IMG/VR virus record: IMGVR_UViG_3300006105_000061 | Location: 1 to 33,853 of that record | Source: a virus | Taxonomy: Duplodnaviria; Caudoviricetes | Length of the DNA stretch: 33,853 nt | Strand: one strand, 5' to 3' | Notes under the pieces: model-generated | The model's database searches: none | Told to the model about the DNA's origin: nothing | Seen by the model: the letters and a program-made list of their open reading frames with translations, nothing else | Made by a program: the position numbers and the translations under genes | In this document: piece after piece, positions 1 to 33,853 of the stretch | Numbering within the stretch: position 1 is the first letter of the stretch | Layout of the letters: each line of letters starts with the position of its first letter

Positions 1-10
1 TAAATACCCC

Positions 11-763
11 ATGAATTTTCTTATAATAGGCGACAGTTGGGGCTGCGGCGAATGGTCAAAAGATTTCATTTATGCAGATGCTGCGCCAGATAATGATTGG
101 CATGTATTTGGTGATAAACCAAATTATTGGTGTAAAACAGTGCCAATACCCAATACGCATGTTGGTGTATATTTAAATGAGCATACTTCTACAAATTTAT
201 GTGTAGGTGGTGATAGTAATCTCAACGCATATACTATATGTGCCAACCATTTAAAAACAAAGCGTGATTATGATTATATCATATGGTTCCAAACTGAACC
301 TGTCAGAGATATTATTAACAACAACGCAACAATAGATAGTAAAAAATTACAAGATTATAATGGATATGATGCAATTCATAATGATTTATGGCAAGAAACA
401 TATCTAAAATTTTCTACACTGTATGAACAATATAACATTCCATTTATCGTAATAGGCGGAATGGCAATGGTTAATCCAATCATACAGAAATTTGCCTTTG
501 CAAAGATAGTGCTGAATGATTGGGCAAATGAATTAATATTTGATGAACCGATAAAACATCCACATCTTATAGCACATGTATCAGAATTTGCTGAAAAATA
601 TGAAGCAGATTTTAATCGTGATAGGTTTATAGTGGAAGCAGAAGCATCAACAAATTGGATACAATACTGCTATCATCATACTAATTTTCCTGATTGGGGA
701 CATCCTGACAGACGTGCTCACCAAGGGCTTGCAGAATGGATATTAGAGCAATTAGAACGGTAA
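11..763 (+). CDS. SGNH/GDSL-like hydrolase (esterase/acyltransferase fold)
   Basis: N-terminal IIGDSW (block I), GGDSN (block II-like), C-terminal DWGHP (DxxH); TAAATA at 1-6 directly upstream. Confidence 0.65.
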   Translation: MNFLIIGDSWGCGEWSKDFIYADAAPDNDWHVFGDKPNYWCKTVPIPNTHVGVYLNEHTSTNLCVGGDSNLNAYTICANHLKTKRDYDYIIWFQTEPVRDIINNNATIDSKKLQDYNGYDAIHNDLWQETYLKFSTLYEQYNIPFIVIGGMAMVNPIIQKFAFAKIVLNDWANELIFDEPIKHPHLIAHVSEFAEKYEADFNRDRFIVEAEASTNWIQYCYHHTNFPDWGHPDRRAHQGLAEWILEQLER

Positions 764-1375
764 TGGAAAGAAATACCAGATACCATCTGCTAACACAATC
801 AAGCCAATGATACCAACCGCAATACTGCTATACCATAGAGCCATGCTGACGGCAAGGATAGCAGTGGTTGAGAAGATAATAGCAATCTGAATGATTGTAC
901 CAGCCATACCAAAGAATGGACTACACTTCTTGGCATTATCACGGTCTGCTTCTAGCGCACGACCTTTTGCCATAATTTCTTTTTTACCGTCACCCTTTGG
1001 ATCACTTTCTAGCGCATCAATATATTTCTGATAATTTTCAGCACGTGCTTTTAAGGCTGGTATTAAACTTTTATCTGTTGCTGGATCAGCAATTTGAACT
1101 TTCAAATCATCAAGGTTAAGTTGATACATGTTTTGCTTGATGCTTTTGGCTTGATAAAAACCCCAAGTATCACCAAGTTCAATATTATCAGCCATGATCT
1201 TGCCACTAACTTGACCACCAAGCCAAGATGTGATTGCTAACAGTGCAGCAAAGATTGTGATTGTAATAGAAGCAAGACCTTTTAGAACTGCTTCGCCTTC
1301 ACTACGACTTAATACCTTACCATTCTTATCTTTCATAACCATGTCTAATAATCCTTGAATTTGTTTCAGGTCCAT
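752..1375 (-). CDS. DUF4337-like membrane protein
   Basis: One N-terminal TM helix, WGFYQAKSIKQ motif, coiled region, two C-terminal TM helices; matches my recollection of DUF4337. Confidence 0.65.
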   Translation of the reverse strand: MDLKQIQGLLDMVMKDKNGKVLSRSEGEAVLKGLASITITIFAALLAITSWLGGQVSGKIMADNIELGDTWGFYQAKSIKQNMYQLNLDDLKVQIADPATDKSLIPALKARAENYQKYIDALESDPKGDGKKEIMAKGRALEADRDNAKKCSPFFGMAGTIIQIAIIFSTTAILAVSMALWYSSIAVGIIGLIVLADGIWYFFPLPF

Positions 1376-1376
1376 G

Positions 1377-1478
1377 TTAAAACTTTGCTAATGTTTGTGC
1401 TATGATTGTGCATCCCAAGAACGTATGGGCTAAAATAAATGAATAAAGAAGATAATTAATATACTTTTCTCTTGACAT
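1377..1478 (-). CDS. Small hydrophobic protein, 33 aa (MSREKYINYLLYSFILAHTFLGCTIIAQTLAKF), not in the ORF track
   Basis: Read by hand; minus-strand TAAATA at 1486-1491 upstream; stop ends 1 nt before the ATG of 752..1375. Confidence 0.5.
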   Translation of the reverse strand: MSREKYINYLLYSFILAHTFLGCTIIAQTLAKF

Positions 1479-1500
1479 GCATAACTATTTATTGTAATAT
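1472..1500 (+). promoter_or_regulatory. Sigma70-type promoter for the tRNA cluster
   Basis: TTGACA (1472-1477), 17-nt spacer, TAATAT (1495-1500); first tRNA starts at 1512. Confidence 0.6.
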
Positions 1501-1511
1501 AATTAAATGAT

Positions 1512-1589
1512 GCCCCGCTGGCCCAACTGGTTAGAGGTGCTTGACTTAGAATCAAGAGGTTCCCCGTTCGAATCGGGGGCGGGGCACCA
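1512..1589 (+). tRNA. tRNA-Leu(TAG) with short variable loop
   Basis: Acceptor GCCCCGC/GCGGGGC, A73, encoded CCA; anticodon arm CTTGA-CTTAGAA-TCAAG (TAG at 1547-1549); variable loop AGGTT; T arm CCCCG-TTCGAAT-CGGGG. Confidence 0.9.
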
Positions 1590-1591
1590 AT

Positions 1592-1666
1592 GCTGTTATA
1601 GCCGAGTGGTAAGGCAATTGATTAGTAATCAATAGATCGGGAGTTCGATTCTCTCTAACAGCACCA
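1592..1666 (+). tRNA. tRNA-Thr(AGT)
   Basis: Acceptor GCTGTTA/TAACAGC, A73, CCA; anticodon arm ATTGA-TTAGTAA-TCAAT (AGT at 1624-1626); T arm GGGAG-TTCGATT-CTCTC. Confidence 0.92.
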
Positions 1667-1671
1667 TTATT

Positions 1672-1761
1672 GGAAGGGTGGCCGAGTGGTTTATGGCTCT
1701 AGTCTTGAAAACTAGCGTAGGTGAAAGCCTACCGTGAGTTCGAATCTCACCTCTTCCGCCA
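1672..1761 (+). tRNA. tRNA-Ser(TGA)
   Basis: Acceptor GGAAGGG/CTCTTCC, G73, CCA; anticodon arm CTAGT-CTTGAAA-ACTAG (TGA at 1706-1708); long variable arm GTAGG-TGAAAG-CCTAC. Confidence 0.95.
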
Positions 1762-1785
1762 ACATAGAAAAGAAAGTAGACTAAG

Positions 1786-1896
1786 ATGTATAAGTTTTAT
1801 AGACGGTTTGTAGACGAATCTGTTAGAATCCTTTGGCTCATACTCTTGGTCAAATGGCTTTTAACTGATTTTGATATCCACAGTTTAATTAAATAA
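1786..1896 (+). CDS. Small hypothetical protein, 36 aa (MYKFYRRFVDESVRILWLILLVKWLLTDFDIHSLIK), between tRNA genes
   Basis: Read by hand; fills the Ser-Gly tRNA spacer; hydrophobic core; purine-rich upstream sequence. Confidence 0.4.
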   Translation: MYKFYRRFVDESVRILWLILLVKWLLTDFDIHSLIK

Positions 1897-1904
1897 ATGA
1901 GTGG

Positions 1905-1978
1905 GCGGAGTTCGTATAGTGGCAATACCTCAGATTTCCAATCTGATGCGAGGAGTTCGATTCTCCTACTCCGCTCCA
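1905..1978 (+). tRNA. tRNA-Gly(TCC)
   Basis: Acceptor GCGGAGT/ACTCCGC, U73, CCA; anticodon arm TCAGA-TTTCCAA-TCTGA (TCC at 1937-1939); T arm AGGAG-TTCGATT-CTCCT. Confidence 0.95.
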
Positions 1979-2014
1979 TTTTTTCTACAGTCATAAAATC
2001 GTAATAAATATCAT

Positions 2015-2173
2015 ATGAATTATTCAATTGCAAAGATGATTGAGTTTGCATTTACTTACATCATCACAAATGAGTTAAACACCAAAACATATGATATGCC
2101 AGAAGACATGAGACAAATTATAATTAATTACATGACACAGCGTATCAATGAGATACGCAGTCAAACCAAATGA
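2015..2173 (+). CDS. Small hypothetical protein, 52 aa (MNYSIAKMIEFAFTYII...RSQTK), not in the ORF track
   Basis: TAAATA at 2005-2010, 4 nt before the ATG (same spacing as ORF 11); ATGA overlap with 2170..2466. Confidence 0.6.
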   Translation: MNYSIAKMIEFAFTYIITNELNTKTYDMPEDMRQIIINYMTQRINEIRSQTK

Positions 2174-2466
2174 TCCCTACGATAGACAATATAGAAATAG
2201 GCACTCTTACATCTCTGGCACCAGACAAGTACCTAGTTAAAATATATCCAGATGTTTTTGGAATGGCATTTTATCCACCACTAAGCACGGATTTTTTAAA
2301 AGAAAAAATACAACAACCATTAAAGCAATGGTGTGACGAATGTTTCTCTAACGATTATTCATTAAATTTTAGATTCAACAGCGGCGATCCATATTGGTCG
2401 CTGCTTTTTAGTAGCAGTGAAGATGTTAATATCTTTATGCTACGTTTTGGTTCAAATAAACATTAA
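2170..2466 (+). CDS. Hypothetical phage protein, 98 aa
   Basis: ATGA-coupled to the upstream small ORF; no function recognised. Confidence 0.65.
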   Translation: MIPTIDNIEIGTLTSLAPDKYLVKIYPDVFGMAFYPPLSTDFLKEKIQQPLKQWCDECFSNDYSLNFRFNSGDPYWSLLFSSSEDVNIFMLRFGSNKH

Positions 2467-3067
2467 TATTACTCAACTCATAATTTTGAATATCCAATTC
2501 AACTGGCAGATCAATGCCTAGTTTTTTACATAATTCAATATTATCATACATCATTTCTGATGGATTGTCTTTTACAAATTTTCTCAAATCTGCATTTTGT
2601 TTATCAATGTGAAAACTCATTTCTCGTAAGTTCTTATAATATCCACTGTAACTTGGATAAGTTATACCAAAGTGTCCACAACGGACCCACCAGCCCAAAC
2701 ACGCATCGTTGTCACGTTCAACACATATAATTGGGCAATCTGGCCAAGTCTTGCGAATAAAATCAAGATGATGGCAAAACACGTGACTCTTAATGATGCG
2801 AACTCCTTCACCACTAAATGGACGATCAAATTCCTCTTCTAATTCTTGCTTGCTCATATAAGGCATAAGGTGAAGTTTGTCACCAAACTCCATACATGGG
2901 TCAAAATATGCGCCAAGATGCATAAGCTGATTGTTACCGCTAGCATCGTGATAGTAAGTTCTGCTATCGCTATAATCACTATTATCTAACGAAGGGGAGT
3001 AGTATATGTTTTTTACTACACTACTCCACTTAGAACCTGGCGCACCAGCAACAAATATATATTTCAA
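2435..3067 (-). CDS. Sulfotransferase-like P-loop protein
   Basis: IFVAGAPGSKWS (5'-PSB-like loop, lacks GKT), RIIKSH, IICVERD resembling sulfotransferase KxH and 3'-PB RxP/D motifs; last gene of the ATGA-coupled operon containing the APS kinase. Confidence 0.55.
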   Translation of the reverse strand: MKYIFVAGAPGSKWSSVVKNIYYSPSLDNSDYSDSRTYYHDASGNNQLMHLGAYFDPCMEFGDKLHLMPYMSKQELEEEFDRPFSGEGVRIIKSHVFCHHLDFIRKTWPDCPIICVERDNDACLGWWVRCGHFGITYPSYSGYYKNLREMSFHIDKQNADLRKFVKDNPSEMMYDNIELCKKLGIDLPVELDIQNYELSNINVYLNQNVA

Positions 3068-3435
3068 CCTAAACCCATTTCTTTGCGAATCTGAGTTGCA
3101 CTAATCTTTAATATTTCCTTATCAAAATCTTCTTTGTCAATTGTATAACCAACATCACGACCATAGGTTATGTTGACGATATTAGGAACCAAATTTACAA
3201 GAAAATCTCGATTAAATTTAAAACCTTCTGCTTCTAAATCTTTAATAATACGTTCTTTTACAAACGCATAATCAAATGGATTCTTTTCATCACTGCCACC
3301 AGTGTCACGAACCATGATCATGACTTGACCTGTTTTTGCATGTGCTCGCTTAAACAGTTCAGTATGACCAGGATGCCATGGCTGATAGCGTCCAAGTAAT
3401 TGCACAGTCGGTGCTTGATTATTCCATTTTGTCAT
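3064..3435 (-). CDS. HxGH nucleotidyltransferase (cytidyltransferase-like), possible minimal ATP sulfurylase
   Basis: GRYQPWHPGH, NPF..ER, YGRDVGY, ISATQIR (SxTxIR) motifs. Confidence 0.8.
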   Translation of the reverse strand: MTKWNNQAPTVQLLGRYQPWHPGHTELFKRAHAKTGQVMIMVRDTGGSDEKNPFDYAFVKERIIKDLEAEGFKFNRDFLVNLVPNIVNITYGRDVGYTIDKEDFDKEILKISATQIRKEMGLG

Positions 3436-3905
3436 GAGTGTTTCAATCCTTTAAACATTGCTTTAATCCAACTTGGGTTTGTGTCAAAATCAAGTTCTTC
3501 CATAATATACTTTGACCAGAATAGGGCATCTTGTGTGTCTACACGGAAGTAATAACTACCTGGTTCTGGGTTTACAAACAACTTATTTGTGTCCTCAAAC
3601 CGGCCTTCTTTAATGGTGTCAACCCAAATAACAGTAGCAGGCCCAAAGGCTGCACGAGTGGCTGGTGTGGGACAAACAAAATCGGCTATCACCCATGAAC
3701 CTGCTGCCGTAACTTGGTCGCATAGCCAACCCATTCGTCTGGCTTGCTCTATACGATCCGCTTCACTGAACCCAAGATGACTGTTAATATTTGCACGAAC
3801 AGCATCTGCGTTCCAATGAACTGCTTTTAATTTTGGTGCTAAGGCTTTTGCCAAGGTGGTTTTACCCGACCCTGGCAAGCCCATTATGAGTATTTTCTTA
3901 TTCAT
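3432..3905 (-). CDS. cysC: Adenylylsulfate (APS) kinase, CysC family
   Basis: GLPGSGKTT P-loop, NADAVR, LGFSEADR, DFVCP; the lid region is shorter than in cellular CysC. Confidence 0.8.
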   Translation of the reverse strand: MNKKILIMGLPGSGKTTLAKALAPKLKAVHWNADAVRANINSHLGFSEADRIEQARRMGWLCDQVTAAGSWVIADFVCPTPATRAAFGPATVIWVDTIKEGRFEDTNKLFVNPEPGSYYFRVDTQDALFWSKYIMEELDFDTNPSWIKAMFKGLKHS

Positions 3906-5335
3906 CGGGTCACTTTACTCACCAGATAACTTGCAGCACCGCTGCCAAGTGTCTGAATGATTACTCCAAGTGCTATAATCTGTGGACCGCCACCAAAGAA
4001 TTGTCCATAAACAAACACAGGTGCACCGATAAACAATCCTACAAAACCACCAGCAAGGAATCCATAACGTGTTAGCAGATCACCGCCAAGTAGTGCAAGA
4101 ACGATTGGTACAAAGAATGTTAGCGTAAGAGTTTTACCAAACACGAAGATTTGATTTAAATCAAGACCTGGTATATTGGCAAGAGCAATACCAAGAATAG
4201 CCAATCCAATCATGCCAAACTTGCCCCATACAACTGCATTAGAGCCACCTACACTGTCATGAACATCATTGCCTACTAAGTTGGCACTGCTCAATAGTTG
4301 CGTGTCAATAATTGATACAAGACCAGCAAATACAACTGCAAGATAAACAAGTGGTAACCACCATCCTACAACATTGGCCATTACGATAAGATTGATAAAA
4401 CCAGTGTTTGGACCAGTAACGTTGTAGTGCAGACCAGCGGCAGTTAAACCAATTAGACCACCTACGATTGGTAATATCAACCAATAGAACGGTGCTGCAA
4501 TGAATGCACCACGAACATAATCACTCTTCATACTAAATGCATTTTGATAATTTGAATTGTCACTCCATGGTGAAGCAAGATGTCCAAATACCGTTGGAAT
4601 ACCAAAGCCAAATAGCAAGCCAAGTGTAAGCGGGGTATCCCATAGCGTTACACCTTGTCCTGTAACGCCGCCGATGCCAGCAAGTGCTGGTGCAAATCCA
4701 ACAGTTCCAAAGATACTCACGGCTACAATGATCATACCAATCCAAATAGCAACAATCTTCACCATATCAGTTCCGATTGTAGCCTTTAGACCACCACGCC
4801 AACTATATGTAATAGCAATAGCAACAAGAAGTGCACTTACAAGAAGTGGACTTAAACCTGTTAATAGCGCAACACTTTTACTACCAGCAAATATGTTAAT
4901 AGTAATACCTTGAAGTGCATACAGTGCGGTTTGAACTAGCACACATGCCTGAACTAACTTGCCATACTTACTACGGAACCATTGACTCAATGTGAATCCC
5001 TGTCCATACCGCTCTCGCAACCTAAAGATTGCAAATGAGAATAAAATAAGAGCGAAGAAATTTCCCAAACTAAACCAGAAAACTCCTACAATACCATTAT
5101 TAAATCCTTGTTGTGCGGCAACAAACAAACCAGGTGCCCAAATCCAACTAGCACCAACACTCATACTTCCTTGCCAAAAACCTACATTGCGATTAGCAAC
5201 AAAAAATGCTTCTTTACCCATACCATATCCACGTGCAAACCAACTGGTAAGCGCAAATGCGAATAGGGCATAAAGACCAATCATGACCAAACCAGTCGCT
5301 GGGTCAAAGAGTGGAAAAATTTTACTTACATCCAT
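3902..5335 (-). CDS. Sodium:solute symporter (SSS) family transporter
   Basis: 477 aa with about 13 hydrophobic helices; FFVANRNV, SWIWAP, YSWRGGLKATIGTD, SIIDT motifs. Confidence 0.85.
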   Translation of the reverse strand: MDVSKIFPLFDPATGLVMIGLYALFAFALTSWFARGYGMGKEAFFVANRNVGFWQGSMSVGASWIWAPGLFVAAQQGFNNGIVGVFWFSLGNFFALILFSFAIFRLRERYGQGFTLSQWFRSKYGKLVQACVLVQTALYALQGITINIFAGSKSVALLTGLSPLLVSALLVAIAITYSWRGGLKATIGTDMVKIVAIWIGMIIVAVSIFGTVGFAPALAGIGGVTGQGVTLWDTPLTLGLLFGFGIPTVFGHLASPWSDNSNYQNAFSMKSDYVRGAFIAAPFYWLILPIVGGLIGLTAAGLHYNVTGPNTGFINLIVMANVVGWWLPLVYLAVVFAGLVSIIDTQLLSSANLVGNDVHDSVGGSNAVVWGKFGMIGLAILGIALANIPGLDLNQIFVFGKTLTLTFFVPIVLALLGGDLLTRYGFLAGGFVGLFIGAPVFVYGQFFGGGPQIIALGVIIQTLGSGAASYLVSKVTR

Positions 5336-5345
5336 TTTAATTTCC

Positions 5346-6077
5346 TTATAATTTAACTACTAAATTTTTACTTGCACCACCGAGAACATCATTTGTTCTT
5401 TGGGTAACATATCCTGTAATCTGTAACATAGGACGGTCCCACCAACCCATATTAGCGGTGGCATGTGGCATATCTTGCCATTCCCAAGTAATGCAATCAC
5501 CTGCTCGCCATTGAGTAAAGTTAGCATTGCCTAATTGAAATACTTGACCTATTTCCCAATCTGCTAACATAATAGCAAATCTACGCATAATATCTGGATT
5601 CTTATCCATCTCTGTTACTTTGAAACTATTTTCACGTTCAGGTCTGGCAGCAAAGTTGTCAATGTGAGTATGCAGCATCTGTCCCGTAGTTTGGTTATGA
5701 AATTTAATCATGCTTTCATCCATACCAAGCCAGTTGCTTACCTGTTGAAATATCTCAACATCTTCTGCTGCCGTGCGATTAAAAACTTCTTGGTCAGGGT
5801 TGGCTCCTGCACGAATCAAATCTTGTTCTTCTGCGGTTGCACTATACAAACCTTTATCCGCAATATCTTTGTTAAAGTTATTACGTGTTCCCCAACTACT
5901 AGCTTTTGTGCGAGGCATACACTCACGAATCGCATCTGTAAAATCTGCATCAAATCTGCAAACATGAGTGTAACTGTCTACGCCAGATTGCGGTGGTCGT
6001 TTAGTATCAAAATGCCAACGGCTGCGGCTTTTAGTAAATTCCCAACGACTATCGCCCCAATTTTCATATTCTGTCAT
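5346..6077 (-). CDS. 2OG-Fe(II)-dependent oxygenase (double-stranded beta-helix fold)
   Basis: HxD (HID), distal His (MPHATAN) and Arg (DRPMLQITG). Confidence 0.7.
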   Translation of the reverse strand: MTEYENWGDSRWEFTKSRSRWHFDTKRPPQSGVDSYTHVCRFDADFTDAIRECMPRTKASSWGTRNNFNKDIADKGLYSATAEEQDLIRAGANPDQEVFNRTAAEDVEIFQQVSNWLGMDESMIKFHNQTTGQMLHTHIDNFAARPERENSFKVTEMDKNPDIMRRFAIMLADWEIGQVFQLGNANFTQWRAGDCITWEWQDMPHATANMGWWDRPMLQITGYVTQRTNDVLGGASKNLVVKL

Positions 6078-6164
6078 AAATTTTTTTCCTAAGTTAATTT
6101 TTTTCTAAGATAAATAATTTTATAAAGATATTTATAAAAAAATTTAAAAAGTAGGAAAAAATCT
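6078..6164. promoter_or_regulatory. Divergent AT-rich control region with two late promoter cores and two AGGA RBSs
   Basis: TAAATA on + at 6111-6116; TATAAATA on - at 6129-6136; AGGAAAAA before both start codons. Confidence 0.55.
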
Positions 6165-6902
6165 GTGAATAGAAAAATTTATAACTTTTTATATAAAAAT
6201 TTGCATGATGCGTTTAATTTACCAAAGTATGATGATTTTAATAAAACTATGACACAGTATACTATTGTTAATGCGCTACCGTGGACTCCTAAACGTTGGG
6301 AAAAATTCTGCGAACAAATCAATAATGAATTTGATTTAGAGATTAACTTCAATGGAACCATTGCAGATATAACACACGATATTGATCAAAAATATTGTGC
6401 ACGTTTTTGGGGCGGTATCTGGCAACCTCGTACCGAAATTTATCAATATACTGGATGGAATATTGTAGAACTTATTAACAAAGCAAATCCAAAAGCAGTA
6501 CTAGATGTTGGTTGTGGGTTTAATCCATTCAAGGCACGTATTCCTAATTTAGTTGGTATTGATGCATATAACAACAGTGCTGATTACATGGTTGATATTC
6601 TTGATTATAATGTTCCAAATAATTTCTATGATCATGTAATTGTGTTTGGTAGTATAAATTTTGGTGAATATGATGACATTGAAGTTCGTATGAAAAAAGT
6701 AATTGACTTAACTATGCCTGATGGTAAAATTTATGTTCGTGCAAATCCTGGTTATGTTCATAAAAATGGTCAATGGATTGATATCTATCCATGGGATTTT
6801 GATACTGCTTATAGGATTGCAAACAAATTTAAGTGTGAATTAAGTTCTTTTAAGAAAGATAACGGTGATAGACTTTACTTTGAGTTAAGAAAATTGCCAT
6901 GA
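6165..6902 (+). CDS. Class I SAM-dependent methyltransferase with small N-terminal helical domain
   Basis: VLDVGCG motif I, GIDAY, YDHVIVFGSINF; GTG start after AGGA. Confidence 0.8.
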   Translation: MNRKIYNFLYKNLHDAFNLPKYDDFNKTMTQYTIVNALPWTPKRWEKFCEQINNEFDLEINFNGTIADITHDIDQKYCARFWGGIWQPRTEIYQYTGWNIVELINKANPKAVLDVGCGFNPFKARIPNLVGIDAYNNSADYMVDILDYNVPNNFYDHVIVFGSINFGEYDDIEVRMKKVIDLTMPDGKIYVRANPGYVHKNGQWIDIYPWDFDTAYRIANKFKCELSSFKKDNGDRLYFELRKLP

Positions 6903-7537
6903 AGATGTTAATTGTTATTGGTCCACAAGGCAGTGGTAATCATTTATTTGGTAAAATATTTTCACTTCATGATGCGGTTCATGGTTGGAAAGCAGCACTG
7001 GAACCAGATGGATATTTTATTCCGCATTGGTATGAACCATTCAATGAGTATTGGAATGACCCAAGTAAAATTACCGTGGATATAATGGGTGGTAAAGAGT
7101 ATGCCGTTACTAGCGTAAGCAATCCTTATATGGAAAATTTTACGGCAAGAGTTCCAAAGTTAGAAGAATTTGTCGCAGCACTAGCGGCAGTAGGTATTGA
7201 AAGTGAACTTGCTATTATTGGTCGTGATCGTAATATCCTAGACCTACAACAACGTAGATTACGTGGTGGTCCAACTTGGGGCATGATGCAAATTATGTTG
7301 AATAGATTAGAAGAACCACCGCTATTCATTAGTCAGGAATTACTTTATCTATATCGCCAACATTATGTTCGTAGTCTTGGCAAGTTGTTAGATTTTCCCG
7401 TTGCATGGAACGATCCACGCATTGAAGAAATTCTAAGTGAAGATGCCAACGCAAAATATATTCAACCATGTGAACCTACTGCACTAGATGCACATGTAAA
7501 AAATTTTATTAAACCCTCTTGGTTAAAAACACAATAG
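6899..7537 (+). CDS. Sulfotransferase-like P-loop protein
   Basis: LIVIGPQGSGNHLF (5'-PSB-like), IIGRDRNI, ISQELL (YEDL-like), LGKLLDFP; ATGA-coupled to the methyltransferase. Confidence 0.55.
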   Translation: MKMLIVIGPQGSGNHLFGKIFSLHDAVHGWKAALEPDGYFIPHWYEPFNEYWNDPSKITVDIMGGKEYAVTSVSNPYMENFTARVPKLEEFVAALAAVGIESELAIIGRDRNILDLQQRRLRGGPTWGMMQIMLNRLEEPPLFISQELLYLYRQHYVRSLGKLLDFPVAWNDPRIEEILSEDANAKYIQPCEPTALDAHVKNFIKPSWLKTQ

Positions 7538-7541
7538 TTTA

Positions 7542-7565
7542 TTTCCCATAAATATCATTGGGAAA
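7542..7565 (+). promoter_or_regulatory. Late promoter core in the loop of an RBS-sequestering hairpin
   Basis: TTTCCCA-TAAATATCAT-TGGGAAA; ATG at 7571. Confidence 0.65.
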
Positions 7566-7570
7566 CAATT

Positions 7571-8671
7571 ATGCCAAGATTAAGTTTATATAGAAGTGAC
7601 CATACCAATGACTATAAGTGGCAAGATCGCAGAATCAGCGAATTGTATACGGTTGGCGGTGTAGGCGTAAACATTCACAAATATCTTGGTCCAAAAGATA
7701 CAGGCGCAACAACAGATTTAACGCAACCACAATATGCAAATCAAAGTGAAAAAAATATTCAAGATTTGCTATTCTTAGAAAATCGTGATCGTTCTTATGA
7801 TACTAGCATATATGAACTGCGTGGACATTATACAATTCAAGATATTGATTATAATTTAAGTCAGTTTGGACTATTTCAAAACCAAGATACGCTGTATATT
7901 ACCTTTCATACCAATGATATGGTTGATCGTTTAGGTCGTAAGATTATACCAGGCGATGTTTTTGAATTACCACATCTTCGTGATTACTATCCACTTGATG
8001 AAACGCTGCCTGCTGCGCTAAAGAAATTTTATGTTGTGCAAGAAGCAACTCGTGCCAGTGAAGGTTATGCCCAAACATGGTGGAATCATATCTGGCGTTG
8101 TAAGGTTGCTCCAATGGTTGATGGACAAGAGTATCGTGATATTCTTGATATGAACGCAGCCGATGGCAGTAAGAGTGATATTAAGACCAATGATACAATT
8201 CGTGATCTACTCAGTGCTTATACTAAAAATAATCAGATTAACGATGCAGTCGTTTCGCAAGCAGATAGTGATGTTCCACAAAGTGGATATAGCACAAATG
8301 CTCTTTATATATTGCCAGCAGTAGATGGCGTAAGTCCTATTGTATCTATACCAGGTTATCTAACAGGCAGTGCCACGCCACCAAATGGGTTACCTGTCAC
8401 GGCAGATGTGCAATTTCCATTGAATCCAACTCTTGGACAGTATGTGCTGCGTACAGATTATATGCCAAATAGATTATTTCGTTATGATGGACAGAAGTGG
8501 GTAGCTATTCAAGATGTTCAACGCACTGCGCTAACAGGCAATCTTAATTCTACACAGCTTGGTTCATTTATCAACAATAATAAAACAACACTGCTTGCCA
8601 ATGGTGCGGTTATACCACAGAAGCAAACACTAAGTAACCTACTACAAATATTACCAGATAAACTAGGATAA
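7571..8671 (+). CDS. Neck/head-completion protein, T4 gp14-like
   Basis: DLLFLENRDRSY, LSQFGLF, GRKIIPGDVFELP segments; position directly before the gp15-like gene; late promoter. Confidence 0.6.
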   Translation: MPRLSLYRSDHTNDYKWQDRRISELYTVGGVGVNIHKYLGPKDTGATTDLTQPQYANQSEKNIQDLLFLENRDRSYDTSIYELRGHYTIQDIDYNLSQFGLFQNQDTLYITFHTNDMVDRLGRKIIPGDVFELPHLRDYYPLDETLPAALKKFYVVQEATRASEGYAQTWWNHIWRCKVAPMVDGQEYRDILDMNAADGSKSDIKTNDTIRDLLSAYTKNNQINDAVVSQADSDVPQSGYSTNALYILPAVDGVSPIVSIPGYLTGSATPPNGLPVTADVQFPLNPTLGQYVLRTDYMPNRLFRYDGQKWVAIQDVQRTALTGNLNSTQLGSFINNNKTTLLANGAVIPQKQTLSNLLQILPDKLG

Positions 8672-8675
8672 TCAA

Positions 8676-10061
8676 GTGGATTTTTTCTACGATAAACAAA
8701 TCAGACGTTTTATGAATCAGTTCGTGCGAATATTCAGTTATATGTATGTTCAGTATGGCAATGATGCTAATGGCAATCAGGTTCTTTATCGTGTGCCATG
8801 TCGCTATGCAGATACTAATCGTCAGGTTGCTGCTATATTGCGTCAGAATAGCGATAACAATCTAAACAATGTGCCTATGATTGTTGTTTATATCACTGAT
8901 GTCAAGTATGACAGAACTCGTATGCAAGAACCAAAATTTGTTGATAAAACTGCTATTCGTCAACGTGCGATTGACCCACATACAGGCAATGCATCCACAC
9001 AACAAGGCAACACTTTTAGCCTAGACCGCCTAATGCCTGCTCCATATAGATTAACTGTAAAGATGGAAGTTTGGACTTCAAACTTTGATCAAAAATTACA
9101 AATATTTGAACAAATTGCTAGTCAGTTTAATCCTGATATGGAAATTCAAAGCACGGATAACTATCTTGATTGGACTAGTTTAAGTTATATCTTACTGACT
9201 GACACTAACTGGACCACAAGAAACATTCCAGTGGGTAGCGATGATCCAATTGATATTGCTACGTTTACGTTTGAGATGCCTATTTGGATCACTACGCCAG
9301 CAAAATTAAAACGACTGGGTGTTATTCAAAGTGTTGTTGCAAGCATTTATGATGGTAATGGAAATATCCAACAAAGCCTTGTTGATCAAACAAGTTTGCT
9401 AGGCAATCGTCAGTTCTTTACACCAACTGGTTATCAGGTTGTGGTTAACAATGGAAATGTCACACTGTTCAATCGTGGTGGACCAGAAATTAATAACACA
9501 AACTACAACATACCTACAACGCTAGGAAATGCTATTCCTTGGGCATCAACCATTTCAAGTTTTGGCAACATTGTTGCAAATTATAGTATGATGTATCTGA
9601 CAAATACCGCAACCGAACGATTGGTTGTTGGCACGGTTGCATATGATGCTACTAATCCAAATAACTTGCTTTTTAATGTAGACAGTGCTACAATACCTAC
9701 TAATATACTACCAAGTGTTAATGCAATTGTTGATCCACAGGTAAATGGACCTGGTTCAGGATTACCAGCAGCGAGCAGTGGTCAGCGATACTTAATTGTT
9801 AACAATTTAGGCGGAGCAAGTTTAGGAAATGGTGCAGCAGCATGGCAAAATGCAAACAGCAGTGTTACCGTTGCACAAGCAAATGATATTATACAGTATA
9901 GTGGCAATGCTTGGACAGTAGCATACCACCCTACACCAACAAGCAATGCAAGTTATGTCACCAACACTTTTAGTAGTATTCAATATGCATGGAATGGTAG
10001 TCAATGGCAAAAAAGTTGGGAAGGTCTCTACCCAGAAGGGTATTGGTCAATAGTAATCTAA
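8676..10061 (+). CDS. Tail completion/sheath stabiliser, T4 gp15-like, with C-terminal extension
   Basis: FFYDKQIRRF..F..IF, VPCRY, PAPY, QIFEQI...FNP, FTFEMPIWI are gp15-type motifs. Confidence 0.7.
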   Translation: MDFFYDKQIRRFMNQFVRIFSYMYVQYGNDANGNQVLYRVPCRYADTNRQVAAILRQNSDNNLNNVPMIVVYITDVKYDRTRMQEPKFVDKTAIRQRAIDPHTGNASTQQGNTFSLDRLMPAPYRLTVKMEVWTSNFDQKLQIFEQIASQFNPDMEIQSTDNYLDWTSLSYILLTDTNWTTRNIPVGSDDPIDIATFTFEMPIWITTPAKLKRLGVIQSVVASIYDGNGNIQQSLVDQTSLLGNRQFFTPTGYQVVVNNGNVTLFNRGGPEINNTNYNIPTTLGNAIPWASTISSFGNIVANYSMMYLTNTATERLVVGTVAYDATNPNNLLFNVDSATIPTNILPSVNAIVDPQVNGPGSGLPAASSGQRYLIVNNLGGASLGNGAAAWQNANSSVTVAQANDIIQYSGNAWTVAYHPTPTSNASYVTNTFSSIQYAWNGSQWQKSWEGLYPEGYWSIVI

Positions 10062-10483
10062 CCGCAGTAGGTGCACTTTTTATAAGTGTAAAAACTCAAC
10101 GTGGATTATTCTTACTACGTGATCAAGATACTTACAGTAATACTTGGGGACTAGTAGGCGGAACCGTAGAGTATGGTGAAACATTATATGGTGGATTGGT
10201 TCGTGAAATTAATGAAGAAATAGGGTTTGAACCGCCTATTCAAAAAGTAATTCCACTCGAATATTTCAATAGTCCAGATGGACATTTTAGTTATCATACT
10301 TTTGTTGCGCTAACTGACAACGAGTTTATACCTATACTCTCCAGTGAACACAAGGGTTATGCTTGGTGCGATTTGAGCAACACTCCAAAACCACTACACC
10401 CTGGTTTATATAATAGTTTCTCATCCAACGTAGTGAAAGACAAACTTAAAACTATAAAACAAATATTAGAAATCACCAAGTAG
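10004..10483 (+). CDS. Nudix hydrolase
   Basis: Nudix box GGTVEYGETLYGGLVREINEEIG; EH..YAW; exact start uncertain (overlaps the upstream gene). Confidence 0.85.
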   Translation: MAKKLGRSLPRRVLVNSNLTAVGALFISVKTQRGLFLLRDQDTYSNTWGLVGGTVEYGETLYGGLVREINEEIGFEPPIQKVIPLEYFNSPDGHFSYHTFVALTDNEFIPILSSEHKGYAWCDLSNTPKPLHPGLYNSFSSNVVKDKLKTIKQILEITK

Positions 10484-11179
10484 TATTGCGTCACGAACAC
10501 TTACTTCACGATAATTATTGAGTGTTTTTAAAATTGGATCAAAATCATTACTGTGTTGTGTGCGCACTCTATAAAATTGTGTAGAACTAAATGCACGTAC
10601 TACATTATACAAAAATGCATTAAATTTTTGAAAATCTTCTATATATTCAGCAGACTCATAGCCAAATGTATCAGCATAAATGTTTTCGCTTGTGACACCA
10701 TCGCTACCATCAAATCCAAACAAGAATACTTTCTGTGCACCATCAAATGCTGCAAGATATGTGGCACTAGCACCAGCATCCATGTGATAACTGCCTGGCA
10801 ACATGTTTGTATCACGGTAAGTTAGCCAATGGTTATTTGGTGTAAACATTTTGTTATAATCACTTAATGGAATATCACTAAAAAAGATATTATTTTTAAT
10901 TACATAGTAATCTGCAGGCGTATCACGATATGCGGCATTGCAAGCATAGGTAAGTTTATAACCTTCTGCAACACGACGATTATTTGCATCTATAATTAAC
11001 TTAACAGTAGGATCAAGTCTGCTAATACCGTTGCCAAGAACAACTGCGCTGCGGCTATTCCAATCATAGGGCAAATCTCTCGGTGTAACAAAGATACTTT
11101 TTTGTGTGGCATCTTCTACATAAGAGATAGTTTCACCTGTATAATCACGGCGATATGTTGGTCTGTGTATATTTCCCAT
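10466..11179 (-). CDS. Maf/DUF115/GT29-like Rossmann-fold transferase
   Basis: AVVLGNGISR, TYACNA, DYYV, AGASATYLAAFDGAQKVFLFGFD (GNGxS ... N ... G..A ... G.k.i.L.GFD pattern). Confidence 0.6.
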   Translation of the reverse strand: MGNIHRPTYRRDYTGETISYVEDATQKSIFVTPRDLPYDWNSRSAVVLGNGISRLDPTVKLIIDANNRRVAEGYKLTYACNAAYRDTPADYYVIKNNIFFSDIPLSDYNKMFTPNNHWLTYRDTNMLPGSYHMDAGASATYLAAFDGAQKVFLFGFDGSDGVTSENIYADTFGYESAEYIEDFQKFNAFLYNVVRAFSSTQFYRVRTQHSNDFDPILKTLNNYREVSVRDAILLGDF

Positions 11180-12516
11180 TAGAATCTTCCTACTGCTATT
11201 TCAATTTTTACTATGCTATCATCCAAGATGATATCCATGCTCTTACCAATTATACAACCTGGCTCGTATAACGATTTATCTAGCGCACACGCTACACCAC
11301 GCTCACTACTACTTACCAATAGCGTTCCTTTATTTACTGGTCCACGCACTAAACAAGGAACACGACCTGTTAGCGCAATCGGCAACCAATTATCATGCTC
11401 AAAGTTATCATTCATAAGATAAGCAGGATTGGTAGATACTACACCAGCAACTGCTGTATCATGAGATTGGGTTGAAACCGTGACATCAAGATCACCACCA
11501 AATATCATAACAGTGCCAGGTGTATAATAATCATCCGCATGATACATTTCGGCCAAGTCAGCGTATTTTGCGGTTGTTGATGTACCAGTAAATGTTACGG
11601 CATAACAGGTGCTCCAATAAGCACTTGCACTTCCCAGTGTAACAGCATTATTACTACTTGGTGTATGAGTAGAACTTGTTATTGTGCTGAATGTACCAGC
11701 ACTACTTGAGTTGCCAATAGTAGTTGCTAATAAACTGGTAGCATTGATCGTAGCACCATTAGTTGTTCCTTGTAGGTTAGTTGTTCCACTTACAGTAAGT
11801 CCAGTTAGAGTTCCTACAGAAGTAATATTTGTTTGTGCTGCAGTTGATAGGGTACCAGTTAACGTAGCACCCGTATTACCAATAGTACCAGCATAAATTG
11901 CACTACCAGTATGAATGTTACCGTTAACGGCAGAAGCTGTATTGCCGATAGTAGTACCAAGAATAGAAGTACCATTAATGGTTTGTCCATTTATAGCACC
12001 TGCCATAGTTAAGCTAGTTAATGCACCAAGTGAAGTAATATTGGTCTGTGCTGCCGTTTGTAATGTACCAGTAATACTACTTGCTGAATTTCCAATAGTA
12101 GTTGCTAGTAAACTACTAGCATTGATAGTGGCACCATTTGTAGTGCCTTGTAAATTAGTAGTGCCACTAACAGTAAGACCAGTTAGTGTCCCAACACTTG
12201 TGATATTTGTTTGTGCTGCACTACTTGAGTTTAACGTTCCATATAATACAGCACTTGCATTTCCAATAGTACCAGCATTTACTGCTGGTGCAGCAATTGT
12301 ATCAGTTGTCGTGATGGTAGTTGTATTGATAAATGTGGTGTTACCCGCAATACTTAAGTTACCACCTACGTATAAGTTACCAGTAATACCAGCGCCACCA
12401 GTTAACTGCAAACTACCAGTTGTAGTAGAAGTTGCAGCATAACCACCAGAGATAACAAGGTTGCTATCAATCGTTGCGTTACCATAAATGCGTGTTCCGT
12501 CTAGTAGTTTTGCCAT
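11179..12516 (-). CDS. Tail fibre/spike protein with C-terminal Peptidase G2-like autocleaving chaperone
   Basis: AQTNITSVGTL repeats; C-terminal YADLAE...GVVSTNPAYLMN...ALTGRVP (about 11179-11572). Confidence 0.7.
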   Translation of the reverse strand: MAKLLDGTRIYGNATIDSNLVISGGYAATSTTTGSLQLTGGAGITGNLYVGGNLSIAGNTTFINTTTITTTDTIAAPAVNAGTIGNASAVLYGTLNSSSAAQTNITSVGTLTGLTVSGTTNLQGTTNGATINASSLLATTIGNSASSITGTLQTAAQTNITSLGALTSLTMAGAINGQTINGTSILGTTIGNTASAVNGNIHTGSAIYAGTIGNTGATLTGTLSTAAQTNITSVGTLTGLTVSGTTNLQGTTNGATINATSLLATTIGNSSSAGTFSTITSSTHTPSSNNAVTLGSASAYWSTCYAVTFTGTSTTAKYADLAEMYHADDYYTPGTVMIFGGDLDVTVSTQSHDTAVAGVVSTNPAYLMNDNFEHDNWLPIALTGRVPCLVRGPVNKGTLLVSSSERGVACALDKSLYEPGCIIGKSMDIILDDSIVKIEIAVGRF

Positions 12517-12517
12517 T

Positions 12518-12548
12518 AATTATTCCACTGTATATTTAGGTGGTAATT
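12518..12548 (-). promoter_or_regulatory. Late promoter core in hairpin loop upstream of 11179..12516
   Basis: Minus strand AATTACCAC-CTAAATATACA-GTGG(AA)TAATT; TAAATA at 12533-12538. Confidence 0.55.
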
Positions 12549-12570
12549 TTATTACATATCATATTAAAAA

Positions 12571-13761
12571 TTAAATTAAATTAGGAAAAGTAACACCCCA
12601 ATTAATAAGGACTGCACCTTGTCCACCATTAGCCGAAGCAGTTCCGCCTTGTCCGCCTCCTCCGCCGTAAATACCACCGGCACCGGCAGTACTGCCAGTT
12701 GCAGCAGTGTTGCCTGTTTGTCCTCCTGAACCACCGCCTCCGCCACTATTTACGGTACCACCACTGCCGTTTAACCCTATTCCATTTATACCAACTCCGC
12801 CGCCTCCTCCCGAACCACTTGCGCTGCTGGCACCACCACCAGCACCGCCACCTACACCAGAGGTAGCCGCAATAGTTGCATTACCGCCATTTCCTCCATT
12901 TCCCGTGTAACCAGCAGCACCGCCGCCACCACTGGATTGGATATTAGAATTTCCACCAACTCCACCGCCGTATGTGCCGTAAGCGGTGCTTGGCCAACTT
13001 CGTCCACCTGCGCCAATACCAAGTGAGTTTCCAATACTTCCTCCACCGCCACCTTCTGCCATACATAAAACATTTGCTGCAGTCATAATTTGCGAGGCAT
13101 AAGTTCCACCAATAGAAACTGTCCAAGAAGTTCCGCTTCCACTTACTATAGTTCCAAGATAAACTTGTCCACTATTCACAGTTGATCCAGAAAATATAGA
13201 TGTTCCAACAGTAAAAGATTGAGAAATAGATGTTGTTAAAGTTGTTCCACTACACGATGCCGTAAAAGTTGTAACTGAAGATAATGGTGCAACATAACTA
13301 CATCCTCCAGCACCTCCATTACCTACTCCTACACCACCAAGTCCTACATAGACGGTGTAGGCGGTGCCAGGTGTTACAGTAACGTTATTTACCCAAGCAA
13401 ATCCGCCGCCACCACCAGCATAGTTAAAAGTTGTAGCACGTCCACCGCCACCACCACCGATAGTAGCTATATTAATGGATGTAATAGGATTAGGAATTAC
13501 AACAGTGCTGTTAGCAGTATATTGTCTATAACTTATAGCAGTCTCATCAAATATTCCAGATATTTGCATATTACCATTTGGATATAATCGTTGAGCAACA
13601 CTACCACCGTATATAGTATATTCGTCAAATATGCCAGATATTTGCATATTACCATTTGGATATAATCGTTGAGCAACACTACTACCACGTATAGTATATT
13701 CGTCAAACCCACCGGCAACTTGTAGATTGCCACCTTTAATTAATTTAGAAGCTAGTGCCAT
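12571..13761 (-). CDS. Glycine-rich adhesin/receptor-binding-like protein
   Basis: N-terminal 26-aa repeats, then poly-Gly domain (IGGGGGG...GGGGGFAW...GGQGAVLINW). Confidence 0.7.
   Translation of the reverse strand: MALASKLIKGGNLQVAGGFDEYTIRGSSVAQRLYPNGNMQISGIFDEYTIYGGSVAQRLYPNGNMQISGIFDETAISYRQYTANSTVVIPNPITSINIATIGGGGGGRATTFNYAGGGGGFAWVNNVTVTPGTAYTVYVGLGGVGVGNGGAGGCSYVAPLSSVTTFTASCSGTTLTTSISQSFTVGTSIFSGSTVNSGQVYLGTIVSGSGTSWTVSIGGTYASQIMTAANVLCMAEGGGGGSIGNSLGIGAGGRSWPSTAYGTYGGGVGGNSNIQSSGGGGAAGYTGNGGNGGNATIAATSGVGGGAGGGASSASGSGGGGGVGINGIGLNGSGGTVNSGGGGGSGGQTGNTAATGSTAGAGGIYGGGGGQGGTASANGGQGAVLINWGVTFPNLI
13547..13708. repeat. 78-bp tandem repeat (two near-identical copies plus a degenerate third toward 13755)
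   Basis: tcaaa anchors at 13547, 13625 and 13703; encodes FDEYTI..SVAQRLYPNGNMQISGI. Confidence 0.9.
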
Positions 13762-16700
13762 TATCCAAATACCGTGTCTAAACTACCAGTTGCAGCATTA
13801 TAATATGTATAAGCCACGCTTGTATTATTACCACTGTATGTATAACCAGTACGCTGTTGTGTATAGATATTTCCACCCGCATACACGTTAGCACCAACAC
13901 CTACGCCACCAGAAACTACTAGGGCACCAGTTGTTGTAGATGTGCTTACTGCAGCATTGGTAATATTCACCGCACCAGGCATCTGTAGATTACCAAAGTA
14001 ATCTAATGTCATACGAAGTGTGCCTGGTGTATACCATCTAAATGAACCATTTTGGTTATCTATTTGCCAGTTAGCAGCCGCATTACCATTAAAGAAACCA
14101 ATTCTTGGAGTATATGGTGCAGTTCCAGCATTACCAATATAAACACCAGGTGTGGTTGTGTTTTCATTATACCAACCATTAGCGGTTAAGTATCCGCCAG
14201 CAACAACGTTACCGCCAACGCCAATACCACCACCAACAACAATTGCGCCAGTAGTTGTGCTTGTAGAAGTAGATGTACTGTTAGATACAAGGTTACCGCT
14301 TGTAATATTATATTGTAAGTAAGTTGCACCAGCAAATGATCCGCCGTTATTAAACTGCACCATAGTGTTAGCACCACCAGGTGAAGTGCTACCACCACCG
14401 CCGCCGCTGCTATATGCAGCACCGTTTGACCAATATACGCCACTTGTAGTAACAAGATTTCCTACAGTTGCAACACTTGGAACAGTAAGTGCTCCAGCAT
14501 CGGTCAAGTTGAAAATATTATTAGTATATGCACTATTAATTACTTGGAATGAACCAGCATTATCTATACGGAAATACTTGTTTGGGTTAGTTGCAGCACT
14601 GTAGGTATTTGTTAATTTAAGAAAATCAAGATATCCTGTGCCACCTTGCCCATAAACGTTACCAACAATTGATAGCGCACTTGTTTGTGCGGTGCTACCA
14701 GTTGCAATATAAATGTTTGCATAATTGTTTAGTGTGGTATTACCGCTTGCAGTTAAAGTGGTAAATGCACCACTATTTGCGCTATTAGCACCGATTGCAC
14801 CAGTAAGATATGCAGTTATCTGACCACCACTGCTTGTTGTGAAACTTGGACTTGTAAGCGCACCTGTGCTTGTGATATTAGTTTGTGCTGCGGTTGATAG
14901 TGTACCAGTTAAGGTTGTGCCTGTGTTACCTATTGTACCAGCATATACTGCTGAACCATTAATTAAATTACCATTTATCGCAGCAGCAGTATTACCTATT
15001 GTGGTTGCGTATAGGTTTGTTGCATTGATAGTGGCACCGTTAGTTGTGCCTTGTAGATTTGTAGTTCCACTTACAGTAAGTGATCCCAATGTACCAACAC
15101 TTGTAATATTGGTTTGTGTTGCAGTTGATAGAGTACCAGTAAGGGTAGCACCAGTATTACCAATTGTACCAGCATATAGCGACACACCGTTAAAATTATT
15201 TGCATATACTGCACCAACAATACCAACACCACCAGCAACTTGAAGTGCACCACTTGTAGTGTTAGTAGCAACTGTAGTATTTTGAACAAGAGCAGCACCA
15301 AATTTTATTGTGTCATAAACAATATTAGTATTTGCAAGATTTACTACACCACCGCTTGGTTCTGGTAAGTTAGAGAATAGATACCATTGATTATCTACGT
15401 GATTGCGTGTAAAACCAGTATGTTGATAATTGTTAATATTACCACCGACAAAGTGGCTATAGAAACCAATTTCATAGTTGTATGATCCAGAATTTGCACT
15501 CAAGTATATTAGCGGATCGCTAACAACGAGTTGCTGAGAAGTTTGTGATATAATATTTGCAGCATAAATGTTACCACCAACATACAAATCTTGTTGAATT
15601 GCTGCGCCACCTTGTGTAACAATAAGAGCACCTGTACCAAGACCGCTTGTGTTTGTTGCATTAGTAACAGTGGCTGTTGTAAATGTAGCAGTATTTGGTG
15701 TATTTGCGCCAAGCGCACCATTGAGATAGCCAGCAATACTACCAGAACTTATAGTACCATGAATTGCATTAGTTGCGGTTATAGTTGTAAATGTACCAGT
15801 ATTGGGAGTGTTTGCACCGATAGCACCAGTAAGATAACCAGTAATCTGTCCGCCGTTACTAGCAGTGAAACTTGGGCTTGTTAGCGCACCAGTGCTTGTA
15901 ATATTACCTTGTGCTGCGGTAATTAGGGTACCTTGTAGTAGCGCACCACTATTGCCAATTAAACCCGCCTGTAATTGATTAGTTGTAGTTGTACCAGTAA
16001 CATTAAGTGAGGTCAATTGTCCAACACTCGTAATATTACCTTGAGAAGAAGTGGTAAGCGTTCCTGTTATAAGTGCTCCACTATTACCTAAAACGCCTGC
16101 TTGTACCTGATTTGCAGCAATAGTACCAGTTGAAGTAAGAGAAGTTAGTATGCCTACGCTTGTAATATTGCCTTGAGCAGCATTTACAAGTGTTCCAACT
16201 AACAAAGCACTAGTGTTACCAATTTGTCCGCCATTAATTTGGTTTGCAGCAATAGTACCAGTTGAAGTAAGAGAAGTTAGTATTCCAACCGAAGTAATGT
16301 TGCCCTGTGCTGCTGTAATTAAGGTACCTTGTAGTAATGCACCACTATTACCAATTAAACCCGCTTGTAATTGGTTAGTATTGGTAGTGCCAGTAACATT
16401 AAGTGAGGTTAGTTGTCCAACACTTGTAATGTTTGTTTGACTTGCACTTTGTGAGTTAAGTGTTCCATAAAGTACTGCACCAGCATTACCAATAGTACCA
16501 GCAATGACCGTAGGAGCAGCAATGGTTCCAGTAGAAGTTAGACTTGTTAATGTACCAAGTGAGGTTATATTAGGTTGAGCAGCACTACTAGTATTAAGTG
16601 TTCCATATAATATAGCACCGCTATTACCAATTGTGCCAGCATTTATTGTTGGCGCACTGACAGTTCCTTGTGCAGTGATCGTGCTTGTAGCTGTAACAGT

Positions 16701-17684
16701 TGTAAATGCACCGCTATTCGCACTATTAGCACCAATAGCACCAGTAAGGTAACCACTTACCTGACCACCCGTATTAGTTGTTAAACTACTAGGTGATAAA
16801 GTTCCAGTATAAGTTGGAAGATAGGCAGCAACTTGTGTATTAGAATAATTGCTACTACTAAATGCAACACCGTTTGCCCAATAATAAGCAGCACTATAAG
16901 TTGCAGTATTAGCAACATGATTGGCAGCATACATATTTGCGGTTTGTGCTGTAATATTACCGCTTGTGGTTAATCCCGTTAAGATACCAACACTTGTAAT
17001 AAATGGCTGTGCGTTAGTAGCAATAGTTCCATAAAGCGAACTACCAGTATTACCAATTACGTTGGCATTAATCGTAGGGGCAGCAATTGTATCAGTTGTT
17101 GTAATAGTAGTTGTATTAATAAACGTGGTGTTACCAGCAATGGATAAGTTACCACCAACATAAAGGTTACCACTAATACCAGCACCACCACTAACGATTA
17201 AAGCACCACTAGTTGTACTCGTTGAAGTTGTAGTATTGCTTATTGTAATAATATTGGTTGTGCTATTACCATAGTTTGTAACGCTTTGTAGCGTATTGGT
17301 GGTATCAATAAAACTATATAGGTTGCTAAAAGTAATAGCAGTTGTACCTATTTGAACATTTGGTTCACCGCCAGGAATATAATAGAATACGTTGCCATTT
17401 ATTGAACCTTGTTCAACAAATGTCATTGCGCCACTGCTTATTTGACGATAATCATTAAAGTCACTAGCACGTGTCCAAGAACCATTACTTCCTGTGCCTA
17501 ACGTTGTTACACGATAGATACCATTTAGCGAACTTGGTGTTTGGTCTTTTACTAGAACACGGTCATTGGCAACTAGTGTGATACCATCAAGCGTATTTGG
17601 TGCTGCTGCAAGATTGATGTTTGCACCAACGGACGCTGCTTTAACGCTGTCTTTAAAATCACTTACTGTACGTGTTAATGCCAT
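13761..17684 (-). CDS. Long tail fibre-like protein, 1307 aa
   Basis: N-terminal KDSVKAAS...LDGITLVANDRVLVKDQ...NGIY (COG5301-type phage fibre domain); about 40-aa AQ.NITSVG.LT repeats; T/G/S/N/A-rich. Confidence 0.8.
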   Translation of the reverse strand: MALTRTVSDFKDSVKAASVGANINLAAAPNTLDGITLVANDRVLVKDQTPSSLNGIYRVTTLGTGSNGSWTRASDFNDYRQISSGAMTFVEQGSINGNVFYYIPGGEPNVQIGTTAITFSNLYSFIDTTNTLQSVTNYGNSTTNIITISNTTTSTSTTSGALIVSGGAGISGNLYVGGNLSIAGNTTFINTTTITTTDTIAAPTINANVIGNTGSSLYGTIATNAQPFITSVGILTGLTTSGNITAQTANMYAANHVANTATYSAAYYWANGVAFSSSNYSNTQVAAYLPTYTGTLSPSSLTTNTGGQVSGYLTGAIGANSANSGAFTTVTATSTITAQGTVSAPTINAGTIGNSGAILYGTLNTSSAAQPNITSLGTLTSLTSTGTIAAPTVIAGTIGNAGAVLYGTLNSQSASQTNITSVGQLTSLNVTGTTNTNQLQAGLIGNSGALLQGTLITAAQGNITSVGILTSLTSTGTIAANQINGGQIGNTSALLVGTLVNAAQGNITSVGILTSLTSTGTIAANQVQAGVLGNSGALITGTLTTSSQGNITSVGQLTSLNVTGTTTTNQLQAGLIGNSGALLQGTLITAAQGNITSTGALTSPSFTASNGGQITGYLTGAIGANTPNTGTFTTITATNAIHGTISSGSIAGYLNGALGANTPNTATFTTATVTNATNTSGLGTGALIVTQGGAAIQQDLYVGGNIYAANIISQTSQQLVVSDPLIYLSANSGSYNYEIGFYSHFVGGNINNYQHTGFTRNHVDNQWYLFSNLPEPSGGVVNLANTNIVYDTIKFGAALVQNTTVATNTTSGALQVAGGVGIVGAVYANNFNGVSLYAGTIGNTGATLTGTLSTATQTNITSVGTLGSLTVSGTTNLQGTTNGATINATNLYATTIGNTAAAINGNLINGSAVYAGTIGNTGTTLTGTLSTAAQTNITSTGALTSPSFTTSSGGQITAYLTGAIGANSANSGAFTTLTASGNTTLNNYANIYIATGSTAQTSALSIVGNVYGQGGTGYLDFLKLTNTYSAATNPNKYFRIDNAGSFQVINSAYTNNIFNLTDAGALTVPSVATVGNLVTTSGVYWSNGAAYSSGGGGGSTSPGGANTMVQFNNGGSFAGATYLQYNITSGNLVSNSTSTSTSTTTGAIVVGGGIGVGGNVVAGGYLTANGWYNENTTTPGVYIGNAGTAPYTPRIGFFNGNAAANWQIDNQNGSFRWYTPGTLRMTLDYFGNLQMPGAVNITNAAVSTSTTTGALVVSGGVGVGANVYAGGNIYTQQRTGYTYSGNNTSVAYTYYNAATGSLDTVFG
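15895..16640. repeat. Tandem in-frame repeats of about 120-135 bp in the 1307-aa fibre
   Basis: Successive Q.NITS(V/L)G.LTSL....T......AG.IGN..A.L.GTL units; 15901-16030 closely resembles 16297-16426. Confidence 0.75.
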
Positions 17685-17690
17685 TGTTGT

Positions 17691-17720
17691 TCTCTAATAT
17701 AGTATTTAACCAATTAGAGA
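17691..17720 (-). promoter_or_regulatory. Late promoter core in the loop of a perfect 8-bp hairpin
   Basis: Minus strand TCTCTAAT-TGGTTAAATACTAT-ATTAGAGA; TAAATA at 17703-17708; ATG at 17684. Confidence 0.65.
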
Positions 17721-19120
17721 CGACCAACTACAACCTCAATAACACCCACGCCATCACCAAAGTTTTCTAAGGCTTTACCGATTACACTACCCATGATTGG
17801 ATTATTTTCACCACGTGCGGTTCCATCACCATTAGATACCATCATCTGACCCTTACGAACAGGTCCAGTAACCTTGGTTGGCACACGACCGACAAGTGCG
17901 ATATACAACCCATCAGCATCGCTGTTCATCATGTATGCTGGATTAGTACTCACAACACCAGCAACAGCAGGACTTTCGTCAATATTGCTTAGAGTAACTT
18001 CCGCATCACCACCAAAATCAACAACTGTGCCAGGTTCATAGTTTGCATCACTGCTATAACGTTCGGCCAAGTCGGCGTACTTTGCAGTGGTTGACGTTCC
18101 AAGGAAGTTTACTGCATACACGTTATTCCAATATCCAGAACCTGTGCTACCTAAATTAGAAACTGCGTTACCTGTTGGAACAAAGTTTACACCACCACTT
18201 GCGCCTACGTTGATAGTAGTTGCGGCACCGCCAAAATTAATTGTAGTGGCTGTTGCATTGACTAGTGGAAATGTAGTTTGGTTTGTCGTGATGCCGCCAC
18301 TAGCGTTTACTGCAAGTGTACCTGTTGTTGTAATAGCACCACTATTTAAACTTGTAAGAGTGCCAACGGCAGTGATATTAGTTTGAGAAGCACTACTACT
18401 ATTAAGTGTTCCATAAAGTACAGCACCGCTATTACCGATTGTTCCTGCTTGTATAGTAGGTGCACTTAGTGTATCAGTTGTGTTGATAATTGTTGTGTTA
18501 ATAAATGTAGTATTACCACCGACGTATAATTTTCCACCAACATACATATCTTGTGCAACACCAATACCACCAGCAGTTACTATAGAACCAGTTGTTGCAC
18601 TTGTACTATTAGTTGAAGAGGTAACGTTAATATTACCACCACTTGTAATAACACCAGAAGTAGCAAGACTACTAAGTGTACCAACAGAAGTAATATTAGT
18701 TTGTGCTGCAGTTGATAGTGTACCAGTTAAGGTTGTACCAGTGTTGCCGATTGTACCAGCATATACCGCAACACCACTAAATGTGTTGGCATTAACAGCA
18801 CCAGTTACTGTAAGTGATCCTAGCGTACCAATAGAGGTAATATTAGTTTGTGCTGCAGTTGACAGGGTTCCTGTTAAAGTTGAACCTGTATTACCGATAG
18901 TGCCTGCATATAATGAAGAAGCATTAAAAAGATTTGCGTAAATTGCTCCACTAACCCCAACACCACCACTTATTACAAGTGCGCCAGTAGCCGAAGATGT
19001 AGAGGCTGTGTTATTACTAGTTACAAATGTTGCAGTAGTGCTTATATTACCACTAGTTGCATCTATACTCGTTGGTCCTACGGTGAGACCGTTATGTACC
19101 GTAAAATTTGTATTTGCCAT
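17714..19120 (-). CDS. Tail fibre/spike protein with C-terminal Peptidase G2-like chaperone (paralogue of 11179..12516)
   Basis: Same repeats; YADLAERY...GVVSTNPAYMMN...ALVGRVP; GGGAG RBS-like sequence upstream. Confidence 0.7.
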   Translation of the reverse strand: MANTNFTVHNGLTVGPTSIDATSGNISTTATFVTSNNTASTSSATGALVISGGVGVSGAIYANLFNASSLYAGTIGNTGSTLTGTLSTAAQTNITSIGTLGSLTVTGAVNANTFSGVAVYAGTIGNTGTTLTGTLSTAAQTNITSVGTLSSLATSGVITSGGNINVTSSTNSTSATTGSIVTAGGIGVAQDMYVGGKLYVGGNTTFINTTIINTTDTLSAPTIQAGTIGNSGAVLYGTLNSSSASQTNITAVGTLTSLNSGAITTTGTLAVNASGGITTNQTTFPLVNATATTINFGGAATTINVGASGGVNFVPTGNAVSNLGSTGSGYWNNVYAVNFLGTSTTAKYADLAERYSSDANYEPGTVVDFGGDAEVTLSNIDESPAVAGVVSTNPAYMMNSDADGLYIALVGRVPTKVTGPVRKGQMMVSNGDGTARGENNPIMGSVIGKALENFGDGVGVIEVVVGRL

Positions 19121-19144
19121 AGTTCCATATCTCCCTGCTGGCTA

Positions 19145-22100
19145 TTATACTGGCATATAAGTTTGGAATACTGTAGCAGTTGCCGTGCTGCTCCAAGTAT
19201 TTGCGGTCACAAGTACGTTGCCGCCGCTAATTGATGAACTAAATGTAGCAAGTGCGTTTGCACCAGTGTTTACTACACCGTAAACTTGACTTGTTGCCGT
19301 AGTTCCGTTATGTGCTACAATAAGTTCTGCTCCACTATATACACCGTTTGTGCTATCACTTACCTTGATCACATACTTTGCAACACGATAAGTTGATGTT
19401 GGGAACGTATCAATGGTAGTTGGTGTATTTTGTGTGAGCGTTGTTGGGTTAACTGCTGCTGCAAGACCACCAGTGATATAAACACTGCTGTTTGCTTGAA
19501 CTGCAGCACTACCACCAGTACTTCCACTAATACCAGTTACTGTTGTCGTAGCAGCAACCACACGAGCATCAATAATATCAGTTGATATTGGTGCTTCTGT
19601 AAATGTCAGTACGTTGCCACTTACACTGTATGCAGTAGTTGGAATTTGTAGAACACCGTTAACACTTACGAACGTACCGTTTGTTGTGCTGTTTTGTGCT
19701 AATGTAAATGTAGTTGTGCTTCCATCACCTGTAAATGAACTTTCAGTAATGGTAGTATAAGCACCTTGCGCTCCAACCCAAGTAGAGGTAGTGGCATTAA
19801 AATATTCAAACTGAGCATTAGTGGTATTATAACGAATCATACCAGCAGCACCAGTAGGACGCTGTGCAGTTGTACCAACTGGAATCTGAATACTATCTGT
19901 GCTGTTAATCTCTAGACTTGCACCACTAGTAATTGCATTTGGAGCAACCTTAATACCAACCTGACCAGTTGCACCACTGGTAACTAGTAAGTTCTGATAA
20001 CCAGCAGCACTGTTGCCATGTACTACAAGATTTGCAGCAACCTGTGCAGCATTAACTGTTAGGTTAGCATTGCGTGGCACATAAACATTTAGATTTCCAA
20101 CACCATCATAAGTGCTAATGTTTTGTGTATAAACGCCTGCTGTTACACTGTTTGTGATAACACTATTGCATGTGTTTATGTTACCGTTGACACTGAGATC
20201 ATTCAAGAAACCAACACTTTGTAGGCTTGAAGCAGTTACACCACTTGCAAGAGTTGTACCAGTTAAGTTATTAGCATCTACAGTGACAGTGATATCACTT
20301 GTACCATTGAATGGGACACCGTTAATGTTTCTTGATGTTTGCAATGCTGTTGCAGTGCCTGCATTTCCACTTACACTACCAGTAATTGTATTAGTAACTG
20401 TTAGGTTAGTAAGAGTTCCAATCGCAGTAATATATGGTTGAGCATTAGTAGTTAGTGTACCAGTTAGAAGTGTACCGCTGTTACCAACACGAACTGCAGT
20501 GATATAGTTTGCTGCAATATTACCGTTGTAAACTGTAAGATAAGCACCAGCATTTGTGTTACTGTAAGAAGCAGCGGCAATAGTGGCAGCAATACTTGTT
20601 CCATTTGAATAGAAGAAGTTGGTTGCCACGGCACCAGTATTTGCTACTATATAAGCAGCATATACGTTTGCAGTTTGTGCAGTAATGTTACCACTTGTTG
20701 TTAGTGATGTAAGCGTTCCAACACTTGTAATATTTGGTTGGCTTGGGGTGGCACTAGCGATAGTACCTTCAAGGATTGTGCTTGTATTACCAACTTGGAA
20801 GGCACTGATTGCATTAACACTTGCATTGCCTGTTAGGTTAATACTTGCGCCGTTGAATACCGCACCGCTATTTCCAATTGTACCCGCATTGATTGATGAT
20901 GCAGCAGCAGTACCACTTACTGTAAGTGATGTTAGTGTTCCAAGAGAAGTAATATTTGGTTGACTTGGAGTAGCACTACCAATTGTACCTTCAAGAATTG
21001 TACTTGTATTACCAACTTGGAAAGCACTAATTGCATTAATACTTGCATTACCTGTTAGATTAATACTTGCACCATTGAATGTTGCGCCGCTGTTTCCAAT
21101 CGTTGCAGCATTTAGAGTTGCAGCATAAAGTGTTCCATTAACGTTAGCAGTAGTGAATACACCACTGTTTGCTACGTTAGCACCAATTGCACCAGTTAGG
21201 TATGCAGTTACTTGACCACCACTATTAGTTGTTAAACTGCTTGGGCTTAATGTTCCAGTATAAGTTGGCAGGTATGTAGCGACATTACTGTTACCATATA
21301 GACCAGTAATAGTACTTGCAAGAGTTACACCATTTGTCCAATAATATTGACCACCGTAAAGTGCTGTGTTACCAATTACGTTAGCAGCATAAACGTTGGC
21401 AGTTTGTGCAGTAATATTACCACTTGCGGTGACACTCGTAAATGCACCAGTATTTGCAGTGTTAGCACCAATTGCACCCGTTAGGTAACCAACTAATTGA
21501 CCGCCGCCGGTTGCATAGAAGTTATCCGCAGCCGCATCGTTATTGATAGTAGTTCTACCAGTATTTGCACCAATGCTAATGGTTGTTGCTGCGCCACCAA
21601 AATTAATGGTGGTTGAACTTAAATTGAATAAGGTAACGGTTGCTTGGTCAGTTGTAAGAGTAGCATTACTATTGAAAGCAACGCCACCAGTTGTCGTAAG
21701 AGTTGTAAATGCACCACTATTGGCACTGTTAGCACCAATAGCACCAGTATGATAACCTGTAACCTGACCAACGCTGGTTACACTAGTGAATACACCACTT
21801 GATGCTACACCATTACCAATTGGAGTGCCTTGAATTGCAGAGGCATAAATGTTACCACCAACACCCATACCACCATAAATTACAGCAGCACCAGTTGTTG
21901 TAGAAGTAGAAGTATTGCCACTATAAGCAATGATATTACCAAGTTTTACAGTATCATATACTGTATTTGCGTTACCAAGATCAACAGTTGAATCTGGTTC
22001 TGTGCGAACGTTACTAAAGAAATACCAAGAATTATCAAGATGGTTTCTTACGACACCTGTATGGTTATATCCTTCAACTGCATCATATTTGTGACTATAA

Positions 22101-25021
22101 AAACCAAGTTCATAGTTATAAGTTGAAATACTACCTACTGATAGGTAAAGTAACGGAGCATTAGCAACTAATTGGCTATATCCAACAGATGTAAGGTTGC
22201 CTTTTATTTGCAAGTTACCGTTGATATAAGAATCACCGCCAGCATAGAAACCGCCACCAATTTGTAACGCACCTTGACCGCTGCCATAAGAGTTTGCGCC
22301 ATTCGTGATACTTACCGTAGTAAATGCAGCACTATTTGCAGCATTTGCACCAATTGTTCCATTTAGATAACCAGTGATGTTGTTTAGCGCAGTAATATTG
22401 CCTGCTAGTAAGTTACCAGTGTAAGTTGTTAAGTATGCGGCAGCATTTGTATTGCTATAAGCACTATTAATTACCGCATTAAGAATGTTCACACCGTTTG
22501 CATAATAGTAAACAGGGCTATAACTCGCAGTGTTTGCAACAAAGTTAGCACCATATACGTTTGCAGTTTGTGCTGTAATATTACCACTTGCCGTAACCGT
22601 TGTAAACACACCACTATTTGCAGTGTTTGCACCAATTGCACCATTAAAGTAACCAACAACCTGACCACCGCCAGTAATAGTTCCTTGTGCAGTCAGTGCG
22701 CCAGTTGCAGTAACAGTTGTAAATGCACCCGTATTTGCACTATTTGCACCAATTGCACCTGTTAGGTAACCGCTTACTTGACCACCACTATTTGTTGTTA
22801 AACTACTTGGTGATAGTGTTCCAGTGTAAGTTGGAAGATATGAGTTAACATTGCTATTGCTGTATGTACCAGTAATTGTTGATGCAAATGAAACACCGTT
22901 TGCCCAATATGCGCCAGTTGCAGTAATGTTACCATATATAGCACCGTTAGCATATACAAATGTTCCACCAGGACCACTCAAACTTCCGTTATTGTTAAAT
23001 GTATATTGATATGAAGCAGGTTTAATACTAATTTGATATGGTCCAACGATTGCCAAATCAAGTGAGTTATCTTCAACTATTGACGCTCCACCAACTGTAA
23101 ATTGAATCTTTGGTGTTGCAAGTTGTGTGATAGCATTAAAGTTGTTAGCATAAACGTTTGCATAATAATTTGTGCTATTACCAAGATAATAGGATGTGTT
23201 AGCCAGAGGTATTAGATTACCTGTAGCAAGATTGCCAATGTTTCCGTTATAGGTTGGCAGATAAGAAGCAGCATTTGCGTTGCTATATGCACTTGCAGTA
23301 ATAGCATTAAGAATATTAACGCCATTTGAATAATAATAAATTGGACTGTAACTGGCAGTTCCCACGTTAAGGTTACCACTTACACCAGCACCACCACGAA
23401 CTTGAAGTGCACCAGTTGATGTAGATGTAGAATTTGTTGTGCTACTGATTACAAAACTATTTGTATTTGCTCTCATACGAGCAAATTCATTTGCGGTAGC
23501 ACTACCAGCAAGAGAAAATACAATATCATTTAATGTATACGTAGAAATTACAAGATTACCACCACCAGTGGTTGTATTGCCCGTAATATATAGATAACCA
23601 TCATTTGGACCAGTGAGGTTATATGCTGCTTGGTTATAGCCGCTGCTATTGATACCCATATCAATAAAAGTATCATTATCACTGCCATTATTAGCAACTG
23701 CAACAATATCAGTTGTTGCTTGATTGCCGCTGTTTTGATTTTGAACAACAAGTTGCACATAGTTATTTTGATTGTCACCATGTTGAAATTTTGCATACTG
23801 CGGAGTATAATTAAATGCAGTTCCAAGATATGTTGAACCTGCAATATAAATGTTACCACTTGCACCAATACCACCTTGAACAACTAACGCACCGCTTGTG
23901 GTTGATGTAGAACTTGTTCCGCTTGCAGCAACAATATTACCGCCAGCATATAGGTTACTTGTAGTAACTACAGTTGTAAAGTTGCCACTATTAGCAGTAT
24001 TTGCACCAATTGCACCAGTAATATAACCAGTAACTTGTCCACCACCACTTGTAGTAAAACTTGCTGCCTGACTTGCGCCAGTTAGTGTGCTTGTTGCGCC
24101 ACTAAACACAGCACCACTATTACCAATTGTCGCAGCATTTACAGTCGCAGCATAAAGTGTGCCGTTAACATTTGCAGTTGTAAATGTACCACTAGCAGGT
24201 CCAGTATTACCAATTATGGTATTATTAATACTTGCAGTTTGGATACCAAGTTGTAAATTAGTATTTGGATCAGTTACTTGAAGATAACCGCCACCATCGC
24301 TTACTGCAATAGCACCAAGATAAATTGTTGTGCCTTTAATCCATAGATTTGCAAAACGATTGGTAGATGAACCCAATGAATAAGTGTTAGAAACACTTGG
24401 AATAATATTACCAGTTACTAGGATATTGCCCTGAATAGTAGCATTACCTGTGGTAGAAAGAGTTGTGAACGCACCGCTATTAGCAGTATTTGCGCCAATA
24501 GCACCAGTATGATAACCAATAAACTGACCACCACTAGTTGCAGTAAAACTTGGTGCCTGTAATGAAGAAGTTACAGTAAGTGTTCCAATAGAAGCATTGT
24601 TTAGTAAGATGCCATATGCTTGTAGGTTAGCATAACCACTGTTATTAATTGTGCCGTAGGTTGTACTTGCAGTACTTTCTGATGTATACTGAAGTTGGAA
24701 CTGTTTATTAGTTTCTTCCCAAATCATAGCAACGTTGGTTTGGTTACCACGACCCATGATGAAACCAAGGTCATATGTAGGAGTTCCGCTTTGGTTTCTA
24801 TTAATGGCAAGTAGTGGATCAGCAACTACAAGGTTAGTGGTATCAAGTGTGGTAGTATTACCGTTAACCGTAAGGTTACCGATGGTCATATTACCTGTAT
24901 ATGTAAAGTTATCGCTTAGCAAACCACCTGTTACACTCTTAGCGACCAATTTTGCTGATGCATAAATGTCACTATTGTATACTTGGTTATTACGAATTCT
25001 TGTTAAATTACCACCGCTCAT
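19145..25021 (-). CDS. Very long fibre/structural protein, 1958 aa
   Basis: Repeated GGQ..GY.TGAIGAN.AN.G.FTT and YSN.N...YLPTY.G modules; C-terminus paralogous to 30258..32009. Confidence 0.8.
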   Translation of the reverse strand: MSGGNLTRIRNNQVYNSDIYASAKLVAKSVTGGLLSDNFTYTGNMTIGNLTVNGNTTTLDTTNLVVADPLLAINRNQSGTPTYDLGFIMGRGNQTNVAMIWEETNKQFQLQYTSESTASTTYGTINNSGYANLQAYGILLNNASIGTLTVTSSLQAPSFTATSGGQFIGYHTGAIGANTANSGAFTTLSTTGNATIQGNILVTGNIIPSVSNTYSLGSSTNRFANLWIKGTTIYLGAIAVSDGGGYLQVTDPNTNLQLGIQTASINNTIIGNTGPASGTFTTANVNGTLYAATVNAATIGNSGAVFSGATSTLTGASQAASFTTSGGGQVTGYITGAIGANTANSGNFTTVVTTSNLYAGGNIVAASGTSSTSTTSGALVVQGGIGASGNIYIAGSTYLGTAFNYTPQYAKFQHGDNQNNYVQLVVQNQNSGNQATTDIVAVANNGSDNDTFIDMGINSSGYNQAAYNLTGPNDGYLYITGNTTTGGGNLVISTYTLNDIVFSLAGSATANEFARMRANTNSFVISSTTNSTSTSTGALQVRGGAGVSGNLNVGTASYSPIYYYSNGVNILNAITASAYSNANAASYLPTYNGNIGNLATGNLIPLANTSYYLGNSTNYYANVYANNFNAITQLATPKIQFTVGGASIVEDNSLDLAIVGPYQISIKPASYQYTFNNNGSLSGPGGTFVYANGAIYGNITATGAYWANGVSFASTITGTYSNSNVNSYLPTYTGTLSPSSLTTNSGGQVSGYLTGAIGANSANTGAFTTVTATGALTAQGTITGGGQVVGYFNGAIGANTANSGVFTTVTASGNITAQTANVYGANFVANTASYSPVYYYANGVNILNAVINSAYSNTNAAAYLTTYTGNLLAGNITALNNITGYLNGTIGANAANSAAFTTVSITNGANSYGSGQGALQIGGGFYAGGDSYINGNLQIKGNLTSVGYSQLVANAPLLYLSVGSISTYNYELGFYSHKYDAVEGYNHTGVVRNHLDNSWYFFSNVRTEPDSTVDLGNANTVYDTVKLGNIIAYSGNTSTSTTTGAAVIYGGMGVGGNIYASAIQGTPIGNGVASSGVFTSVTSVGQVTGYHTGAIGANSANSGAFTTLTTTGGVAFNSNATLTTDQATVTLFNLSSTTINFGGAATTISIGANTGRTTINNDAAADNFYATGGGQLVGYLTGAIGANTANTGAFTSVTASGNITAQTANVYAANVIGNTALYGGQYYWTNGVTLASTITGLYGNSNVATYLPTYTGTLSPSSLTTNSGGQVTAYLTGAIGANVANSGVFTTANVNGTLYAATLNAATIGNSGATFNGASINLTGNASINAISAFQVGNTSTILEGTIGSATPSQPNITSLGTLTSLTVSGTAAASSINAGTIGNSGAVFNGASINLTGNASVNAISAFQVGNTSTILEGTIASATPSQPNITSVGTLTSLTTSGNITAQTANVYAAYIVANTGAVATNFFYSNGTSIAATIAAASYSNTNAGAYLTVYNGNIAANYITAVRVGNSGTLLTGTLTTNAQPYITAIGTLTNLTVTNTITGSVSGNAGTATALQTSRNINGVPFNGTSDITVTVDANNLTGTTLASGVTASSLQSVGFLNDLSVNGNINTCNSVITNSVTAGVYTQNISTYDGVGNLNVYVPRNANLTVNAAQVAANLVVHGNSAAGYQNLLVTSGATGQVGIKVAPNAITSGASLEINSTDSIQIPVGTTAQRPTGAAGMIRYNTTNAQFEYFNATTSTWVGAQGAYTTITESSFTGDGSTTTFTLAQNSTTNGTFVSVNGVLQIPTTAYSVSGNVLTFTEAPISTDIIDARVVAATTTVTGISGSTGGSAAVQANSSVYITGGLAAAVNPTTLTQNTPTTIDTFPTSTYRVAKYVIKVSDSTNGVYSGAELIVAHNGTTATSQVYGVVNTGANALATFSSSISGGNVLVTANTWSSTATATVFQTYMPV
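20727..21100. repeat. 222-bp (74-aa) internal duplication
   Basis: gtaatatttggttg at 20727 and 20949; protein nearly identical, DNA differs mostly at third positions. Confidence 0.8.
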
Positions 25022-25025
25022 GCTG

Positions 25026-25066
25026 AAAATACTCCCACGAAGTATTTAGGTGGCGTTGGTTATTTT
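25026..25066 (-). promoter_or_regulatory. Late promoter core in hairpin loop upstream of 19145..25021
   Basis: Minus strand CCAC-CTAAATACTTC-GTGG followed by GAG (GGGAG RBS); TAAATA at 25043-25048. Confidence 0.55.
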
Positions 25067-25067
25067 A

Positions 25068-25619
25068 TTAACCTATGGTATTAATATCTTGATTTGCAGC
25101 AACTGCAGAAAATACCATAACTGAACCACTTGAAAGTGGTGTTATAATGTCCGCATTGTTGGCGCAAACTAATACACCACCAGCATTTAATTGTCCACCA
25201 CTATAAAGATTACAATCAACAGTTGGTATATAACATTTTCCTGTCGCAGTTCCATATACTTGACCCGCAACTAAACCATGAACTTCATGGATAACTTGAT
25301 AATTTGGGTCAGTTGGTATCACGCAAACATATGAACTATTATCCTCTAACGCAGTAATAGTGAATGTATCAGTTGCGATGTTTCCTGTGAATGGCCAAAC
25401 CGTTCCAGTTTCACCTACTTGTGCTGATATATCTGTATCAGGAAAATTACTTATAAATTTACCATTTGTTACATAATGTCTACGAGCATAGGTGTCTGGA
25501 TTTAACCCAACTTTATTAAGTTTTCTAGTAATATAATCACCAGCACTTGTATAAACAGTTGTGTTTACTCTAAACTTTAAATCTGCAAAAGAATGTGGTT
25601 CGCCTATTTGTACAGTCAT
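25068..25619 (-). CDS. Hypothetical protein, 183 aa (beta-rich)
   Basis: 4-nt overlap with the upstream gene; no family recognised. Confidence 0.6.
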   Translation of the reverse strand: MTVQIGEPHSFADLKFRVNTTVYTSAGDYITRKLNKVGLNPDTYARRHYVTNGKFISNFPDTDISAQVGETGTVWPFTGNIATDTFTITALEDNSSYVCVIPTDPNYQVIHEVHGLVAGQVYGTATGKCYIPTVDCNLYSGGQLNAGGVLVCANNADIITPLSSGSVMVFSAVAANQDINTIG

Positions 25620-25963
25620 TTTACCACAATATCAGTTAAACTATTTGGCATTGGAACTTCAGTTGGAGTAATATTGGCAATAGCAAATTCTCGTGTAGTT
25701 CCAACCATATCTTGGAAATCAATAACCTTACCAGTATTTGCCGCATGTGTTTCTTGTGCATCTTGGTTGAGTGCAGTTGATAGACCCATTTTTGCAATTT
25801 CAACTATAATTTCATCTGCAGTTTTATCAAGAAATTGATGAGGTTGAAAACTATAAACTGGATATTCATCAACCGTGTTTTTACTATCATCTGTTGCAAA
25901 TGATACAAGTAAATTATGATTATCGTCATATCCAACAATTTTAAGATGAAGTTTCTCTGCCAT
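25616..25963 (-). CDS. Hypothetical acidic protein, 115 aa, possible fibre assembly/adaptor
   Basis: AAGG RBS; TAAATA at 25980-25985; follows the adhesin genes; function from context only. Confidence 0.6.
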   Translation of the reverse strand: MAEKLHLKIVGYDDNHNLLVSFATDDSKNTVDEYPVYSFQPHQFLDKTADEIIVEIAKMGLSTALNQDAQETHAANTGKVIDFQDMVGTTREFAIANITPTEVPMPNSLTDIVVK

Positions 25964-25982
25964 GTGTTAACCTTTTAAATAT

Positions 25983-26837
25983 TTATGTCCATGTGAACTT
26001 GATTCTACCGCTTGCACCGTTTCCACCAGCCTGATCTTGGGGTGCACCAGTACCGGCTGCCCCAACTGTATAATTTACAACCGTACCAGAAGATATAGCG
26101 CCATAACTGCTATAGTATATATTAGCATAGGCTCCACTGCCACCACCACCGCCACCTGCTTGATTTGGATTTTTAGATTGATGGTCACTATATCCACCAC
26201 CTCCACCACCCGCACCAGGTGCGCCACCAGTTCCACCCACACTATTACTACCCGCAGAACCACCAGTTCCACCATTTGGTGCACTTCCGCCAGCGCCGCC
26301 TGCGTTTCCACCTGCGTTTCCACCGCCGCCTGCATTTCCTGTTGTTTTGGTTAGTACGGATGCGTTTGCAACTGTACCGCTTGCAGTACCACCTGCACCT
26401 CCACCGCCACTTTGAGTACCATTACGATTTCCACCAGTTCCACCAGTGCCGCCATTTACAGTGACTCCAAGAACTGATGAAGAGGTTCCACTGCTTCCAT
26501 TAAACGTGCCATCATGGTTACCACTACCACCACCGCCACCACCTCCCCATATTTCAATCTGTAGTGTATTGCGATAAAGTGGTATGGTAAAGGTACCACT
26601 ACCAACAGTATCAACAGTAGTTGTTCCAGTAGTTGCAGGATCAGTTGGTTGTTTACCATAAAAGTTAGCAACGTCTAAGCGTGCTGTTGCACCACTTGGA
26701 AAGGTTCCTGTGGTAAGATTTCCACTATAATACCAAGTTACACCACGATATACACCAAGATTATCACCAAGTGCAAAACCAGTATTGATTTCACTTATTG
26801 CTAATGAATTACCCCATGGTTTAATTGGACCTGTCAT
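25983..26837 (-). CDS. Intact poly-glycine adhesin (gp38-like architecture)
   Basis: N-terminal ISEIN...FYGK attachment-type domain, IEIWGGGGGGG, Gly runs, ends GRIKFTWT. Confidence 0.7.
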   Translation of the reverse strand: MTGPIKPWGNSLAISEINTGFALGDNLGVYRGVTWYYSGNLTTGTFPSGATARLDVANFYGKQPTDPATTGTTTVDTVGSGTFTIPLYRNTLQIEIWGGGGGGGSGNHDGTFNGSSGTSSSVLGVTVNGGTGGTGGNRNGTQSGGGGAGGTASGTVANASVLTKTTGNAGGGGNAGGNAGGAGGSAPNGGTGGSAGSNSVGGTGGAPGAGGGGGGYSDHQSKNPNQAGGGGGGSGAYANIYYSSYGAISSGTVVNYTVGAAGTGAPQDQAGGNGASGRIKFTWT

Positions 26838-26843
26838 AGTTCA

Positions 26844-27188
26844 TTAACTCCAAGTAATCTTTATTCCACCACTAGTGCCGTTGCTTGTACCAGCCGCACC
26901 AATTATATAGGCAATTACGTTGCCTTGTGGTATTTGACCAGGTCCGTATGTAATTTTAACATAACCGCCAGCACCACCCGATCCGCCTGTTGCACTGCCA
27001 TAGGAATTACTTGCACTGCTTCCGCCACCACCTATACCAACATTAGCATTATTTGCACTGGTATTTTGTGCAGTAGAACCGTTCGTACCACTATTTCCAT
27101 TTAAAAATACAAATACGGTTGGATTTGCAATGCTTGGATTGGCATTTGCACCAATTGTTCCACCACTTCCACCGTTACCGTTTGACAT
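26844..27188 (-). CDS. C-terminal half of a split poly-Gly adhesin
   Basis: Aligns by eye with the C-half of 25983..26837 (GGGSGAYANI/GGAGGYVKI; YTVGAAGT/YIIGAAGT; GRIKFTWT/GGIKITWS); AAGGA RBS. Confidence 0.75.
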   Translation of the reverse strand: MSNGNGGSGGTIGANANPSIANPTVFVFLNGNSGTNGSTAQNTSANNANVGIGGGGSSASNSYGSATGGSGGAGGYVKITYGPGQIPQGNVIAYIIGAAGTSNGTSGGIKITWS

Positions 27189-27191
27189 AAT

Positions 27192-28355
27192 TTAATCCTT
27201 AATCATCCAAGTATCATAATTAAAATCATCTTCTCTTGGTCCGCCTACCACTGCATATCCATTAGCGGTATATGTATGACTGCCGTCAACGATCAAATTA
27301 AACAAAGGGGTATCATTTGCATAGGTTAATTTTTCTGCAGTGACTAATCTTTTACCACCATTTACTGTTTGTAATTCTATACCTAATTCTAATTTATTAA
27401 GTCTATCCAACTCAAATCCTAAATTAAAATATTCAATTTCTTTGCCTGTTTGGTCTAAAACAGGTAACCATTTATTCCAAGATTTTTTCTGTCTTTCAGG
27501 ATTAAAACTATAAAACTTTTTATCAGAAGAAACATGCATATGGTCTTCAGTTGTTAAATGTTCATCATTTACCATATACATGTATCTATTACCAATAAAT
27601 GTATGACGCAATAGCAAAACAGTGTTTATTTCACCAAATGCACCCATAACCCTGTCACCAACTTTTATTTGTTCAATTGATTTATAAGTTCTATCATACA
27701 TCATAACAGGAGTACCAGCAACAAAACAAGTAGACGGTTCTGAACTTGGTGCAGGATCACCAACTTGAACTGATACCGTACCAACTCCACCCCAACTAAC
27801 CGTTCCAGTAACAACACCGTTTACAGATGTAACAGTCTGTCCTTGAATGCCATAGGCACCACCTACATAACTGATACTTTCTACTGTTTCTCGTCCTCCG
27901 CTGCCACTTGTAGCTGTATCTAATGGTGGAGGAGGAACAGGAATAGAGCCAGAGCCACCACCAGCACCACCCCCAGTAATGACACCCAATGCACTGCTAT
28001 CACCACCTTTGCCACCACCACCGCCATTACCACTGCCACCGCCGCCACCTGCGCCCCATATCTCTATGGTAATACTATTGCGATATAGCGGAACAGAAAA
28101 ACTACCACTGACATTTGCAAAATATGCGCCGCCGCTAGCAGGGTCAGTTGCACGTTTTCCATAAAAATCACTTATTTTTATTGAGTTTACACCGCTGCTG
28201 AAATAACCAAAAGTAAGATTTCCATCATAATACCATTTAACACCGTGATATTGCGTGAGGTCTGCACCCAACCCCCACTCTGCATTTATAGATGCTAAAT
28301 CAAGAGGACCGCTAAAAGGTAGTGCATTGCCTGCGACGCCTGCTACAGATGGCAT
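27192..28355 (-). CDS. N-terminal half of a split poly-Gly adhesin fused to a C-terminal Hint domain
   Basis: Residues 1-137 paralogous to 25983..26837; Hint starts at Cys210 (CFVAGT, codon 27726-27728), block B TEDH, block F FNLIVDGSHTYTANG; no terminal His-Asn. Confidence 0.8.
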   Translation of the reverse strand: MPSVAGVAGNALPFSGPLDLASINAEWGLGADLTQYHGVKWYYDGNLTFGYFSSGVNSIKISDFYGKRATDPASGGAYFANVSGSFSVPLYRNSITIEIWGAGGGGGSGNGGGGGKGGDSSALGVITGGGAGGGSGSIPVPPPPLDTATSGSGGRETVESISYVGGAYGIQGQTVTSVNGVVTGTVSWGGVGTVSVQVGDPAPSSEPSTCFVAGTPVMMYDRTYKSIEQIKVGDRVMGAFGEINTVLLLRHTFIGNRYMYMVNDEHLTTEDHMHVSSDKKFYSFNPERQKKSWNKWLPVLDQTGKEIEYFNLGFELDRLNKLELGIELQTVNGGKRLVTAEKLTYANDTPLFNLIVDGSHTYTANGYAVVGGPREDDFNYDTWMIKD

Positions 28356-28357
28356 TG

Positions 28358-30211
28358 TTAACTACCTCTTGCTTTTAATGCCTCAACCTCTGCACTAAGT
28401 TCTTTGATTGCTTCAATTAGCAGCGGTATAATCTTGTCATATTGCACTGTTAAATAATGCTCACCACTCTTACTACTGCCATCTGGCGCAATATCAAACG
28501 GTGCTTGTCGCACTACTTGTGGAAGAACACTTTGAACTTCCTGTGCTAACACACCAGCATGTTCGCTACTATCACCAATACCAAATTGAGTAGCAATATC
28601 ATTCCAATTATATATAACACCACTAATTTGCTTGACCTTATCCAAAGCCTGTGGTATAGTAGCAATATTAGTTTTTAATCTTGCATCAGATGCAAATGCC
28701 GTGATATCACCAGTTGCGGTAATACCACCAGTAACTGCTAAGTTTGCACCATTAAATGTTATACTTGAATTACCAGTAATATAACTTGCGTTTGAATAGA
28801 TACCTACTTGACCAGCACTTGCAGTAGCACCAACTGGAATAAAAATAGTTTGCCAACTTAGATTACCATTGCCATCTGTTTGTAACCATTGACTCGCCGT
28901 TCCACCACTTATTTGCACATTTCCAACAGTACCAAGGCTTAATTTATAAGAACTAGTTGGGTTAAATGTTACGCTACCACCAGTAAAACCAGCAGCACCA
29001 CTTACTTGCAATCCAGTTAATGTACCAATACTTGTAATTGCATTTTGTGCTGCAGTTGTAATGGTTCCTGTTAGATAAGCACCGCTGTTACCAATAGTTC
29101 CAGCATTTACATAACTTGCATAAACATTACCGCCAACTGCACTTAGATTAGCAACTGTGACATTTCCACTAAATGTATTTTGTGATCCACCAGTATTAAT
29201 GTTACCACCAATACCAATACCACCTACTACTTGCATCGCACCACTTGTTGTATTATAACTTGCAGCAACGCCACTGATAAGTGCATTTTCATTACTTGTT
29301 ACAACGTCAAGGTTACCAGCAACAATTAAGTTTCCATATACTTTAACATCCGCATTGGCAAGTACGTCTATTGCATTTACTGTGCCACCACTACTATTAC
29401 GAGTTACTAATCTGATTGGACCATTATTTGTAATGTTTTCAATTAAAAATTGATTACTGTAGATATCTAACTGACCAGTTGCACTACCAGTTCCTACTAG
29501 TAGACCGCTGTTATTTGTAATCTGTAGCGTACCAGCAGTACTTGTATTCTGGTCTGCTCGCATAAAGTTAGCGGCAGTAACGCTGCCAAGAGCATCAGCA
29601 TTAGTAGCAGTTCCCACAAAACGGTTGTTAGAAACGAAAGCAGTACTTGCGATATTTAAACCAGGATAGATGCCAGGTGATGTAAAACCACTGATACCTG
29701 GACTTGGTGTAAAAAATTGGTCTTTACTTAAAATAGCATAGCGAGTATTACTGATTTTAAAAGAAATAACATTATGACTTCCAGCACCAGTATCGGTAAG
29801 AACTTCACTTGCAACCTGACCAGCGCCGCCTATTGGTCCAATGATAACCCATGCAGTGCCATTATAACAGTTAAGTTGTTGGTTTACGGTATCAAACCAT
29901 AGATCACCCAAAACAGGATTAAGTGGTTGATTATTACTTGCAGTTGCTGCGTTGATATTTTTGAACACACTGCCAGTATATACTTTCAGAACCGCATGTG
30001 TGCTATCATACCAAATTTGTCCAGTGATTGGACTAACTGGCTGTGAACTATTTGCATAGTTTTCAAGCATATTAAGGAAATTTTGATCTAGGTACTGACC
30101 ATAGTTTGGTGTATTTTTTCCAACAAGCGTAATGCTTGTGCTGTTATTAATGGTACCATCCGCAATAACAATAGCATTTGCACCGTTTGCATGGGTAATC
30201 GTATAACTCAT
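28358..30211 (-). CDS. Tail fibre with C-terminal Peptidase S74 intramolecular chaperone
   Basis: SDARLKTNI...GVLAQEV...P..V...YDKIIPLLIEAIKEL (28358-28690); N-terminal LVGKN..NYG...NFL.MLEN.A...P..P..GQIWYD anchor. Confidence 0.85.
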   Translation of the reverse strand: MSYTITHANGANAIVIADGTINNSTSITLVGKNTPNYGQYLDQNFLNMLENYANSSQPVSPITGQIWYDSTHAVLKVYTGSVFKNINAATASNNQPLNPVLGDLWFDTVNQQLNCYNGTAWVIIGPIGGAGQVASEVLTDTGAGSHNVISFKISNTRYAILSKDQFFTPSPGISGFTSPGIYPGLNIASTAFVSNNRFVGTATNADALGSVTAANFMRADQNTSTAGTLQITNNSGLLVGTGSATGQLDIYSNQFLIENITNNGPIRLVTRNSSGGTVNAIDVLANADVKVYGNLIVAGNLDVVTSNENALISGVAASYNTTSGAMQVVGGIGIGGNINTGGSQNTFSGNVTVANLSAVGGNVYASYVNAGTIGNSGAYLTGTITTAAQNAITSIGTLTGLQVSGAAGFTGGSVTFNPTSSYKLSLGTVGNVQISGGTASQWLQTDGNGNLSWQTIFIPVGATASAGQVGIYSNASYITGNSSITFNGANLAVTGGITATGDITAFASDARLKTNIATIPQALDKVKQISGVIYNWNDIATQFGIGDSSEHAGVLAQEVQSVLPQVVRQAPFDIAPDGSSKSGEHYLTVQYDKIIPLLIEAIKELSAEVEALKARGS

Positions 30212-30231
30212 AGATAAATCTCCGTTAATGA

Positions 30232-30239
30232 TATTTATA
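30232..30239 (-). promoter_or_regulatory. Full T4-type late promoter TATAAATA
   Basis: Intergenic, followed by GGAG RBS and the ATG at 30211. Confidence 0.65.
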
Positions 30240-30257
30240 CAGTTATATGGTTAGACA

Positions 30258-32009
30258 TCAAACAGTGATATAAGTGGCGCTTACTTTAATATTATTAGTA
30301 CTGCCAGTAGTTGCCCACAGTGAAACATTAGAGTTATAGATGTTTGCACTTAATGTAAACAACTGTGTGCTTGTAGAAACAACGCCATATGTAGTAACAA
30401 CAACATTTGTACCATCGTGGACAACCAATGCTTCACTGCTTTGAAAATAATTATTGCCATAGTTGGCGCAACTTACAATATACTTTGCTGTTCGGTAAAG
30501 TGTTGGACTAAATGCGTCAATTTGAGCAGTTGTAGAGTTTACTGAAATATTTGGAGAGGAAACAACAACGGGAACACTTTGTATTATTTTTGTGCTGTCA
30601 ACTGTCATAGTTGTCAACCCATCATTGACAAACTTTGCAGTTGCAAGGTTTCCAACAGTAGTCATTGCAAGTGAAGCATTGCCATTAGTTATTGAACCAA
30701 TGGTTGTGCTTGGAACATATTGACGAACTTCTATAATATCAGTTGATACAGGTGCTTCATTAAGTGTTAGTACGTTTCCACTAACTGTATAACTTGTAGT
30801 TGGCAATTGAATTACACCGTTGATTGAAACTAATGTTCCACTTGTTGTGTTATTTTGACTTAAGTTAAAAGTAGTTGTGCTGTTATCACCTGTAAACACA
30901 TCACTTACTACATTTACTGTACCACCTTCAATACCAACTGCTTCCCATTTTATGCCAGTATAAACTTCAAGATAACCTAAATCACTGTTCCAACGTAACA
31001 TACCAACACGATTTATTGGAGGATAACTTGAATTAGTTCCAACTGGAACTTGAAATGCAGTATTTGTGTTTACACTAACATAACCATTTGCACCAGGCGT
31101 AATGAATATGTTTGCATTAGCACTTGAAGCACTAATGCTAGATGTATAAATGTTAGCATTTACGTTATAAGCACTGATATTTCCACCGTATAATGGCAAA
31201 TAACTAGCCACATTAGCATTACTATAACTACTAACACCACTAAGTTGACTGCCATCACCATAAAATCTATATGCTGTAACATTTCCAGAAGTATTCAAAT
31301 TTCCAGTTGTAATGTTGCCATTTACGGTTAGGTTGTTGTTTATTGTGACATTTGCGTTTGCCTGAATATTTGTATTTGCATAAACATTGCTGTTAAATGT
31401 TACTGTATTACCAAAGGTAACAGTGTTACTATATGCAGTCTGTAACGCAATATTTGCTAAACCAGTTGCACCTGTGTATCTTGCGCCGCTTACAAATATA
31501 CTTTTACCAGTAAATGATACTGCTACCCCGTTAGCATAATATGGTAGATTTGTATCTGGAAAGTTTAGAACACCGCTGCTGTAGTCAAAGTACCAACTGT
31601 CATTATTGCCGCTGCCGTCAGCAGACATCTGATAACCAACGGTTTGTGGGTTAGAAGTTGCACTCTCAACTACATATACTTTTACCTGATAGGTAGAACC
31701 AAAACTTGGATCAATCCAGTTTGTTAAACCTGTTAGCCAAGTACGGTTTGCTGTTGAAGTACCATCAACTGTTGTCTTAACAGTATCACTTAGCGCATCA
31801 CTATAAATTGTAATGACACTGCTATTTGCGCTAGGTATAACTGTAGGTATAGAATTACTTTGTTGCCAAACATAATCGCCACGAGTAATAAGTGGACTTG
31901 CAATACTTTCGTTTGCAGGACTTTTTGCAGTAGCCGTATCTGTTTTGGCTAGAGTATAACCAACTTTCTTAAAGAGATAGTCTACTTTCTGTGTATCTGA
32001 AATAGCCAT
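30258..32009 (-). CDS. Virion structural/fibre protein, 583 aa
   Basis: C-terminal about 250 aa paralogous to 19145..25021 (GM.R.N, FTGD.STTTF.L, ID.F....YR.AKY). Confidence 0.7.
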   Translation of the reverse strand: MAISDTQKVDYLFKKVGYTLAKTDTATAKSPANESIASPLITRGDYVWQQSNSIPTVIPSANSSVITIYSDALSDTVKTTVDGTSTANRTWLTGLTNWIDPSFGSTYQVKVYVVESATSNPQTVGYQMSADGSGNNDSWYFDYSSGVLNFPDTNLPYYANGVAVSFTGKSIFVSGARYTGATGLANIALQTAYSNTVTFGNTVTFNSNVYANTNIQANANVTINNNLTVNGNITTGNLNTSGNVTAYRFYGDGSQLSGVSSYSNANVASYLPLYGGNISAYNVNANIYTSSISASSANANIFITPGANGYVSVNTNTAFQVPVGTNSSYPPINRVGMLRWNSDLGYLEVYTGIKWEAVGIEGGTVNVVSDVFTGDNSTTTFNLSQNNTTSGTLVSINGVIQLPTTSYTVSGNVLTLNEAPVSTDIIEVRQYVPSTTIGSITNGNASLAMTTVGNLATAKFVNDGLTTMTVDSTKIIQSVPVVVSSPNISVNSTTAQIDAFSPTLYRTAKYIVSCANYGNNYFQSSEALVVHDGTNVVVTTYGVVSTSTQLFTLSANIYNSNVSLWATTGSTNNIKVSATYITV

Positions 32010-33853
32010 TAGTGTGACGCTGCTCCTATGCTAAGAGCAGTCACGCTTTGACCACTTGTTAATTTAATACGAACATAAATTTCATTGCCAGTACTATTTG
32101 TAGATGTTTCTGTACCAAATGTAGCAGTTACTGCCTTATTTGATACTGCACTATTAAGCGTTGCAGTGCCACCTGTACTTGCGCCATTGCTTCCATTACC
32201 ACCAGCACCTGTATTTGCGCCAGGTTTACCAGCACCACCATAGGCAGAACTTAAATCTAACCAACCGTTTAGGGTACTTGTGCTATCTAGCGTTGAACCA
32301 GGTAGAGCAACCCAAAGACCTGCAATAGTTCCACTATACACAATGTCAAATTTACTTAATGCAGACTTAGCAAACTTAAATGTAAAGTATTGACTTGCTC
32401 CTTGTCCACTTAAGTTAGGACCAACTGGTTGATAACCTGTACTATAATTTGTCTGGTCAAACTTAAGAACAGCAGCAACGACTGTTGCATCATATGTATA
32501 AAATGGTCCAGTTTGACTATTAAATGCCGCCTCACTACCAGTATAAACAGGTGTATCAGTAGCACCAGGATTTGAAATACGAAATGTGCTTGGTGTGCCT
32601 GTGATTGAGTTTGTTAAACTTGTTTCTTCAATTTGCGTAGTAGTGCCAGTTTTATAAAGAACTGTTACACCAGGTGTAAATGATTGTGCAGCCGTACTAT
32701 AACTGTTGAATACAGTCATGCTTGGTCCGCCACTGCTGCTGCCAAATCCAGTAACACCTGCCGCAGTTGTAGTGAAGTATGCACTTCCACTACTAACATA
32801 AGAGTTACGTACAAGTGGTGTTGTAACACCCGCTTGTGTATAAGTTACGCTGCTTGGTGTAGAGATTGCTCCACCCGCAGCACCAGTTATAAATGTATCA
32901 CTTGTATAGTATGTATCACCACTAAGTTTAGCAACGTTTCCAACCAAACGCCACACCGAACTACTGTTAAGATGTGGAACGGTGCTGCTGTATGTTGCGC
33001 TATTGGTTGTTAATGCAAGACTACTATTACTCCATACGGGTGCGCCTGGATTATTGATATCATAGTACCAACTTGCGGCATTGGTGTTTGCACCACCAGT
33101 GTCTGTTAGATATACTTGGTTCCATCCCGCTGCTGCGTTAGAACCACTGCCCTGTGCACTAAAACTACTCCAGAATCCGCTAGCACTGCCACTCAATGGT
33201 CCATAATCTTGGTTTGCGGTAATAATAAGTTGACCATATGTTCCGTTATTATTATTGCCAGGTGACATAACACGATAACCTGTCGCAACACCATTCACGA
33301 TAACCTGAACGTTTCCACTATCACCTGGTCCCTGACGTGAGAAAGTATTAGTAGTCATGGTTGCAGCACGAATACCATTAGAGAAACTTGTGCCACCACT
33401 TATACTAAGATTGCCCCATCCACTGTTGTCAGTTTGCGTAAAGTTACACATACGACCTAGTGTAGATAACCCACTTAAACTTAGTGCGCTGCCGTTTGGA
33501 AAGTTGCCAGGTGAAGGAGGAACAAGTTTACCCAATACTTGATTAAGTTTTGCAATACCATCTGTAACAAACGTTGTAGTTGTTAACGTGACTGCATTAC
33601 TAACCAGTTGTCCACTGGTGTTTGGTCCAAGTTGTATCAGATTACCAAATAGGTCATTGCCAATGGTAGTATCAACATATGCTTTTGTAGCAGCATCATT
33701 TGTATAGATTGGAGTAGCGATATTTCCAATACGTTGATTACTAGCATCAATATTACCACTATAAGAATATAAGAACAAATTACCCGTTGTTGCAGCAACA
33801 GTGTTATTGTTTATGAAAACATTGCCTAGTGTGGTCGTGCCATTTACTGAAAA
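32009..33853 (-). CDS. Virion structural protein, 5'-partial (runs off the window)
   Basis: Frame is open from 33853 through the TTG at 33778; DAATKAYVD fibre motif; S/T/G-rich. Confidence 0.7.
   Translation of the reverse strand, partial: FSVNGTTTLGNVFINNNTVAATTGNLFLYSYSGNIDASNQRIGNIATPIYTNDAATKAYVDTTIGNDLFGNLIQLGPNTSGQLVSNAVTLTTTTFVTDGIAKLNQVLGKLVPPSPGNFPNGSALSLSGLSTLGRMCNFTQTDNSGWGNLSISGGTSFSNGIRAATMTTNTFSRQGPGDSGNVQVIVNGVATGYRVMSPGNNNNGTYGQLIITANQDYGPLSGSASGFWSSFSAQGSGSNAAAGWNQVYLTDTGGANTNAASWYYDINNPGAPVWSNSSLALTTNSATYSSTVPHLNSSSVWRLVGNVAKLSGDTYYTSDTFITGAAGGAISTPSSVTYTQAGVTTPLVRNSYVSSGSAYFTTTAAGVTGFGSSSGGPSMTVFNSYSTAAQSFTPGVTVLYKTGTTTQIEETSLTNSITGTPSTFRISNPGATDTPVYTGSEAAFNSQTGPFYTYDATVVAAVLKFDQTNYSTGYQPVGPNLSGQGASQYFTFKFAKSALSKFDIVYSGTIAGLWVALPGSTLDSTSTLNGWLDLSSAYGGAGKPGANTGAGGNGSNGASTGGTATLNSAVSNKAVTATFGTETSTNSTGNEIYVRIKLTSGQSVTALSIGAASH

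Follow-up and report, generated by a model that had tools for sequence, protein, structure and literature searches.

The cyanophage Pam3 tail fibre gp24 is described, in the available text of PMC9608196, as a single chain that is trimerised via an N-terminal helical bundle and whose distal loops are hypervariable and host-recognising. For gp38 of T-even phages, the available text of PMC12032242 describes a monomeric protein built on a beta-helix, with loops that are short and closed and with glycine-rich motifs acting as recombination hotspots that shuffle hypervariable segments. Among Hint domains, type B bacterial intein-like domains (BILs) lack block G and cleave without splicing (excerpted text of PMC4031507 and PMC7765530), and BILs sit in hypervariable regions of non-conserved proteins (the same excerpts and that of PMC8616854). 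BIL2 reportedly couples the cargo at its N-terminus to lysine residues of other proteins (PMC8616854, in excerpt), and aminolysis by a free alpha-amine has been proposed as the splicing route of type A BILs (PMC4031507, in excerpt).

The locus studied here belongs to the Caudoviricetes virus IMGVR_UViG_3300006105_000061, from a lineage of freshwater phages; the window is the whole stretch of 33,853 nt that was analysed. It encodes a putative Gly-rich adhesin in two adjacent genes, the N-half, which carries a Hint domain, and the C-half, beside an intact single-chain paralogue. As far as the available account of gp24 goes, the window domain resembles it in its TNF-like beta-sandwich, the strands of which run into glycine-rich loops, and in its variable distal tip. 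In a fold search, the intact paralogue matched gp24 (7ypx) with Z 12.8, rmsd 2.6, 155 aligned residues and 32% identity, the next match being the Bxb1 tail-tip chain 9d93_Qa (Z 9.5), and its profile gave 0 matches to the sequences of solved structures. The model of the paralogue is of moderate quality (pLDDT 67, with part of the Gly-rich region below 50), so that the break is assigned to the distal tip by motif order and analogy. Against Pfam Gly_rich_2 (PF21722), the intact paralogue scored 16.5 bits, below the cut-off of 24.3, neither half gave a score, and the intact homologue P0020 reached 37.7 bits.

We note the following differences from gp24 and gp38. First, gp24 is a single chain, whereas the window domain is spread over two genes (in 28 loci) and has an open-ended, exchangeable tail. 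Second, the window proteins have another N-terminal domain, the gp24 match beginning at residue 70. Third, although the window adhesin gene lies directly after a long fibre gene, like that of S16 gp38 (PF05268), and related loci have in the next slot true GP38-family genes that share the N-terminal domain of the N-half, the variable part of the window proteins is a free end of 55–80 aa with or without a Hint. Of the hallmarks of gp38 adhesins, a beta-helix with a polyglycine II sandwich and the GP38 profile of Pfam, the profile found no match in the three window proteins, and S16 gp38 is absent among the 50 fold matches listed for the intact paralogue, which is still compatible with kinship.

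The Hint domain likewise departs from its described counterparts. As far as the excerpted sources on BILs go, it resembles the type B BIL of C. thermocellum (2LWY) and Tetrahymena BIL2 (6TMM) in its Hint fold, Cys1, block B and hypervariable setting, whereas it belongs to a separate clade, found on viral proteins and bearing a conserved acidic-aromatic appendage. Its score against Hint_2, which we take to be the type B BIL family, is 16.6 bits, below the cut-off of 28.4. The Hog domain of Hedgehog consists of a Hint and a sterol recognition region (PDB 1AT0); the window Hint is similarly Asn-less, C-terminal and followed by a conserved extension, but this extension is just 16 aa long and the domain carries a phage fibre tail as its cargo. 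With class 1 inteins it shares Cys1 (C210) and the block B residues T269/H272 within the Hint fold, but not the block G His-Asn or a same-chain Cys/Ser/Thr at +1. Unlike in naturally split inteins, the whole Hint fold lies in the N-half ORF, and the C-half has no Hint match.

The break and the two-gene split

The three ORFs proposed in the sequence-only reading were confirmed, all on the minus strand (Table 1). As that reading had it, the N-half gene ends in a TAA at 27192–27194, which is followed after 3 nt by an in-frame ATG at 27188, with AAGGA at 27200–27196. The stop is genuine: contigs of runs X5 and X6 span the TAA with 0 differences, and an identical arrangement of TAA and 3 nt is present in L001, a diverged relative. 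In the N-half, the linker and insert before the Hint together comprise 72 aa (I138–T209).

Table 1. Positions of features of the split adhesin locus in the window
Feature	Positions	Strand	Basis or remark
N-half gene, 387 aa: putative attachment domain, half of Gly-rich core, variable tail, Hint	27192..28355	(-)	
N-terminal domain, aa 11-70	28146..28325	(-)	common to the intact paralogue and gp38-type adhesin genes of related loci
N-half of beta-sandwich and Gly-rich core, aa 74-137	27945..28136	(-)	predicted interface with C-half; dN/dS
Pro-rich stalk and hypervariable tail, aa 138-209, 72 aa	27729..27944	(-)	
Hint fold, Cys210-Gly371	27243..27728	(-)	structure model and fold alignments
Conserved 16-aa appendage, aa 372-387, in C-extein position after the Hint fold	27195..27242	(-)	
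Exchanged DNA cassette: last Gly motif, tail, Hint, stop, RBS	27184..27971	(-)	identity to L001
AAGGA ribosome-binding site of C-half, within final codons of N-half gene	27196..27200	(-)	
C-half gene, 114 aa: remaining Gly-rich core and strands completing the beta-sandwich	26844..27188	(-)	
Intact single-chain paralogue, 284 aa, in the variable second adhesin slot	25983..26837	(-)	
Tail fibre, 617 aa, with C-terminal Peptidase_S74 chaperone	28358..30211	(-)	Pfam S74 61.5 bits; PHROGs tail-fibre matches

The claim that the halves together rebuild the intact neighbour held for the N-half (48% over 96 aa, E 1e-21), but the C-half gave a weak pairwise match (37% over 120 aa, E 4.3 after composition adjustment) and is ~28 aa shorter than the corresponding part of the paralogue. 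Composition defeats BLASTP of C-half-type sequences, and the match of the C-half rests on end motifs and on the co-fold. In structure prediction, the halves co-folded with a score of 0.80 vs. 0.00 for the best control, the mark used being attained by 116 of 157 solved pairs and 2 of 215 mismatched pairs; the runs agreed in at least 97% of contacts, with a partner pLDDT of at least 85. The predicted interface comprises N-half residues 74–141 and includes C-half residues 1–13, near the N-half core, and C-half strands 78–81 and 109–113 pair with N-half 95–98. The prediction used our own alignments and a complex lacking the Hint, N-half residues 142–209 being left without confident placement, and the score may stem from a resemblance to Gly-rich fibres already solved as single chains. 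The halves are predicted to complete a single beta-sandwich and Gly-rich lattice, in agreement with the earlier proposal that each ORF supplies one half of a common fold; non-covalent assembly, which had been offered as an alternative, also fits.

The two-gene split is present in 28 non-redundant phage loci (27 loci and L045), of which 25 have no Hint domain. The gap between N-half and C-half varies from -1 to 55 nt and uses all three frames (13/5/9 of 27 loci, counted without L045, whose start motif was missed and which was added in later comparisons). These locus counts omit loci without a detected C-half, and P0003, P0005 and P0007 stand outside them because their C-half pairing is not demonstrable from the DNA. 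GGA-type sites, judged by eye, precede the C-half start in related loci. Residue 2 of the C-half is Ser in 14, Thr in 7 and Ala in 7 of the 28 loci, and S24, T11, A7 and P1 among 43 C-halves. C-half-type proteins form 43 stand-alone protein clusters, and dN/dS is 0.17 for N-half aa 11–137 vs. L001 and 0.20–0.22 for the C-half, which behaves as a translated gene, as the sequence-only reading assumed. Among 8000 scored candidates of 245–2000 aa, a fused form was not found (weak evidence), one unrelated Gly_rich_2/Fn3 protein being recovered, and a search for an intron or structured RNA at the break gave two Rfam matches far below threshold, neither convincing. As far as sequence comparison goes, the split and its independence from the Hint are both established.

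Directly upstream, 25 of the 28 loci have an S74-type fibre end, the other 3 giving no upstream ORF, and the S74 tail fibre of the window is likely the carrier of the adhesins. The N-terminal-domain profile also matches the next-but-one gene in 25/28 loci, which in L001 matches Pfam GP38 at 33.4 bits (cut-off 25); we infer that this domain serves in fibre attachment. The split pair does stand beside an intact paralogue in the window, but the latter is not a fixed partner, occupying the next slot in only 7 of the 28 loci (slot contents sorted by eye).

Tail exchange and the Hint domain

The tails, ~55–80 aa overall and 57–79 aa in Hint-less loci, where they open with an IPVPPPP-type stalk, have a median DNA identity of 0.50 vs. 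0.68–0.69 for the flanks (378 pairs). Between the window and L001, 754 of 785 cassette bases are identical, compared with 288/375 and 255/335 in the flanks, i.e., 96% for tail plus Hint vs. 76–77% on both sides (core 0.73, tail 0.94, C-half 0.74); dS is 0.83 and 0.96 in the flanks and 0.03–0.08 in the cassette interior. The Hint has a GC content of 31% vs. 43–47% in its surroundings. The pair L017/L019 has a core identity of 0.72 and a tail identity of 0.99, and reverse mosaics are found in L006/L011 (core 0.93, tail 0.48, C-half 0.91) and L017/L018 (0.90, 0.49 and 0.94, respectively). Judged by these identities, the exchange of the tail as a DNA cassette among relatives is evident. The tail of P0004 scored 64 and 62 against L049 and L041 (99th percentile of shuffled sequences, 51) and that of P0007 scored 85 against L005 (null 65), whereas L063 (67 vs. 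67) and P0005 (70 vs. 74) did not rise above the shuffle. By such scores, related tails are found both with and without a Hint; a tail-like motif ahead of a Hint in unrelated proteins occurred once in 149.

The Hint was as first described, with Cys210 after Thr209, T269-x-x-H272 kept, and YAVVGG in place of His-Asn. It matches Pfam Hom_end_hint at 39.3 bits (cut-off 32.1), and its model (pLDDT 95.6) aligns with BIL2 (Z 18.3), the gp41-1 intein (Z 16.2) and the Hedgehog Hint (Z 14.6), the intein ends aligning at model residue 170, i.e., aa 371. Asn353 is at the presumed F:4 position, and Val370-Gly371-Gly372 occupies the block G site, which is Thr-Gly-Trp in most of the Asn-less clade. The domain seems competent for N-terminal cleavage, as had been supposed.

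The Asn-less clade (104 clusters at E up to 1e-30) is widespread on unrelated viral proteins and nearly always C-terminal. Residue -1 to Cys1 (P36, S34, G17, T16, A13 and others) and the cargo both vary widely. Among 144 aligned relatives, Cys1 is conserved in 131, H272 in 134, and N244 and N263 in all 144, while D377, F378, Y380 and W383 of the appendage, predicted to be ordered (pLDDT 95–97), are retained in 133–139. The conserved appendage suggests that the Hint does more than hydrolyse; the dN/dS of the Hint, 0.45 with few changes, is little informative. No relative with >29% identity over most of the length was found among cultured phages. A second, unrelated Hint clade with His-Asn kept occupies the same position in L063, P0005 and P0007. 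In L100, an unrelated Gly-rich fibre is split at a Hint of the Asn-less clade, with just ~9 residues ahead of Cys1, an overlapping downstream start and a partner beginning with Ala; thus, Asn-less Hints and split fibres meet repeatedly. In trees computed without L016, Hint-bearing cores are strongly supported as sister to Hint-less ones (window+L005 96/90, P0003+L020 98/96, P0007+L041 98/87); because recombination weakens these trees, the Hint may instead have been inserted in an ancestor and lost later. In titles and abstract openings, with few subscription journals covered, neither a split Gly-rich adhesin nor the Asn-less Hint clade was found described.

Explanations and implications

We consider it probable that the locus encodes an old two-gene Gly-rich fibre protein, a predicted non-covalent heterodimer that likely forms a receptor-binding tip, with a cassette-exchanged tail and with the Hint as an optional, likely self-cutting passenger. 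The N-terminal domain would dock on the S74-matured fibre, and the halves are predicted to fold together non-covalently into one beta-sandwich. The break would turn a distal loop, at the site of the host-binding loops of gp24 and gp38, into a free end that sits on a proline stalk and presents a variable peptide of 55–80 aa. Where the Hint is present, an N-to-S shift at Cys210 would be followed by resolution of the thioester, most simply by water, and the resulting 209-aa N-half would be sized like Hint-less relatives (193–217 aa). Covalent joining to the C-half would not be needed, and since most relatives have no Hint, it is unlikely to be the glue of the halves.

A further reading, which we regard as rather unlikely, takes the split loop as an open display port, in some cases armed with the viral Hint clade, the appendage of which would resemble a miniature Hedgehog adduct-recognition region and couple the fibre tip covalently to a host-surface group, a small molecule or, where the tail is short as in L100, the partner half. 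Unlikely, and somewhat more so, is a non-covalent heterodimer whose Hedgehog-like Hint uses the appendage to recruit an outside nucleophile, which may be a small molecule, a sugar, a lipid or a lysine on a protein of the host or virion, for attachment to Thr209 at the fibre tip. Such conjugation would suit the conservation of Cys1, H272, N244, N263 and the ordered appendage despite the loss of His-Asn, the many unrelated viral proteins capped by the clade, and the best fold match, BIL2, with its reported coupling of cargo to lysines (PMC8616854, in excerpt). However, the 16-aa appendage could be purely structural, cargo and residue -1 differ widely, most relatives manage without any Hint, and no ligand has been identified.

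The sequence-only reading had proposed the Hint as a one-shot ligase, in which the C-half N-terminus (the Ser2 side chain or the alpha-amine) attacks the thioester to give one chain with a 72-aa loop, and had offered as a check whether the split, an Asn-less Hint and Ser, Cys or Thr at residue 2 co-occur. We consider this very improbable, although attack by the alpha-amine may still take place in the few Hint-bearing loci: a Hint is missing from 25/28 split loci, Ala occupies residue 2 in 7/28, a His-Asn clade sits at the same place, and the C-half is absent from all 38 other loci of the Asn-less clade, of which 18 have a next ORF, just 3 with Ser or Thr at residue 2. Residue 2 is Ser or Thr in 3/3 Hint-bearing loci, but also in 18/25 Hint-less loci, so that the former carries no signal, and the window's other fibre genes likewise start with MS, MT, MA or MP. 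Ligation would be helped by the small residue permitting Met removal at the start of all 43 C-halves, by the place of C-half residues 1–13 in the predicted interface, close to the N-half core, and by the likeness of alpha-amine attack to the proposed type A BIL route (PMC4031507, in excerpt), but the +1 site would be filled in cis by the appendage, unreleasable without Asn. L100, with the same clade so near its break and an overlapping downstream start, would fit as well, but for the Ala of its partner. Finally, that the halves are one protein made by read-through, frameshift or RNA splicing, or that the stop is an assembly error or marks a decayed gene, is barely credible: although in the window and L001 the C-half is in frame and begins 3 nt past the stop, the variation in frame and gap across loci, together with RBS-like sites before the C-half, speaks against read-through or frameshift, the Rfam matches are too poor for an intron or structured RNA, independent contigs carry the TAA, both halves are under purifying selection, and no fused form was found among longer proteins (weak evidence).

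If the two-gene fibre protein is as we propose, it would be a further phage route to diversify host recognition, via a two-chain adhesin scaffold whose free end takes up, through exchange of cassettes, long peptides and even an entire protein domain, whereas in gp38 and gp24 it is short closed loops that vary. Since there are natural pairs in which one scaffold bears different tails, or one tail occurs with and without a Hint, the roles of tail and Hint can be tested directly. The Asn-less viral Hint clade defined here could, moreover, be a compact self-cleaving or conjugating tag.

The putative split adhesin and its genome setting

The window carries structural genes of a T4-like tailed phage, among them those for a tail sheath stabiliser, virion proteins and fibres. 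Eight runs hold at least half of the stretch, all of them freshwater metagenomes; four are possible sources, and the other four share a single year and could belong to the same campaign. The three ORFs, the 3-nt spacing after the TAA, the AAGGA site, Cys210, T269-x-x-H272 and the missing His-Asn were all found as the sequence-only reading had described them. Its claim that the two halves rebuild the intact neighbour held for the N-half (48% over 96 aa, E 1e-21), whereas the pairwise match of the C-half, ~28 aa shorter than the corresponding part of the intact paralogue, is not significant (E 4.3) because of its glycine content.

Features of the window and of related viral loci (L-numbers)
Locus	Coordinates	Feature	Details
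Window	27192..28355	N-half, minus strand, 387 aa	N-terminal domain aa 11-70; core aa 74-137; stalk and tail aa 138-209; Hint Cys210-Gly371; appendage aa 372-387
Window	26844..27188	C-half, minus strand, 114 aa	
Window	25983..26837	Intact paralogue, minus strand, 284 aa	
Window	27971 to 27184	Segment shared with L001	Borders: last glycine motif; stop/RBS/start
Window	25068-25963	Small ORFs of 115 and 183 aa following the adhesins	No match in Pfam or PHROG
Window	12571-13761	Another Gly_rich_2 protein, intact (25.9 bits)	N-terminus with two-copy repeat; akin to L100 N-part (E 1e-7)
Window	2435-7537	Presumed host-like metabolic gene cluster, by eye	Nucleotidyltransferase-like, kinase-like, multi-pass solute transporter, methyltransferase-like
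L014	2992-3588	Eight cysteines in variable tail	No other tail alike
L016	2998-4098	~160 extra residues inside N-half (P0011 type)	Between attachment domain and core
L063	1390-2403	Second Hint clade (also P0005, P0007)	His-Asn then Lys-Pro-Ile; borne by tails within this split adhesin family
L100	2105-3579	Unrelated Gly_rich_2 fibre split at Asn-less Hint	~9 residues from last glycine motif to Cys1

Loci were gathered by three queries (Hint, N-half alignment and C-half alignment), with the metagenome scan covering 50 of 64 parts. In 61 loci an N-half precedes a C-half, and 27 of these are non-redundant. Adding L045, a Hint-less locus that one pattern had overlooked, brings the total to 28; L039, identical over tail and C-half, is counted with the window. 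The intergenic gap ranges from -1 to 55 nt with all three frames occurring, and purifying selection acts on N-half and C-half alike (dN/dS 0.17-0.22, two comparisons each). The search found no fused single-chain form, which is weak evidence. The split gene pair is a real, conserved feature. A Hint accompanies it in the window and in L001, a diverged relative (both of the Asn-less clade), and in L063 (another clade, ending His-Asn-Lys). Judged from these loci, the split is shown to be independent of the Hint, which is optional and drawn from two clades. Hint-bearing cores cluster with Hint-less cores on starred branches of trees that are limited by recombination; repeated gain of the Hint is the simplest reading of the trees, an ancestral Hint later lost in the lineage being a conceivable alternative.

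The intact paralogue, modelled with AlphaFold2 (pLDDT 67), best matches the cyanophage Pam3 fibre gp24 among 48,161 chains (Z 12.8, rmsd 2.6, 155 aligned), followed by a Bxb1 tail-tip chain (Z 9.5) and a next row at Z 6.2. Co-folding of N-half residues 1-209 with the C-half scored 0.80 vs 0.00 for the best control, with at least 97% of contacts in agreement between runs and a partner pLDDT of at least 85; the mark used is reached by 116 of 157 solved pairs and 2 of 215 mismatched pairs. The co-folds support binding of the halves to each other, though halves of a split gene may reach the mark because they resemble chains of solved structure. In the model, C-half strands 78-81 and 109-113 pair with N-half strand 95-98, so that a beta-sandwich would be common to both halves, and a heterodimer by strand complementation is predicted; N-half residues 142-209 are absent from the named interface.

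Variable tails and adhesin slots

Where the Hint is absent, the last glycine motif of the N-half is followed by a proline stalk and then by a variable peptide, together 57-79 aa. Median likeness over 378 pairs is 0.50 for this tail vs 0.68 for the core and 0.69 for the C-half. Between the window and L001, 754 of 785 bases are identical in the shared segment vs 288/375 and 255/335 outside it, with dS of 0.03-0.08 inside and 0.83-0.96 outside. Common tails on diverged cores also occur in L017/L019, L016/L041 and L018/L020, and unrelated tails with one or both flanks in common in L006/L011, L017/L018 and window/L040. By these comparisons, tails are shown to move as DNA cassettes. In the window/L001 pair, the cassette border in the glycine motif echoes the recombination at glycine motifs suggested for gp38 (PMC12032242). 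The Hint begins where Hint-less tails stop; a cut at Cys210 would therefore yield an N-half of 209 aa, in the size range of most Hint-less ones (193-217 aa).

In 25/28 loci, the N-half is immediately preceded by an S74-type fibre. The gene after the C-half has the same N-terminal domain as the N-half, likewise in 25 of the 28, which marks this domain as a shared module; sorted by eye, seven of those genes are of the intact-paralogue type and 18 are gp38-like, that of L001 being confirmed as Pfam GP38. The domain probably attaches these proteins to the fibre, and the phage probably has two alternative tips at its disposal. L013 and L049 differ in having another S74-type fibre gene, not a second adhesin, after the C-half. 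The small ORFs after the window's adhesins, to which L001 has ORFs alike in place and size, are possibly fibre-assembly helpers.

The Asn-less Hint clade

At E values of 1e-30 or below, this clade has 104 cluster representatives. Cys1 is kept in 131 of 144 full-length relatives (11 gaps), H272 in 134, N244 and N263 in 144, H360 in 140 and appendage residues D377/F378/Y380/W383 in 133-139, with mostly Thr-Gly-Trp at the His-Asn position. The Hint model has high confidence along its whole length, including the appendage (pLDDT 95.6), its fold matching BIL2 (Z 18.3), gp41-1 (16.2), a BIL (15.4) and the Hedgehog Hint (14.6); an intact Hint fold is predicted.

In 36 of 38 other non-redundant viral loci with an Asn-less Hint, many of them from giant-virus assemblies, the Hint ends at most 14 aa from the C-terminus, on unrelated cargo; this C-half is absent from all 38. 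A close next ORF is present in 18 of them, with a Ser or Thr start in three. In L100, one of these loci, the partner starts Met-Ala and overlaps the stop; of the natural loci, it is the one best suited to testing ligation. Elsewhere, alternating cysteine ladders (CxCxC) often precede the Asn-less Hint in fibre-like proteins (L078, L118, L122, L123; P0179, P0182, P0206). L107, L113 and L116 hold tandem glycine-rich paralogues with one N-terminus in common, several ending in this Hint, with two such copies in L116. Giant-virus-like contigs (L079-L115, some labelled giant-virus assemblies) encode a ~340-aa protein family ending in it, and the module is therefore common to phages and giant viruses.

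Proposed action of the Hint and known systems

Probably, the Hint removes itself and the halves assemble non-covalently. An N-to-S shift would occur at Cys210, such a shift at Cys1 being established Hint chemistry (PMC4031507), and the Hint would be released from the N-half; the split pair would act as an adhesin with its tail placed distally. Conjugation of the cargo to an outside nucleophile has a precedent in BIL2, which is reported to join cargo to lysines (PMC8616854), and is unlikely here. Ligation of the N-half to the C-half, for which the sequence-only reading had proposed Ser2 as nucleophile, is far less probable still: a Hint is present in only 3/28 split loci, and C-half residue 2 is Ser in 14, Thr in seven and Ala in seven (Ser 24, Thr 11, Ala 7 and Pro 1 in 43 protein clusters). 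Since the intein ends align at aa 371 of the N-half, the appendage occupies the C-extein position; without the Asn it should be unable to leave, and a trans +1 serine would face competition from it. Readings of the pair as a single protein or an artefact are scarcely credible; the stop is genuine, bridged with 0 differences by contigs from two runs outside the possible sources.

The window's Hint would work like a type B BIL (PMC7765530), and in its scaffold and shuffling of variable parts the split adhesin is like gp24/gp38. An intein (His-Asn is missing) and a split intein (the whole fold lies in the N-half ORF) were rejected for the Hint, as was a single-chain gp24 for the adhesin, which lies on two genes. 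A literature search, with most subscription journals outside its scope, listed no paper describing either the split adhesin or the Asn-less Hint clade. More than a ligase, the most striking aspect is an exchangeable open tip together with an uncharacterised Hint clade.
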